A stretch of 64,000 nucleotides of DNA from an uncultured Bacteroidota bacterium (lineage in GTDB: Bacteria > Bacteroidota > Ignavibacteria > Kryptoniales > JAKASW01), in assembly GCA_963768145.1 (NCBI GenBank), contig CAVYHK010000034.1, forward strand, positions 40,537-104,536. The letters are read 5' to 3'. The notes beneath the pieces are model-generated. The model was given only the letters and a program-made list of their open reading frames with translations. It made no database searches and was not told the origin of the DNA. This document shows, one piece after another, positions 1-64,000 of this stretch. A program made the position numbers and the translations under genes. Within the stretch, counting starts at the first letter, position 1. Every line of letters starts with the position of its first letter.

Positions 1-531
1 CCAATCGTCGGATTGATTCAATCCGCCTACTCAGACGGGTCTGTTCTGATAACCGGGGATTTTCCTGAAGTAAATGACATAATCGAAGCTGGTGCCGATA
101 TTGTCGCTCTCGACGTGACGGAACGTGTACGCCCCAATGGCTTGACGGGATTCGAATTTCTTAAACGAGTGAGAACAGCTCATCCTGGTACACTTCTTCT
201 TGCAGACATTTCCACGTTCGAAGAAGGAGTTCAGGCAGCTGAACTTGGTGCAGACATCGTTTCGACAACGCTCTCAGGCTACACTGCCGCGACCGCACAG
301 AAGGCGAGGGAAGGCGCAGATTTTGACTTGGTCGAACGGCTTTCCGACTCCCTTGTGGTTCCTGTCATCGCGGAAGGAAGGATCCTCCTTCCTTCTGAGG
401 CGGCGCATGCTCTGGAACTTGGCGCTTATGCGGTTGTGGTGGGGGCTGCGGTCACAAAGCCCACAGTAATCACGCAGATGTTTGTGCACGAAATCCAGAC
501 GAGACGGGAACAGGGTGGAACAGGGGATTGA
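1..531 (+). CDS. nanE: N-acetylmannosamine-6-phosphate 2-epimerase (5' end off window)
   Basis: The frame is open from nt 1. ORF 13..531 shows a NanE-like TIM-barrel pattern (IVALDVT..RP, LLLADIST.EE, GADIVSTTLSGYT, PVIAEGRI, GAYAVVVGAAVTKP). Recognised from memory only. Confidence 0.7.
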   Translation, partial: PIVGLIQSAYSDGSVLITGDFPEVNDIIEAGADIVALDVTERVRPNGLTGFEFLKRVRTAHPGTLLLADISTFEEGVQAAELGADIVSTTLSGYTAATAQKAREGADFDLVERLSDSLVVPVIAEGRILLPSEAAHALELGAYAVVVGAAVTKPTVITQMFVHEIQTRREQGGTGD

Positions 532-730
532 TTGATGAATGAACTGGAAGAACGGAGTGTTGGAGTGTGGAATGTCGCATTAAGGTTCTCCTAGATTCAT
601 GGATTCGCGGCTTTCATTATTATTTGTCAGATCAGCCTAGTATCTCCCCACTCCGCAGTTCTATCAATTCATTATTCCATTACCCGTTTTTTTTCTACAG
701 CCTCGGCGCTGTGTACTCCCTTACAAGGCG

Positions 731-1993
731 ATGAAATCCCGGCACGGTCGTTATTTCATTATCCTCTGCTTATACACTGTTGTCACGTCATTATGGCTCC
801 GTCTTCATCCATCAAATCATGTGGCTGTCGTGGCAATTTCATGTTTTAGCGCAGTAATAACTTCGGCGCTGCTAATAAGCTGGGCTGCCGAAGCCGCAGA
901 GTTCAGCATCAGTCAAGGATTGGCGGTCGCCATCGTAGCACTGCTTCAAGTCGTTCCAGAATTCATGGTCGAAGCCATCATCGCATGGCACAAAGACATA
1001 GACTTGATGATGGCAAATGTAACGGGGGCAAATAGGCTTCTCATGGGAATCGGCTGGCCAATGATTTTTTTCGCATCTGATCTTTATTCGCGGCTTAGAA
1101 ACAAGAAGGCGATCTCATCGATTCAGTTGCGTCCCGAAAGTATCGTGGAGGTGGGCGCACTTTTCATCGCATCTCTCTATTTCGTCGTGGTACTCCTCAA
1201 GAAAACCCTCGAAGTTTACGATGGAATTTTTCTTGGCATGGTCTTCGTTGGATATTTGTATATTTTAAGAGTTCTCCCTGAAGAGGATGAAGAGAAAAAA
1301 GATGATTTGTTGTCGATGCCTCGTTATCTTGTCTCAATGGATGAAAACAAGCGCGGAGTCGTTCTCACACTCCTTTTCCTTATCGGTGGCGCTACGATGT
1401 GGGCTGTTGCTGACCCGTTTTTCTTGAGTGCAAAAAAGGTAGCTGCCCTTGCAGGGATAAGCGCTTTCGTATTTGTGCAGTGGGTGGCGCCGTTTCTATC
1501 TGAATTTCCGGAAGGCGTTACGGCTTTCTATTGGGCAAAGACCGTACGGCTCGCACCGATGGCGCTGTTGAACTTAATCAGCAGCAAAGTGAACCAATGG
1601 ACCCTTCTGGTCACGATGATACCTATAGTCTATTCTCTCTCCATGGGAAAGGTTTCAATTATTCCATTAGACGTTCACCATCGTGAAGAAATTCTTCTGT
1701 CGATGATGATGACTTTCTACGGCTGTGCTGCCTTGGCGAAATTGAAGTTTACCCGAGGGAACGCGATCGTTATGTTTGTGCTCTGGCTTGCCCAGTTTCT
1801 TTACCCTGGAAATCTCAGTTTCATGCCCGCCCTTCCGATAATCGGGAATAATTCAAGAGTCATCATTTCGCTGGTGTTTGGACTGTTCGCTCTCTACGAA
1901 GTAATCCGCCACCGGAAACAGTTTCAAATTGGATACGGAATAGAAGAGACCATCCGACTTGCGGGCATTAGAAACAGAGGGCACAAGAAATGA
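731..1993 (+). CDS. Polytopic membrane protein, Ca2+/cation antiporter (CaCA)-like
   Basis: 420-aa ORF with about 10 hydrophobic segments. Two related segments resemble CaCA alpha-repeats (LLQVVPEFMVEAIIAW; VAPFLSEFPEGVTAFYWA), split by a charged loop (PEEDEEKKDD). Confidence 0.4.
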   Translation: MKSRHGRYFIILCLYTVVTSLWLRLHPSNHVAVVAISCFSAVITSALLISWAAEAAEFSISQGLAVAIVALLQVVPEFMVEAIIAWHKDIDLMMANVTGANRLLMGIGWPMIFFASDLYSRLRNKKAISSIQLRPESIVEVGALFIASLYFVVVLLKKTLEVYDGIFLGMVFVGYLYILRVLPEEDEEKKDDLLSMPRYLVSMDENKRGVVLTLLFLIGGATMWAVADPFFLSAKKVAALAGISAFVFVQWVAPFLSEFPEGVTAFYWAKTVRLAPMALLNLISSKVNQWTLLVTMIPIVYSLSMGKVSIIPLDVHHREEILLSMMMTFYGCAALAKLKFTRGNAIVMFVLWLAQFLYPGNLSFMPALPIIGNNSRVIISLVFGLFALYEVIRHRKQFQIGYGIEETIRLAGIRNRGHKK

Positions 1994-2036
1994 AACCTGT
2001 GAGGATATGTCCTGAAATAAAAGGAGGAGGATTGTA

Positions 2037-2963
2037 ATGGCACAGGAGCCAATCCGTGAAAGAGCGATAAAGTTCATTGTAAATCCAGTTTCAGGAAATG
2101 GGACAACAAGAAAGATCATTCCGCATCTTATCGGAATAGCCAAGAAGCTGGGTGTTGATTTTGACCTGCAATTGACAAAGGAGCCTGAACATGCGACCCA
2201 ATTAGCAAACGATCAATCGGGTCAATTCGATGTCATGGTTGCAGTGGGAGGAGATGGGACAGTAAACGAAGTTGCCGCCGGAGCCATCAAGTCTCAAAAG
2301 ATTATGGGCGTTATTCCAACCGGGACCGGAAACGATTTCGCGCGAGCGCTGGGCCGAATGGATCCACTTGGGAGAAAGCTCAAAAGCTTGCACGATTACA
2401 TCCATAGAGCGGTGAGCGGAAATATAAGGCGCATCGATGTCGGCTCGATCCAAATTGATGCCGCAGAATATCTTTTCGTAAACGGGGTTGGCATAGGATT
2501 TGACGCTGAAGTTGCGAAGGAAAGTTTTACCATACACCACCTCAAAGGAATTTCGAAGTATCTTCTCGCAGTTGCAAAAACACTTTCTAAGTACAAATCG
2601 TCTTTGATGAAAATCGAACTTGACGACCGCACAATCGAACAAGAGACTTTCCTGGTGGCAATTGGGAATGGTGTTTCCTCAGGCGGCGGATTTCTTCTCA
2701 CGCCCCACGCAATACTTGACGACGGCATTTTCGATGCCTGCATTGTGTCCGATGTGTCCATAGCCAAGGCTTTGAGGATATTACCCAGGGTGCTAAACGG
2801 AACGCACGAGAAGCATCATGAAGTGTTTCTGACGAAGACAAAACACATCACGATACACAGTGAAAGTCCGGTTTCGATTCATCGAGATGGGGAAGTCTCT
2901 CTTTCAAAGGCAAATGACATCGAAGTACAGATTGTTCCAAATAGCCTTAGGGTAACCGCTTAG
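2037..2963 (+). CDS. Diacylglycerol/lipid kinase family protein (YegS/BmrU-like)
   Basis: GGDGTVNEV and GTGNDFAR catalytic-domain motifs. AGGAGGAGG lies just upstream of the ATG. Confidence 0.85.
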   Translation: MAQEPIRERAIKFIVNPVSGNGTTRKIIPHLIGIAKKLGVDFDLQLTKEPEHATQLANDQSGQFDVMVAVGGDGTVNEVAAGAIKSQKIMGVIPTGTGNDFARALGRMDPLGRKLKSLHDYIHRAVSGNIRRIDVGSIQIDAAEYLFVNGVGIGFDAEVAKESFTIHHLKGISKYLLAVAKTLSKYKSSLMKIELDDRTIEQETFLVAIGNGVSSGGGFLLTPHAILDDGIFDACIVSDVSIAKALRILPRVLNGTHEKHHEVFLTKTKHITIHSESPVSIHRDGEVSLSKANDIEVQIVPNSLRVTA

Positions 2964-3153
2964 GATTCGTGTCCTTCACCAAGCGCTGCTGCTTGGATTG
3001 CTGATTGGAATGAGGGAAAAGGCGAGCGCAAGCTTTAAGTAAACCGTCAGCGGACAAAGGCGCCTTCTTCTGTGTCTCAGCCGCTCGTCTCCACAAAGGA
3101 AGGAGAAACGTCCTTTGGACGTCGCCGGGCTCGATAGGTACTTTTTCCGTCAC
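2947..3153 (-). pseudogene. Possible N-terminal remnant of a class I SAM-dependent (LCMT/TcmP-like) methyltransferase
   Basis: The 68-aa ORF contains TFLLPLWRRAAETQKKAPLSAD, which resembles the N-terminal helix of that family. The rest of the roughly 270-aa fold is absent, and the ORF runs into the 3' end of the lipid kinase gene. Confidence 0.3.
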
Positions 3154-3213
3154 GGAACTAATCTTGCACCGTCATATCAGAGGTGGCCCCTGGATGACGT
3201 TGCTTACAGTTCG

Positions 3214-3618
3214 TCACTTTCTTGTTTCTCGCGATTCCTCAAGTTCAATCATGGTGCGCCAGACAGCGAGCCACTTATCCCCAGTGAGCTCGAATACCCA
3301 GACGTCTTGTCCGGAGGATCGAGCTCGGTATTGACCACGGTCATAAATCATCTTGAACTTAGTAGTCGCGATGGCAACCCTGCCGACGACGTTTATGCTT
3401 TCATCGGACTCTGAATACTGAATGACCTGGGCATTTGTGCAGAATTCGACAAAGCTTGCCAAAAAGGTGTGGCGCCCGACCACTTTTTCCTTGAATCCCG
3501 GCAACGCCATGGTTATGTCAGGGTGCAGGTATTCGTACATCTCCATGGGTTGGCTTTCGCGCCAGGCTTTATTGATCGCAGCTAATACGCCATGTACCTC
3601 TATCTCTGGAATACTCAT
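3214..3618 (-). CDS. SnoaL-like / DUF4440 (NTF2-fold) protein
   Basis: The ORF 3214..3690 body (LAAINKAW....W.FELTGDKWLAVW) fits small NTF2-like proteins. I chose the start at MSIPEI (3618), which has GAAGGAA upstream. Starts at 3639 or 3690 are also possible. Confidence 0.5.
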   Translation of the reverse strand: MSIPEIEVHGVLAAINKAWRESQPMEMYEYLHPDITMALPGFKEKVVGRHTFLASFVEFCTNAQVIQYSESDESINVVGRVAIATTKFKMIYDRGQYRARSSGQDVWVFELTGDKWLAVWRTMIELEESRETRK

Positions 3619-3838
3619 TTTCACGGTGATTCCTTCCATCTTCAGCTTTCGACAAAGTATGTGTTTTATTCGCCTCTGCTCTCCACACAATCCTAAATTA
3701 CGCTACGCACGCTCTCCGAAGTACGATACCGCCTTCATTCCTATTCTGCGGTATCGGCGGGCAAAATAAGCCATGTGCAAACAAAAATCAAAACATGCTC
3801 ATTCGTCCAGGCATATCGACAAATACTGACCACTGGTG

Positions 3839-6709
3839 CTATCGCTTGATCTCTTTCTCTTTACCATCATAGCTAACACTTCTTGCCGATTTGGTAACTG
3901 CTCCAAATGCTGCCGGTTCTTCCTTTGAGATTATGACGATGTTGAACGACCTGTTGCCTATCATCCCGGCAAAACTCCCATTTCGTCTCCCGATCGTGAG
4001 GATTTGCGTCGCTTCGTCCCATTTGAAATCTATCGTGGAGTACATTCCTTTTTGAAAGTCGTTATTTTCGTTTTCATCTTCATAGAGGGTGAATTCAGCA
4101 TTTTTGCCGGCGTAGACATATAGCGTTATTGTCCCGTCAGTTTTTTCTTCAGCGTACTGGATCTGGGGGCCAACTGGAATTATCGAGCCTTGACGTACAA
4201 ACAAAGGAATCTTGTCCAAAGATGCTTGGGCTGTCACAGTTTGCCCGCCGACGTAATGCTTCCCTGTGTGGAAATCATACCATCCACATGCACTTGGCAA
4301 GTAGACATTTTTAGTCCGCTCCTTGTAGGTAGTAACCGGGGCGACAAGCAACGATGGACCAAACATGTATTCATCGGAGAGATTCTCGACATTTTTGTCA
4401 TCCGAAAAATCCATTTCAAGAGCGCGCATTATGGTGTAGTCCTTCCAGTAGACCATGCCGGCCAACGAATAAATGTAGGGCATCAGTCTGTAGCGGAGTT
4501 TAGTCACGCCAACCATCGCTGCGTACTCGGGCGTTCCTTCTGGAGCGACGTTGAAAATCTCCCTGAATGGGTATTCTCCGTGCGATCGGTACAGCGGACA
4601 GAATGCGCCAAACTCATACCAGCGTGTCAAAAGCTCGCGCCATTCGTCTAAATCAGCACCTTTGGCGTTGATGAATCTGTTCGGAACTGCGAAACCTCCG
4701 ATGTCGAAAGTCCAGTAGGGGAGACCGGACATAGAATAATTTAAACCAGCAGCAAGTTGTCCTTTCAGATCTTCCCACGTCGAACCGATGTCACCGCTCC
4801 ATACTGCAACACCGTATCGCTGCGAGCCCGCATAGGCCGACCGACTGAGGATGACTACCCGCTCGTTCGGGTTTTCCGACATCAGACCTTCGTATATACC
4901 ACGGCAATGCTCCAGAGCATACGCGTTGAAAAACTCTGCTCCCGGACCAAGAGATGTGGGATCCATGATATATTTTCTCGCATCCATCGACAAGTTCGAC
5001 TGCATGTCTGGCTCATCCGAATCGATCCACCAGGCATCGATCCCAATCGGATAAAGCTTTTCGTCGACCATCTGCCAGAACAATTTACGCGCATCCGGGT
5101 TGAATGCATCGTAGAAAGTCGAGAGATATCCTCTCCCCACCCAATCTCTGTTGTTCAGATTCAGGTTGCCCATGTAGAGATAGCCCTTATTCATCATCCT
5201 GTCAAAGTTCCTGATGCCTTTGTAGAATTTCGCCCAGACGGATATCATTATATGCTCGTGAAGCTTGTGAACTTCATCGACCATGGCCTCTGGATTGGGA
5301 TAACGGGCGCTGTCGAAAGCCATACTGCCCCATTGGTCTTCGGGCCAGTAAAACCAATCCTGCACGATATTGTCAAAGGGTATCTTGAGCTTGCGATACT
5401 GGCGCGCCACCTGCAGAAGCTGGTCCTGTGTCTGGTATCGTTCTCGACTTTGCCAGAATCCGAATGCCCACTCAGGCAGGAGTGAAGCTCTTCCCGTCAA
5501 TTGACGATATCCGCTTATAACTTCATCGATGTCATGTCCATAAATGAAATAATAGTCAATTTGATTCCCATATTCTGAATACAGAGAAAGATTATTTTGT
5601 TCCTCCTCGCTGATTGGAGTCTTGACCTTCAGCGAGATATAGGCTTCTCTGTCCCCCGGAGTCCATTCGATGCGGATGGGATATTTCCGTCCCTTTTCGA
5701 GTTGAAGACTGAAAAGGTAAACGAACGCGTTCCATGATTGTCTCCAGCGGTCAACAATCAGTTTGTTGTCGATCCACATTCTGCAATGGCCTGAAGAATA
5801 AAGACGGAATTTGAAAAGTCCACTTGTTGAAGTTCCCATCGGTGGGAAATCCGGCTCGAAGAAGCCATTCCAAACGACGACTCCTTTCGCGAGCGAATAG
5901 CCGGCAGGAAATTTCTTCAAATCCGACGAGAATTCGTAATTGATATCCGACTCGTTCCTGATGACGGACACTTTCGACGTGTCGGGTGATTCACAGTAAG
6001 TTGCAGATAAGCCTCCTTCTTTGCCATTTGCATCATATAGTGTCATTGTTGACAAAGAATCATACTCTCTTGGGTTACCGAATTTTGTTCGCGAATAATT
6101 GTCCCAGAGTATTCCATAATTTCTGTTTGAGATGACGAATGGGATTGAGATTTTGGTGTTATACTGGTACAGGTCGACATCCTGACCTTTGTAGTTGAAC
6201 AGACCTTCCTGGTGTTGACCGAGTCCGTAGAATGCTTCGTCAGTCGGCGATTCGAACTGCTGACGTATTCTGAATAACTTCTTGCCCTCAATCATGACCG
6301 GTGCCAATGTCTTACCTCCGTTTCTAAGCTCCGAAAGAATTGGTCTCCCACCCGAATCGCAGAACGCCAGCGCGCCAGTGTTGGTAGAAATCTCTAGCCG
6401 CAATGAAGAAGTCCTGAGGGCAAGAGTGTCACCAGATTCTTCAGTTGCGAATTTCACTACAGGGGATTCCTTCTGTTCGATCATTAGACTCTGAACATCA
6501 AGAAATGAATCGGAGTTTACTGCAGTCACGCGGATAATCCTGTCGGTGACCGGTTCGATCCGAAGAAGTTTGGCGCCGTTTGCCACGGTATCCGTGAGCG
6601 TAATTATGACGCCATTCTTGGTTAAATGATACGGTTTTTGAGCAAATGCCGTCAAGAACGAGACACCCAACAAGAAGACAATCGATAATCTCATTTTAAT
6701 GTACCTCAA
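3839..6709 (-). CDS. Secreted glycoside hydrolase family 31 (alpha-xylosidase/alpha-glucosidase type) with PA14-like insert
   Basis: Signal peptide (MRLSIVFLLGVSFLTAFAQ). GH31 nucleophile motif GIDAWWIDSDEPD, plus WAFGFWQSRERY and YWTFDIGGF. There is a PA14-like segment around residues 230-350. Confidence 0.9.
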   Translation of the reverse strand: MRYIKMRLSIVFLLGVSFLTAFAQKPYHLTKNGVIITLTDTVANGAKLLRIEPVTDRIIRVTAVNSDSFLDVQSLMIEQKESPVVKFATEESGDTLALRTSSLRLEISTNTGALAFCDSGGRPILSELRNGGKTLAPVMIEGKKLFRIRQQFESPTDEAFYGLGQHQEGLFNYKGQDVDLYQYNTKISIPFVISNRNYGILWDNYSRTKFGNPREYDSLSTMTLYDANGKEGGLSATYCESPDTSKVSVIRNESDINYEFSSDLKKFPAGYSLAKGVVVWNGFFEPDFPPMGTSTSGLFKFRLYSSGHCRMWIDNKLIVDRWRQSWNAFVYLFSLQLEKGRKYPIRIEWTPGDREAYISLKVKTPISEEEQNNLSLYSEYGNQIDYYFIYGHDIDEVISGYRQLTGRASLLPEWAFGFWQSRERYQTQDQLLQVARQYRKLKIPFDNIVQDWFYWPEDQWGSMAFDSARYPNPEAMVDEVHKLHEHIMISVWAKFYKGIRNFDRMMNKGYLYMGNLNLNNRDWVGRGYLSTFYDAFNPDARKLFWQMVDEKLYPIGIDAWWIDSDEPDMQSNLSMDARKYIMDPTSLGPGAEFFNAYALEHCRGIYEGLMSENPNERVVILSRSAYAGSQRYGVAVWSGDIGSTWEDLKGQLAAGLNYSMSGLPYWTFDIGGFAVPNRFINAKGADLDEWRELLTRWYEFGAFCPLYRSHGEYPFREIFNVAPEGTPEYAAMVGVTKLRYRLMPYIYSLAGMVYWKDYTIMRALEMDFSDDKNVENLSDEYMFGPSLLVAPVTTYKERTKNVYLPSACGWYDFHTGKHYVGGQTVTAQASLDKIPLFVRQGSIIPVGPQIQYAEEKTDGTITLYVYAGKNAEFTLYEDENENNDFQKGMYSTIDFKWDEATQILTIGRRNGSFAGMIGNRSFNIVIISKEEPAAFGAVTKSARSVSYDGKEKEIKR

Positions 6710-7157
6710 GTGCTAATCAGAGATTTGGCAAGAATAGAGACAGGAGCGCTTCCACAATGACGCAACGCCTCACAAATTCATGTCCATGATTCAGATGCAA
6801 AGTTAATCACCCTGCGCATCAAACAAAATGACCGACACTATATCGTTTCGCAATTGCCTTTGTTCCCGTTCGACCATTGATTTTAGCCGACTGTTGAAGG
6901 GGTCTGCCTCTGGTTAATTGGCAAATAGTTTCAACCGCAGTAACGGAAGAAAGGATTTGCGGCTTAGAATTCTCACGTGAACAGATCTTCGTTTGACGGC
7001 CATAAGATTCATCCGTTCGAATCTTTGCCGGAGACGTGCTTCTTGTTCCTTCATTAATTACATTTAGCAGTATTCCTTGAGGTAAGCTCTGCACAGAGAG
7101 GCAGTGCTCAATGATTCTAAGTTCAACTAATAAAAGGCATTAGTGGAGGTTACAAAT

Positions 7158-7562
7158 ATGGAAGTACATGTAAATTACCTGGCTGTGATTGTCGCCGCGA
7201 TCATCAATTATGTTATTGCCACGATATGGTACGCGGCGATTTTCGGCAAGGTCTGGTCGAGACTCACCGGCATAACAGAAATGAAGCCGGCACCGCTGAA
7301 CATCGTTCTGGTTTTTGCCGGATCTTTGGTGATGAGTTACGTTCTTTGTCATTCGATTGCGTTCGGCAACTATTACGTCGGAACATCAGGTATCGGCGGA
7401 GGATTGATGGGAGGATTCTTCAGTTGGCTTGGGTTTATTGCGCCCGTAACCTTGAGCACCAAGCTCTACGAGAAGAAACCGTGGGGACTTTGGCTTCTCG
7501 ATAACGGATTCTGGCTCATTTCATTGCTGGTGATGGGCTCGATCCTGTCATCGTGGACGTGA
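7158..7562 (+). CDS. DUF1761 family membrane protein
   Basis: MEVHVNYLAVIVAAIINYVIATIWYAAIFGKVW is the typical DUF1761 N-terminus. GGAGG lies 9 nt upstream of the ATG at 7158, and the ORF track starts at GTG 7143. Confidence 0.6.
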   Translation: MEVHVNYLAVIVAAIINYVIATIWYAAIFGKVWSRLTGITEMKPAPLNIVLVFAGSLVMSYVLCHSIAFGNYYVGTSGIGGGLMGGFFSWLGFIAPVTLSTKLYEKKPWGLWLLDNGFWLISLLVMGSILSSWT

Positions 7563-7600
7563 CGCCAGCCGCAACTTAGGCAATTGCAGCGTAGATTGGA

Positions 7601-7630
7601 GGAGTCGAGAACCCTCGACTCCTCTCTTTG
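7601..7630 (+). terminator. Intrinsic terminator after the DUF1761 gene
   Basis: Perfect 9-bp stem GGAGTCGAG / CTCGACTCC (7601-7609 / 7614-7622) with loop AACC, followed by TCTCTTTGG. Confidence 0.6.
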
Positions 7631-7824
7631 GATTCAGGATAATGTCCGCAGCGGGCTGAGCAAGAAAAAAGAGTGGAGTCTTCAATTACCGCATTTTTGT
7701 GTCAATCCCGGAAGTCCAGTATTTGCAGCAGTTTCAAACTCAGGTTCAAATGGGACGAATACCGGATCGCCAAAGTTTCTAAAAACAGCTGGCTACGGCG
7801 GCGTGAAGAGATGGTCGAAAGGAG

Positions 7825-9384
7825 CTAGCGTCCACTCGAAATCTTGAAAAGGTTGAATTCAGAATTGGATGTCAACTTCTCGCCATTGAAGTTCGGATTT
7901 CGAGAAACAGCGTACGTGGCTTCTTCACGGGTTGTGAACCAGCTTCCTGAAAGGAAAAAATCGATGGCGTGGGTGGAAAAGCCCACTATTTTCTCGCGAT
8001 CGCCGTCAATATACACCTTACTGTTGTCCGGCAGGTGGTCGCGAATGTTTTGGAACTGGGCTGTAATCTGGTTCACATTTGAAGCGGGCGTTTTGAGATG
8101 ATTTGAGATAGAGATACTGACCAACAGTGCGATTGCAACATCTATCGCAAGCACCTTCCAAGTTGTTGGATTCATGTGCGATAATAGCAATACGTACACG
8201 CTTAGCACAAATCCCACATAGAACATGGATTGGAACTCATGCAGAGCCACAAAGCGTCTCATCGGAATTGCCCAAATCAAGCCGGAGAATACCATGACAA
8301 GGTGCACTTTGTTGCCGGGATTTCCGTCTTTCAAATACCTGAGCAAATTGTAAACGATCAACGATGCCACAACAAACACCGAAGCACTTGTGCCAGGTTC
8401 TACCTGGAAAATTGGCCAAAAGGGGACAAGCATCAAGGCGATTGAGTGCGCTTGCCCAGGAAGAAAACTAATCCAATCGAATGTCCACGCGAGCTGAGTA
8501 TGTCCGGCAGTCGATGCTATCCCGGTTCTCCATAGTGCACTGTTTACACTTGGCAAATCCACAAAATGGCCTCCTATGATTCTCCATTCATTCAATAGCT
8601 GAAATCCAAGGACGCAGATTCCCCATGCAACAGCCAACGATGTAATAACAAATGAAGGCTTCTTAAAGAGACCCAAGGCTTTCCTTCCAGCACGTACTTT
8701 CTTCCTAAGCAGGAGTTCGATGCCTTCTATTAAAGCCCAAGTCACGTAAACAGCATAGGGCTGCCATCCAAGACTTGCCGGGAACAATGCGTAGATCAAG
8801 ATTTGCGACGTTTTAAGCTCCGTTTTCTGTGCCATCACAACGGCACGCAACGCAATCACAAATCCTAAAAGCGCTGGCACGTCATTGAATATTATGTCGT
8901 TGTAAGAGACCATGTAGTACGACGAAAACGCCAGAAGAGCGACTGACAGAGCCAAGTACTTGCTCTTGACAAATTCATCCACCAGCAAAAATACGACAAT
9001 GATGGCGAGGAAGAAGAAAAGAATCATTAATTGGCGAGCAACATATATCTGAAGAGCCAAATGGTTCTCGAATGGGTAGGTCAATAAACCCGTCAAGAGA
9101 AAAGGAAATACGGGAAACCTGTTATAAGCATCGTAAGTGGGCCTGCCATCATGCAACTCTTTGCTTGCGAAAACGAACAGCGGATGATTACCAGTCATAA
9201 GGCTGTTCGACAGAGCAAGGCCATGAAACGAATTGCCGGCGTATAGTCCCCCTGCGACAAATGCTCCATGACGACTCTCGGTTAGAAACATGCACACTCC
9301 GACGAGCATCAACAAAACAAATGGAAGCCAAACATCAGATCGTTTGTTTTCCTGTGGAGTCGTTTCAGCAGCGTTTTCAGTCAT
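7825..9384 (-). CDS. Large polytopic membrane protein, GT-C (ArnT/PMT-like glycosyltransferase) fold suspected
   Basis: 519 aa with more than 10 hydrophobic segments and a soluble C-terminal tail. No diagnostic motif recognised, so the family is a guess. Confidence 0.35.
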   Translation of the reverse strand: MTENAAETTPQENKRSDVWLPFVLLMLVGVCMFLTESRHGAFVAGGLYAGNSFHGLALSNSLMTGNHPLFVFASKELHDGRPTYDAYNRFPVFPFLLTGLLTYPFENHLALQIYVARQLMILFFFLAIIVVFLLVDEFVKSKYLALSVALLAFSSYYMVSYNDIIFNDVPALLGFVIALRAVVMAQKTELKTSQILIYALFPASLGWQPYAVYVTWALIEGIELLLRKKVRAGRKALGLFKKPSFVITSLAVAWGICVLGFQLLNEWRIIGGHFVDLPSVNSALWRTGIASTAGHTQLAWTFDWISFLPGQAHSIALMLVPFWPIFQVEPGTSASVFVVASLIVYNLLRYLKDGNPGNKVHLVMVFSGLIWAIPMRRFVALHEFQSMFYVGFVLSVYVLLLSHMNPTTWKVLAIDVAIALLVSISISNHLKTPASNVNQITAQFQNIRDHLPDNSKVYIDGDREKIVGFSTHAIDFFLSGSWFTTREEATYAVSRNPNFNGEKLTSNSEFNLFKISSGR

Positions 9385-9478
9385 TCATCTTCTCCATGTC
9401 TTTGTGACTTCGAAGCCTTTTCCAGCAGCCAACAATAAAGATGACAAAACTCCGAGAGCTTTTTCTGCGGATTGCGAC

Positions 9479-10582
9479 TCAGTCTCGGTTGGGAGCTCGG
9501 TGTTTGGAGCTCGGAGGTTTTTGATTCAGATAAAACGCTGCTGAAAGCCAGCCGCACCAATGTTTGTAGGATGCCGGCGCGGTCGTTCCCATGCCGGTAT
9601 TCTTCAACGGAAGGACTCCTTCAGTGTAAGAATCGGAATAGCGGAGCAATTTCCCAACGAGAATTTTGCCGGTTGACTTCTCAATAACTTTCTCAGTTGT
9701 GATAAGTCCGAATGGGACAGAATATTTTCCGCACCAAACGACATTCTTGAGCTGGATAGTAAGGTCGTTGATTATCTGCGGCGTCAGAATTCCATCAAAG
9801 TGTTGATGTGCAATGCGGCGATCCTGGTCGGTTGCTTCTTCATGCGCCTTTGCATCTTCACCGAACGGAATATTGTTGAAGTCACGTCCATAATGGTCTG
9901 CGTCAGATGACATCAGAAAAGCAATATCCTTTCCCGGGATGAGGTGGTTCTGTTTCATGTAATCGGCAATTATTGTCGATAGCTGATCTGAAATCGTGTC
10001 CATCCTTCCGAACGACATCTGTGTCACCATGATTGGAGTGATTTTTATGTCCGGGTTATAGTACTGAAGAAAGGGAAGCAGTGCCTCAATTGAATGTTCA
10101 AGTGCGTGTGCCTTGTTGCTGACGATGAAGCAAGCTGTGTCCAATCCACTTTTTATGAGTTCACGGAGCGGCGAGATGGAAATGTTGTGGTCAGGGCCAT
10201 GCCAGAACTCGAAATTGTCGAGTATAATGATATTGTGCGGGTCGCCGATTTCGGGGCGCACGGTGCCGTGCGTGACTCCGAAGATGACAACCTCCTTTGC
10301 CCGAAGGACACGGTAGAGCGGGTAATACACTCGCGCTGCATAAAGATAATCGTCGTGAGGCGATATCGCCGCAACAATATGCGAAGTCGCCACTCGGGCT
10401 CTATCGATTGTTTTCAGATGATTGATGAGCCTATTCATCTGGATTGAATCCCAGCAAAATCCTACATTGTCCCTGATTGGGCGGACATTGCCAAATACGG
10501 TGTCTTTCACCTGCGCGGATGAGGTTGAACAGGTGACTGAAAGAAAAACCAGGAAGGCCGCAGCTAATACAAACCGTTTCAT
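9479..10582 (-). CDS. MEMO1 / AmmeMemoRadiSam system protein B-like, secreted
   Basis: Signal peptide (MKRFVLAAAFLVFLSVTCSTSSAQ). MEMO-type metal-site motifs ISPHDDY, FGVTHG and SSDADHYG. Confidence 0.6.
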   Translation of the reverse strand: MKRFVLAAAFLVFLSVTCSTSSAQVKDTVFGNVRPIRDNVGFCWDSIQMNRLINHLKTIDRARVATSHIVAAISPHDDYLYAARVYYPLYRVLRAKEVVIFGVTHGTVRPEIGDPHNIIILDNFEFWHGPDHNISISPLRELIKSGLDTACFIVSNKAHALEHSIEALLPFLQYYNPDIKITPIMVTQMSFGRMDTISDQLSTIIADYMKQNHLIPGKDIAFLMSSDADHYGRDFNNIPFGEDAKAHEEATDQDRRIAHQHFDGILTPQIINDLTIQLKNVVWCGKYSVPFGLITTEKVIEKSTGKILVGKLLRYSDSYTEGVLPLKNTGMGTTAPASYKHWCGWLSAAFYLNQKPPSSKHRAPNRD

Positions 10583-10693
10583 GATTCCTCGCTCTTTTGT
10601 TAAATGTAAAAGAATTCTGCCAAATCTTCATGGTTTACCCAGCGGCTCGCACACTAAAATATTTTCTTCAGTGGTTCGTCTTAAATATAGAAA

Positions 10694-11275
10694 GTGCAAA
10701 TTAGCTTAGTGACAGAAAACGCGAAACAAATCGAAGCCACTATCGAGAAAGAAAAGGGAAGGCTTTACACCTTCATCAGGCGAAATGTGCCTACTAGAGA
10801 AGATGCGGAGGATATTCTCCAGGACGTTCTTTTCCAGTTTGCATACGCTTTTGAGAGCATAGAGTTCATTGACAGAGTTTCTTCGTGGCTCATCAGAGTA
10901 GCGAGAAACAGGATTATCGATTCTCGAAGAAAGAAGAAACCGCTGGTTTTCCGAGATGTGAAGATCAAGACACTGGATGGCGAAGCGGGTGATTCGCTTT
11001 CGATCGAGGAGATAATACCGAATTTCGATGGGCTGCCCGAGGAGGTGTTCTGGCAGAATCAAGTTTGGAATGGGATTGAAGAAGCCCTCGATGAGATGCC
11101 TGATGAGCAGCGCGAGGTTTTTGAGATGAATGAGTTTGAAGGTTTAAGCTTCAAAGAGATTTCTGAAATAATGGAAGAGCCGATCAACACGCTTTTATCA
11201 AGAAAGCGATACGCGGTTCTATTCTTGAGAAAACGTTTGAAAAATCTATATGAGGAGTTAAAAGACAATGTGTAG
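10694..11275 (+). CDS. ECF-type RNA polymerase sigma-70 factor
   Basis: Region 2 (EDAEDILQDVLFQF, RVARNRIIDSRRKK) and region 4 (MPDEQREVFEMNEFEGLSFKEISEIMEEPINTLLSRKRYA). Confidence 0.85.
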   Translation: MQISLVTENAKQIEATIEKEKGRLYTFIRRNVPTREDAEDILQDVLFQFAYAFESIEFIDRVSSWLIRVARNRIIDSRRKKKPLVFRDVKIKTLDGEAGDSLSIEEIIPNFDGLPEEVFWQNQVWNGIEEALDEMPDEQREVFEMNEFEGLSFKEISEIMEEPINTLLSRKRYAVLFLRKRLKNLYEELKDNV

Positions 11276-11588
11276 CAGATATGGACCCTGGCGCGGACCG
11301 AGAAGAGCATGGTGGTTCATCTTCGGCTTGCCGTTCATTCTTTTATTTGTTGCGGCTGGAAGCTTTGTTCTGATGTTACTTTGGAACTGGCTGCTTCCGA
11401 CTATATTTGGAATAAAGATGATAGATTTCTGGCAGGCAGTCGGCTTGCTGATCCTGGCAAAGATTCTGTTCGGAGGAGTTCACAGAAAGCCGAGACCGTT
11501 CTACGGACATCCGCGTCACTGGGAACGCTGGAAGAAATGGCACGAAGAGGAATCCGAATCGTCGGAACCTGAAAGTCCAAAAGAATAG
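11268..11588 (+). CDS. Small two-TM membrane protein translationally coupled to the ECF sigma gene (possible anti-sigma)
   Basis: Its ATG overlaps the sigma stop (ATGTGTAG, 8-nt overlap). It has two hydrophobic helices and an R/H/W/K/E-rich tail (HRKPRPFYGHPRHWERWKKWHEEESESSE). Confidence 0.5.
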   Translation: MCSRYGPWRGPRRAWWFIFGLPFILLFVAAGSFVLMLLWNWLLPTIFGIKMIDFWQAVGLLILAKILFGGVHRKPRPFYGHPRHWERWKKWHEEESESSEPESPKE

Positions 11589-11684
11589 ACAGTTGCCGCA
11601 AAAATGGGTCCGCCAGCCTGTGTCGACTCGAGCCGGCTGAAAACCACTGAGCAGAACTTCCTGCCGACAAATTAAGGCTGTCAA

Positions 11685-11958
11685 ATGAGTTATTTAATCG
11701 CTTCGGATAGTAAGACGATGGAGACCAGCGTAAGCTCCTGTTTTGGCACAGCACCGTCCTTGCTAATCTATGACGACGATACGAATACTTTGGATGCCAG
11801 AGCAAATGATGGAACTTTAGATTTATATCTTGTGATTCGAGGTAAAGCGAAAGCCGGAGCGAATAGGCTCGCGATGGAACCGAAACTTCAAGGGACTACT
11901 GGCCCGTCAACTCAGCAACAATGGACTTTTGCGAAACGCGATAATCATTCGTACCTGA
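11685..11958 (+). pseudogene. Possible small NifX/NifB-family (FeMo-cofactor-binding-like) protein, apparently frameshifted
   Basis: The N-terminus MSYLIASDSKTMETSVSSCFGTAPSLLIYDDD matches the family start (IA.aSd....vs.hFG.Ap.f.iyD). The C-terminal-like segment LARQLSNNGLL is in frame 1 and ends at TGA 11956-11958. The exact junction is not resolved. Confidence 0.3.
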
Positions 11959-13186
11959 GCGATTCCACTGGATCGACGCTGGCGGCACGACGGGCGGGGA
12001 AGACTCCTGCAAATAATCCGATCGTGGTCAAGATGACCACTGTGAACAGCATGATGCCTATCGACAGTATCGGTCTGCCGAGAAACCGCATCGGCCCCTC
12101 GCTGGTGTTGATTAGCCCCATCGCACTTACAATTCCCCATGAAAGCAGAAGACCGAGCGTTCCGCCCATCAGCGAAAGAAAGAGAGCCTCGAACACGAAC
12201 TGCGAGAGTATGTAAACTCGTTTTGCTCCTACCGCTATTTTTATCCCGATTTCTCTAGTGCGTTCTTTGACAACTACGTACATGACGTTTGCGACGCCCA
12301 CGCCGGCAATCATGAGCGTGAAGAATCCAATTACCCCGAGGAAGATCGACAGACCGAGGGTTATTTTCTGGATAATGCCATCGATAATAACAGTGTCGAA
12401 TATATTAACGGCGCGTTCATCTGTCGGATCGAACCGGTACTTTGATCCGAGCACTCTGTATATCTCCGATTTCATCTGCTCTTCCATGTTGGGGGCTCCG
12501 GGTTTTAACAAGATGGAGTTTACATATTGATATCCGTAAACCATCTTGAATGTCGAGTATGGTATTACCGCCCGTCTTGAATCAGGACCATTGTTCATCG
12601 AAGTCTGGAGCTTCTTTTGCATGACGCCGACGACCGTGAATGGAACGTTATCGAGCAGGACAACTTTGCCGACGGGATTCTCTTCTTTGAAAATATCCTT
12701 TGCTATTTCCTGCCCGAGGAAGAGGCTTCGCTTTTGGTATCGGATGTCGTTTTGATCGATAAAGCGGCCGCCGCTTTGCGGATGCATGGCACGCATGTCC
12801 TCAAAATCCTGACTGGAGCCTTCGCATTCGGTGGTCAATCTTGTTTTGCCGTATGCCAGCTCGACATTCTTTCTGTACTGCGGGCTTGCCATGATTATGT
12901 TCGGCACAGCTTTCGTCAGCAGTTCTACATCGCGTTCTTCAAGGTTGATTGTACGTCCTTTCGGCAATCCCTGGAATACTTTTCCAGTCTGGCCGTTGTA
13001 GATAATCATGACACGGTTGAATGCATTGACCATTCCGGATCTCATTGCTACGCCAAAACCGGATCCGAATGCAAGAAGCAGGACGACGGACATCGTACCC
13101 CAGGTGATTGCGACAAGGGTCAGGATTGCCCGCATCCTGTGGTTATTCATGTCGATGAAAAATTCTTTGATTAGTTCGGCAAACAT
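11945..13186 (-). CDS. ABC transporter permease, MacB/FtsX-type
   Basis: N-terminal TM, a large periplasmic MacB_PCD-like domain and a C-terminal FtsX 3-TM bundle (VKERTREIGIKIAVGAKR). Confidence 0.8.
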   Translation of the reverse strand: MFAELIKEFFIDMNNHRMRAILTLVAITWGTMSVVLLLAFGSGFGVAMRSGMVNAFNRVMIIYNGQTGKVFQGLPKGRTINLEERDVELLTKAVPNIIMASPQYRKNVELAYGKTRLTTECEGSSQDFEDMRAMHPQSGGRFIDQNDIRYQKRSLFLGQEIAKDIFKEENPVGKVVLLDNVPFTVVGVMQKKLQTSMNNGPDSRRAVIPYSTFKMVYGYQYVNSILLKPGAPNMEEQMKSEIYRVLGSKYRFDPTDERAVNIFDTVIIDGIIQKITLGLSIFLGVIGFFTLMIAGVGVANVMYVVVKERTREIGIKIAVGAKRVYILSQFVFEALFLSLMGGTLGLLLSWGIVSAMGLINTSEGPMRFLGRPILSIGIMLFTVVILTTIGLFAGVFPARRAASVDPVESLRYE

Positions 13187-13203
13187 CTCGTCCTTATCGC
13201 TTA

Positions 13204-14439
13204 TTAATCTCTGAGGCAGTCCACTACATTCAGATCTGCCGCGCGTCTCGCGGGCATCATGCCTGCAAGAAGTCCGATCACTGCTAAAATGCTGACGGTG
13301 GCTATGACGACAGGCGTCGACAGCTCCGGGGAGCCAACATAGTCCTGGATAGGAGCGTAGCGGAGAAGGGCAACAATTCCATAACCGATGGCAAAACCGA
13401 TTCCCGCGCCGAGTCCGATGATCATGAAAGTCTCAGCGAAGAACTGCAGTAAGATGGTTGTCTTCCTCGCTCCGACGGCGCGCTTCACACCTATTTCCTT
13501 TACACGTTCCTTGACGACAATGAACATTATGTTTGCGACTCCAAGTCCGGCAACTCCGAGAGTAAAACTCCCTATGATCCCGAGGAAAAGTGTGAACCCA
13601 ATGGTGATATACAGAAGAATATTTTCGATTTCGACCGTGTTCCAGATGAAGATCGCGTCCTTGTCAGCCGGATCGAACTTATACTTGGATGAAAGGGCAG
13701 ACCTGACACCCTGTTCGACTGCGGCAGTCTCGTTGGGGTTCGCTGCCTTATAGATGAGATCGGTGATGTATTCGGTCCCGAACATCGCAGTGTAGGTAGT
13801 CGCGGGGATGAATACCCTGTCTTGATCCTGCACATAGTAGTTGGAGTTTTGATTCTTAGGCTGCATGACCCCGATGACCGTGAATGGTGTCTGCTCGATG
13901 AAGAAAATCTTCCCGACGGCATCTTTTCCATCGAACAGGTAATCCTTCACCTTGTTTCCAAGCACCGCGACTCTCCTTCGTCCGGCTATGTCCAAGGTAT
14001 CGATGAATCTGCCTCCTTGTGTTGGGATGATATTTCTCATTTGCTCATACTGAGGATAGACTCCCGTGATGCCCGGGCTGGTGATGTTGTTGCCGTATCT
14101 CGCCGGAGTCTGTGTCTGTATGTATTCCGGGCAAACCGTCTGGATGTCCCTGACCTTTGCCTTCACAATCGCTGCAGCATCTTCCGTGAGACGTATTGCA
14201 CGCCCTATTCCGAATCCCTGGTAGGGCTTGGTCGTCTTGTTGGGGAAGATGACGGAAATGCTTTCACCCATTCCGTGCATGTTAACCATCGTCTGCTTTT
14301 TAAAGCCGAGTCCGCAAGAGATCAGCACGATGATTGTCACCGTTCCCCAGATGATCCCAAACATTGTCAGGAATGCCCGAGTCTTTTGAGCTCGTAGGTC
14401 TGCGAAGAACTCAGAGATAAAACTTATAAGCTGCTTCAT
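13204..14439 (-). CDS. ABC transporter permease, MacB/FtsX-type
   Basis: Paralog of the downstream gene (VKERVKEIGVKRAVGARK; C-terminal ...PARRAADLNVVDCLR). Confidence 0.8.
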   Translation of the reverse strand: MKQLISFISEFFADLRAQKTRAFLTMFGIIWGTVTIIVLISCGLGFKKQTMVNMHGMGESISVIFPNKTTKPYQGFGIGRAIRLTEDAAAIVKAKVRDIQTVCPEYIQTQTPARYGNNITSPGITGVYPQYEQMRNIIPTQGGRFIDTLDIAGRRRVAVLGNKVKDYLFDGKDAVGKIFFIEQTPFTVIGVMQPKNQNSNYYVQDQDRVFIPATTYTAMFGTEYITDLIYKAANPNETAAVEQGVRSALSSKYKFDPADKDAIFIWNTVEIENILLYITIGFTLFLGIIGSFTLGVAGLGVANIMFIVVKERVKEIGVKRAVGARKTTILLQFFAETFMIIGLGAGIGFAIGYGIVALLRYAPIQDYVGSPELSTPVVIATVSILAVIGLLAGMMPARRAADLNVVDCLRD

Positions 14440-14448
14440 GGCGGTGTG

Positions 14449-15561
14449 TTATTCGATTTTTGCGACTGGTTTTTCGAATACCTTGTCGCCCTCCTTCAAG
14501 CCGGAGATGACCTCAATATCTATGGCGTCACTCAAGCCTGTCTTTACGGAATGTTCCTCTGATTTGTTCCCAGAAAGTGCGAGTGTGACAAAGGAAGAAT
14601 CGTTTCGGAACGTAACGATGCGCTCAGGAACATAGAGTACGCTGGTTTTCTTCTGAATAATAATGTCCGCATTTGCAGAGTAACCGGCCCGGAGTGCGAT
14701 GTTCTTCGTTGGTGCAATTGATATTTCGATCGGAAAGACTGAAGCGTTCTCTTTCTTCTCCGCTTCGAGCCAGATCTTTGAGAGTTTTCCACTAACCGTA
14801 TCTCCGGGGAGCGCACCAACTCTGAGTTCTGCCGACATTCCTTCATGGAGTTTCCCGACATCTATCTCGTCAACGGTTCCTTTGAAGACCAGATTCTTCA
14901 TGTTTGCCATCTTCATCAGAACGGTTCCTTCCTGATACGAGGTCAGTGGCGTGACGGGATCACCGACTTCCACTGTACGTGTCAGTACGTAACCGTCTAT
15001 CGGCGCGTAGATTATCGATTCTATCTTCGTGTTGTCTATTGTAACTTTGCCGCTCTGCATCAGCTCAAGCTCGTCCCGTGCGATCTTGACGTGCAGCTCA
15101 GACTCCCTATATGCCTTCTGTGTGTTTTCAAAGTCCTGTTCTGAGATCAGAGATCGCTTGTGCAGAAGGTCCTGACGATTCAGCTCCTTGGAGATGTTAT
15201 CGAAGTCAACCTCCGCCAATTCCACCTGCCGTTTCGCGTCTGCCAACTCAACAGGGGTGGGATCAGGTTTTACTTCGAGCAGTGGATCACCCGCGTGAAC
15301 GTATGCACCGACATCGACGAATAATCTTCTGACCGCTCCGCTCACACGCGATTTTACGGAGATCTCGTTTTCAGGCTCGATAGTCCCGACCGCCAGTGCC
15401 TTTTCCATGATCGTACCGCGCTGGACATTTACTGAGGGGAGTGCGTCCTTGTCTCCGCTGTTCTTTGACTTCGTTATAACGAATGCGACTGTGGCAAGCA
15501 GTACAACCGCAACGGCGATTATGACATATTTTCTCTTTTTACTTTTGTGTGTGTTTGCCAT
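14449..15561 (-). CDS. Efflux periplasmic adaptor (HlyD/MFP family)
   Basis: N-terminal TM anchor, a coiled-coil hairpin region and barrel-sandwich segments typical of MacA-like adaptors. First gene of the operon with the two permeases. Confidence 0.85.
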   Translation of the reverse strand: MANTHKSKKRKYVIIAVAVVLLATVAFVITKSKNSGDKDALPSVNVQRGTIMEKALAVGTIEPENEISVKSRVSGAVRRLFVDVGAYVHAGDPLLEVKPDPTPVELADAKRQVELAEVDFDNISKELNRQDLLHKRSLISEQDFENTQKAYRESELHVKIARDELELMQSGKVTIDNTKIESIIYAPIDGYVLTRTVEVGDPVTPLTSYQEGTVLMKMANMKNLVFKGTVDEIDVGKLHEGMSAELRVGALPGDTVSGKLSKIWLEAEKKENASVFPIEISIAPTKNIALRAGYSANADIIIQKKTSVLYVPERIVTFRNDSSFVTLALSGNKSEEHSVKTGLSDAIDIEVISGLKEGDKVFEKPVAKIE

Positions 15562-15738
15562 GTTTGCAGCTCTCTTTTAAGTCTCGTTGCATGATACGGA
15601 AAGATGACGAATTGGTTTCGGCAGTTTGAGGGTCGAGAATGTGATCTCTCACAGCGTATGTCGTCTAGCTCAGACCTTGAGAAGCAAAATCAAATCAGCA
15701 GCACCTGCAGGTCGAAGCGCATCAGTATGATGGCATGT

Positions 15739-17998
15739 CTATTTTTCCAGAAGCATCTTTCTCACTTGTGTAAATGCCGGTGTTGTCAGTCGGTAAAAGT
15801 AAACGCCACTAGACAACTTGGAAGCATCAAAAGTAACGCTATGTTCACCGGCAGGCTGGACAGCATCGACCAACGAAATTGTCTCTCTCCCTAAGATGTC
15901 ATACACTTTCAAAGTAACGTGGCTGACGGACGAAAGCTGGTAACTGATGGATGTCGCCGGATTGAATGGGTTCGGGTAGTTCTGATTCAGAGCAAACTCA
16001 TGCGGCCGGCGATCAATGGCTGCACCGACCGAAGTCACGGTCTGAGCACTGCGAAAAACTCCCGTCTCAGTTGCGGCATAAATGTATCCGAGCGAATCTG
16101 AGGCAAGACTGCTTACTTCTGAACCTGTCAAGCCGGAATTCAATTGTACCCATGTGCCCCCCGCAGTGTCCAACCTGAAAACTCCGGCGTCGTATGTTCC
16201 CGCAAAGACTGAACCGTCTTGGGCGCTGACCAGCGACAATACATCATGGCCGGACAAGCCGCTCAAATTCCAGTGAAGCCCATAGTCTGCAGACAGGTAA
16301 ACGCCGTCGGTACCTGCGTAAATACATCCAGGTACCGCAGTACCATGCGGCCCATGGGGGATGCAAAATGATGTCACCTTGTAAGAATTTTCCAAGCCGC
16401 TGATGTCCAAGAACCAGGTCGCGCCGTCATCACTCGACCTGAAAACGCTGTACCAGCCTCCTGCAAAAACATAGCCGCCAGAATCACCACAAGTATCACA
16501 GGGCAAGAACGCGTAACCACTAACTTCATTACTCCCCGCCCCGTAATCAGCACTTCCAGATATCCAAGTGGTCCCGCCATCGGTGGAGGTATAAACGCAG
16601 ACTGCTGCCGGTAGTGAGGAGCAAACCCAGTGTATCCCCCGGAACGTTCGTGCACAGGGCGGCGATACCACCGGAGTAACGTGGTGCGCCATAAAGTGAA
16701 TCCCAATTTGTTCCTCCATCTGAGGACCAAAAAATCCCATTATCCGTTATCGTGTACAATCTTCCCATCGGTCCGGCAGAAATCTGATAATCCCAATACT
16801 CGTAGGTATGAGTGATTCCATCGTTTGCTGACGTCCAGTTGCTGCCGTTGTCTGTCGAACGGTAGATGCCGTTGCCGCTTGTGCCTGCAAAAACATAGCC
16901 AGCCTGGTTAGTACCGTTGCGGGGTTTCGCGACAGCGAGACACTGAACCGTGAGAGTCGCCATTCCGTACGTTGGGTGAGACCAGGTGGCACCGTAGTCA
17001 GTTGAGCGATAAATCCCATGTGAACCGGTTCCCACAAGGATTGTGTTCCCGCGGGAGGCGAGCGAAGTTATGTAATAGTCCGCCGTGTCGATGCTAACGT
17101 GAACCCAGCTTGTGTCGCCGGGAGGCAATTTGTAGAGTCCTTCATACGAGCTGCAATATAAATCTGCCGATGTGTCGGAGGCAAATCGTCTGCAAACGGC
17201 GAGCAGGCCGCCTCCAGGTCCCGTCGGACCAGTGATATATCCTTTTCCCGTGTCGCCGTTCGCGCTGTAGAACATGATGCCGTTCCAGGAAGTGCTCACT
17301 GCCACATCGCCATTGGGCATGATCGCAAGCGAACCTACCTCTTGTCGGATGTCAATATAACCTCCACCGAAGCCGGTCCATGTTAGACCGCTGTCTGCCG
17401 ACATCGCGACGGAGAGGCTGTAACCGACATATATGTTGCCGCTGGGAGCTACTTTCAGGGAATATACAGCGGATGTTCCGGCAAATACCGGCGACCATGT
17501 ATTTCCCAAATCCGATGAGCGAAAAAGTCCTGAGGATGTACCGGCATATACAAAGCCTTTCGGTCCCATTTCGAGTGAACTCACCCAACCGGAGCTATCG
17601 AACTCGTTGAATTTGAAATCGGAATTGACAAGAGACCAATTGCCTGTGGGTCCGCTTGATCGAAACATCCCGCTATCTGTCGCGACGAGCATCGCGCCGC
17701 CGGGTAGTGCAGCAAAGGCTTCAATATAGAAATTTGTAAGCCCAGTGTTATCCTGCGTCCAACTCGATCCGTTGTTGTTTGAAACGTAGATGCCGAATGA
17801 GCTGACTGCTGCGTAAATATTCCCAAGTGGATCAAAGGTAATAGCGGCTGCATCGCCTCCGCCGTAAGGCCCGGCGCATTGACGCCAGAAGTTAGATTGA
17901 GCGGTCGCTTCATTGAATAAAGTCAGCAGAACAATAGCCCCGCCTATCAGGGACAACCTTTGTGCACGCAGGGGAAAACTTTTGAAAATCTCTATCAT
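15739..17998 (-). CDS. Secreted BNR/Ycf48-like beta-propeller repeat protein with T9SS C-terminal sorting domain, single-base frameshift
   Basis: Signal peptide. About nine SxDxGxxW repeats are spread over both ORFs (16547..17998 and 15739..16740). The C-terminus is NQNYPNPFNP...VYDILGRE...SGVYFYRL (Por_Secre_tail). The ORFs join cleanly (..CTNVPG|IHWVCSS..VYTSTDGGTTW) if the C5 run at 16636-16640 is shortened by one base. Confidence 0.8.
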
Positions 17999-18266
17999 GG
18001 CAAACCTCCACTTTTCCAGCGCGGCTGAAGGGACTCTCAGGCTGCAGGCTGATGGACCTCCAGATCAGAACACCCAACCGATAGGTCCGAGGTCTTTCGC
18101 GTTGTCCAATCGAACCACGGGTGCTTGAGCGATTAGGATTGAGTGACTTTGCCGCTATGCCACTTCTTAGAAACTCGGCAACAGTCCTACCTGGCAATTT
18201 AAATACCTACCCCTCACCATTCCAGTCAATCGCTGATATAAAGAAAGCCATTCCAGGCATCTTGCA

Positions 18267-20006
18267 CTAGAAGAGTTTTATGCTGCTCTTCGGGTCGAAA
18301 TAGTATCTGTAAATCTTCACCTTGCAGTAAAACTCATCTTCATCGACATGAAAGTCCTTCGGGTCGAAATTTTTCAATTTCATGGTCTGCCACTTGGTAG
18401 TGGGATGTATGAACACCCAGTGGTTTTTCTCCGAATGGATCCCTTCGGGAGATGTAGTGACCTTGATCGGCATCCTGAAATCTTTCACGTCAGCCTCCCA
18501 CACGAAACGCAAGGCAGTGCTGTCGCCTTTCTGAGTAATCCCGACCGTCAGCTGCGGCACCTTGGGATAACGCAGATATTGCTCGAAGAAATAACCGTAG
18601 TCCGTGCCGGCTTGCTGATTTATGTAATTAATCATGTCATCCGCATCGACAGTTTGATAAGCGTACTTTTCCTGAAATCCTTTCAAAATTGAGAACCAGA
18701 GCTTGTCATTGGCGATAACATCTCGAAGTGTGTTGAGGACGAGCTGGCCTTTGTCGTACATGTCGCCAGCGCCTTCATGGTTCACATTATAAGGTCCGAT
18801 AATCGGCTCATCGTTTTTGACATTTTGTTTCTTCGCGTTGATGTATTCTAAAGCCGCTTTGTGTCCCCAGTTGTACTCGGCGTAAAGTGCTTCAGCGTAC
18901 GCGCCGAAGCTTTCGTGTATCCACATGTCGGCGAGGTCTTTCGACGTTATGCTGTTGCCCCACCACTCGTGCGCGCTTTCGTGTATGATGATGAAATCGA
19001 ATTTCAATCCGACCGCTGAGCTTGCTCTTCCTTCGTAGCCGAGTTGGTAGTGATTGCCGTATGCGACCGCAGATTGATGCTCCATGCCGTTGTGCGATGA
19101 CTCGATAAGTTTGTAACCGTCGCGGTAGAAAGGATACTTGCCGAAATATTTTTCATAGCACGCGAGCATTGTTTTGACCTGCTTAAATTGCTTCTTGGCT
19201 TTCTGAAGATTCGCCGGCATGACGTAGTAATCGAGAGTGAGCTTGCTGCCATCTCGGCTCGCATAACTATCCGCAAAGTGCGCGTACTTTCCGATATTGA
19301 CGGTGACATCATAGTTGTTTATGGGATAGCTGATGAACCAATTGTATTGAGTCCACCCGTTGGGCAATTCAATCCTGCTCCTCAATCTTCCATTGGAAAT
19401 ATCTTCAAGTCCTTTCGGAACCGTGACGCTCAACAACATGCTGTCCGGCTCGTCCGACTGATGATCTTTGTTCGGCCACCATAGGCTCGCGCCCGTTCCC
19501 TGGCAGGTGACCATCACCCACGGATTACCTTCTTTGTCCTTTTTCCAGATGAATCCGCCGTCCCACGGGGGATTCACAGCGACTTGAGGTTTACCCGAAT
19601 AGTAAAACACAATCTGATGAATTGTGTTTTGCTCCAGCTCTTTTGGCATGTCGATGAATACTGCTCCGAATTCTCTGGTATATTGCAACAGCGTTCCATC
19701 ATCAAACTTTATCGAGTCGACGCTCATGTTGGCGAAAAGATCGACCTGCATCTTGTTGAATCCGGTTACGACCTTAAACCTGATTGTATTGAGGCCCTTG
19801 ATCGATTGGGAATCCGGACTTATTACGATATCGAGATGATAATACGTAACGTCGTAACACGTTCTAAGCGGCGATAAATATCCGCGCAGTGAATCGGCTC
19901 TCGTAAAAGGTCCCCAATTGTAATGGGAAGGTTCCTGGGCAGGGAGAATCTGAATGGAGCTTAGAATTGCCAAAAGGAGGAGGGTAGATCTTTTCATAGC
20001 GGCCAC
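18267..20006 (-). CDS. M1 family zinc metallopeptidase (aminopeptidase N-like), secreted
   Basis: HEXXH (HESAHEWWGN), a downstream WIHESFGAYAE glutamate and a signal peptide. Confidence 0.85.
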   Translation of the reverse strand: MAAMKRSTLLLLAILSSIQILPAQEPSHYNWGPFTRADSLRGYLSPLRTCYDVTYYHLDIVISPDSQSIKGLNTIRFKVVTGFNKMQVDLFANMSVDSIKFDDGTLLQYTREFGAVFIDMPKELEQNTIHQIVFYYSGKPQVAVNPPWDGGFIWKKDKEGNPWVMVTCQGTGASLWWPNKDHQSDEPDSMLLSVTVPKGLEDISNGRLRSRIELPNGWTQYNWFISYPINNYDVTVNIGKYAHFADSYASRDGSKLTLDYYVMPANLQKAKKQFKQVKTMLACYEKYFGKYPFYRDGYKLIESSHNGMEHQSAVAYGNHYQLGYEGRASSAVGLKFDFIIIHESAHEWWGNSITSKDLADMWIHESFGAYAEALYAEYNWGHKAALEYINAKKQNVKNDEPIIGPYNVNHEGAGDMYDKGQLVLNTLRDVIANDKLWFSILKGFQEKYAYQTVDADDMINYINQQAGTDYGYFFEQYLRYPKVPQLTVGITQKGDSTALRFVWEADVKDFRMPIKVTTSPEGIHSEKNHWVFIHPTTKWQTMKLKNFDPKDFHVDEDEFYCKVKIYRYYFDPKSSIKLF

Positions 20007-20153
20007 CGGGATTGGTTGGTTAAGTAAAATAACGACAGAAAGTTAATCTGTTTACCGGAAGCTTGCAACAAGTCCACAGCGCTATTAAGAAACCTCGCAA
20101 AGCCAAGATCCATTCACTCTTGACAAGGTCTTATGCTTCGTGCCGAGAACTAA

Positions 20154-20918
20154 TTATGCTTGTATTCTGTCGAAAAGGTAACTTCCAAGTCCGAGCAAAA
20201 CGGCTGTAACTACGGCAAGGATGGTCAGGTCGGTCCCTATACCGAAGGTCGCTGACGAGTAGAGGAGAGAGTATCTCAACCCGTCAACTCCGTAACTTAG
20301 CGGGTCCACAGCTGCGATTATGTCGAGGACCTTCGGGACGCCTTGAAGAGGGAAGAGTGCTCCTGAAAGAAAAAATGTCGGCATCACAAGGAAGTTGATG
20401 ATTAACTGAAATCCCTGCATATCTTCCATCGTCGACGCGAGACCAATTCCGAGGGAAGTGAAAAGCAACGCCACCAAAAATACAATGACTAGAGCAACAG
20501 GCAGCATGAATAAGTTCTGAGGTCTGAACCCGACAAGGAAAGTCAATACGAAGACAATTATTCCCTGGATGGTCGCAACTGTTGCACCGCCGAGTGTCTT
20601 GCCGAGCATGATCTGCAATCTCGAAACCGGAGCGACCATCGTCTCCTTCAAAAAGCCAAATTGTCTGTCCCAGATTAGATCTATTCCCGAGAAGATCGCG
20701 GTGAAGAGGACGCTCATCAGAATAATCCCAGGAGCTAAGAAGTCCATGTAATTTCCCGCTCCCGCCTTTTTATAGATCGATCCGAACCCAAATCCGAAAG
20801 CCACAAGAAAAAGTAAAGGCTGCCCAAGTGAGCCGATGATTCTGGACCTTGATCTGAAGTATTTCTTGATCTGTCTCAACCACATTATGTAGATGATGCT
20901 CATCTTCTCCCACCCCAT
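20154..20918 (-). CDS. ABC-2 type transporter permease
   Basis: 254 aa with 6 TM segments. Overlaps the upstream ATPase gene by 19 nt. Confidence 0.8.
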   Translation of the reverse strand: MGWEKMSIIYIMWLRQIKKYFRSRSRIIGSLGQPLLFLVAFGFGFGSIYKKAGAGNYMDFLAPGIILMSVLFTAIFSGIDLIWDRQFGFLKETMVAPVSRLQIMLGKTLGGATVATIQGIIVFVLTFLVGFRPQNLFMLPVALVIVFLVALLFTSLGIGLASTMEDMQGFQLIINFLVMPTFFLSGALFPLQGVPKVLDIIAAVDPLSYGVDGLRYSLLYSSATFGIGTDLTILAVVTAVLLGLGSYLFDRIQA

Positions 20919-21718
20919 AATTGTCTTCTCCTTCTCATACGATCCAGACCACTCGCTTCTTCGTCTCGAATCTTGTGTCCAGTCAGGTTGAGGAACGCGT
21001 CTTCAAGCGTACTGGAGTTTGTCTGGCTTTTCAGCTCAGCAGAGGTTCCGGTTGCTATGATCTTCCCATGGTCGATGACTGCGATCCGGTCCGCCACTCT
21101 GTCTGCCTCCTCCATGTAATGAGTTGTAAAGAAGATGGTCATATTCTCTTTTTGGTTTATGTCTTTCACATAGCTCCACATGTGGTTTCTCGTCTGCGGG
21201 TCGAGTCCGAGAGTCGGCTCATCGAGAAAGAGGATTGTGGGGTGATGCAATAGTCCGCGTGCAATCTCCAGTCGCCGTTTCATTCCGCCCGAGAATGTCT
21301 TAACCAGATCGTCTTTTCTATCCAATAGCTCCACGAATTTTAGAAGGTCTTCGATTCTCTTTGCTCTGACTTCTTTGGGAATCCTATAACACACGGCGTG
21401 GAATTGCATGTTTTCCAGGGCAGTCAAATCGTCATCTAGACTTGGATCCTGAAAGACTATGCCGAGGGACTTTCTTACACGGTCTTTATGATGAGCCGGA
21501 TCATGGCCGTTCAAAACAATCTTCCCGCTCGTAGGATGAAGGAGCGTTGTCAACATCTTTATAGTTGTCGACTTGCCGGCACCATTTGGGCCGAGGAATG
21601 CGAAAGTCTCGCCTGCCTTCACCTCAAAAGAGATATTGTCAACGGCCGTTATATTGCCAAAAACCTTCGTGAGATTGGAAACAGCGATAATATCTGTATG
21701 ATCGTTACTTCGACTCAA
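20900..21718 (-). CDS. ABC transporter ATP-binding protein (DrrA/ABC-2 partner type)
   Basis: Walker A GPNGAGKST, signature FSGGMKRRLEIA and Walker B ILFLDEPT. Confidence 0.9.
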   Translation of the reverse strand: MSRSNDHTDIIAVSNLTKVFGNITAVDNISFEVKAGETFAFLGPNGAGKSTTIKMLTTLLHPTSGKIVLNGHDPAHHKDRVRKSLGIVFQDPSLDDDLTALENMQFHAVCYRIPKEVRAKRIEDLLKFVELLDRKDDLVKTFSGGMKRRLEIARGLLHHPTILFLDEPTLGLDPQTRNHMWSYVKDINQKENMTIFFTTHYMEEADRVADRIAVIDHGKIIATGTSAELKSQTNSSTLEDAFLNLTGHKIRDEEASGLDRMRRRRQLWGGRR

Positions 21719-21762
21719 ATCCTTTTCCCTTTTAGTATTGTCCAGAGTGCGCGACCCGGTGC

Positions 21763-22932
21763 TTATTCTCCCCGTAAGGCGTCCACAATATTCAATCGTG
21801 CGGCGCGTGCCGAAGGGAAGAACCCTCCAAAGAGTCCCATCAGAGCTGCGAAGACGAGCGAAGCCAAGACGGACGAGGGTGTAAGAGTGAAATTGAATGT
21901 CAGCTCGGAAAAGGACGAATAGTTCATTGTCGATACTGAGAAAAATTGAAGAAGCGAGGCGAGCATGACGCCTATGATTCCGCCGGTGAGAGATATGAGT
22001 ACAGCCTCAAAAAGAAATACTGTCAAAATGCTTCTTCTTCCAAACCCGAGTGCTCGCAGAGTTCCGATCTCCTTTGTCCGGTTAGCTACTTCAGCGTACA
22101 TCGTTATCATGGCACCTATGGCCGCGCCGATGCTGAACACGACCGTAACGAAAATGCCGATCACTTTTATGAAGGTGGAAAGTGTCTCCGATTGTTCCGA
22201 GAAATACACTTGTTCTAATTTTGGCTCGAATTCCTGGAGACGTCGGTCCGCCAAGAATGCTTCCTTGAATCTTTCATAGTTGGAAAGATTGTCCAGTTTC
22301 ATAGTGATGGATGAGACGCTGCTTCCTCGATGAAATGCATCCTGGATCTGGCGATAATCGCACCAGATTTCCGAATCGAAGCCGCTTCCATCGCTGGAAA
22401 AAATTCCGACCACTTTCCAGTAGTCTCCGGCCAATTTTATAGACCCCCCGATTCTAGCGTCGGCATATCTCCTGGCTACGGACTGACCGACTATTACTTC
22501 GCGCAGGGAAGAATTGAATGTCCTTCCGTCGGTCAGCTTTACGTTTGGATGCAGGTAAAATGTCTGCCGGTTGACCCCGCGAACCATGATGTTACTCAAT
22601 GCGCCGTCCGGAGTACTAAGATCAATTACCACAACCGGGTGGTATGAAATTGCCGGAGCTCCGTCCGGATCCTTGGCGATGTACGGAAGAGTAGCAACGA
22701 CATTTTGTGTTTGACCAAGAATGATGCTGGAAATTTCGCCGTTAGATCCTTTTCTGGTTATGACAACATTGTCGGGTGAACCCGTGGCCACCATTGTCTT
22801 TCTCACACCATTAGCCATCATCAGAACTGCCGCAAAGACGAATATTACAAGTGTAATGCCCGCAAGCGTAATGAGAGTTGAAAGTCTTCTTCTCCCGAAA
22901 TTCTTTATCATGTATTTATATGGTACACTCAT
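21763..22932 (-). CDS. ABC transporter permease, MacB/FtsX-type
   Basis: MacB_PCD-like periplasmic domain plus an FtsX bundle (ANRTKEIGTLRALGFGRR). Confidence 0.8.
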   Translation of the reverse strand: MSVPYKYMIKNFGRRRLSTLITLAGITLVIFVFAAVLMMANGVRKTMVATGSPDNVVITRKGSNGEISSIILGQTQNVVATLPYIAKDPDGAPAISYHPVVVIDLSTPDGALSNIMVRGVNRQTFYLHPNVKLTDGRTFNSSLREVIVGQSVARRYADARIGGSIKLAGDYWKVVGIFSSDGSGFDSEIWCDYRQIQDAFHRGSSVSSITMKLDNLSNYERFKEAFLADRRLQEFEPKLEQVYFSEQSETLSTFIKVIGIFVTVVFSIGAAIGAMITMYAEVANRTKEIGTLRALGFGRRSILTVFLFEAVLISLTGGIIGVMLASLLQFFSVSTMNYSSFSELTFNFTLTPSSVLASLVFAALMGLFGGFFPSARAARLNIVDALRGE

Positions 22933-22998
22933 TTTGGCATCCAGAATTTTAGATTTGTTATTTCAAACTACAGATCATAGATAGCGAATAATTGGAGG

Positions 22999-24159
22999 TC
23001 ATCCCACGAACCGCAGTCCGTCGGCAATTTTTGTCGTCAAAGCTCGTCTTATCGGAAAGATCGCTGCTGCTATTCCAACCACCACAACCGCAGTGACAGC
23101 GAGCATCACATTTGTCATATCCACTTCGAAAACAGGGAAGAAGCTTCTTGGAATATGTTCGGACATGCCATTAACAGATCCAAACGTCAGAAGGATGCCG
23201 AGGCCGCCGCCGATAGCCGAAATGAAGAGCGACTCACCGAGAATCAAACCTATGAGGTGCTTGGCAGAAAACCCAAGGGCTTTCAATACCGCATACTCCC
23301 TGGTTCTCTCCCTTGCCGCCATTATCATCGTATTTCCCAAAACAAGCATAATTATGCCCACGATGATGAACGACATGTATTCCATTCCATTCATGATTGC
23401 GCTCGAAGATGATACAAAACTCTGTTGGAAAGCTCGCTCAGTTTCCGTTTTTGTTTCTGCAGAGGAATTGGCAAATGATCCATCAATATCTTTCGAGATT
23501 CTGCCAGCGTCCGCACCATTGTAAATTCTCTCGACGTACCAGCCGACTTGTTCGCCGCGTGTCGGGAAGTCCTGCTTCACTTTTTCGTTCAAATAATTCC
23601 AATGGAAAAACATCTGGGTGGCATCGGTCGATTGGAATTTCGGACTATAGATTCCGCGGACGACGAATTCCCACTTACCAGGATAAATATCACCGTCGAG
23701 CGAGATCACATCCCCAAGCCTGAAATTGTACTGTTTCGCGAGAGCACTTCCGACCACGCACGCATTCCCTTCTTTTTGGAAATCGTCCAGCTCACTTTTG
23801 CCGATGAGGAATTCCGGATAGACGTTGAAGACGGTAATCGGATCGACGGCCATGCGCGCGAAGAAATGATTCTGGTCTATGTATGTGCCGCCAAACCAAT
23901 TCATATAGGTGACATCCTTTATTCCAGGAACTTGCTTTATTCTCTCCAAATAGGAATAGGGAAGTGTATTGATAATTGTGACTGCATCCCGCGTAACAAG
24001 CCGATCAACTTGAGACGATTCCACTCCTGAATTCCAGCTCGACACTGCGGTTTGAATGAGACCAAACGCCATAACCGCGACTGCTAATCCTACTACAGTC
24101 AGCGTGGTTCTCAATTTATGACGGAAAACATTCTTGATAATTAGCTTCAGAACTTTCAC
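22999..24159 (-). CDS. ABC transporter permease, MacB/FtsX-type
   Basis: Same architecture as the neighbouring permease (ARERTREYAVLKALGFSAK). Confidence 0.8.
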   Translation of the reverse strand: MKVLKLIIKNVFRHKLRTTLTVVGLAVAVMAFGLIQTAVSSWNSGVESSQVDRLVTRDAVTIINTLPYSYLERIKQVPGIKDVTYMNWFGGTYIDQNHFFARMAVDPITVFNVYPEFLIGKSELDDFQKEGNACVVGSALAKQYNFRLGDVISLDGDIYPGKWEFVVRGIYSPKFQSTDATQMFFHWNYLNEKVKQDFPTRGEQVGWYVERIYNGADAGRISKDIDGSFANSSAETKTETERAFQQSFVSSSSAIMNGMEYMSFIIVGIIMLVLGNTMIMAARERTREYAVLKALGFSAKHLIGLILGESLFISAIGGGLGILLTFGSVNGMSEHIPRSFFPVFEVDMTNVMLAVTAVVVVGIAAAIFPIRRALTTKIADGLRFVG

Positions 24160-24203
24160 GGTTACTCCTTAATTATCCTAAGTTCTTCTTCCTTCCATAT
24201 ACA

Positions 24204-24884
24204 TCAGAGCTCCTTTACCAAGTCTCCTTTTTCGAGATGGCGAAGCGACTTGGCCTTACCGGCAGTGTGCGGATCGTGCGTGACCATCACGATGGTTTTC
24301 TTGAACTCGGAGTTCAATCTCTGCATAAGGGTCATAATTTCCTCCGCTGAATTCTTGTCTAAGTCTCCGGTCGGTTCGTCAGCAATGAGAAGGACCGGAT
24401 CTGTGACCACCGCCCGGGCGATTGCGACCCTTTGTTCCTGGCCACCGGAGAGTTGCTTCGGGTAGAAATCCATCCGGTCCGACAAACCGACAACTGAGAG
24501 GGCACTCTCGACATGCTGCTTCCTTTCAGTCCTGGAGAGATTGGTCAGGAGAAGTGGAAGCTCGACGTTTTCGTAAGCAGTCAGAACAGGTATAAGATTA
24601 TAGAACTGAAAAATGAAACCGATATTTGTTGATCTCCATTTGGCGAGAGCAGACTCGTTGAGCGCTGAAATGTCAGTCCCGTTTATGACAACCTCACCGG
24701 AGGTCGGCTTGTCGATTCCCGCTATTAAGTTTAGCAAAGTAGTCTTGCCGGAGCCCGAGGGTCCCATCAGCGCAAGGAAGTCCCCATCGGGGACGTTAAG
24801 GTCAATATTATTAAGTACCGGGACTTCAATGCTGTCTCGTCGGTAGGACTTTGTGACATTTTTTATCTCAATAAGATTTTGCAT
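24204..24884 (-). CDS. ABC transporter ATP-binding protein (MacB/LolD-like)
   Basis: Walker A GPSGSGKTT, signature LSGGQEQRVAIARA and Walker B LLIADEPTGDLD. Confidence 0.9.
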   Translation of the reverse strand: MQNLIEIKNVTKSYRRDSIEVPVLNNIDLNVPDGDFLALMGPSGSGKTTLLNLIAGIDKPTSGEVVINGTDISALNESALAKWRSTNIGFIFQFYNLIPVLTAYENVELPLLLTNLSRTERKQHVESALSVVGLSDRMDFYPKQLSGGQEQRVAIARAVVTDPVLLIADEPTGDLDKNSAEEIMTLMQRLNSEFKKTIVMVTHDPHTAGKAKSLRHLEKGDLVKEL

Positions 24885-24947
24885 CTATCCTCCATCTTTT
24901 GTTACGTGACGTCGAAATTCACAGGTGTAAAGCCTGCACCTACTCCA

Positions 24948-26147
24948 TCACTTTTCCGCGATTACCTTCTCGCCCTCCTTAATATGATCACCCGGCGCAT
25001 CAATGACTCGGTCACCGTTTGTCAGCCCAGACTTTACTTCTGTGAAACCACCAGAACTCTTTCCGAGTATGACAGGCGTTTCGACCGCCTTATCATCTTC
25101 AATCCTAAAAACGACGTCCCGGTTTTCTCTCGTCACGACGGCGGTAGAAGGCACAATCAAAGTTGGCTTCTCATAGTTAATTCCGCTTGCGTTTGCCTTT
25201 TGGTTCTTCAGGAACAAGACCTTCGCGCTCATCTCCGGCAGCACGCGGGCATCATATCGTCTGAACGCAACCTTTACGGTCACAGTTGCTTTGCCGCGAT
25301 CCGCAGTCGGGACAATCTTGGCGACGTAGCCATCGTACTGAGCGTCGGGATAGGCATCAAGCGTTATCTGGCAGTCCTGTCCGGGCTTCACTTTCTCAAT
25401 ATTGGATTCGGAAACATCTGCTTCGACCTGCAGTGAACCCATATCCGCGATTGTGGCCACCGTTCCCCTGGTGTTGATGCTCCCTGCCATCGGAGCGACT
25501 ATTTCTCCGACGTCGGCGTTCTTCGTGAGAACTGTACCATCAAATGGTGCACGAACTAGAGTGTTCTCGACTGCAACCTCAGCGGCTTCGACACTCGCTT
25601 TTGCAACATCAACAGATGCTTGCGCCTTTTTGTACTGAGTTTCGGAGCTCTCAAAAGTCCATTCGGTGATCGATCCAGATTTCAGGAGTTTCTGATTTCT
25701 TTCATAGTTCCACTTCGCGTCGGCAAGCGTGACGTCACTCAATTCGAGATTCGCGTTTGCCTCGTTTAACTGTGCTTTTACATCGCTGTCTTCAAGCCTT
25801 GCGATGATTTGACCTGTTTTGACTTTGTCGCCTTCGACAACCCCGAGATAGACGAGTCGTCCTGTCGCTTTCGACGCAACAGCAGCTTTTCTCTGCGCTA
25901 CAACATATCCGCTTGCGGTAAGCAGGGCGTCGCTTTGTGGCACGGACTGAATGACGGCGGCAACGATCTTCACACTGACAGGTGAATCCAGGACTGTCCT
26001 CGAGAGTGCCACGACTGCCGCGGCAATCAGGATCAATGGGACACCGATAGTAAATAATTTCTTGGCCCCTTTTCCCTGGGTTGGATTTGTGTCTTTCCTT
26101 AGTCTATCTATTCTTAATCCCGACAAATCTGCGTTCTTAGTTTCCAC
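24948..26147 (-). CDS. Efflux periplasmic adaptor (HlyD/MFP family)
   Basis: TM anchor, coiled-coil hairpin and beta-barrel segments. Directly upstream of the ATPase and two permeases. Confidence 0.85.
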   Translation of the reverse strand: METKNADLSGLRIDRLRKDTNPTQGKGAKKLFTIGVPLILIAAAVVALSRTVLDSPVSVKIVAAVIQSVPQSDALLTASGYVVAQRKAAVASKATGRLVYLGVVEGDKVKTGQIIARLEDSDVKAQLNEANANLELSDVTLADAKWNYERNQKLLKSGSITEWTFESSETQYKKAQASVDVAKASVEAAEVAVENTLVRAPFDGTVLTKNADVGEIVAPMAGSINTRGTVATIADMGSLQVEADVSESNIEKVKPGQDCQITLDAYPDAQYDGYVAKIVPTADRGKATVTVKVAFRRYDARVLPEMSAKVLFLKNQKANASGINYEKPTLIVPSTAVVTRENRDVVFRIEDDKAVETPVILGKSSGGFTEVKSGLTNGDRVIDAPGDHIKEGEKVIAEK

Positions 26148-26201
26148 AATTGCCTCATTTATTGATTCGAACTCTAGAATTCAAGTTCCGGCATCGACTA
26201 A

Positions 26202-26432
26202 TCAATCTTCGAGCTCCTGACAAAGGAAGCCGAGTTTAGCCACTTCCTCAACAACTTTCTCCACGCTTACGTTCACACATCCGACGCGAAGTACCCTGTC
26301 ACGGTCTTGGAGATCAATTGTGCAAAAGTGAACTCCATGTACCTTTTCTAAACCGGTCTTTAGCCGTGAAAAATCCGATTCGTCTGATAAGTCGGTGCGA
26401 AAGATGAACAATTCCGATGAATGGGTTCCCAA
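26202..26432 (-). CDS. Small hypothetical protein (HMA-like ferredoxin-fold pattern without CxxC)
   Basis: 76-aa ORF with a TTG start and GGAG upstream. The beta-alpha-beta-like pattern (FIFRTDL....LEKVHGVHFCTIDLQDRDRVLRV....VEKVVEEVAKLGF) has no metal-binding cysteine pair. Sits between the bactofilin-like genes and the adaptor. Confidence 0.4.
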   Translation of the reverse strand: MGTHSSELFIFRTDLSDESDFSRLKTGLEKVHGVHFCTIDLQDRDRVLRVGCVNVSVEKVVEEVAKLGFLCQELED

Positions 26433-26514
26433 GGCATTACTCCGAAATCTCTTCAGCGTTTTTCAAACAACCCGCCGGGAGCGTGCGACATGAGAGATCG
26501 ATTTATCGGTCGAT

Positions 26515-27261
26515 TCAATTCACCCTTTTCCTGTTCTTGACGATGGATCTTCCGCTGATGCGGCACTCATTCGCATATTCGAGATAATCAATTTCGCATC
26601 CGTCTCCAATCACAACATTTCTTCCACGAACCACTTTTGCTTTCGTATACTCCAAACGAATTTCGTCGCCCTCCACGCTGTCTGCCACCAGCTTTCCTTT
26701 GAAAAAGTCAGCAGGGATGAAGAGCGCCCTTATTATGTTTCCCAGGCCTGAGTAATGTCCTCGTCTTGCTTGGATCCTTTCGCCTCCGATCTCGGCAACC
26801 CTGCAACGACTATGAATTCTTATATCTATTTCACCGGCATTTAATAAACCACCAATGGAGAGCGGTCCTTCCGACTTGAACGTCTCCGACTCACAGTTCT
26901 TTGCTATTGTCGCAAAGCCCGTCACTCTGATGTCATCGGATTTTACCCCTCCCTTTGTTTCCATCCCACCTTTTAGAACAAGGGAATATGTTTTCACGTC
27001 ACCGCTGGCATCCAGGTTACCGGCGATGCGGATTTCCTCAGTCTCCAGCGAGCCCATTATGGAAACAGAACCGACAATTCTGGCATCGTTAGCCTTCAAA
27101 TTACCATTGATCCGAGAATCACCAACAGACCTGAATGTCAAACAATCTAAATTCCCATTGATGATGGTATCGCCTATAATCCTGACATGATTGAAGTTCC
27201 CGCCGGCGGCGTTGTTGTCTCCTATTATTTTCAAATCGACTCGAGTGCTCGCTTTCACCAT
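26515..27261 (-). CDS. Polymer-forming cytoskeletal (bactofilin-like, YhbF-like) protein
   Basis: Degenerate beta-helix repeats (IIGDTIINGNLDC..FRSVGDSRINGNLKANDARIVGSVSIMGSLE..). Paralog of the upstream gene. Confidence 0.6.
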   Translation of the reverse strand: MVKASTRVDLKIIGDNNAAGGNFNHVRIIGDTIINGNLDCLTFRSVGDSRINGNLKANDARIVGSVSIMGSLETEEIRIAGNLDASGDVKTYSLVLKGGMETKGGVKSDDIRVTGFATIAKNCESETFKSEGPLSIGGLLNAGEIDIRIHSRCRVAEIGGERIQARRGHYSGLGNIIRALFIPADFFKGKLVADSVEGDEIRLEYTKAKVVRGRNVVIGDGCEIDYLEYANECRISGRSIVKNRKRVN

Positions 27262-27277
27262 GATGTCCCTTTTGAGT

Positions 27278-27964
27278 TCAGACTTTCCTGGATTCCTTCA
27301 CTGTTGCGCTGCCATCTTTGCGAAAACTTTTCCTGTATTCTACTGCCCCGATCAGACATCCTGGTCCTATGTTCACGTCGCCTCCGCGCACCACTTTCGC
27401 GGTCGCGTTCTCAAGATAGATGTTGTCACCTTCGATAGTTTCGGCGGAGAGGACATGGTTCAATTGAAGGGAAGGGAAGATCGAGGTAAGAAATTTCTTG
27501 AAACCGAATGCGTCGCCTGCTCTAATGTCAATTTCCTCGCCGCCAATCTCTCTCGCTCTGGATGCGACATAAAGCTCGACATCTATTCTGCCCGCATTAA
27601 GAAGTCCGTCGATGGTGAATCCGCCTTGGGATCTGAATGTCTCAGAACCGCAATCTCTGGTCACTTTCAACATGCCCCGATTTTCGATCTTGTCAGCAGA
27701 TATGGCACCGCCGATCTCTGTCATTCCGTCGATGACAATTTCCTGTCCTTTGAGATTTCCATCTATCTCCGATTTTCCAGCCACTCTCACGACACCGGCA
27801 CTTACGCTGCCATGTATGCAACCCAGACCATTTATCTGGAGCTCTGAGCAATCAAGGTCTCCGTTTATTTCACCTTTGCCGTTTATCTGGACAAAGTCGT
27901 AGTTTCCGCCCGATGAGCTGCCAAGCCCGTTTATTCGCAGATCGCTTCTAGTATTCTTTCCCAT
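27278..27964 (-). CDS. Polymer-forming cytoskeletal (bactofilin-like, YhbE-like) protein
   Basis: N-terminus SDLRINGLGSSSGGNYDFVQINGKGEINGDLDC and beta-helix repeats. Overlaps the upstream HTH gene by 17 nt. Confidence 0.6.
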   Translation of the reverse strand: MGKNTRSDLRINGLGSSSGGNYDFVQINGKGEINGDLDCSELQINGLGCIHGSVSAGVVRVAGKSEIDGNLKGQEIVIDGMTEIGGAISADKIENRGMLKVTRDCGSETFRSQGGFTIDGLLNAGRIDVELYVASRAREIGGEEIDIRAGDAFGFKKFLTSIFPSLQLNHVLSAETIEGDNIYLENATAKVVRGGDVNIGPGCLIGAVEYRKSFRKDGSATVKESRKV

Positions 27965-28601
27965 TTCCCATTTCTCCGTTAGACAGTTTTTGTTTTAGTT
28001 CTTCGATGCAGGTTGAAACGTTTTGTCGGTTAACAATTTTGGCGCCAGATTCAAAATGAATCTGGTTCGGAGCGGAGACAACGAGGCAAGTCGATATACC
28101 CAACTTTCGCACGAATATCAGATCGCAATTCTTACCTTCAAAGGAAGAAAAATGTTCATCTAGAGTTTTAAGAATAATCTTTCCCTCTTCCAAATTGATC
28201 TCACCCGATTGGAGCATTTTGTCGAGGATATAGACGAAAAGGATCTTCTCGAAGTCAAAGGAGCTTGGCTCTCCAAAAACTTCGACAAGAATGCCCGCCG
28301 CAGTTTCTGAGACGATCTTTTCTCTTATCAGTCTGGCTTTGTCGGAATGCACGTCAGCGGGATTGGGTGAGAGGATTTCAGCAAGCTCGTCAAGCGAAGC
28401 ATCTTCCTTCATGTTTTTGATTTTGTCTATGCGAGCCATAATTTTGTCGCGTGGGAAAAAGGTCTCCTGGCCGGTAAAAGTGGACTTGCGTACGAACCAG
28501 TCTTCCGGAATCAGCGACTTTCTTTTCCATCTATAAAGTTGCCCGTATGAGATTCCCGTCAAGTCAAGCAAGTCTTTTTTCGAAATTAGGTCGTTTTCCA
28601 T
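27948..28601 (-). CDS. DUF4004 / YhbD-like MerR-type HTH protein
   Basis: The N-terminus LISKKDLLDLTGISYGQLYRWKRKSLIPEDWFVRKSTFTGQETFFPRDKI matches my memory of the Bacillus YhbD/DUF4004 signature. Confidence 0.65.
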   Translation of the reverse strand: MENDLISKKDLLDLTGISYGQLYRWKRKSLIPEDWFVRKSTFTGQETFFPRDKIMARIDKIKNMKEDASLDELAEILSPNPADVHSDKARLIREKIVSETAAGILVEVFGEPSSFDFEKILFVYILDKMLQSGEINLEEGKIILKTLDEHFSSFEGKNCDLIFVRKLGISTCLVVSAPNQIHFESGAKIVNRQNVSTCIEELKQKLSNGEMGNGKEY

Positions 28602-28618
28602 ATATTAGCCTCTGATAG

Positions 28619-28663
28619 AATATAACATAACACTGTTACGTTGTCAAGACCTTATTTTATAAT
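28619..28663. promoter_or_regulatory. Overlapping divergent sigma70-like promoters with an inverted repeat in the spacer
   Basis: Minus strand: TTGACA (28647-28642), 17 nt, TATATT (28624-28619), 17 nt before the yhbD-like ATG. The inverted repeat TAACA-n-TGTTA (28628-28638) lies inside that spacer. Plus strand: TTACGT (28636-28641), 16 nt, TATAAT (28658-28663). Confidence 0.4.
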
Positions 28664-29194
28664 TCATACGCGGATTCTCTGGTTAAGTTTCAAGTTACGT
28701 AACGACCCTTGCTTGTACATCAACGAGGGAAGTCCTCCCGCGTCCTCCCGAGCACCGCCTCTTATTCAATCTTTCCGCTATTCTTGGGAGATCAGTCCGG
28801 CAACTACACAAAGCGGACCCGCACTGCTACAGAAATCAAGGAGGTTGTTTGGACTGTTGCAAGGTAACACCCGCCAGGGAACGACCCATCCAAACCAGTC
28901 ATAAGCGTCCCAGAGCTAACGTGGGAATCGTGAACCTGACAGCCGTGATTGTCGTGCGTACCGGAACGCAAGCCGAGTCTTCCAATGATTTACGAACGCT
29001 AACCTGATCTGCGTAACCCGGGACCAGGTAATAACGTGCTGTCAACCGACGAGAATGTTTCTGGTGACCCCACCCGAGCGGGGATAATTTCAAGGGGACA
29101 GCGGGGACGTCGAGTCAACTCCTTGAGACTGCATCCATTGCATCCCGCAGCGGTATTCGTTATTTTGAATGTAACAACACAAGGCAATTAATAG
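28664..29194 (+). other. ORF-free long leader or independent structured-RNA candidate upstream of the radical SAM gene
   Basis: No plausible coding frame; the three short ORFs here have no recognisable protein features. Local helices include CTCCCGAG/CTTGGGAG (28745-52/28783-90), GTCCG/CGGAC (28795-99/28814-18) and TGCGT/ACGCA. Strand and ends are unknown. Confidence 0.25.
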
Positions 29195-30691
29195 ATGAAA
29201 ATCCTACTCGCATATCCGGAGTATCCTGACACATTTTGGAGTTTCAGGCATGCACTGAAATTTATTTCGAAGAAAGCGGCTTTCCCGCCCCTGGGACTTC
29301 TCACGGTAGCTGCGATGCTCCCAAAAGAGTGGGAAAAAAGAGTCGTCGATCTGAACGTTGGACCACTACGCGACGCTGACGTGTCATGGGCCGATTATGT
29401 TTTCATAAGTGCGATGTCGGTTCAAAAAGAGTCGGCAAGAAAAATCATTGACAGATGTAAGCAGCTTGACAGAAAGACAGTAGCAGGGGGACCGCTGTTT
29501 ACGGCGGTGCACGACGAGTTCGACGATGTCGATCATCTAGTATTAAACGAAGCGGAGATCACTCTGAAGCCCTTTCTCTCCGACTTAGCCGAAGGAAAAG
29601 CGCAGCATATATACACGACTACCGAGTGGGCCGATGTGGCGAAGACTCCAGTTCCAGCTTGGGACTTGATAAATTTCAAGAATTATGCATCGATGAATCT
29701 TCAGTATTCGCGAGGCTGTCCATACGATTGCGAGTTCTGCGACATAACCGTCCTTTACGGCAGAGTTCCGCGGACCAAGACCAAAGAGCAGGTCATCGCC
29801 GAGCTTGATACTCTGTATGACCATGGCTGGAATGCGAGCGTCTTTTTTGTCGATGACAACTTTGTCGGCAACAGGAATAAACTGAAGAAGGAAATTCTTC
29901 CTCGGATAATCGAATGGATGGAAGAGAAAAAACAACCCTTCTATTTTAATACTGAAGTTTCACTTAACACCGCTGATGATGAAGAGTTGATGACCTTGAT
30001 GGCAAAGGCTGGATTCAACGCGGTCTTTGTCGGCATCGAGTCGCCGAACGAGGCAAGCCTCGAGGAATGCAAGAAGATTCCGAATAAACGTCGTGATCTT
30101 GCTGCAAGCGTGAAAAAGCTGCAGAAGTTCGGTATGGAAGTCCAGGGCGGTTTCATTCTCGGATTTGACGTTGACCCAGCTTCAATATTTGACAAGCTAA
30201 CGACGTTCATTCAAGAGACCGGAATTGTTACGGCGATGGTTGGCCTTCTGAATGCACCGCGCGGCACAAAACTTTACAAGAGACTGGCAAGCGAGGGACG
30301 GCTTCTTCATGTCTTCTCAGGCGACAACACCGACTTCTCGATGAATTTTGTCCCGAAAATGAATCGGGATGCGCTAGTCAAGGGTTACAAGAGCGTCGTG
30401 AAAAGAATTTACTCGCCACAGCAGTATTATGCCCGAGTAAAGAACTTCATGAAAAATTATAACCCGACACAGAGTAAAGTATTTCGATTGGTGAGCTTCG
30501 ATTATATCAAGGCACTTTTCAAATCCTCTGTGCGGCTTGGTATAATTGAGAAGGAAAGAGTTTACTACTGGCGGCTATTTTTCTGGTCACTTTTTACCAG
30601 GCCGCAGCTTTTCCCGATGGCAATTACTTTTTGTATTTACGGCTTCCACTTCAGAAAAATATTTGAAGACCACATAATGAATTTAAAATAG
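29195..30691 (+). CDS. B12-binding domain-containing radical SAM protein (DUF4070 C-terminus type)
   Basis: N-terminal cobalamin-binding-like domain (MKILLAYPEYPDTFWSF...FPPLGLLTVAAMLP) and the radical SAM cluster motif CPYDCEFCD. Confidence 0.85.
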   Translation: MKILLAYPEYPDTFWSFRHALKFISKKAAFPPLGLLTVAAMLPKEWEKRVVDLNVGPLRDADVSWADYVFISAMSVQKESARKIIDRCKQLDRKTVAGGPLFTAVHDEFDDVDHLVLNEAEITLKPFLSDLAEGKAQHIYTTTEWADVAKTPVPAWDLINFKNYASMNLQYSRGCPYDCEFCDITVLYGRVPRTKTKEQVIAELDTLYDHGWNASVFFVDDNFVGNRNKLKKEILPRIIEWMEEKKQPFYFNTEVSLNTADDEELMTLMAKAGFNAVFVGIESPNEASLEECKKIPNKRRDLAASVKKLQKFGMEVQGGFILGFDVDPASIFDKLTTFIQETGIVTAMVGLLNAPRGTKLYKRLASEGRLLHVFSGDNTDFSMNFVPKMNRDALVKGYKSVVKRIYSPQQYYARVKNFMKNYNPTQSKVFRLVSFDYIKALFKSSVRLGIIEKERVYYWRLFFWSLFTRPQLFPMAITFCIYGFHFRKIFEDHIMNLK

Positions 30692-30891
30692 GCCGGTTGG
30701 AGTTCACAAACAGGTCTGAGGGGCTGACAGGGGATTAGGAACAAGCGGGCATCATGATTCTTGCAAGTGGATCCCCGATAGCACTGTTCGGGAGTGGCAG
30801 TTCTATGAAGCGTGAGGCATTCAAAAAGGAGTAATCGGTCATCTTCAAAGCGGCCCGCTACCAGTAAGTCCGCTTTCCTGACAGGGCACCA

Positions 30892-31323
30892 ATGCGTAAG
30901 TATATTCTTGTAAGAGGAGAAGTTCCTGTGAGAGGCGGTTGCACCACGTACATTCCTTTGTTAGTCTCAATCCTCCTGAATCTTCATTTTCCCGACATTT
31001 CTTATTCGCAGCAGTTAAGCCGTCAGCCAGCGACTGGGGAGCAATCCTTGGCAGAGTGGAAGCAGATGGCAAACCGGTCGCCGGTGCGACTGTCAGTCTA
31101 TTTGAACTCGATCGTTCCAGCTTTTCCGATCCGAGTGGCCATTTCGCATTTCTTAGCGTGCTAAACGGAACCTACCATTTCTACGTCCGCATAATCGGAT
31201 GCCCTTCGGCAACTGACAGAATTCAATTGGCCGGGGGAGATGGTGAAGCACCTTTTACTCTCTGTGAATCAGCAATCGAAGCCGAGGAAGTTGTTGTCTC
31301 GGCCTCACCTTACGCTCAACCGC
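30892..31323 (+). pseudogene. N-terminal fragment of a TonB-dependent receptor (signal peptide + carboxypeptidase-regulatory-like domain), frameshifted and truncated
   Basis: MRKYIL...ISYSQQ in frame 1. GAILGRVEADGKPVAGATVSL...GTYHFYVR...EEVVVSASPYAQP in frame 3. The frames join if the G4 run at 31036-31039 gains one G. The sequence ends at the start of the plug domain, and no barrel follows. Confidence 0.5.
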
Positions 31324-31395
31324 CAGATCGATCAGGCAATGTATGAATTGTATGGGCTGACGGAAAAGGAGATAAAGATTGTGGAGGGTAGATGA
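31324..31395 (+). pseudogene. C-terminal tail remnant of an N6-adenine DNA methyltransferase / type IIG-type I-BREX-like enzyme
   Basis: Translates to QIDQAMYELYGLTEKEIKIVEGR*. This is the stereotyped C-terminal peptide (..YELYGLTEEEI.IVE) of such enzymes. Nothing upstream of it belongs to that family. Confidence 0.45.
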
Positions 31396-31739
31396 AAACA
31401 CCCATGAACTCAATGCCACCGATCCTGTCCAACAAGCATCACGCGCGCGTGTCTGTTTTCAGTGCCGGGAGCCTCCTACGCGAGGCGAGGCGCAGCTGTA
31501 TCATGGCACTAACAAAGATTTTCATAATATCTTGGTCTCTTCTCAGTCCAACTTTTAATTCGACCCTAAAAGTCTACAGAGGGTATGAGTGAAATGTAAA
31601 CAGCTCGTCTAGAAGGGGTAACGTTCTGTTAGTTACCATGCGAAACACGTTTCTCCCGCGCGGTACCATGAAACGATCTCCATAATTATCTTCAGCAAAA
31701 AGAATGCTGGCGCTTGTTGTGAGCTCGGCGGTCCACATT

Positions 31740-32982
31740 CTATTCTATCGCTTCCAGCATTACAACCGTCAAATCATCGCATACAGAATAAGTGCCTCTA
31801 AACAATTCAACATCTTGTAATAGACTCCCGACAGAGGATGATCTGCGAGCAAGATGATCGGCTAAGCGCCTCTCCCCATATTGTTCGAGTGACGAGTTCA
31901 TTGCCTCGGTGAGTCCATCCGAATAAAACACAAGCCTTGCTCCTGCCTTCAGCGTCACTGCTCGCTCCGAGAAAGAGCACTCTTGTATCCCGAGGGGCAA
32001 TCCTGTCTCGGTCGACAAAAAATCCGCGCCATTTGCATCAGCAATAAGTGGAAGACAATGCCCAGCGTTTGCAAAGATGACGCTTTTCCTCTTCAGGATC
32101 CAGAATTGCATACACCATGGTGACGAATTTTGAAGCCGGGAAGTCTTTCAGAAGCAGATGGTTTACCCGGCCCAAAACCTCCGCTGGCGCCAATCCGCCC
32201 TCGGCAACTAACCGCAGCACCGTGCGTGTCGATGACATGAGCATTGCTGCTCCCATCCCCTTGCCGGAGACGTCCGCCAGGGCGATTGCCAGACGACCAT
32301 CCTGAAGCGGGACATAATCATACCAGTCGCCCCCAACTTCTTCACAAGGGATACAAGTACCATGAACGGCGAATCCGGGGAAAGCGGGAGATATTTGGGG
32401 AAACAGGCTTCGTTGTATCCTTTGCGCCTCAGATAATTCCTTGGCCATTCGTTCCTTCTCGTTCCGCTCTCTCTGGAACATGCGGGCATTCTCTATTGCC
32501 GTAGTAATGTGTCCTCCGAGCGTCTCAAGAAGCTGGATGCGGGCTACTGAGAAACCATCAAGCTCTTTACTCTGGGCGTTTAAGACGCCGATCAGAACGC
32601 CGTGTGATAGCAAAGGGATGTCGACCTCAGAACGAGTCTGACTGTCGCTAACCTGGTAGTACGGGTCAACACTCACGTCGGGTGCGTAGTACGTTTCGCC
32701 TAAGGCGCCGACATGTCCAACCATTCCATACTCTCCGATCTTGATGCGCTCACCCTTGATGTGTTGGTTGGTATCTCCGCCGCAATCGGCTCCAACAACA
32801 AGCTCCATGGTACGCTCGTCTTTCAGCAGGACCGCAAGCCGTGAGCATCCGAATGTCAGGGATACATCGTTGACTATCTCTTCTAAGAGAGAATCGATAT
32901 CTAAATTCGAATTGATCCGTTGTGCCACACGGTGCAGCAAAACGAAGTCTTCCTTCATCTCGCGCTGATTGCTGTTCTTCAT
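31740..32982 (-). CDS. GAF domain + PP2C/SpoIIE-type serine phosphatase, single-base frameshift
   Basis: GAF N-terminus, then GGDWYD...ALADVSGKGMGAAMLM...VYAILDP | SVIFANAGHCLPL...FYSDGLTEA...DDLTVVMLE. ORFs 32038..32982 and 31740..32111 join (EEEKSVIFANAGH) if the A4/T4 run at 32084-32087 gains one base. Confidence 0.8.
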
Positions 32983-33219
32983 TCCTTAGGAATCTGCCTA
33001 TGTTTGAGTCATCTCAAGGTCCGCTGTCGGATAAATTCTTGCCGTAGAGCTTAACGCCGAACGCACTCGCGCTTCTTAGTTCCAGATGCCCATTCATTTG
33101 ATGCCATTTATTTCCTCTTTGTTTGGCATTTTTCATCTAAATCTAACCACCAGTCAATGAAGTGTCAAACCTGCCTCACTCTTCGAAGGATAAGCTCAGC
33201 GGAGGCGAATTACCAAGTC

Positions 33220-33296
33220 TTTATGCTTTCTTTATGTCTTTCGTCTCGCTTTTTACACCCTCTTAATTGCACCGAGCACCGTGCATTTGTCATATT
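33220..33296 (+). promoter_or_regulatory. KdpE-like direct-repeat operator + promoter (copy 1, upstream of PII-like/porin genes)
   Basis: TTTATG (33220), TTTATG (33231) and TTTACA (33252) are phased at about 11 bp. They are followed by TTGCAC, 17-18 nt, and TCATAT/CATATT. About 55 nt is shared with copy 2. Confidence 0.45.
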
Positions 33297-33305
33297 TTCC
33301 CCGCT

Positions 33306-33627
33306 ATGAAAAGGATAGAAGATATTATTGGGCCGGAACATGGGCATTAACTCAAAAGCCATGACCGAAGCAAAAATGACAGACAGCGTGGCAATCGAGC
33401 CTTACGGCAGTCAAGAATATCAAACCAAAGTTGGACCCGAGATGGAACTCGTAATCACTGTTCCTGATTCGCTGGTGCAATCTGTTCTCTCGACAATCGT
33501 TCACGGGGTCAACACCGGGGTTGCTGGCGACGGCAGAATTATCGTGTCGTCGATCGAGAAAATCATCGATCTGGAGGACGAAGAGATTGATGAAAACATG
33601 TTGCAGTGGTTTCAATTGACAAAATGA
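33306..33627 (+). CDS. P-II (GlnB/GlnK)-like signal protein with shortened T-loop, single-base frameshift near the N-terminus
   Basis: MKRIEDIIGPEH is in frame 3 from ATG 33306. GINSKAMTEAKMTDSVAIEPYGSQ...ELVITVPDS...TGVAGDGRIIVSSIEKII is in frame 1. The frames join if the G3 run at 33342-33344 loses one G. The GDG.I.V motif is P-II-like. Confidence 0.5.
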
Positions 33628-33637
33628 GGTTATCATC

Positions 33638-34756
33638 ATGAAGAACATTTTCTTGTGGACCGCATTTCTTGCGGCGCTCTTTTTTGCGGCACCGGCGTTT
33701 GGAGCTGATTCGACATCCACGCCGGCTTCAACCAAGATTTCCTGGAGTGGATTCGTGGATGTTTATTACAGCAAGAACTTTAATAGTCCTTCGAATCAGA
33801 TGAACCAGCTCAGGAATTTCGATATTTACACAAATCAATTCGGGTTGAACCTTGCGAAGCTCACTGTGCAGGAAGCGGCTCAACCTGTCGGCTTCCGTGT
33901 CGATCTTGCCATCGGCACGGGAAACGATGTGGTGCAGGGCCTCCTAAATCCGCTGACCGGAGCAACTGTTCCATCCTCCAGCACGCTGAATGTTGTGGAA
34001 CAGGCGTATCTTACGGCAGTTGTGCCCCTCGGTTCAGGACTAACTGTGGATGTAGGAAAGTTCGCCACGATGATGGGTTACGAGGTGATCGAATCAAACG
34101 GTAATTGGAATTACAGTCGTTCGCTCCTCTTTGCCTGGGCTGTTCCTTATTATCACATTGGGTTGTGCCTAACTTATCCTCTCGCCAGCAATTTGACCGC
34201 CGCCCTTCATATGGTAAATAGTTGGAACACGGCTATAGATAATAACAGGTCGAAGTCTGTCGGATTAGAATTGAGCTATTCTCCGACATCTGCAACGACG
34301 ATCACGTTGAACGGCATGAGCGGGTTCGAGCAGCCAACCGGGGTTCCATACGGGAAAAAAGATGTTGCCGAATTTGTTGCCACTCAGGCAGTTGGAGACA
34401 ATCTTTCGTTTGCGGTTGATGCTACGTACGGCCGAGAGCGAGCAATTGGTTTCCTAGACGTGTGGAAGGGTGTTGCAGCTTATGCCAAATACAATCTCGA
34501 TTCAAAATCGGATATCGCGCTGCGCGGCGAAGTCTATTACGATCCTAATGACTATACAACAACCGTGACATTTCTCAAGGCGACGTTCAAAGAGATCACT
34601 GCCACTTATGAGTACCGTCCCTGGGATTCCATCATATTGCGCCTCGAAGCACGGGATGACTTTGCAAACGGCAATTCATTCATTTCTGCAAGCAGTGGTT
34701 TGCCGACCAGATCATCGCAGCCAACGCTCCTCCTTGGAGTTGTCGCGACGTTTTGA
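33638..34756 (+). CDS. Outer-membrane porin (beta-barrel)
   Basis: Signal peptide MKNIFLWTAFLAALFFAAPAFG, alternating-hydrophobic strands and a C-terminal ...LLLGVVATF with terminal Phe. Confidence 0.6.
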   Translation: MKNIFLWTAFLAALFFAAPAFGADSTSTPASTKISWSGFVDVYYSKNFNSPSNQMNQLRNFDIYTNQFGLNLAKLTVQEAAQPVGFRVDLAIGTGNDVVQGLLNPLTGATVPSSSTLNVVEQAYLTAVVPLGSGLTVDVGKFATMMGYEVIESNGNWNYSRSLLFAWAVPYYHIGLCLTYPLASNLTAALHMVNSWNTAIDNNRSKSVGLELSYSPTSATTITLNGMSGFEQPTGVPYGKKDVAEFVATQAVGDNLSFAVDATYGRERAIGFLDVWKGVAAYAKYNLDSKSDIALRGEVYYDPNDYTTTVTFLKATFKEITATYEYRPWDSIILRLEARDDFANGNSFISASSGLPTRSSQPTLLLGVVATF

Positions 34757-34799
34757 ATAGTTCAAAAACGAGAGCCATGCAGGTAACTTCTTCTTCTTT

Positions 34800-34878
34800 T
34801 TTATGGTTTCTTTACGCTTTCTCGAGTCCTTTTTACACTAATTTAATTGCTTGACATACTGCAACTTCACAATATTAT
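34800..34878 (+). promoter_or_regulatory. KdpE-like direct-repeat operator + promoter (copy 2, upstream of kdpC)
   Basis: TTTATG (34800), TTTACG (34811), TTTACA (34832), then TTGACA (34851-56), 16 nt, TATTAT (34873-78). About 290 nt of leader follows before kdpC. Confidence 0.5.
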
Positions 34879-35168
34879 TTCCGACAAAAATGAGAACAAT
34901 AAATCTAGAAATGTCGTTATCCCAGCGTAATCCTTCAGAAGAGAAAGAAGATACGAATCCGCCGGTGGCCAGCGGAAAGACAAATAACGGGAATGGCGCC
35001 CCGCGGCCCATTATTCGTTTATCCCTTACAGGATCTCGCAATGTAGGAAATAGAAGAAATAATTCGCGAGGATTCATCTCGTTTGTTAGGCTGGTCCGTA
35101 TGCTATTCTTCTTCTACAGGTTTTAGTGACAAATCAAAGTGAATTTTAACAAATTCGAGAGATTAACA

Positions 35169-35756
35169 ATGTTTCTGAATCATCTTCGCACGGCCGCAAT
35201 CAGTTTCTTTCTGTTCAGTGTCCTGACAGGAATACTGTATCCTTTGGCAATTACAGGGATTGCACAACTAGTTTTTCCATTTCAGGCAAATGGAAGCCTC
35301 GTGACAAAAGGTCACAAAATCGTCGGGTCGGCACTGATCGGACAGCCATTCAGCGACCCAAAATATTTCTGGAGCCGGCTTTCAGCGACGAGCCCGTACC
35401 AGTACAATGCCGCGGCATCTACGGGCTCAAATTATGGTCCGCTGAATCCGGCACTCCTTGCCGGCGTGAATCAACGGATCAGCGATCTGAAAAAAAACGA
35501 CTCATTGAACAACCAACCGATTCCGGCCGATCTTGCCACATCATCCGGAAGTGGACTCGATCCGCACATCAGCATAGCGGCGGCGCTGTACCAGCTTCCG
35601 AGGGTTGCACGCGTTCGCCACATGACCATCGAGCAAGTCCGTTCATTGGTGGACGCAAATGTCGAGGGACGGTTCTTAGGCTTCATTGGTGAACCGGGTG
35701 TCAATGTTGTCAAGTTGAACTTAGCCCTGGATGAAATGCAAGGAAAGGGGAAATAA
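35169..35756 (+). CDS. kdpC: K+-transporting ATPase subunit C
   Basis: MFLNHLRTAAISFFLFSVLTGILYPLAITGIAQLVFPFQANGSL and SGSGLDPHIS motifs. The ORF track starts at GTG 35139; I prefer ATG 35169. Confidence 0.85.
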   Translation: MFLNHLRTAAISFFLFSVLTGILYPLAITGIAQLVFPFQANGSLVTKGHKIVGSALIGQPFSDPKYFWSRLSATSPYQYNAAASTGSNYGPLNPALLAGVNQRISDLKKNDSLNNQPIPADLATSSGSGLDPHISIAAALYQLPRVARVRHMTIEQVRSLVDANVEGRFLGFIGEPGVNVVKLNLALDEMQGKGK

Positions 35757-35758
35757 CA

Positions 35759-35893
35759 ATGGATTTAATTTATTTAGGCATCACTGCTGCGCTTCTTCTC
35801 CTGACATGGGGATTGATGAGAATATGTGAAGTTCCTTCTGACGGTTCCAAACAATCGTCGGCGGCGCAGAAAGAAACGGGAGGAAAATCATGA
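35759..35893 (+). CDS. 44-aa single-TM small ORF between kdpC and kdpF
   Basis: ATG 35759, 3 nt after the kdpC stop. Sequence MDLIYLGITAALLLLTWGLMRICEVPSDGSKQSSAAQKETGGKS. Its stop overlaps the kdpF ATG (ATGA). Not in the supplied ORF track because it is too short. Confidence 0.3.
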   Translation: MDLIYLGITAALLLLTWGLMRICEVPSDGSKQSSAAQKETGGKS

Positions 35894-35982
35894 ATTGGCT
35901 TTATTTAATTGCCGGCTTCATATCGCTCGCCCTGCTTATTTATTTATTTGTTGCACTGCTAAAGCCGGAGAAGTTCGAATGA
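35890..35982 (+). CDS. kdpF: K+-transporting ATPase subunit F
   Basis: 30-aa peptide [30 protein letters not shown], with the typical KdpF ending LL(K/R)PE(K/R)F. Its stop overlaps the kdpA ATG (ATGA). Confidence 0.6.
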   Translation: MNWLYLIAGFISLALLIYLFVALLKPEKFE

Positions 35983-37720
35983 CAATCAATGGCATATTTC
36001 AGATTATTTTCTACTTAGTGGTCCTGGTGTTTCTTGCCAAACCGCTCGGTGAATTTATGGCAAGAGTGTTCGAAGGTAGAAGAACGTTTCTCCATCCTAT
36101 CTTCGGACCCGTAGAGAAGTTTATCTATCGAGTCTCAGGGATCAATCCCGATGAAGAGATGGATTGGAAGCAGAATGCGATCGCAATGCTCGTGTTCAAC
36201 GTGATCGGTATTATCATAGTTTACGGTTTCCAGCGTCTTCAACAGCTTCTTCCATTGAACCCGGAGCATTTCGGCGCGGTAACTCCGGATTCTTCATATA
36301 ATACTGCTGTTAGCTTCGCGACCAATACAAACTGGCAGGGTTACGGCGGCGAGACCACGATGAGCTACCTGACTCAGATGATGGCACTGACGGTTCAGAA
36401 TTTTCTGTCTGCCGCGACGGGAATAGCGGTTTTAGTCCTATTCATTAGAGGACTTGTCCGCCATTCTGCAAAGACCCTGGGAAATTTCTGGGTCGACCTG
36501 ACACGAAGTGTTCTATATGTTTTGCTTCCGCTATCCGTAATTCTCGCTCTGGTACTTGTCTCGCAAGGCACGGTACAGACATTTTCATCGCACGCTACGG
36601 CAAAATTTGTCCAGCCGACTGCAGACACGAGCGGGGCAACAGTTACCGAGCAGGTTCTTGCCGTTGGTCCGGCGGCTTCGCAAATTGCTATCAAGCAGTT
36701 GGTACAAACGGCGGCGGATTCTTCAACGTGAACTCGGCACATCCTTACGAGAATCCTACGCCGCTTTCCAATTTTCTTGAATTGATTGCCATCCTGATTA
36801 TCGGCGCGGCACTTTGTTTCACATTCGGGAGGATGGTCGGTGACACTCGGCAAGGCTGGGCTTTGATTGCAGCCATGATGATAATACTTGTTGCAATGAT
36901 CTTTGTGTGCTATCCGGCAGAACAAACTGGGAATCCGCTTTTCACTAAACTTGGAATCGATCAAACTCCCAGCGCTCTTCAAACCGGCGGAAACATGGAA
37001 GGGAAGGAAGTCCGGTTCGGAATCGCCAATTCAGCGTTGTGGGCAGTCACGACAACTTCAGCGTCAAATGGATCGGTGAACTCGATGCACGATTCATACA
37101 CGCCTCTTGGCGGATTGATCCCGTTGATCGCGATGCACCTTGGCGAAGTTGTCTTCGGAGGAGTCGGCTCCGGTCTGTATGGAATGCTTGCGTTCGTAAT
37201 TGTCGCCGTTTTCGTCGCAGGGCTTCTCGTTGGCCGAACGCCCGAATATTTGGGTCACAAGATAGAAGCTTATGATATGAAGATGGCGTCGCTGCTTATT
37301 CTAATAATGCCGATCATAGTCTTGATTTTTACTGCACTCGCGGTCGTACTGCCCGCAGGTGTGTCATCTATTGCAAACCCTGGTCCGCACGGCTTCAGCG
37401 AAATCTTATATTGCTTTACTTCTCAAGGCAACAACAACGGCAGCGCCTTCGCCGGGATAAACGCCAATACGCCGTTTTATAATATCACGGGCGCAATTGA
37501 TATGTTCTTTTCTCGCTACTGGCTCGCGATTCCTACGCTGGCGCTTGCTGGCTCACTCGTGAGGAAGAAGAAAGTCCCCCCAAGCGAAGGGACTTTGCCG
37601 ACTCATACTCCGCTATTCATGTTCTGGCTGATCTCGGTAATCCTGATCGTCGGTGCGCTTAATTTCATGCCCGCGCTTGCACTCGGTCCGATTGTCGAAC
37701 ATTTGATGATGATTCATTGA
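35979..37720 (+). CDS. kdpA: K+-transporting ATPase subunit A, single-base frameshift
   Basis: [24 protein letters not shown]... in ORF 35826..36731, continued by [15 protein letters not shown]... in ORF 36728..37720. Restoring one G at 36701-36702 gives the conserved [19 protein letters not shown]. Confidence 0.9.
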
Positions 37721-37737
37721 AAAAGGAAAATTTATTT

Positions 37738-39840
37738 ATGACTACGGAATCTTCACAGCTTAGAAAACCAATGGGTTTAACAAGAGAAATATTCAGGCGA
37801 GCACTCTCAGATTCGTTCCTGAAATTGAATCCGAAAAACATGATGCGCAACCCGGTTATGTTTGTGGTCGAAGTAGGAAGTGTGCTCACGTCGGGATTAT
37901 GGATCCAGGCTCTCGTCGGTCACGGAGAGGCTCCGGCCTGGTACATTGGCACTGTTTCTTTATGGCTATGGTTTACGGTACTCTTCGCAAATTTTTCCGA
38001 AGCGCTTGCAGAAGGACGCGGAAAAGCTCAAGCCGAGGGTTTGCGGAAAGCGCGCCGTGAAACGATGGCCAAACTTCTTCATAAGCCGCGCCATGGTTCA
38101 AAAGTCCAGCTTGTTCAATCTACCTCCCTTCATAAAGGGGATTGCTTCATCGCGGAGTCAGGCGATGTAATTCCCGCGGATGGTGAAGTGATAGAAGGAA
38201 TTGCGTCGGTCGATGAGAGCGCGATAACAGGTGAAAGTGCGCCCGTGATCCGCGAATCCGGCGGAGATCGAAGTGCCGTCACCGGAGGTACGCGTGTGCT
38301 TTCGGATTGGCTCGTGATACGAATGACGGCTGATCCTGGCGCTGGATTCCTCGATAAGATGATACATTTGATCGAGGGGGCGAAAAGGCAAAAGACCCCC
38401 AACGAAATTGCGCTTAATATTTTATTAGCGGCGTTCACGATCATCTTCTTGATGGTGTGCGTGACGCTCCTTCCGTTTTCTCTTTTCAGTGTCCAGGCCG
38501 CCGGGCAGGGTACGCCTGTGACCGTGACGGTCTTGGTGGCACTTCTCGTTTGCCTCATTCCGACAACGATCGGAGGACTTTTATCTGCCATAGGAATAGC
38601 GGGGATGGACCGGATGATACGTCATAATGTCATTGCCACTTCAGGTCGAGCCGTTGAGGCCGCCGGCGACGTCGATGTTTTGCTTTTGGACAAGACCGGT
38701 ACGGTTACTCTTGGCAATCGTATGGCGACCGAGTTCGTCCCCGCCTCCGGAATTTCATCGGAACGTCTGGCAGATGCGGCGCAGTTGGCGTCACTTGCGG
38801 ATGAGACGCCGGAAGGACGATCGATAGTTGTTCTGGCAAAGGAAAAATATGGTCTGCGTGGGCGCGACATACAGCAGATTGCGGCACAGTTTGTTCCATT
38901 CAGTGCACAGACACGGATGAGCGGGGTGGACATTCAAACAGACGGCAAAGCGTCTTTCAGAAGTATCCGCAAGGGTGCCGCAGATTCAATCAAGAAATTT
39001 GTCGAACAGCAAAACGGCAAGTATCCTGCTCAAGTGGAACAAACAGTTCAGGATATCGGACGTAAAGGTGGAACACCGCTGGTAGTTGCCGAAAACGGAG
39101 AAGTGCTGGGTGTGATCCATTTAAAGGACATCGTCAAAGGTGGAATAAAAGAACGCTTTGCTCAACTGAGGAGCATGGGAATCAAAACGGTCATGATAAC
39201 CGGCGACAATCCGTTGACGGCAACGGCTATTGCCGCGGAGGCCGGCGTCGATGATTTTCTCGCTGAAGCGAAGCCCGAAGATAAACTGAAGTTGATCCGC
39301 GATTACCAAAGCGGCGGTCGGCTTGTTGGAATGACAGGCGACGGAACAAACGATGCGCCTGCACTCGCTCAGGCCGATGTCGCGGTCGCAATGAACACAG
39401 GGACACAGCCGGCCCGTGAAGCCGCAAACATGATAGATCTCGACAGCAACCCAACGAAGCTTATAGAGATTGTCGAGATAGGAAAACAGCTTTTGATGAC
39501 GCGCGGAACTCTTACGACGTTCAGTATCGCAAATGACGTGGCAAAATATTTTGCGATCATCCCTGCAGCTTTCGCAACAACTTATCCCGTTCTGAACGCT
39601 CTTAATATCATGAAGCTTGCCACACCGGAGAGTGCAATTATGTCGGCAGTCATTTTCAACGCTTTGATAATCGTCGCGCTGATTCCACTGGCATTGAAAG
39701 GCGTGAAGTACAGGGCAGTAAGCGCGGTTCATCTTCTGCGCAGGCATCTTCTCATTTACGGTGTAGGAGGAGTAATTGCACCGTTTGTCGGTATCAAACT
39801 GATCGATTGGGTGATTAACGGTTTACGCTTAATAAGATAG
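37738..39840 (+). CDS. kdpB: K+-transporting P-type ATPase subunit B
   Basis: DKTGTVT phosphorylation motif and [24 protein letters not shown] at 37738 (ORF track TTG 37717). Confidence 0.95.
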
Positions 39841-39930
39841 TGGGACAACCAAGCCGTGCGCAATCGAATGGGGGGTGCGTCGGACCGGAGATTCTTTTTC
39901 TTTGTCTAATGTGATTAAATTATAATCGAA

Positions 39931-42639
39931 ATGGCAGAAAGAGATTATTCTCGTCCCGACCCCGACATGCTTCTGAAACTGATGAAGAAGGAGGAGGAAC
40001 GGCAAGAAAAAGGTAAGTTGAAAATATTCTTCGGAATGTGCGCCGGGGTTGGAAAAACATATGCGATGTTGAGCGAGGCACGCGATGCAGTTAGTAAGAA
40101 GATAGATGTAGTTGTAGGTTACGTGGAGACGCACAATCGGATGGAAACCGCCGAGCTTGTCCTGGGTCTTGAGGTGGTTCCGAGAATGCAATTAGAGTAT
40201 CGTGGTGCACTTCTCGAAGAGATGGATATCGACGCTATCCTCGCAAGAAAACCCAAACTAGTCATTGTTGATGAGTTGGCGCATACAAATGCTCCGGGAA
40301 GTCGCCATGCAAAAAGATTTCAGGACGTTTTAGAATTGCTGGGAGCAGGCATAGACGTGTACACCACCCTGAACGTCCAGCATCTCGAAAGCAGAGCCGA
40401 CGCGGTTGCCCAAATAACGGGGACGATTGTCAGAGAAACTGTGCCGGACTCAATTTTCGAATCTGCCGACGAAATCAAGGTGATCGACATTTCGCCCGAA
40501 GATTTGATCAAGCGACTCAGCGAAGGAAAAGTTTATACTCCCGACCGATCCAAGCAAGCAATTGCAAGTTTTTTCAGGGAAGGTAATTTGGATGCGCTCA
40601 GGGAAATGTCTTTGCGTATCACGGCGGAGAGAGTTGACCGCGAACTTCGCGAGTACATGCGAGGTAACAGAATAGCTGGGCCCTGGAAATCCGGTCAGAG
40701 GTTAATTGCTGCCATAAGCCCAAGTCCGCATTCAATCTCGGTAATTCGCTGGGCACGGAGAGTGTCGTTCACAATGGATGCATTGTGGGTGGTGGTCTAC
40801 GTCGAACAATCGACGAGATTGACCACCGAAGAAAAGGATCAGCTTGCCAAGAATATGAAATTGGCAAAGGAGCTTGGTGCCGAAGTTTTGACCACCGCGG
40901 ACGAAAGCATTCCTGATGCTTTGATGCGAGTTGCGCGGGAGCAAAATGCTAGTCTGATGCTCGTAGGAAAGCCCGGGCGGAGGTTCTTCTCCCGAGCCGC
41001 GCGTGTCGTGGATGAACTCATTCAAAAGAGCAAAGACCTTGACCTCTACATAGTGGGCCAAGAAGGTGTTGAAGATAAGAAAGTTAGACGGCGCCTTTTT
41101 CCGGGTCTCCAATCGAGCTATGCCCAGTATATCACAGCCTGCGCCCTTGTTCTTCTGACTGCACTCCTGTGTTTTCCTTTTGCACCGTTCATGGGATATA
41201 GGACGGTATCCTTCATTATTCTTCTTGTTGTGTCTCTTCTTCCATTGAGAATGGGACCCGGTCCGACCCTTCTCGGTGCAGCAATGGGAGCAATAGCATG
41301 GAATTTCTTCTTTATTCCTCCTCGATTTAGTTTCTTCGTCGGAAATCTCGAAGACGCCCTTTTACTTAGTCTGTATTTCCTCGTTGCATCGGTTACCGGT
41401 GTTCTCTCCGCGCGGCTGCGAAAGAGGGAGAAGATGCTTCGTCAACGCGAAGAGAAGACATCTGCTCTCTTCTCACTGACAAAGGATCTTTCGTCTGCGC
41501 ATTCACAGGACGAAGTCATTCGGGCAGCGATCTCAAATACGAAAAAATATTTTGATGCTGATGTAGCGGTCATTCTCGGCGATGCGGAAGGAGAAATATC
41601 TCGTGCAGGACACAGTGCCAGCAGCTTTTTCCCCGACGGCAAAGAGCTAAACGTAGCGGAATGGGTTTATTGGAATGAGAAACGAGCTGGCAAGCACACG
41701 GACACCCTGCCGTCGGCACAGGCGACTTATTTCCCGATGTCTGGTCCACGCTATCCATTGGGTGTGATCGGAGTGAGATTTCGCGACGACTCGAAACTCT
41801 CTCTCGATCAGGAATCACTACTAGAAAACTTTATTTCTCAAATAACTTCGGCAATAGAACGAGAATTGCTCAACGATGTGAATAACAAATCGATTGTACT
41901 TGCTGAATCTGAAAGGCTCTACAAGACTCTTTTCAATTCGATCTCTCACGAATTCCGAACGCCTATTTCGACGATTATGGGAATCTCAGAAAATCTTCTT
42001 CGAATGTCCGATTCTGATTCTCGGGATGCGAGCTCTCAAGCCACGCACTTGAAGGAAATCCATATCGCTGCGGAGCGATTGAACAGGCTTGTCGCCAACT
42101 TGTTGGATATGACCCGGCTGGAATCTGGAATGATACAGCCGAAGCTGGATTGGTGTGACATTAGAGACATAATAAATCAATCCATGAAAGGACTTGAGAG
42201 AGAGCTTATGCAGCATTCTATAGTCGTAGAAGTTGGGGACGATGTGCCTCTTCTCAAATTGGACTTCGTTTTGATAGAGCAGGCATTAACAAATCTGATT
42301 CACAACGCGGTGCTTTATACTCCGAAGGGAACAGAAATCATTGTGAAAAGTTTTCTCCAAGAAGGAAGATGTGTCATCTCGGTGGCCGACAGCGGGCCCG
42401 GATTGCCCGAAGAAGACACGGAGAGAGTTTTCGAAAAGTTCTATCGAGCGGCCACCGGCAGGGCAGGCGGCACAGGGCTTGGCCTCACGATTGCCAGAGG
42501 TTTTGTTGAAGCACACCATGGCAAGATCACAGCGAAGAATCGAATGGGGGGAGGAGCCGAATTTATTATTTATCTTCCAGTTGAGACTGAAAGTCGAACT
42601 AAGACTGAAGGAATTGCTGAGGAGGAGAAATCGGCTTGA
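39931..42639 (+). CDS. kdpD: Sensor histidine kinase KdpD
   Basis: N-terminal KdpD domain (GVGKTYAML), a Usp-like region, 4 TM segments, a GAF-like region, H-box SISHEFRTPIS and an ATPase domain (GTGLGLTIARG). Confidence 0.9.
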   Translation: MAERDYSRPDPDMLLKLMKKEEERQEKGKLKIFFGMCAGVGKTYAMLSEARDAVSKKIDVVVGYVETHNRMETAELVLGLEVVPRMQLEYRGALLEEMDIDAILARKPKLVIVDELAHTNAPGSRHAKRFQDVLELLGAGIDVYTTLNVQHLESRADAVAQITGTIVRETVPDSIFESADEIKVIDISPEDLIKRLSEGKVYTPDRSKQAIASFFREGNLDALREMSLRITAERVDRELREYMRGNRIAGPWKSGQRLIAAISPSPHSISVIRWARRVSFTMDALWVVVYVEQSTRLTTEEKDQLAKNMKLAKELGAEVLTTADESIPDALMRVAREQNASLMLVGKPGRRFFSRAARVVDELIQKSKDLDLYIVGQEGVEDKKVRRRLFPGLQSSYAQYITACALVLLTALLCFPFAPFMGYRTVSFIILLVVSLLPLRMGPGPTLLGAAMGAIAWNFFFIPPRFSFFVGNLEDALLLSLYFLVASVTGVLSARLRKREKMLRQREEKTSALFSLTKDLSSAHSQDEVIRAAISNTKKYFDADVAVILGDAEGEISRAGHSASSFFPDGKELNVAEWVYWNEKRAGKHTDTLPSAQATYFPMSGPRYPLGVIGVRFRDDSKLSLDQESLLENFISQITSAIERELLNDVNNKSIVLAESERLYKTLFNSISHEFRTPISTIMGISENLLRMSDSDSRDASSQATHLKEIHIAAERLNRLVANLLDMTRLESGMIQPKLDWCDIRDIINQSMKGLERELMQHSIVVEVGDDVPLLKLDFVLIEQALTNLIHNAVLYTPKGTEIIVKSFLQEGRCVISVADSGPGLPEEDTERVFEKFYRAATGRAGGTGLGLTIARGFVEAHHGKITAKNRMGGGAEFIIYLPVETESRTKTEGIAEEEKSA

Positions 42640-43349
42640 GCAAGGAACTCGAATCAGGCAATGGGTCTACGAAACCAGTAATCCTCGTCATCGATGATGA
42701 GATCCAGATTCGAAGGCTGCTTGAATTGACACTTGAATCGAACGGCTACGTGGTTCGCGCTGCAATCAAGGCAAATGAAGGTCTGTCGAAGGTAGCATCA
42801 GAAAGGCCGGAACTTGTGATTCTCGATTTGGGATTGCCCGATATGGACGGATTGGAGGTCTTGAAGAAGATTCGAGAATGGTCTTCCGTACCCGTCTTGA
42901 TTCTCTCGGTCCGCAGCTCGGAGAAAGACATAATTGAATCCCTTGATGCCGGGGCTGATGATTACCTCGTCAAACCATTTCGCACTGGAGAATTGCTGGC
43001 TCGTGTTAGAACGGCTGTGAGGCATCGTCAGTCACCCGAAGAAAAAGAAATATTTAGGTCAAATGATTTGGAAGTCGATCTGTCGGCGAGAGTTGTGCGG
43101 AAGGGAAGCAACATCGTCAAACTCACAGCAACCGAGTTCTCGCTGTTGTCTCTGTTTGTGAAAAATGCCGGCAGAGTATTAACTCACAAATACATACTTG
43201 AACAGGTCTGGGGTCCGTCACTGTCGGAAGAAACTCAATACACGCGAGTATATGTTGGGCAATTGCGGAAGAAAATCGAAGATGATCCTTCGAATCCCAT
43301 GATTATTCTTACAGAATCGGGAATAGGATACAGATTGAATTCAGAATAG
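42636..43349 (+). CDS. kdpE: OmpR-family response regulator KdpE
   Basis: Receiver domain (VILVIDDE...LVILDLGLPDMDG) and a winged helix (TESGIGYRL). The TTG start overlaps the kdpD stop (TTGA). Confidence 0.9.
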   Translation: MSKELESGNGSTKPVILVIDDEIQIRRLLELTLESNGYVVRAAIKANEGLSKVASERPELVILDLGLPDMDGLEVLKKIREWSSVPVLILSVRSSEKDIIESLDAGADDYLVKPFRTGELLARVRTAVRHRQSPEEKEIFRSNDLEVDLSARVVRKGSNIVKLTATEFSLLSLFVKNAGRVLTHKYILEQVWGPSLSEETQYTRVYVGQLRKKIEDDPSNPMIILTESGIGYRLNSE

Positions 43350-43464
43350 GATTCTGCAGCGGTATTGAATTCCACACTTCTGTGATTGAATCCGAATTTA
43401 GCAACAATTATAATTGTCCAAGAATTGTGACAATTGATTCATCCAACGGAAGTTGAGGGATTTC

Positions 43465-45102
43465 ATGGAGCGGAAAGGACGTCAAAGGAAACGAAAAAAA
43501 CCGGAAGGCGTCTTTTCGGTGCTTTGTTTCTCTCTGTCTCTAATCTTTCCCGTCGTTTCTCATGGACAGGATTCGACACGCTCTTCTGTATTCAAAGACT
43601 ACAGTCCGCTAAATTCAACGCATTTAATTCGTCAGTCCGACGTTGACTATCAGCTTTGGGAAGGGTTCATGCTGGTGCACAAGGCAAACGAAGGAGACCC
43701 TGCAGCCCAGCACGAGCTGGGACTCCGCTATCTTCTCGGTAACGGGTTCCCGGCAGATACCATACAGGCGGCATATTGGATTGGAAAAGCAGCAAACCAA
43801 AAGATGTCCATTGCGGAATTCAATTATGGTGTCTTTCTGGAAAATGGTTGGGGGGTGAAGTGGAATCCCTTCGAAGCCTTCCGATGGTTCGAAGCTGCAG
43901 TCGCGTGGCAGCTTCCCGAAGCTGAATTCGTGATGGGCCTGATCTACACGGACAATTTAGTGGTGCCGCGTGACTGGACGAAGGCGTATCACTTTGTCAA
44001 AGCTTCTGCTGATGCAAATTATGAACCTGCAAAGAAAGTCCTTCAGGAATTCATTCGCAGAGGAGTAGCCGGTCCGCGGGATCGTTTGACGGCGGGGGGG
44101 GCGCCGCGCGACTCATCAACGACGGAAAAGTCCACGGAACCTGTTGGGGTGCTCCAGCCCGTTTACCTCGATTTTGGCAAAGATACATCTACTCATGTTG
44201 ATGACCTTACTCTCCTTAGCGAGGCTTTTCGTGAAGGGAATGAAGAGCTCCGGAAATCATTGGGAGTGTCCAGAATCTTCGAAGCGAGCGAAGATACGAC
44301 TGGGATCGGGATGATCGAGCGTGCCGCAAACGCAGGAAGCCCCGAGGCCCTGGCCGTCCTTGGACGGTGCTATGAAAAAGGGATCGGGGTGCCCAAAGAT
44401 GAGATCCTCGCGGCCGAACAATATCTTCGAGCCGCCCGTCTGGAGTCTCGTCGTGCGCCTTCACTTCTCTTGGACCTTGTTCGCGAAAAAGCCTTTCTTG
44501 ACGAGGTTCAAGCCCGGACTCTAAAAAACGATGACGATGCAGCGTTCGTATGGGCTGGCTTGGTCGAACTCGGATTAGATCAACGAATCGTTGAAGATCA
44601 GGCATTCCATCTACTTCTTGTTGCCTCCGATCATGGAAACATCCCTTCTCTAATCGAACTTGGCCGCTGTTATTTCACTGGTCAGTGGACAAAAGAGGAT
44701 CCTGCGCTGGGTGAGCAATGCTGGAAGCGTGCAGCCAGAAAAGGAAGCCGGGATGCTGAGATCAGGCTTGCCGCCGCAGAGGTGCTATCCGATAGTTTGC
44801 CCACAGCTTCCGATAGCCTTCCGCATTCCACAGGAAATTCGGACCATTCACTTCTCGCAAGAGCAGTCAGAACGCTGATTGACGGATCCGACGACGGCTC
44901 GCTGATGGGCCAGCTCACCCTCGGGTACTGTTATGAAAAGGGAATCATCGTGTCCCAAAACACTCCGGCAGCGGTGAGACTCTATCGTGCTTGCGCACAG
45001 CGGGGAAGCCGAAGCGCGTTTGATTCTCTCAAGCGACTGTACGATCAGATTAGACCGAGTGACAAAGAATTCGACGTGTCTGCTGGCAACAATGAGGAGT
45101 GA
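43465..45102 (+). CDS. Secreted Sel1/TPR-like repeat protein
   Basis: Multiple Sel1-type repeats (AQHELGLRYLLGNG...AAYWIGKAA; PEALAVLGRCYEKGIGVPKD..; LTLGYCYEKGIIVSQN...AVRLYRACA). Signal peptide after a basic N-terminus. Confidence 0.75.
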   Translation: MERKGRQRKRKKPEGVFSVLCFSLSLIFPVVSHGQDSTRSSVFKDYSPLNSTHLIRQSDVDYQLWEGFMLVHKANEGDPAAQHELGLRYLLGNGFPADTIQAAYWIGKAANQKMSIAEFNYGVFLENGWGVKWNPFEAFRWFEAAVAWQLPEAEFVMGLIYTDNLVVPRDWTKAYHFVKASADANYEPAKKVLQEFIRRGVAGPRDRLTAGGAPRDSSTTEKSTEPVGVLQPVYLDFGKDTSTHVDDLTLLSEAFREGNEELRKSLGVSRIFEASEDTTGIGMIERAANAGSPEALAVLGRCYEKGIGVPKDEILAAEQYLRAARLESRRAPSLLLDLVREKAFLDEVQARTLKNDDDAAFVWAGLVELGLDQRIVEDQAFHLLLVASDHGNIPSLIELGRCYFTGQWTKEDPALGEQCWKRAARKGSRDAEIRLAAAEVLSDSLPTASDSLPHSTGNSDHSLLARAVRTLIDGSDDGSLMGQLTLGYCYEKGIIVSQNTPAAVRLYRACAQRGSRSAFDSLKRLYDQIRPSDKEFDVSAGNNEE

Positions 45103-45216
45103 TTAATTTTTGTTAAGGTCATGGGGGACTGAGCTCGAAGTGAACCATCCGACCATAGTGGCGTCTAAGGAATTAGATGGTACACAAGGCAAATCACATA
45201 TGGAAGGAGGTAAAAG

Positions 45217-46515
45217 ATGAAACCCAAATTACGAGTATTACTCTCTTTTTCCCTTCTCATGGGAATCCAATTGTCGTTAGGATGTTCACAAGCTCGCGCC
45301 CAGTCGGCTACGAGTCAGATGACAAGCTCCGAGTTCAGCAACTGGGAGCCTAAGGGCTTTTCGGATTCGCAGTTCAGCCTTCTCTGGGATGCATATAACA
45401 CGAAGTCGGACAGTCTTCTCGCAAAGTTTTTTAATAGTTGGAGACTTGAAACTCAAATCGTGGAGGAGCCAATACTCGAAACGCCGGTTGACGACGCGAT
45501 TGCTTCTCTTTTCATTTTTCTCCTGAACACCGATTTCCAAGATTCCAACTATCCCTACAAGTATGCCGTAATCCAAAATCAAATTGAGGCAACCGTGCCT
45601 TCTGCTTTAGGGATTCAGCAAGAGGAGTACGTACTTAACAATTTTCATCCAGAATCGAATAGTCCTTATCGTCCAATCTTGATAATGTTGGACGACAAGC
45701 GGAATGTCATGCTCGGTGAATTTCTTGGAGACTGGTCGGTGGTCAAAGCAGAAGAAGCGCAGGAGTTTTTTGGAAAATACGTTCCATTTGGAGCAGACGT
45801 TTACTACGCCAACCAACAAGCGGATTGGGCATTGCTAAGGCATTGGTACTCATTTGCGTTCACATCAGATCTGCAAGAAGCAAATGTTACAGATGAGACT
45901 CCGACCGAGACCGTCACATATACCTGCATTGTTGGGCGGGACGGAAACTGGATCAAAGTCCCTGAAGTACCGATCATAATGCCTCCGGTCCCCCCGCCAG
46001 AACCACCTATGCCTCCGCCAGAGCCGACGCCCGAACCGCCGCCAAGTCCACCGCATCCTCCGCGGCCGCCACATCCGTCACCCCCGACTCCTATTGTTCC
46101 AGCTCCGACGCCTGCCCCGAAGCCGGCCCCCGAACCGCCGCATCGCCCCCGTCCGACGACACCGGTCCCGCCGACTTCTCCGACAAATCCAATTGATGTC
46201 GGTCGCCCGCGGCCAGTCACACATCCCGTGGACAATCCGACGTCTCCTCAAGTGCCCGCTGAGCCGGCTCGGCCGAGGCCAACCGTGCCAACGACACAAG
46301 AACCAACATCGCCCGTAGCTACACCAGAACAACGGCAAAGGGGAGATCAACCACAAGTGAACACCACGCCGCCGCCACAGGCGTCTCCGGAGCGTCCTCA
46401 GAGTGTCCAACCGGCAGAGGAGAATCAGACGACACCTCAGATCTCTCCTCCGTCGAATGCTGCAAAGCCTTCGCCGCCACCGGATCAAAAGAAGGACCAA
46501 CAGAGGCCGCAATAA
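45217..46515 (+). CDS. Lipoprotein with extremely proline-rich C-terminal half
   Basis: Lipobox LSLGC|S with GGAGG upstream. About 230 aa of globular sequence is followed by about 190 aa of PxP/PT low complexity. Confidence 0.5.
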   Translation: MKPKLRVLLSFSLLMGIQLSLGCSQARAQSATSQMTSSEFSNWEPKGFSDSQFSLLWDAYNTKSDSLLAKFFNSWRLETQIVEEPILETPVDDAIASLFIFLLNTDFQDSNYPYKYAVIQNQIEATVPSALGIQQEEYVLNNFHPESNSPYRPILIMLDDKRNVMLGEFLGDWSVVKAEEAQEFFGKYVPFGADVYYANQQADWALLRHWYSFAFTSDLQEANVTDETPTETVTYTCIVGRDGNWIKVPEVPIIMPPVPPPEPPMPPPEPTPEPPPSPPHPPRPPHPSPPTPIVPAPTPAPKPAPEPPHRPRPTTPVPPTSPTNPIDVGRPRPVTHPVDNPTSPQVPAEPARPRPTVPTTQEPTSPVATPEQRQRGDQPQVNTTPPPQASPERPQSVQPAEENQTTPQISPPSNAAKPSPPPDQKKDQQRPQ

Positions 46516-46666
46516 TTGCTTTGAAATCGTCACCCCATGTTGAGGTCACGCGCTTCGTGATCTTGACATGATCGTTTTTTTCATGGTTGTTGATTGCATC
46601 CTTTTCACCGACTAAGTTAACTGACGTATTCTAAACTCACGTTCAGAAGGAATTTCGAATCGTACC

Positions 46667-47089
46667 ATGAAGAATAGAACCCACACTCGCGCAGCCAATG
46701 ATTCCGACCTTTCCGGACTCACCCTACTCGGCAAAGGAACCAAGCCCCAGAAGAAACTTGAGACTTTCCCCAATCATCATGCTGGCCGTAATTATGTTGT
46801 CACTCTGCGAACAGAGGAATTCACCTGCGTTTGCCCGGCGACCGGACAGCCTGATTTCGGGAAGTTGACCATCCAGTATGTTCCAGACAAAAGGATAGTT
46901 GAGTCAAAATCGTTGAAGCTCTATCTCTGGTCGTATCGCAACGAGGGCATATTCCATGAACATGTTGCAAACATGATTCTAGATGATCTTGTTAAAGCAC
47001 TGGCACCTCGATGGTGCAAAGTCACGGCGGAATTTGCCGTGCGCGGAGGAATATCAATTACCGTCGAGGCAGAGCACGGGGCAAAGTGA
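46667..47089 (+). CDS. queF: NADPH-dependent 7-cyano-7-deazaguanine (preQ0) reductase, unimodular type
   Basis: Catalytic Cys context EFTCVCPATGQPDFG and the QueF motif ESKSLKLYLWSYRN. Confidence 0.9.
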   Translation: MKNRTHTRAANDSDLSGLTLLGKGTKPQKKLETFPNHHAGRNYVVTLRTEEFTCVCPATGQPDFGKLTIQYVPDKRIVESKSLKLYLWSYRNEGIFHEHVANMILDDLVKALAPRWCKVTAEFAVRGGISITVEAEHGAK

Positions 47090-47189
47090 GGCACAATTCG
47101 ATTCAGGAAGAGAGGTGGCCCGCGCAATCTCATCGCGGACGTGACTTTAACGGAAGGGGATATGCGCTGTAGCCATACACACGATCTTG

Positions 47190-47276
47190 TGCCGAGAGCG
47201 GGAATCGAACCCGCACGAGGGGTTAAGCCTCGCTGGATTTTGAGTCCAGTGCGTCTACCAGTTCCGCCATCTCGGC
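47190..47276 (-). tRNA. tRNA-Leu (anticodon CAA), long variable arm, no encoded CCA
   Basis: Manual cloverleaf on the minus strand: acceptor GCCGAGA/TCTCGGC, anticodon stem CTGGA/TCCAG with loop CTCAAAA, variable arm CGAGG-CTTAACC-CCTCG, T-arm GCGGG-TTCGATT-CCCGC, discriminator A. Confidence 0.9.
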
Positions 47277-47755
47277 AGAGAAAAAAACCTTGTCAGCATG
47301 CCCAAAGACTGCAAGCTTAGCACACGAGGAGGTTAAGCCTCGTCCCGACAAAATTCCATTCTGTCGGGATGCGTCTACCAGTTCCGCCATCTCGGCAGAG
47401 AAAAAAACCTTGTCAGCATGCCCAAAGACTGCAAGCTTAGCACACGAGGAGGTTAAGCCTCGTCCCGACAAAATTCCATTCTGTCGGGATGCGTCTACCA
47501 GTTCCGCCATCTCGGCAGAGAAAAAAACCTTGTCAGCATGCCCAAAGACTGCAAGCTTAGCACACGAGGAGGTTAAGCCTCGTCCCGACAAAATTCCATT
47601 CTGTCGGGATGCGTCTACCAGTTCCGCCATCTCGGCAGAGAAAAAACCTTGTCAGCATGCGCAAAGACCGCAAGCTTAGCGCGCGAGGAGGTTAAGCCTC
47701 GTCCCGACAAAATTCCATTCTGTCGGGATGCGTCTACCAGTTCCGCCATCTCGGC
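47277..47755 (-). repeat. Four tandem 119-120 nt tRNA-Leu-derived chimeric units
   Basis: Units at 47277-47396, 47397-47516 and 47517-47636 are identical. The unit at 47637-47755 has 4 substitutions and one fewer T/A. Each unit shares nt 1-27 and the variable arm with the adjacent tRNA-Leu. Confidence 0.95.
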
Positions 47756-47764
47756 GCGCTTGAG

Positions 47765-47792
47765 AATATAACATTTCTGAAGAATTCGTAAA
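47765..47792 (-). promoter_or_regulatory. Candidate sigma70-like promoter reading into the repeat array and tRNA-Leu
   Basis: Minus strand: TTTACG (47792-47787), 16 nt, TATATT (47770-47765), 9 nt before the first GCCGAG of the distal unit. No comparable motif precedes the inner units or the tRNA. Confidence 0.3.
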
Positions 47793-48211
47793 AGGACTTT
47801 GACTACATCGAGGTTGTTCAACAGACACTCACAAAACATTTAGGGCCCGTTATTCGCCACACAACCGCTACATTTCATACAATCTCACGCCACGCAACTA
47901 TGACGAGAGGTGTCACTTGATGTCGATTAATTATGGTGTGGTTAAATGGAAATGTAACCTCCAATGGCTATCCTAACGCGCCGAACAATAGCGGCATCGC
48001 AAAGCATCCAGACACTGCAGGAGGAGTCTTACTTTTCCTCGACAGCTTCGCGCCCTTGGAGAGAAACTTGACCTGTGTGTGATCTGCAGGTTTTAAAGTG
48101 CACGTTCCCATGCGATTGTAGATTGCGTTTTAGAAAGCCGAGAGCTAAATTCTCCCTGACGTTTGGCGGATTGCTACTCTGTTGTCTGAAAATTTGGAAG
48201 GGAAAGCCGAT

Positions 48212-49920
48212 ATGTTTCTCAAAACCACAATTTTTTTAATCGGGGGACTGTGCATGATAGGTCACCATGAAATACTTGCCCAGAAGCTTGAATCCGGTCC
48301 ACAAGTACTAACGATTTTTTCGAACGTGGACGATTCCGAACAGCCTTATGGACTTTACCTCCCGAAGCATTTCAATCCGTCAAAAAAATATCCGCTTGTG
48401 ATCATGCTTCACGGAGCATACTCGAATCATCGACTGGCCCTCAGGCGGGTTTTTGGCCGAAGCAACATCAACGCCGAGACGGATGTCGAAGCATCACGGT
48501 ACTTTCCACGGTGGCGTGACATTAATTACATAGTGGCTACACCACTAGCACGAGGTACAATGGGCTACCAGGGGATTGCAGAGAAAGACGTGTGCGATGT
48601 TCTCACCGATGTCGAAAAACGATTCCCTATCGACAAAGATCGGGTGTATTTGACCGGTTTGTCGATGGGTGGCGGTGGCACCCTATGGTTGGGATTGACC
48701 CGACCGGATATTCTGGGCGGCAATCGCTCCAGTCTGTCCCGCGCCTCCCGCCGAGTCAAAGGATTTCGCACCCAATGCCTTGAACTTCCCTGTATCCTTC
48801 CACCAAGGTGGGGCAGATCCTGTGGTAAATCCGCAGGGGACCCGTGATTGGGCCAAATTGCTAAAAGACTTAGGAACGATGACGCCATACACCGAGTATC
48901 CGGGCGTTGGACACAATAGCTGGGAGGAAGCATACAAGGACGAAGAGATCTTCAAGTGGTTTTCAAAATTTCGACGCAATCCTTTGCCGAATCGCGTCCG
49001 CTTCGTCACCGACCGGTACAAGTACAACTCTGCATATTGGGTAACAATTGACGAACTCATACCGGGGACATTCGCAAGTGTAGATGCAAAATTCACTGGG
49101 ATGAACAGAATGGAAATACAGACATCCAATCTTCGCGCGTTCACACTAGAACTAAAGGGGCATCCAAAATTCAGAATCTAATAAGGCCACAGCAGTCGCG
49201 ATTGATGGAAGTGTTTTGACGGCAAGAACGAGAGATTCGATCACATTTGTCTTGCAAGACAGCACTTGGACAACAAGCACAAAGCCCTTCGTGCTCCCGC
49301 CAAGTGTGAAAGGCCCGAAAGCTGAAGGACCAATCTCCGAGGCTTTTGCCAGCCGGCACATTTACGTATATGGAACAGGAGGGAATCCATCACCGCAAGA
49401 AATGGTAGCACGGCGTTCCATCGCAGCGGACGCCGCGAAATGGCAGGCTCCATCTCCATTACTCTTTTTTCCACGAGTTGTCTCGGACAGAGAAGTGAGA
49501 CCAAGCGATATCGAGACCTCCAACCTAATTCTGTTCGGGACGAGTGAGACGAACAGCATCATCAAGAAATTCGCTGACCAGCTGCCGATTCAACTTACTG
49601 GAGCGGACAGCAGCTACGGGCTCGTGTATATCCACCCCGAAGGGGAGCACTATATCGTGGTCTGCTCTGGGAAGCCATGGTGGACAAGGGACGGAACCAA
49701 TCACCCCAATGCATCACGCGGCGGTTTCCGCTTCTTTTCTGGTCCCGTGAGCATGCTGATGGGACTAGGGGATTTTTCAATGTACAAGAATTCACTTGAT
49801 AAAGTCGTTGCGTCAGGAGTGTTCGACAACGAATGGCGGCTATCGAAGGCTGATTCAGCTAAGATGGATTCTACGGGTTGTGTCAAGATCAATGATAACA
49901 AGACAGAAAAACGCAAATGA
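48212..49920 (+). CDS. Secreted alpha/beta-hydrolase (esterase/S9-like) with C-terminal extension, two single-base frameshifts
   Basis: Signal peptide, HG..., and nucleophile elbow GLSMGGGG. ORFs 48182..48847, 48780..49181 and 49216..49920 join as ..RPDI|WAAIAPVCP.. (around 48710-48713) and ..KGHP..|SESNKATAVAIDG.. (runs at 49157-49169). Confidence 0.65.
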
Positions 49921-50146
49921 AAGGGTCCGTGAACCTCTCACTGCGGATCACATAGTAATTAGACTTGTCCGTAGAAGCTTGTCCGACTCTTGAGGCAGAG
50001 AGGCTCGACACGCTCGAACACACATAAACTGCACGAGATAGCCTATCGTATTTGATTTGTTAACGGAAACTTAACCCCGAAAGAATAAACTGATTTGCAT
50101 CAGTGCTGCTGATTTCGCATATTGACACAGCCCAAATGAATAATAG

Positions 50147-51070
50147 ATGAAATTAGTCAAGTACTTCCTTTACCTGTCGCCCATCATTGCATTCGTAATA
50201 GCTATCTCCATCAGGCAAGGAAACGAAGGGTCGCTGGGATCTTATGCCAATCCGATAAAATTCTACTTTACTCCTTCAGTCGATGCAAATACGATCTCAT
50301 CCAACGCAAAGGTGTTGACAGATTACCTGTATAGGGAAACAGGTTACTATTTTGCAACCGCTGTACCATCAAACTACATTGCCGTCGTCGAAGCATTCGG
50401 CACAGACAAAGTCGACGTCGCCGCCATCAGCACCTTTTCTTATCTGATGGCAAACGTCAAATACGGAGCGGAAGCCAGGCTCAGGGTCGTAAGAGCAGGG
50501 TTGACTTCGTACTGCGGTCAAATCATAGCCCGATACGATTCCGGCATAAACTCCTTAAGAGCGTTCAGTGGGAGGAGTTTTGCCTATGTGGATCCATCAT
50601 CTACATCAGGTTACTTACTTCCCAAGGCCCTCTTCGACAGCCTGGGAATAACGCTTGGTCAGACGGTTTTCGCAATGCAGCATCCGAACGTGGTTACAAT
50701 GATATACCAGCGGCAGGTAGACGGAGGCGCAACGTACTACGCTCCACCTGACTCGGAATCTGGCAAAATGATGGACGCGCGGGCGCGAGTCCTCAGCCAG
50801 TTCCCGGACGTTGAGAAAAAAATCAGAATAATAGGCTACACTCAATTTATACCGAACGACCCAATCGTGTTCAGAAAAAACTTGAGCAGCAAGATGAAAG
50901 ATGTCATTACGCGAGCGCTTCTGAAGTTCGTGGAAACTCCTGAAGGACAGAAAGCGTGGAAGGAAATTTATGACGTTACGGGGCTGGTCCCCACTAACGA
51001 CGGTGACTATGATGGAGTCAGGGCACTTCTGCAAAAGGAACATATCGACATTGGAAAATTTGTGAAATAA
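50147..51070 (+). CDS. phnD: Phosphonate/phosphite ABC transporter substrate-binding protein
   Basis: PhnD-family pattern (signal/anchor, ..FAYVDPSSTSGYLLP..). First gene of the phnDCE-like operon. Confidence 0.75.
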   Translation: MKLVKYFLYLSPIIAFVIAISIRQGNEGSLGSYANPIKFYFTPSVDANTISSNAKVLTDYLYRETGYYFATAVPSNYIAVVEAFGTDKVDVAAISTFSYLMANVKYGAEARLRVVRAGLTSYCGQIIARYDSGINSLRAFSGRSFAYVDPSSTSGYLLPKALFDSLGITLGQTVFAMQHPNVVTMIYQRQVDGGATYYAPPDSESGKMMDARARVLSQFPDVEKKIRIIGYTQFIPNDPIVFRKNLSSKMKDVITRALLKFVETPEGQKAWKEIYDVTGLVPTNDGDYDGVRALLQKEHIDIGKFVK

Positions 51071-51073
51071 TAA

Positions 51074-51835
51074 ATGCTGCTTACGGTTCAGGATCTTCAC
51101 AAGACGTACAAGTCCGGCACGCACGCCCTGAAGGGTGTCAATTTCGAGGTCCAAGAAGGAGAATTTCTAGTAATCATTGGACTCAGCGGGTCTGGAAAAT
51201 CGACGTTGCTCAGATCCATCAATCGTCTCATCGAACCCACATCTGGAAGGATTTCCTTTTTGGGCAAGGACATCACTCACATGAAAGGTGAAGAACTGCG
51301 GAAGGTAAAAAAGCATATCGGGATGGTCTTCCAGCAATTCAATCTTGTAAAAAGAAGATCCGTCCTGTCGAATGTAATCAGTGGGAGGCTCGGTTCGTTG
51401 GGGACATTGGAGTCGATATTCGAGAATTACTCTGACGGTGTTCTTGATGACGCTTACAAATGTCTGGAAACTGTCGGAATAACGGAGTACGCAAAAGTGA
51501 GGGCAGATACTCTGAGTGGGGGCCAGCAGCAAAGAGTCGCCATTGCAAGAAGCCTCATGCAAAATCCTAAGCTCTTGTTAGCTGATGAGCCAGTCGCCTC
51601 GCTTGACCCTGCGACCTCTAATTCGGTGATGCAGTACTTTGAGAAAATCAATAAAGAAATGGGAACGACTGTGATTTGCAGTCTTCATTTTCTCAGTCTC
51701 GTAAGAAGATACGCTTCACGTGCAATCGCGTTGAAAGCAGGAGAAATTGTGTATGAAGGATCACCTTCCAGCATCGATGAAAGATGGTTCAAGAGGATTT
51801 ATGGTGAAGAAGCAGTGGAAGTGGAGATAGAATGA
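51074..51835 (+). CDS. phnC: Phosphonate ABC transporter ATP-binding protein
   Basis: Walker A GLSGSGKST, LSGGQQQRVAIARSL and LLLADEPVASLDP. The overall sequence is PhnC-like. Confidence 0.85.
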   Translation: MLLTVQDLHKTYKSGTHALKGVNFEVQEGEFLVIIGLSGSGKSTLLRSINRLIEPTSGRISFLGKDITHMKGEELRKVKKHIGMVFQQFNLVKRRSVLSNVISGRLGSLGTLESIFENYSDGVLDDAYKCLETVGITEYAKVRADTLSGGQQQRVAIARSLMQNPKLLLADEPVASLDPATSNSVMQYFEKINKEMGTTVICSLHFLSLVRRYASRAIALKAGEIVYEGSPSSIDERWFKRIYGEEAVEVEIE

Positions 51836-52908
51836 CTGAGATACCAACGGCGCTCGAACTTCAGCCTCCTCATACTGCTGGCGGTAAACAATCCGGCAGA
51901 AAGTCGAAATTCATAAAAGCTGCACTGCTGGATATTTCCTTGGTGTTTTACACCATACTTGTTGTGCAACGAGCGATCTATTACAAGTTCGTCCTCGATC
52001 TGAGAGATATTCCGTTCTCGTGGGCAGGGATTGCCGCAACATTGGCACTGAGTTGTGCTATCGGGATATTGTGGACTCTCTCGCAGACTTCGCTTTCTTG
52101 CAAACTATTTGGGATAGCAAGGGATAATTCCGTCACAAAGTGGACCGTCGAAGTGTACGGATGGTTTCTGTTCGACATCACATTCATCGCAGGGTGGATA
52201 ACGACAAGAATCTCCATCGTCAGCTTGTTCAGCGCCCAGGGGGTTCAGGGAGCCGAGAGACTTTTCGGGGCAATATTCACACCACAATTTGGAATTTTTG
52301 ACGATGCACTTTTTGCGATGATCGAGACAATCTACATCGCGCTGATTGCAACGCTGATGGCAATTCCCGCGGCTTTGGTTCTCAGCTTTTTTACAGCCAG
52401 GAACCTGATGAAGGAAAACAAAATCACGTACGCAATCTATTACATTCTGCGGATGATCCTGAACTTTGTCAGGTCAATCGAGCCGCTGATCTGGGCGATA
52501 ATTTTTTCGGTGTGGGTTGGAATCGGTCCATTTGCAGGCATGCTGGCACTCCTCGTGCACACAATCGCATCAAACGCGCGCCTTTACTCCGAAGCAATTG
52601 AGAATATTGAGCAAGGTCCGGTCGAAGCCATCTCAGCAACCGGAGCAAACAGGATTCAGGTAGTGTGGCATGCAATCATACCACAGATCGTTCTGCCGTT
52701 TTTGTCTTACACGATTTATTGGTGGGACATAAACGTAAGGATGGCGACAATCATCGGGCTGGTCGGAGGAGGCGGTATCGGTAATTTGCTGATGCAATAC
52801 CAGGGCCTCGCGAGATGGAGGGAAGTCGGCTTGATCGTGATCATGATTGCATTCGTCGTATGGGTGATGGACTACATGAGCGCACGGATCAGGGAAGCTA
52901 TATACTGA
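51832..52908 (+). CDS. phnE: Phosphonate ABC transporter permease (with about 100-aa N-terminal TM extension)
   Basis: PhnE-type EAA-loop region (EAIENIEQGPVEAISATGANRIQVVWHAIIPQ). 4-nt overlap with phnC. Confidence 0.8.
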   Translation: MTEIPTALELQPPHTAGGKQSGRKSKFIKAALLDISLVFYTILVVQRAIYYKFVLDLRDIPFSWAGIAATLALSCAIGILWTLSQTSLSCKLFGIARDNSVTKWTVEVYGWFLFDITFIAGWITTRISIVSLFSAQGVQGAERLFGAIFTPQFGIFDDALFAMIETIYIALIATLMAIPAALVLSFFTARNLMKENKITYAIYYILRMILNFVRSIEPLIWAIIFSVWVGIGPFAGMLALLVHTIASNARLYSEAIENIEQGPVEAISATGANRIQVVWHAIIPQIVLPFLSYTIYWWDINVRMATIIGLVGGGGIGNLLMQYQGLARWREVGLIVIMIAFVVWVMDYMSARIREAIY

Positions 52909-53002
52909 TCCCTGTGCAGGACTCTGATGAAATTGAATACGGGCGAGCGTGCCGCAAGAAGCTGTAAGTTGACGACATAAAGAGCTCTTTGAAGTTCAGG
53001 AA

Positions 53003-54550
53003 ATGATATTCAGATCTATCGTCGCAATTCTTCTATCTGCCGCGTTTCTGCTTAGCCCATTTCGGACATCTGGCAGCCAATCTTCTCAGCCCGAGGATGT
53101 CACCCGTGTTTGCTTTACCGGCGACGTTATGCTCGCCAGGGGTGTGGACGCCATGATCAAGAGAAGGGGGATGGATTTCTTGTTTGAAAAGATTCGTCCC
53201 GTCTTTCTGCAGTACAAATACAGGTTCATCAATCTCGAATGCCCTATCACAAAGCTATCATATCCACCAAACAAGCCATTCTGCTTCAGAGCCGACAGCA
53301 GTTTTGTCGGAATCCTTACCGCCGCCGGGGTTACGCATGCAACTCTGGCAAACAACCACATCGACGATCAAACCGTTGCCGTTGCAGGCGATACTTACAA
53401 TATCCTGGCAGAAAACGGAATACGTGCCGTGGGATTGAGAGAGAAGGAAGATCAGGTATGCAAGCCTGCGGAAGTATCCTTGGGACAAAGAAAGCTGGCA
53501 GTCTTCGGGGCGCTGGGAATAGACATGAAATCAAGCAATATCTGGTACAGTCGAGATTCTGTTTTCGTGAACAGCGTTAAGACCTACAAGAAAGAAAATC
53601 CGTCCGCGTTCGTTCTCTGCTATCTTCATTGGGGCAATGAATACCGCAAATTTCCCTCTGTGGATCAAGTAGCTGACGCAAGAAGATTGATCAATATCGG
53701 TGCCGACATGATCATCGGTCATCATCCTCACGTGATTGAGTCGATTCAGTATTACAAAGGCAAACCCATTTTCTTCAGTCTTGGCAATTTGATTTTCGAT
53801 CAACATGACCCGGACACAAAAAGGGGGATCATAGTAGGATTGATATTTAGAGATAGCAGTGTAGAAACAGACATTATACCATACGATATCAAAGAGGATC
53901 GGCCTGTACCACTATCGCCGGAAGAGAAGCAGGGATTTAAACAATCGTTGCTAAATATATCGGATGAGATTTCGCTTTACGACAATGATAAGGGCTGGAG
54001 ACTCAACGAAAAAAAGCCGCCCAGCAAAGATATCGATACTGTCAGTGAGAGCACGTTTTCTCCCTTAAGAATCAAAGACGCTTACTTCGATGGATCTGCG
54101 CAATTGGAGAAGCTAAGCGCTATGCCGGGGTACAGACTGAAGCTCAACGACAGGAAAACGGGAATTACCGACAACCTTTATATTCCATACCCCGTTTACC
54201 GATTCGAAGCTGGGGACATAAACAACGACGGTCGAACAGATGTCCTGTTGGGAGTAATCAAAAGCACGCATTTTGATCCGGGGATTAAGAAGCGGCTTTT
54301 CATCTTCCGGATCGATTCTTCAAGATTGTCGCCACTCTGGCTGGGATCGAGAGTGTGCCTTGGTCTGGTGGACTTCAAGCCAGTTGCAGGAAGAAGCGGG
54401 TGTGGTATCATGACTGTAGAAGAAGACTTGAATCATCTTTACTGCAACGGATTGTACCGGTGGGACAACTTTGGACTAAGACTTATAGGTTACAAAAATG
54501 AAAACTCAAATGCGGCAACAGCTTATCGCTATTTTGACCACACTGGTTAG
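53003..54550 (+). CDS. CapA/PGA_cap metallophosphatase-like protein with C-terminal FG-GAP-like module
   Basis: VCFTGDVMLARGV, ANNH, HWGNEY and GHHPHV motifs. The C-terminal part contains GDINNDGRTDVLLGV. Confidence 0.7.
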   Translation: MIFRSIVAILLSAAFLLSPFRTSGSQSSQPEDVTRVCFTGDVMLARGVDAMIKRRGMDFLFEKIRPVFLQYKYRFINLECPITKLSYPPNKPFCFRADSSFVGILTAAGVTHATLANNHIDDQTVAVAGDTYNILAENGIRAVGLREKEDQVCKPAEVSLGQRKLAVFGALGIDMKSSNIWYSRDSVFVNSVKTYKKENPSAFVLCYLHWGNEYRKFPSVDQVADARRLINIGADMIIGHHPHVIESIQYYKGKPIFFSLGNLIFDQHDPDTKRGIIVGLIFRDSSVETDIIPYDIKEDRPVPLSPEEKQGFKQSLLNISDEISLYDNDKGWRLNEKKPPSKDIDTVSESTFSPLRIKDAYFDGSAQLEKLSAMPGYRLKLNDRKTGITDNLYIPYPVYRFEAGDINNDGRTDVLLGVIKSTHFDPGIKKRLFIFRIDSSRLSPLWLGSRVCLGLVDFKPVAGRSGCGIMTVEEDLNHLYCNGLYRWDNFGLRLIGYKNENSNAATAYRYFDHTG

Positions 54551-57056
54551 AGGAATTTCGTACTGCTTGTTCTTGGCACTGTTTCTCTGTTTCGCCGGCT
54601 GCGCGAAAAAGGGCGCGGAAGAAAAGCTCGCCGGCAAAAGTGTAGCCGAAGAAACACCCCAGTATGAGGTGGTACCCGACACAAATTCGGTCAGAGGATC
54701 GATATCTGATAGCCTCTTCTACCCGGCCCCCTACTCCGGCACCGTAATGGATAAGCCACAGTTGGCAGCATTCTACGAGAGCCCGGAAATGAAGGACTAC
54801 TATGGAAAGAGGATTCTCCCGCCGAAGTTCGATTACAATATGGACTTGTCTAAAAAGACGTACTTGGAATTGAGATTATTGAGAAATGGGATATTTGCAC
54901 GGAACGGTTACTTCTTCCAGGACGCGACATTAAGGGCATACTTCAACCGGTTCCCCTGGTACCAACCGATTTTTGATAAACCTGATTTCAAATTATACCT
55001 TAACAAACAGGAAAAAGAGTTCCTAGAAAAAGTGACTCAACTCGAGAATGAGAAGCTGGGAGAGACATATACCACTGTCGGAGGCAACAAGATGGTCAGC
55101 CTGGATCACGTAGTCAATCTTATCCAGTTTGAAAACATAAACGACTCACTGTCGGAAGCTTTGAAGACAAAGAATTTTGCGCTCGCCTCCGCCAACAACG
55201 AGCAACTCTTTTACGTTTACGACAACAACCAGTACGGCTACATTCCGAATTTCATTACGACAGATTTGTATTTGCAAGTTCTTCACAAGTATCTAGGCGG
55301 GTTGATGCAAGGAATCGAAAAGCAGAAGCTAATTCCAGTAGTCGCAGACCTGATGGAAAGATTGTACGACCAGTCTAAGACCGCACTCACAAATCCCGGC
55401 AAGCTTGGATCAAAGAAGGCGACTGCATGGGCGAACACATATCTGGCGATCAGCTTGTCGGCGCTAACTGGGAATGAGGTTGCTGTAGATCCATCCATGC
55501 GCTCGATGTATAGGGAAGAGGTTCAAAAAGTGAATGAAGCATCTGGATACGGGTCAAAGTTCCTAGATCGCGTAGTGTTTTACTATTCACAATTCAAACC
55601 GAGGGGGTACTACACAGAAGACGATAGCTTGGAGAGATATTTCAGATGCATGAAATGGCTTAACTCAGCCCCCATGAACCTTGACGACGACGATAGCTTC
55701 CAGGCATCTTTGCTGATCGCATTTTGGATAAAGAGCAACAAGTATTGCAGCGCTGATTTCAATTTGCTGAACCGCGTCATCGGAATGCTGGCAGGTGAGG
55801 AAGACAATAATTCCATCAGTCACTTGATCAAATTCATCGAGGACGAAGGGATCAAGTCCACTGATGAGCTGCTTACTCTTTCGAATTTCGAAAGTCTCAG
55901 GAGGCGGGTGAAAGCTTTGAACGTCAACCGGATTCAGCCCAAAGCAGCAAACGACGTGGCTAAGAAAGATTTCTCGAAGCAATTCGTTTTGTTCAGCGCA
56001 GCGAGATGCACGTTCGATGCAGAAATACTCATACGGCTTGTAAACGTCTTGAGGCCTGCCTTGCTCAGACCGTTCCCGAAGGGCTTGGATGTGTTTGCAG
56101 CATTGGGCCACAAAACAGCGGAAGAAATCCTGCTGAACCATTACAAAGAAAATCAAAGATGGCCAGCATATACCGACTCGCTCGCCTTACTCAAGGGTGA
56201 GTTCGCGAATTATAATAATTGGAATGCGACGATCTACGACAAGACAATGGATTGCGTCAACTCCCTGAACGATGCCGCCAATATCAGTTACCCGCTGTTC
56301 ATGCAGACAGATTACTGGCAAAAGAAGAATCTGAATACGTCTCTTGCTGCCTGGACGGAGCTGAAACACGACATGATTCTGTACATAGAGCAGCCCTATG
56401 CAGCAGAGATGGGAGAAGGTGGAGGTCCGCCGCCTCCGATCCAACTGAGTTACGTAGAACCCAATGTCCGATTTTGGAGCAAAGTAATAGAGCTTCTCGA
56501 CTTGCAGCAAAAAGAGATGTCGGATCTTGATTTGATGACAACTGAGTCCAGCGAACTGAATTCTGAACTAAAGAAGCTTGCTGAGTTTCTTCTCGGAATC
56601 AGTAAGAAGGAACTGAACAGGAAAAACATAACAGATCAGGAATTCTCAGACATGAGTTGGATCGGCGGACAAATCGAACAGCTCACTTTTGAAATCCTGG
56701 GAACCGATCATCTGCCTGAAAGAGAGAAGCAAATCGCGCTCGCCGCAGACGTGTATGCCTTTAACGATACCTCCCTTGAAGAAGCGGTGGGGAAAGCTGA
56801 TGAGATTTACGTCGTGGCGGAAATAAATGGACTTCCGTATCTTACAAAGGGCGCCTGCTTTAGCTATTACGAATTCCAGAGTAAGTCCAGGTTGACAGAT
56901 GAAGAGTGGCAGGGCATGATTGCCGAGGGGAAAACACCGTCGAGACCTGATTGGCTTGATGATATCTACGTGAAAACCAATTCACTAAGGGCAGCACCAG
57001 GGTATAGCTTCGACGATTATGTGTCGCACGGTGAACGAAAAGGATATGAACCGTAG
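54498..57056 (+). CDS. Lipoprotein with YARHG domain and DUF3160-like body
   Basis: Lipobox CFAGC|A. YARHG signature YLELRLLRNGIFARNGYFFQD...WYQP. The remaining roughly 650 aa is recognised as DUF3160-like from memory. An alternative start is at 54510. Confidence 0.65.
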   Translation: MKTQMRQQLIAILTTLVRGISYCLFLALFLCFAGCAKKGAEEKLAGKSVAEETPQYEVVPDTNSVRGSISDSLFYPAPYSGTVMDKPQLAAFYESPEMKDYYGKRILPPKFDYNMDLSKKTYLELRLLRNGIFARNGYFFQDATLRAYFNRFPWYQPIFDKPDFKLYLNKQEKEFLEKVTQLENEKLGETYTTVGGNKMVSLDHVVNLIQFENINDSLSEALKTKNFALASANNEQLFYVYDNNQYGYIPNFITTDLYLQVLHKYLGGLMQGIEKQKLIPVVADLMERLYDQSKTALTNPGKLGSKKATAWANTYLAISLSALTGNEVAVDPSMRSMYREEVQKVNEASGYGSKFLDRVVFYYSQFKPRGYYTEDDSLERYFRCMKWLNSAPMNLDDDDSFQASLLIAFWIKSNKYCSADFNLLNRVIGMLAGEEDNNSISHLIKFIEDEGIKSTDELLTLSNFESLRRRVKALNVNRIQPKAANDVAKKDFSKQFVLFSAARCTFDAEILIRLVNVLRPALLRPFPKGLDVFAALGHKTAEEILLNHYKENQRWPAYTDSLALLKGEFANYNNWNATIYDKTMDCVNSLNDAANISYPLFMQTDYWQKKNLNTSLAAWTELKHDMILYIEQPYAAEMGEGGGPPPPIQLSYVEPNVRFWSKVIELLDLQQKEMSDLDLMTTESSELNSELKKLAEFLLGISKKELNRKNITDQEFSDMSWIGGQIEQLTFEILGTDHLPEREKQIALAADVYAFNDTSLEEAVGKADEIYVVAEINGLPYLTKGACFSYYEFQSKSRLTDEEWQGMIAEGKTPSRPDWLDDIYVKTNSLRAAPGYSFDDYVSHGERKGYEP

Positions 57057-57305
57057 ATTGTATACAGGTGGCATTTTCTTTATCGTCATGTCCAATTATT
57101 CTTGGCCTGCAACAAATAATATACCTCCGAGAATAACTTGAGCGTCGAAGTCTGCTTCGATTGCATTCTATCGATGAACGAACGGATTGACGATTCCATG
57201 AAAAATGCCGATATTTACTTAAGCGGTGCGGGGTTGGTTTAGTAACCCTGTGTTGTCTCCGCTAAAACTCGAATGAATCGGACATTTACCTAAACGGAGC
57301 ACCAA

Positions 57306-57713
57306 ATGTCGTTGCTAGCATGGAATGAGAGGTTTAGCGTCAACATCAAAGAGATTGATGATCAGCACAAAAGATGGGTGGATATGCTGAACAACCTATA
57401 TGACGCCATGAAGGAGGGAAGAGGATTCGAAAAGGTCGGCGAGACCCTTGACGGTCTGGTGGAGTACACAAAAACACATTTCGTATTAGAAGAAAAGTTG
57501 ATGAAGGTCAATGGATATCCGTTCTACGAAGGTCATAAAAGAATCCACGATGATATGATCAAGGAAGTCGAACTGCTTAGAAAAAGATACGAGTCCGGGG
57601 AGATGATGCTGAGCGTTGATGTCATGCAATTCCTCAAAAACTGGCTTACCGATCATATAATGGGCACAGACAAGAACTTTGGACCATATTTGAATTCAAA
57701 AGGGGTTGTGTGA
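57306..57713 (+). CDS. Bacteriohemerythrin (hemerythrin-like metal-binding protein)
   Basis: WNERFSVNIKEIDDQHKRWVDMLN, HFVLEEKLM and H..IHDD...WLTDHI iron-ligand pattern. Confidence 0.85.
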   Translation: MSLLAWNERFSVNIKEIDDQHKRWVDMLNNLYDAMKEGRGFEKVGETLDGLVEYTKTHFVLEEKLMKVNGYPFYEGHKRIHDDMIKEVELLRKRYESGEMMLSVDVMQFLKNWLTDHIMGTDKNFGPYLNSKGVV

Positions 57714-57965
57714 ATACTGCGCTTGATTTGACACTCATGAAGGTGCGCTAAGACTGAGGATCATTGAGATTGATGCAGACGGAGATGCTGTAACGGCCAT
57801 GCGGCTTTGCCAATGGAAAATCATCTCATGGATGCAAGGATTTTCGCCATCTAGGATGGGAGTGCAATTAGGTTGGGATTGACCTTGTGCGGAAGCTGCA
57901 CACTCGGACACAACTCTGAGCAAACGCTTCCGCTCTTCTAAAGTACAAGTGATGCGGAGCCAAGG

Positions 57966-60674
57966 ATGAAACAACTAAGCAATTCTTTTTCCACCAAGAA
58001 GAATTTTAAGATAAAGAACAGATCGGTGACGATCTTTCACTTGCCGACAGTGGGGGACTCCGGCTACAAGATTGAGAATCTCCCGTATTCGATTCGCGTC
58101 TTGCTGGAGAATCTCCTGAGATTCGAAGATGGCTCGGTGGTGACCACATCTGACATAGTCTCGCTATTAAAATGGGACGGCAAGCCTGCCATTGACGAAG
58201 AAATCGCATTCATGCCTTCACGCGTGCTAATGCAGGATTTTACCGGCGTCCCAGCCGTAGTAGATCTCGCGGCAATGAGAAGCGCCGTCGAACGGATGAA
58301 GGGAGATCCGGAGAAAATAAACCCATCGATACCAACAGAGCTGGTGATCGATCATTCCGTTCAGGTCGACAAGTTTGGGACGGATGATTCTTTCCTGTTC
58401 AACGCTGAATTGGAATTCAAAAGAAATGTCGAGAGATATAAGCTTCTCCGCTGGGGACAAAAAGCCTTTAAGAACTTCAGGGTTGTTCCACCGGACACAG
58501 GAATAGTTCATCAGGTTAACCTCGAGCACCTCGCCCGCGTTATCGAGGCGAGAAACCGAAAGGGGGAGTTTTGGGCTTTCCCGGATTCGCTTGTCGGGAC
58601 TGACTCCCATACCACCATGGTCAACGGACTTGGCGTGTTCGGATGGGGAGTGGGCGGAATTGAAGCTGAAGCCGTAATGCTCGGACAACCTTACTTCATG
58701 TTGACGCCCGAGGTTATCGGTGTGCGCTTGAAAGGCGAATTACCGGAAGGCGCTACCGCTACAGATTTGGTCTTGACTTTAACGCAGCTCCTTCGAAAGA
58801 AAGGCGTCGTGGGGAAGATCGTGGAGTATTTCGGAGAGGGTATTTCAGGATTGACACTTCCAGATCGTGCAACGATTGCGAACATGTCGCCAGAGTACGG
58901 CGCGACCATGGGATTCTTTCCGGTCGATAGCGAGACTATAAACTATCTGAGATTGACGGGACGCGGCGAGGATCAGGTAAATCTTGTTGAAAGCTATTGT
59001 AAAGAGCAAGGACTCTTCTGGAACAATGAAGCGCCAGAACCCATATACAGCGACGTTGTGGAATTTGACGTAAGCCAGGTGGAACCATGCCTTGCAGGCC
59101 CAAAGAGACCTCAAGACAAGGTTCTACTCAAAGAGGTGAAGACTTCATTCTTGAAATCCCTCACAACTGTTCCGAGCGAGCGCGGCTTTGGATTAAAAGG
59201 GGAAGACTTATCCAAGAGTGTAAAAGTCCACACTAACGGACTGCAGTTTGAGATACATAATGGTTCAGTCGCCATTGCAGCGATCACAAGTTGCACGAAC
59301 ACTTCTAACCCGAGTGTTCTGATTGCCGCGGGCCTGTTGGCAAAGAAGGCTGTCGAGAAATACGGTTTAAAACCGAAACCATGGGTTAAGACGAGCCTTG
59401 CTCCGGGCTCACAAGTGGTCATGGATTATCTGAAGGAGGCAGGCTTACTTGAGCCACTGGAGAAGTTAGGGTTCAGCCTCGTCGGATTCGGCTGCACAAC
59501 TTGCATAGGAAACAGCGGACCTCTTGATGAGAACATTTCTTCCGCGATCGAAAACGAAAGCCTGGTGATGGCTGCAGTTCTGAGTGGCAACAGAAACTTC
59601 GAGGGAAGGATCAATCCGCACGTAAAGGCCAACTATCTCGGCTCGCCCCCTCTAGTCGTTGCCTACGCAATTGCGGGGAGAATCGACTTCAATCCTTTGA
59701 CAGAACCCATTGATTTTGGGGATAATAATCAGCCCGTCTTCCTTAAAGATATATGGCCCTCAGAAATAGAAATAAGAGCAGCCATAGGAAAATTTCTCAA
59801 ACCGGAAATGTATCGAGCACGCTACGCTCATGTTTTCGATGGAGATGAGAGATGGAGAGGAATTCAGATTCCCGGTGGAAACAACTACAAATGGGAAGAG
59901 AATTCAACTTATATTCAAGAGCCGCCCTTTTTCAAATCACTATCCCTGGCACCTTCAGGACTGGAGGAGATCAGCGGGGCAAGAGTCCTTGCTCTCCTTG
60001 GAGACTCAATTACCACCGATCATATTTCGCCCGCGGGAGCAATTCCGCCTAATAGTCCAGCTGGAAAATATTTGATTGATCATGGTGTACAGCCCAAAGA
60101 CTTTAATTCTTATGGCTCGCGTCGTGGAAACCACGAAGTGATGATGCGCGGCACTTTTGCTAACATAAGGTTAAAGAACCTCTTGGTTCCCGGCACCGAG
60201 GGTGGGCGGACAGTTCATTTGCCCCGCGGCGAGGAAATGTGGCTCTACGACGCCGCAGTGAAATATCAATCTGAGAAGGTGCCCTTGTTGGTAATCGCGG
60301 GGAAGGAATATGGCAGCGGCAGTTCACGAGACTGGGCCGCCAAAGGGACGCTGCTTCTTGGCGTAAAAGCTGTGATTGCGGAGAGCTACGAAAGAATTCA
60401 TCGAAGTAATCTAGTAGGTCTTGGCGTCTTACCCCTGCAATTCACCACAGGAGAAAATGCCTCGACGATTGGTTTGACGGGGAGAGAGAGCTATTCGGTG
60501 ACTGGCATAAAGGATGGACTGGTGCCGCGCAAAGAACTTGAGGTCAGAGCGGTTGGGGAGAATGAAAAGGTAATCGTATTCAAAGTAGTGGCGCGACTGG
60601 ACAGTCACGTTGAGGTCGATTATTACAAAAATGGTGGGATTCTGAATACTGTGCTAAGGAAGATGTTAGAATAA
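57966..60674 (+). CDS. acnA: Aconitate hydratase A
   Basis: 902 aa. Fe-S ligand contexts ITSCTNTSNP and GCTTCIGNSG, plus SRDWAAKG. Confidence 0.95.
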   Translation: MKQLSNSFSTKKNFKIKNRSVTIFHLPTVGDSGYKIENLPYSIRVLLENLLRFEDGSVVTTSDIVSLLKWDGKPAIDEEIAFMPSRVLMQDFTGVPAVVDLAAMRSAVERMKGDPEKINPSIPTELVIDHSVQVDKFGTDDSFLFNAELEFKRNVERYKLLRWGQKAFKNFRVVPPDTGIVHQVNLEHLARVIEARNRKGEFWAFPDSLVGTDSHTTMVNGLGVFGWGVGGIEAEAVMLGQPYFMLTPEVIGVRLKGELPEGATATDLVLTLTQLLRKKGVVGKIVEYFGEGISGLTLPDRATIANMSPEYGATMGFFPVDSETINYLRLTGRGEDQVNLVESYCKEQGLFWNNEAPEPIYSDVVEFDVSQVEPCLAGPKRPQDKVLLKEVKTSFLKSLTTVPSERGFGLKGEDLSKSVKVHTNGLQFEIHNGSVAIAAITSCTNTSNPSVLIAAGLLAKKAVEKYGLKPKPWVKTSLAPGSQVVMDYLKEAGLLEPLEKLGFSLVGFGCTTCIGNSGPLDENISSAIENESLVMAAVLSGNRNFEGRINPHVKANYLGSPPLVVAYAIAGRIDFNPLTEPIDFGDNNQPVFLKDIWPSEIEIRAAIGKFLKPEMYRARYAHVFDGDERWRGIQIPGGNNYKWEENSTYIQEPPFFKSLSLAPSGLEEISGARVLALLGDSITTDHISPAGAIPPNSPAGKYLIDHGVQPKDFNSYGSRRGNHEVMMRGTFANIRLKNLLVPGTEGGRTVHLPRGEEMWLYDAAVKYQSEKVPLLVIAGKEYGSGSSRDWAAKGTLLLGVKAVIAESYERIHRSNLVGLGVLPLQFTTGENASTIGLTGRESYSVTGIKDGLVPRKELEVRAVGENEKVIVFKVVARLDSHVEVDYYKNGGILNTVLRKMLE

Positions 60675-60987
60675 CGGTGTAGAAGCTTTGACACGACCAT
60701 CGAACATGTTCCCTTGCCGGCAAAGTTCTTGCTGTATGAAGCCTGGCCCGAGTAAAAACAGGCATCGACCTTCTCACTTATAGAATAGAAGGCTGGATTC
60801 GGCTTGGATTTGCGCTTAAGATAGAGATGGAATAAATTCTCAGTTGAGAAATAAACACGGCTATCCGAATGAATGGATGAAGCTGAAAAAATGCTAGAAG
60901 AATCAAGTGCCGGCAATCTGTCCCCAAGAAGATTGTCCTATTTTATGAATTCAAATTACGTTGTCTGGACCAATAGCACATGACCAT

Positions 60988-63171
60988 ATGATTCCTCCTG
61001 AAGAAACGGAACCAATTGAGACGCCCCCGGTATTAGATGTCAGAGCCGCTCTTTCATCAAAGTACGAAATAGTCGAGAACCTCGGCAAAGGGGAAGTGTG
61101 CACTGTATACCGGGCGATCCATCGAAAGCTCAATAAGGAAGTTGCTCTCGAAATACTTCCGCCTCATTTGGCACAAAGTGACGAGTATGTCGACCGTTTC
61201 CACGGAGACGTGCAGGCTGCTGCGAAATTGAGCCACCCCAATATCAGCAGGATATATGACGAAGGTGTCGAAAATGGCGTCCACTTCATTGCCGTAGAGT
61301 TTCTGGATGGGACAGACCTTCACACAATAATCATGTGGAAAGGGAGGCTTGATGCAGAAGAAACGGTGAAGTTCGTTGTCCCTTCCGCCGGCGCTTTGGC
61401 GTATGCACATGACAAAGGAATCATCCACAGGGACGTCAGAAGCTCGAATATCATCGTTACGGATACCGGCAGATCGGTACTGACGGATTTTTGGTTCGAT
61501 CACGCTTTCAGAGGAGGGGGAAGGGTCACTCAATCGGCAGGCATAGGTTCACTCGAATACATGAGCCCGGAACAAGCAGAGGGCAGAGAGCTCACTCGAA
61601 GCAGCAACATTTATTGTGTTGGCATAGTTCTCTATGAGGCACTGACAGGCAAAGTCCCTTTCACCGGCGGCAATCCCTTCGCAACCGTGAGTAAGATAAT
61701 CAACAGTCCTCCTGTTCCACCTCGTCAAATCAACCCTTCGATACCGACCTGGATGGAAGATCTCATCCTCAAGTGTCTCGCTAAGAATCCATCAGACAGA
61801 TTTTCAAGCGCCGCGGAGTTAGCAGGTGCGTTGCTTAAAAGCAAGTATCCGATCCCAGTTTTGGGCCGCCAACAAACTTCTGAAAGGACTGCGCAGCCCC
61901 AACCCATCGTAAAAGAGAAAACAAAACAGCCAGCGCCCAAACAAAAACCACCACGGACTCCACCTCCCGAGCCGCCTGTCGAACCACCCACCAATTTGCC
62001 GCCAACCGAAGAGAAGATTGAAAAACCTGTTGAGGTGGTAATTGAAAGATCACGCCCCTATTTTCCAATTGCGCTAATACTCACTGTGACGGTTCCAATT
62101 GCCGTCTTTGCAGCAGTAGTGTTAGTGATGACAACCTTCTCGGACATCTGGAATCGTCAAGCAGTGAACTCAAGTCAACCGGCGAGTAGTGAAGTCAGGA
62201 CAAAACCGCTTGAAACAGTTCAACCACCGGTGAGCCAGCAAACAGCGCCTATTAACAGCACTCCTGTCCAGAATGAAGCTCCGAGAGAGGAGTCAAAAAC
62301 TGAACCCGTTCCCGTAAGTCCCCAAGTGGTAATCCAACCGCCACCGGTTTCTAACCCGGTGACTAATCCCTCAAGACAAAAATCAGAGCCAGCAGCGACC
62401 GTACCAAAGGCAACCACGGTGGTCACTACAGCGCCGGCAACCAAACCGATGCAACCTGAGAGGGTTGCACGGATGACTCAAGTTATAGATATTCAATGGG
62501 TCTTTGTCGGGGGCGGCACATTCGAGATGGGGAGCAATAGCTATCCCAGTACAAAACCGGTGCACTCGGTGAAGGTTCCAAGTTTCTATATTACTGCAAC
62601 TGAAATTACTTTCGACCAGTATGACAAATTCTGTGAAGCCACCGGCGCCAAGAAACCGAGCGATAACGGATGGGGAAGAGGGAAAATGCCCGTTGTCAAC
62701 GTGAGCTGGAATGATGCCGTTGCATTTTGCCGATGGCTTTCAGACCAGACCGGAAGGACTGTCCATCTTCCGACTGAGGCTCAATATGAATATGCAGCCC
62801 GAGGTGGCGACAGGAGCAAAGGCTTTCAATACAGCGGCACCAACCAAGTTGACGATGCCGCGTGGTACTCGGGAAACTCCGGCGGCAGGCCACACGAAGC
62901 TGGTACAAAGGCTCCCAACGAGCTCGGCCTTTTCGACATGAGCGGGAATATTTGGGAATGGTGTCAAGATTGGTATCACCAATCCTACAACAATGCGCCC
63001 GTTGACGGAAGCGCTTGGAATGAAGAGGATACTTACAATCCTTACCATGTCGTGCGTGGTGGCTCGGCGAACGGCGCAAGTTACTGCAGTCTAGTTTCGT
63101 TCCGTTTCTGGTTAGCTCCCTTCTACAAAGATAATGTCATCGGATTCCGATGTGTCCAGGAAATCAAGTGA
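60988..63171 (+). CDS. Ser/Thr protein kinase - TM - FGE-sulfatase (SUMF1) domain fusion
   Basis: Kinase motifs (GKGEVCTVYRA, HRDVRSSNIIV, SLEYMSPEQ), a Pro-rich linker, a TM helix (PIALILTVTVPIAVFAAVVLVM), a P/T/Q-rich spacer and an FGE domain (VSWNDAVAFCRWLS, LPTEAQYEYAARGG, GNIWEWCQDWY, RGGS). The ORF track starts at TTG 60961. Confidence 0.85.
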   Translation: MIPPEETEPIETPPVLDVRAALSSKYEIVENLGKGEVCTVYRAIHRKLNKEVALEILPPHLAQSDEYVDRFHGDVQAAAKLSHPNISRIYDEGVENGVHFIAVEFLDGTDLHTIIMWKGRLDAEETVKFVVPSAGALAYAHDKGIIHRDVRSSNIIVTDTGRSVLTDFWFDHAFRGGGRVTQSAGIGSLEYMSPEQAEGRELTRSSNIYCVGIVLYEALTGKVPFTGGNPFATVSKIINSPPVPPRQINPSIPTWMEDLILKCLAKNPSDRFSSAAELAGALLKSKYPIPVLGRQQTSERTAQPQPIVKEKTKQPAPKQKPPRTPPPEPPVEPPTNLPPTEEKIEKPVEVVIERSRPYFPIALILTVTVPIAVFAAVVLVMTTFSDIWNRQAVNSSQPASSEVRTKPLETVQPPVSQQTAPINSTPVQNEAPREESKTEPVPVSPQVVIQPPPVSNPVTNPSRQKSEPAATVPKATTVVTTAPATKPMQPERVARMTQVIDIQWVFVGGGTFEMGSNSYPSTKPVHSVKVPSFYITATEITFDQYDKFCEATGAKKPSDNGWGRGKMPVVNVSWNDAVAFCRWLSDQTGRTVHLPTEAQYEYAARGGDRSKGFQYSGTNQVDDAAWYSGNSGGRPHEAGTKAPNELGLFDMSGNIWEWCQDWYHQSYNNAPVDGSAWNEEDTYNPYHVVRGGSANGASYCSLVSFRFWLAPFYKDNVIGFRCVQEIK

Positions 63172-63272
63172 GAGCCTGTGTGAATCAGTGAGGCATTACC
63201 TCAACCTCGGTTCCCAGGCTGTTTGGAATTTATCCCCTAATTTCGTAAATTTTCATACAAATAGGAGAATTA

Positions 63273-63494
63273 ATGCGAAGCGGAATTCATCCCAAATACC
63301 ATAATGTGACGGTTACATGCGTTTGTGGAAATACATTCCAAACTCGTTCGACAGAACCAGGGCAATTTCTAAAAGTTGAGATTTGCTCGAACTGCCATCC
63401 GTTTTTCACTGGCAAACAAAAGCTCATAGACTCGGCAGGACGCGTCGAGAAATTCATGCAAAAGTACGGCAAGAAAAAAACTGTCGAGGCTTAA
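63273..63494 (+). CDS. rpmE: 50S ribosomal protein L31
   Basis: MRSGIHPKY...[13 protein letters not shown]...GRVEKF. Confidence 0.95.
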
Positions 63495-63675
63495 TCCCTA
63501 CCTTTTCTCTCTTCAAGTGAGTAAGAGTAGTTTCACAAGTATTGATCGTGAGCCGCCAAAACTGGTCGACATGATAGTCGTCTTTGTCTGAAGAAAACGG
63601 TGTCAGCCACAAGCTTACCTGGGGTATGCAGGTTTCTTTTAGGGAGGAGCAGTAAAGGGAACACAGGGGGATGCA

Positions 63676-64000
63676 GTGATTGAACAGTCTAATAGCCAAG
63701 CGAATCGCCACAGACGAAACGCAGATCTTGTGCTTTACGATACTGCTCGCGAGATGGCAGTCAAAGTCTTGAATAGGGTTGAAAGAACAGACTCCTATCT
63801 GGACAAGGTTCTTGAGTTTGAGCTAAGGAAACCGGACTTAAGCAGAGTTGACAAGGCTTTTCTTACGGAATTAGTCAATGGCACCGTCAGGTGGAAGGCA
63901 AGATTAGATTACGCCATATCACAATTCTATCGTGGCGACCTGCTGAAGGTTGAAGCAGACGTGAAGAACGCTCTCAGGGTCGCCACATACCAATTGATGT
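63676..64000 (+). CDS. rsmB: 16S rRNA m5C967 methyltransferase, NusB-like N-terminal domain (3' end off window)
   Basis: Open frame from GTG 63676 to the window end. AREMAVKVLNRVERTDSYLDKVL...DKAFLTELVNGTVRWKARLDY...LRVATYQLM is the RsmB/Sun N-terminal pattern. Confidence 0.65.
   Translation, partial: MIEQSNSQANRHRRNADLVLYDTAREMAVKVLNRVERTDSYLDKVLEFELRKPDLSRVDKAFLTELVNGTVRWKARLDYAISQFYRGDLLKVEADVKNALRVATYQLM

Follow-up and report, generated by a model that had tools for sequence, protein, structure and literature searches.

A tandem array of chimeric tRNA-Leu(CAA) gene fragments between a bacterial tRNA gene and its promoter, probably a recently amplified recombination scar

Directly upstream of a tRNA-Leu(CAA) gene (tRNA-1), an uncultured Bacteroidota genome carries a stack of repeats that resemble parts of that same gene, which raises the question of whether they represent a family of tRNA-derived small RNAs, a set of attenuators controlling the tRNA, or a recombination scar that was recently amplified. 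These three roles were put forward in a sequence-only reading of the locus, which described four chimeric units between the sole visible promoter and a genuine tRNA gene. Tandem Repeats Finder, ARAGORN, Rfam, and a promoter scan bear out this arrangement in the window, that is, the whole 64-kb stretch of DNA analyzed here.

Architecture of the array and its units

The array consists of four head-to-tail units, three of 120 nt and one of 119 nt (Table 1), a count that is based on one assembly. Tandem Repeats Finder reports a single array (47250-47755; period 120, 4.2 copies, 98% matches, score 977), and this is the sole tandem repeat in the 64-kb window.

Table 1. Features of the tRNA-Leu(CAA) locus (window coordinates)
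Feature	Position	Strand	Remarks
queF (preQ1 synthase)	46667-47089	+	Conserved neighbor, tRNA 3' side
tRNA-Leu(CAA), tRNA-1	47189-47276	-	ARAGORN; Rfam RF00005, 61.7 bits
Array, units 1 to 4	47277-47755	-	
Unit 4	47277-47396	-	120 nt; adjoins tRNA; identical to units 2 and 3
Unit 4, tRNA nt 1-27 block	47396-47370	-	
Unit 4, hairpin A	47369-47343	-	Foreign, 27 nt
Unit 4, variable-arm patch V'	47342-47323	-	
Unit 4, tail B	47322-47277	-	Foreign, 46 nt; T7 then CTCT
Unit 3	47397-47516	-	120 nt; identical to units 2 and 4
Unit 2	47517-47636	-	120 nt; identical to units 3 and 4
Unit 1	47637-47755	-	119 nt; promoter-proximal; 4 substitutions and one T fewer
Promoter block CAAAGTCCTTTTACGAATTCTTCAGAAATGTTATATTCTCAAGCGC	47756-47801	-	Promoter scan; alignment with L092; relatives
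Esterase/peptidase gene	48182-49920	+	Promoter side; three frames in window

All four units open with nt 1-27 of tRNA-1 without a mismatch, after which hairpin A takes the place of the anticodon arm. It is followed by V', which matches the tRNA variable arm at 19 of 20 positions with one extra base, and by tail B, while the T-arm and acceptor 3' strand are missing. This agrees with the anatomy described originally, two blocks of tRNA homology split by nonhomologous segments, since neither A nor B significantly resembles the tRNA or the sequence flanking it. Each of the two motifs, hairpin and tail, occurs four times, against 0.00 occurrences expected by chance. Only 93 bp separate the 27-nt fragment of a unit from the next copy, and, with a period of 120 nt, a reading frame stays open across all the units.

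The reported identity of three units holds (100% over 120 nt for units 2, 3, and 4), and the covariance model R1 scores unit 4 at 154.8 bits. The differences ascribed to the remaining copy are also real and all lie within the V'/B junction and the tail; its position had been misread, however, as this copy (unit 1) is promoter-proximal and not promoter-distal. Likewise, the hairpin first described with an 8-bp stem and an 11-nt loop is present but longer, its stem reaching 12 pairs, including one G-U, and its loop shrinking to 3 nt (-15.6 kcal/mol, z = -5.2). Structural comparison of the units draws on only three distinct sequences, and the D-stem, hairpin A, and V' together contain a single one-sided change and a single broken pair, double compensatory changes being absent. 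The promoter-like site TTTACG-16-(TG)TATATT at 47792-47765 is the sole such site upstream in the promoter scan, which finds none inside the units.

The locus in related genomes and database searches

With queF as the synteny anchor used to find relatives, one homologous unit of 120 nt was recovered from the same place in a sister species (L092; about 84% nucleotide identity). The chimeric unit is therefore not unique to the window and, as L092 is an independent assembly, not an artefact. In a second sister, L099, the promoter is directly followed by tRNA-1 with zero units, and zero units are also found in L003, L006/L013, L015, and L014. L013 corresponds to CAWEES010000002.1 and L015 to OY969800.1. 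The copy numbers of zero (L099), one (L092), and four (window) occur among shared flanking genes, with synteny on both sides in all three genomes (KdpE, Sel1, Pro-rich, and QueF on one side, esterase and PhnD on the other). The esterase marks the same two-sided synteny in the window as in L092 and L099, which indicates that no island is present at the locus today. This esterase/peptidase gene is split into three frames in the window, one neighboring gene has two 1-nt insertions, and all other nearby genes checked are intact. Logan contigs of the same or a nearly identical organism (L001 and L002) break inside the tRNA, P0004 contigs stop short of it, and P0126 and P0123, homologues of the esterase, have unrelated neighborhoods.

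Several relatives display traces of mobile DNA at this position. L015 encodes a truncated Phage_integrase C terminus (PF00589; 37.5 bits versus a cutoff of 27.1), with 41 nt between its stop codon and the downstream tRNA, and weaker integrase remnants occupy the same spot in L003-5 and L006/7/13. About 1.6 kb upstream in L015, with the integrase remnant in between, we find a second 5' fragment of a tRNA-Leu(CAA) gene, which matches nt 2-42 of tRNA-1 at 36 of 41 positions (a score equalled in 0 of 1,000 shuffles) and spans the anticodon arm. The tRNA-1 sequence is identical in L003, L006, L015, and L099; in L092 and L014 the tRNA-Leu(CAA) is a different one, behind which lies a 16- to 17-nt 3' remnant of tRNA-1. 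Gene content on the promoter side varies among relatives. We infer that the tRNA-Leu(CAA) locus is a recombination/integration hot spot in this clade related to Candidatus Kryptoniota. The sequence-only reading had named an att-site/integrase context in relatives as grounds for refuting novel interpretations; the context found here counts against them but leaves the internal variable-arm patch unexplained. No integrase is detected in the window (tblastn), neither the window nor L092 has an integrase or island remnant at the locus, and no copy of tRNA-1 near the L092 unit could serve as a gene-conversion donor. Comparison of segments A and B with the L092 and L014 spacers and with the flanks of the L015 fragment gave nothing significant as to their origin.

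The units of the window and L092 are equal in length and differ at 16 of 120 positions with zero indels (87% identity), whereas 29.6% of the 4-fold degenerate sites in four flanking genes differ (635 sites) and the neighboring intergenic spacer shows 62 to 71% identity with 57 gap columns. Over the 93 non-tRNA bases the unit has changed more slowly than the 4-fold sites (P = 0.0045), and the first 27 nt have not changed at all (P = 8e-5). Substitutions fall mainly in loops and the tail, leaving the hairpin A and V' stems nearly unchanged; hairpin A of L092 is still stable (-9.3 kcal/mol, z = -3.1), and its loop differs between the two genomes (GGA versus CTC). Judged from this alignment, slow divergence suggests that the unit may be under constraint, possibly as a functional leader RNA, or may have spread horizontally at a late stage. 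Set beside L092, unit 1 alone carries three of the substitutions and the deletion; units 2 to 4 have one change in common, a G at unit position 95 (GGGCA, versus GCGCA in unit 1 and L092). The promoter block is identical at 43 of 46 positions between window and L092, against about 62 to 71% over the whole spacer, and a TGTTATATT box is also present in L003, L006, L014, L015, and L099, being located about 7 to 10 nt upstream of the tRNA 5' end in the relatives that have no units.

Neither ARAGORN nor Infernal recognizes the units as tRNA, even at E<=10, and Rfam at the same threshold over 46500-48500 yields the true tRNA and chance matches only. Two scans of IMG/VR for the exact or loop-degenerate hairpin returned nothing, as did a search of GTDB species representatives for the pattern D-arm, 20-45 nt, variable arm. 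Three matches in JGI metagenomes were all due to chance and inside coding DNA; the pattern used there demanded TGTCGGGA, so that an L092-type variant would be missed. Comparison of the 93 non-tRNA bases with phages and plasmids (blastn) gave short chance matches only. A first search of the array's open frames against protein space was empty, and HMMER against 1.84 billion representatives retrieved only P0245, an ORF over the L092 unit, along with spurious repeat proteins. The open frame of the array matters for annotation, and the L092 unit has already been called as a 58-amino-acid "protein" by a gene caller.

Several other classes of element were considered and rejected. The array is not a CRISPR array, as had been recognized from the start, since the units abut without spacers and three are identical over 120 nt. 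Segments A and B are confined to the array within the 64-kb window with up to 3 mismatches allowed, and a REP/MITE-like repeat was rejected on this basis; among the fetched loci, the L092 unit is the sole match to hairpin A or tail B. A REP/RAYT-like element (GTAG followed by a hairpin) was rejected because dispersed copies are absent, and an iteron, centromere, or operator array found no support. A coding role for the 40-codon repeat was also dropped: of about 31 residues encoded by the non-tRNA part, 10 vary from one species to the other, and homologues are lacking. Finally, acceptor-like pairing of the tail with GCCGAGA was rejected, its better match (GGGCA) being derived in units 2 to 4 and absent from unit 1 and L092.

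Origin of the array

On balance, we favor the interpretation that the array is a recently multiplied recombination scar at a mobile-DNA hot spot and not a new RNA system, and this is also the best fit among the three roles initially proposed. Each unit would be a nonfunctional chimeric fragment of the tRNA-Leu(CAA) gene, or pseudogene scar, in which the acceptor 5' strand and D-arm survive along with a patch from the variable arm, with a 27-nt palindrome and a 46-nt T-rich tail making up the rest. This configuration would correspond to a displaced 5' tDNA fragment, as left when DNA recombines into a gene from the 5' side. A single copy of the scar may be older than the window genome or may have been exchanged between lineages; in the window lineage it would first have been duplicated, and units 2 to 4 would then have arisen very recently through unequal homologous recombination or replication slippage between direct repeats. 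Recent amplification is indicated by the three identical units, the divergent edge unit, and the change shared by units 2 to 4, and identical tandem copies argue against independent integrations. The units bear no tRNA or promoter signatures, and their terminator-like hairpin is weak and goes unflagged by the scan. With the promoter now about 480 nt from the tRNA, the four units would presumably be transcribed as a long 5' leader, which RNase P is expected to remove during tRNA maturation. The leader probably has no dedicated function, and its effect would be passive at most, lowering or delaying tRNA-Leu(CAA) output; the locus would show that a tRNA gene can bear being separated from its promoter by some 480 nt of junk.

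Some observations sit uneasily with a scar. Slower-than-neutral divergence of the unit hints at constraint or later horizontal spread, and the internal variable-arm patch is unexpected from a simple one-crossover integration. No element resides at the locus now, and the "island" would measure only 93 bp. None of the sequences compared revealed where segments A and B come from, and L092 has no local tRNA-1 donor that could hold the 27 nt identical by gene conversion. If the unit originated from an attP site, a circularly permuted junction (...TTTTTTTCTCT, GCCGAGATGG...GACGCA, TCCCGACA...) would be expected beside an intact tyrosine integrase.

Constraint would be accounted for by a functional leader or small RNA derived from tRNA-Leu, co-transcribed, released by RNase P, and kept under purifying selection, with amplification raising its dose, a reading that we regard as unlikely. 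Such an RNA could regulate how the tRNA matures or, like some sRNAs derived from tRNA spacers, serve in trans as a sponge or decoy. It would explain why the unit retains 87% identity without indels compared with 70% at 4-fold sites and 62 to 71% in the spacer, and why the first 27 nt are unchanged although the downstream tRNA of L092 is a different one; substitutions also spare the stems (one change converts G-U to A-U, and hairpin A is stable in L092), and the unit directly follows a strong, conserved promoter. However, the unit is known from two lineages only and is absent from the same-synteny sister and all more distant relatives, its main stems show no fully compensatory change and have one pair broken in L092, its overall fold is ordinary (z = -1.3 and -1.65), and an Rfam match is absent. 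The unconserved loop makes a seed in that loop unlikely, and horizontal spread after the species split explains the slow divergence equally well. A family of tRNA-derived small RNAs, as first suggested, likewise finds no footing in units that have no internal promoters, belong to no Rfam family, and occur in two known lineages. Quite unlikely, in our assessment, is the more specific proposal of a selected "pseudo-tRNA leader" in at least two species, made up of the D-arm, a long hairpin in place of the anticodon arm, and the hairpin of the variable arm, and released by RNase P as a decoy or cis regulator with a tuned dose. The decoy could target a factor binding the tRNA-Leu core, while a role in cis could concern maturation of tRNA-Leu(CAA). 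Should selection underlie the slow divergence, the unit would represent a novel leader RNA derived from a tRNA. Serial intrinsic terminators or attenuators throttling tRNA-Leu(CAA) transcription, also among the roles first proposed, are very improbable. Each unit does end in a hairpin-like element and T7 (T6 in unit 1), downstream of the sole promoter, and the bulged hairpin is present as described. It is weak, however: it folds at -7.2 kcal/mol, a value matched or bettered by 169 of 200 shuffles, the best fold of unit 1 is another hairpin away from the T run, and the tail hairpin goes unflagged by the terminator scan in both the window and L092. The L092 unit has a disrupted stem (CTGACAAGG to CCCACAACG) and an interrupted T run (TTCTTTT). 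Four efficient terminators in a row, moreover, would shut off expression of the tRNA.

A different origin of the first copy is the only point on which a tandem duplication of the whole tRNA gene departs from the amplified scar. Here the upstream copy would have decayed, with gene conversion from the downstream copy holding nt 1-27 and the variable arm tRNA-like until the later amplification. A unit can indeed be divided into a body of 98 nt, the size of a tRNA, and a spacer of 22 nt, the distance from the variable-arm end to GGGCA is 24 nt as in the tRNA, and this stretch, read directly, ends like an acceptor 3' strand (CTTTGGGCA versus CTCTCGGCA); arrays of partial tRNA pseudogenes are moreover known from plastids (PMC3786074). 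Nevertheless, we consider a duplication improbable: GCGCA in unit 1 and L092 implies that the acceptor-like match is derived and not ancestral, A and B contain no significant leftover tRNA similarity, point-mutation decay cannot turn a 17-nt anticodon arm into a 27-nt palindrome, and the tRNA-1 donor for gene conversion is missing in L092. It is very unlikely, finally, that the copy number or the identity of three units reflects an artefact of long-read metagenome assembly or polishing. The related genomes do stem from long-read MAG projects, polishing can homogenize repeats, and one neighboring gene contains two 1-nt insertions. Set against this, the chimeric unit recurs in an independent assembly from another sample and species (L092), the edge unit is distinct as in a real array, the other nearby genes checked are intact, and the 64 kb hold no second tandem repeat.

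Comparison with known systems

Tandem repeats with tRNA fragments are familiar from the tyrT locus of Escherichia coli, where 178-bp repeats (rtT RNA), each bearing a short stretch identical to part of the tRNA, are transcribed together with it and prone to unequal recombination. The tyrT fragments are 3' terminal and downstream of the gene, whereas those described here are 5' fragments upstream, between promoter and gene. For the functional-RNA reading alone, 3'ETS-leuZ is a relevant comparison, an sRNA consisting of a non-tRNA segment of a tRNA-Leu precursor that is freed by tRNA processing. In contrast, the present unit is itself tRNA derived and repeated, and wide conservation was not found.

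The statement that no described element has this architecture was too strong, as both 5' tRNA-gene fragments (PMC4383910) and trnF arrays (PMC3786074) have already been described. In the Islander catalogue, a 5' tDNA fragment upstream of the intact gene and in the same orientation is the signature of 5'-type islands, which tyrosine integrases insert, with a 5' fragment in 159 of 3,919 islands (PMC4383910). The nt 1-27 fragment lies upstream of the intact tDNA on the same strand in just this way, the locus of relatives holds integrase remnants and another such fragment, and promoter-side gene content varies among them. As recognized from the start, the array is not the usual 3'-end duplication. 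The array differs from the 5' type in that 93 bp, and no integrase or island of at least 2 kb, lie between fragment and gene in the window. Nor does the block of identity end at one of the crossover sites of such islands, which lie in the anticodon or T loop or at the T/acceptor junction: it stops at nt 27, before the anticodon stem, and is followed by the internal variable-arm patch. The scar is also repeated four times in tandem, with identical copies. If correct, the scar reading would provide an example of tRNA-gene integration scars of the 5'-side class, the less common one, from a lineage that has received little study.

The trnF(GAA) pseudogene arrays of plastids in Solanaceae, Brassicaceae, and others comprise one to seven tandem partial copies on the 5' side of the functional gene, after promoter motifs, and are regarded as nonfunctional products of duplication or unequal recombination (PMC3786074). 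We observe the same arrangement here, with tandem copies of partial tRNA domains between the promoter and the functional gene and a copy number that varies among taxa. The host, however, is a free-living bacterium and not an organelle genome, the units measure 120 nt compared with 32 to 73 bp, and they keep the acceptor 5' strand and D-arm, whereas plastid copies keep the anticodon domain and lose the acceptor strands. The array would, if indeed a scar, represent a clear bacterial tandem tRNA-pseudogene array and a counterpart of the plastid cases.

Organization of the array

On the minus strand, a promoter-like site is followed by four head-to-tail chimeric units of about 120 nt and then by a tRNA-Leu(CAA) gene (tRNA-1), the single tRNA called by ARAGORN in the whole window. 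Tandem Repeats Finder reports one array (47250-47755, period 120, 4.2 copies, 98% matches, score 977), which is the sole tandem repeat across the 64-kb window, and the hairpin and tail motifs of the units occur four times each against 0.00 by chance. The hairpin described in the sequence-only reading as 8 bp with an 11-nt loop is present, but it extends to 12 pairs around a 3-nt loop (hairpin A; -15.6 kcal/mol, z = -5.2), and the divergent unit, which had been placed farthest from the promoter, is the promoter-proximal one.

Coordinates of features at the tRNA-Leu(CAA) locus (window positions unless a related locus is named)
Feature	Position	Strand	Remarks
Conserved promoter block	47756-47801	-	Equivalents in L003, L006, L014, L015, L092, L099
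Only promoter-like site	47792-47765	-	TTTACG-16-(TG)TATATT
Unit 1	47637-47755	-	119 nt; 4 substitutions and one T fewer than units 2-4
Unit 2	47517-47636	-	Identical to units 3, 4
Unit 3	47397-47516	-	Identical to units 2, 4
Unit 4	47277-47396	-	Identical to units 2, 3
tRNA-Leu(CAA) (tRNA-1)	47189-47276	-	ARAGORN; Rfam tRNA model, 61.7 bits
Unit part: tRNA block			27 nt; same as tRNA nt 1-27
Unit part: hairpin A			27 nt; TCCCGACAGAATGGAATTTTGTCGGGA
Unit part: V'			20 nt; 19/20 match to tRNA variable arm, one extra base
Unit part: tail B			46 nt; T7 then CTCT at end
ORF across array	47223-47630	-	MAELVDASRQNG...
Pro-rich protein	45217-46515	+	432 aa
Esterase/peptidase gene	48182-49920	+	Adjoins promoter; three frames
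P0245	L092 4655-4831	-	Gene caller's 58-aa "protein"; covers unit and tRNA-2
Alternative allele	L092 4525-4717	-	tRNA-2, GCCGAAGTGG...CCTTCGGCA
Alternative allele	L014 4206-4362	-	tRNA-2
Decayed 5' fragment	L015 5436-5524	-	nt 1-44, through anticodon arm, then hairpin and T9
Integrase C-terminus	L015 3880-4092	-	RHAFGTRLITAGADISIVSRILGHSDIKSTMVYAKV...; right before tRNA promoter
Restriction-modification cassette	L006 4973-8423	+	N6_N4 methyltransferase, 445-aa protein, HinfI-like endonuclease

The units are not tRNAs: they lack a T-arm and an acceptor 3' strand and gave no ARAGORN or Infernal match at E<=10, nor did they match any Rfam family. Spacers of a CRISPR array are absent, and no copies of a dispersed repeat lie outside the array within the window. 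BLAST searches of phages and plasmids did not find the unit, and neither did scans of sequence collections, which looked for exact patterns that diverged copies could escape. A coding role was likewise rejected; the ORF, which stays open through the array only on account of the 3 x 40 nt period, has no real homologues, and its translations in the window and in the sister species L092 differ mostly non-synonymously. ORFs of this type, such as P0245, are a likely origin of spurious protein entries.

States of the locus in relatives

Judged by its queF neighbour, the organism falls close to "Candidatus Kryptoniota / uncultured Bacteroidetes" MAGs, and the order KdpE, Sel1, Pro-rich protein, QueF, tRNA-Leu(CAA) is conserved in the related loci compared with the window (L numbers). 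In L003/4/5, L006/7/13, and L015 (QueF 81-85% amino acid identity), which have zero units, a TGTTATATTTTCA promoter box precedes an identical tRNA-1 by about 7-10 nt. The sister species L099, whose QueF belongs to the 90% protein cluster of the window QueF and whose genes on both sides are as in the window (QueF ... 568-aa esterase), has the promoter and then tRNA-1, again with zero units. L092 (QueF 89%), with the same two-sided synteny as the window, has the promoter, one 120-nt unit, a different allele (tRNA-2), a 91-nt spacer, and a 16-nt 3' remnant of tRNA-1 (ATTCCCGCTCTCGGCA); L014 (QueF 81%) has the promoter, tRNA-2, a spacer homologous to that of L092, and the 3' remnant, with zero units. 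Unit copies at the locus number 0, 1, or 4 and are found before either tRNA allele, in the only two unit-bearing lineages found; the window, L092, and L099 are roughly equidistant pairwise (83-85% nucleotide identity).

In the alternative allele the spacer spans 54-91 nt and the remnant 16-17 nt, and the L092 spacer holds TGCGGGTTC, resembling the 5' strand of a T-arm with a 23-nt insertion. Three other short-read assemblies of the L092-type organism (L094, and L093 and L095 at their last bases) break 1 nt upstream of tRNA-2, between T and GCCGAAG, or 15 nt inside it, which hints at population heterogeneity or at repeats just upstream of the tRNA in the samples concerned. The Pro-rich protein, encoded between the Sel1-repeat gene and queF, has a C-terminal half that is very rich in proline (PPxP repeats), a position conserved in relatives, and no Pfam match on record. 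The esterase gene in the window is split into three frames by two 1-nt insertions, at ~48711-48713 (extra T) and ~49175 (extra A), relative to L092 and L099, in which the gene is intact and encodes 568 aa. Either it has truly become a pseudogene or the split reflects two consensus errors; the remaining genes nearby are intact.

A probable recombination and integration hot spot

Gene content on the promoter side varies among relatives, and the tRNA-Leu(CAA) locus appears to be a hot spot for recombination and integration. L015 has the C-terminus of a truncated tyrosine integrase (PF00589, 37.5 bits; cut-off 27.1) that terminates upstream of the tRNA at a distance of 41 nt, with its stop codon within that distance of the tRNA start, and L003-5 and L006/7/13 retain shorter integrase remnants at the matching position. 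Covariance model R1, built from the unit, found a further tRNA-Leu(CAA) 5' fragment in L015, 36/41 identical to tRNA-1 nt 2-42 (0/1000 shuffles score equally); the integrase remnant lies between this fragment and the intact gene, which is about 1.6 kb downstream. Islands displacing a 5' tDNA fragment, which must lie upstream, account for 159/3919 Islander islands, and the L015 layout of fragment, integrase, and tRNA is their catalogued signature (PMC4383910); it is a small decayed island of this rarer type. The L006 cassette lies just past the integrase remnant on the promoter side of the tRNA, where the window has the esterase and Phn genes. No integrase was found in the window.

Origin of the units and comparison with known systems

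The bulged hairpin and T run previously proposed as a terminator would make a weak one: at -7.2 kcal/mol the hairpin is equalled or bettered in stability by 169/200 shuffles, the terminator scan did not flag it, the best fold of unit 1 is another hairpin away from the T run, and it is not among the features conserved between the window and L092 units. We therefore regard serial attenuators as very improbable, even with every unit ending near a T run and no promoter-like site inside the units. A functional tRNA-derived leader or sRNA is unlikely, yet it draws on the divergence from L092, in which 16/120 unit positions differ with no indels and equal lengths, whereas 29.6% of 635 4-fold degenerate sites differ in QueF, PhnD, the Pro-rich protein, and Sel1. 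Against that rate, at most 16 changes in 93 non-tRNA bases has P = 0.0045 and zero change in the first 27 nt P = 8e-5, so that the unit diverges more slowly than neutral sequence; the neighbouring spacer shows 62-71% identity with 57 gap columns, except for a 46-nt promoter block (43/46 identical). Changes cluster in tail B and in two loops, that of V' and that of the hairpin (GGA to CTC); hairpin A has one pairing-preserving change (G-U to A-U) and one broken pair, and still folds stably in L092 (-9.3 kcal/mol, z = -3.1). Two readings would fit, selection on RNA or DNA structure and later horizontal spread of a ~170-bp segment, for example within the attachment region of an element, and three sequences are too few to decide between them. 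In all relatives only ~7-10 nt separate the tRNA promoter box, TGTTATATT(T/C)TCA, from the 5' end of the mature tRNA downstream, so the natural leader is almost absent.

Whole-gene tandem duplication followed by decay and gene-conversion patches could leave the V' patch, but segments A and B are not derived from nearby sequence, as comparing them with the tRNA, its flanks, and the upstream spacer gave nothing significant, and we consider this origin quite unlikely. An assembly artefact in copy number is the least probable explanation. Relative to L092, unit 1 has three substitutions of its own and the T deletion, and units 2-4, which do not differ from one another, share one derived base (G at position 95); a first duplication would therefore have set unit 1 apart from the common ancestor of the other three, and that ancestor would then have been amplified very recently. 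Direct repeats that undergo slippage or unequal recombination are expected to show such a pattern, with edge copies escaping homogenization. On balance we lean toward the unit being a scar of the 5'-fragment type, left by recombination or integration and made of a chimeric piece of the tRNA-Leu(CAA) gene, single in the sister species L092 and amplified to four here. The single conserved promoter would transcribe the four units as a ~480-nt leader that RNase P would remove, and any effect on tRNA output would be passive. No model accounts for where segments A and B came from, for the survival of the variable-arm patch at the right distance, or for the joining of the tail exactly at +1 of two different tRNA alleles.

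Compared with island scars, the array agrees in fragment side and orientation but not in integrase or island content or in a crossover site. It works like the 178-bp repeats of E. coli tyrT. It also works like plastid trnF pseudogene arrays, in which 1-7 partial tRNA copies, varying in number, lie between promoter motifs and the functional gene (PMC3786074); the likeness lies in partial tRNA copies of variable number between promoter and gene. The array belongs best with tandem tRNA-pseudogene/tDNA-fragment scars, as a bacterial variant that is new among them rather than as a new kind of system.
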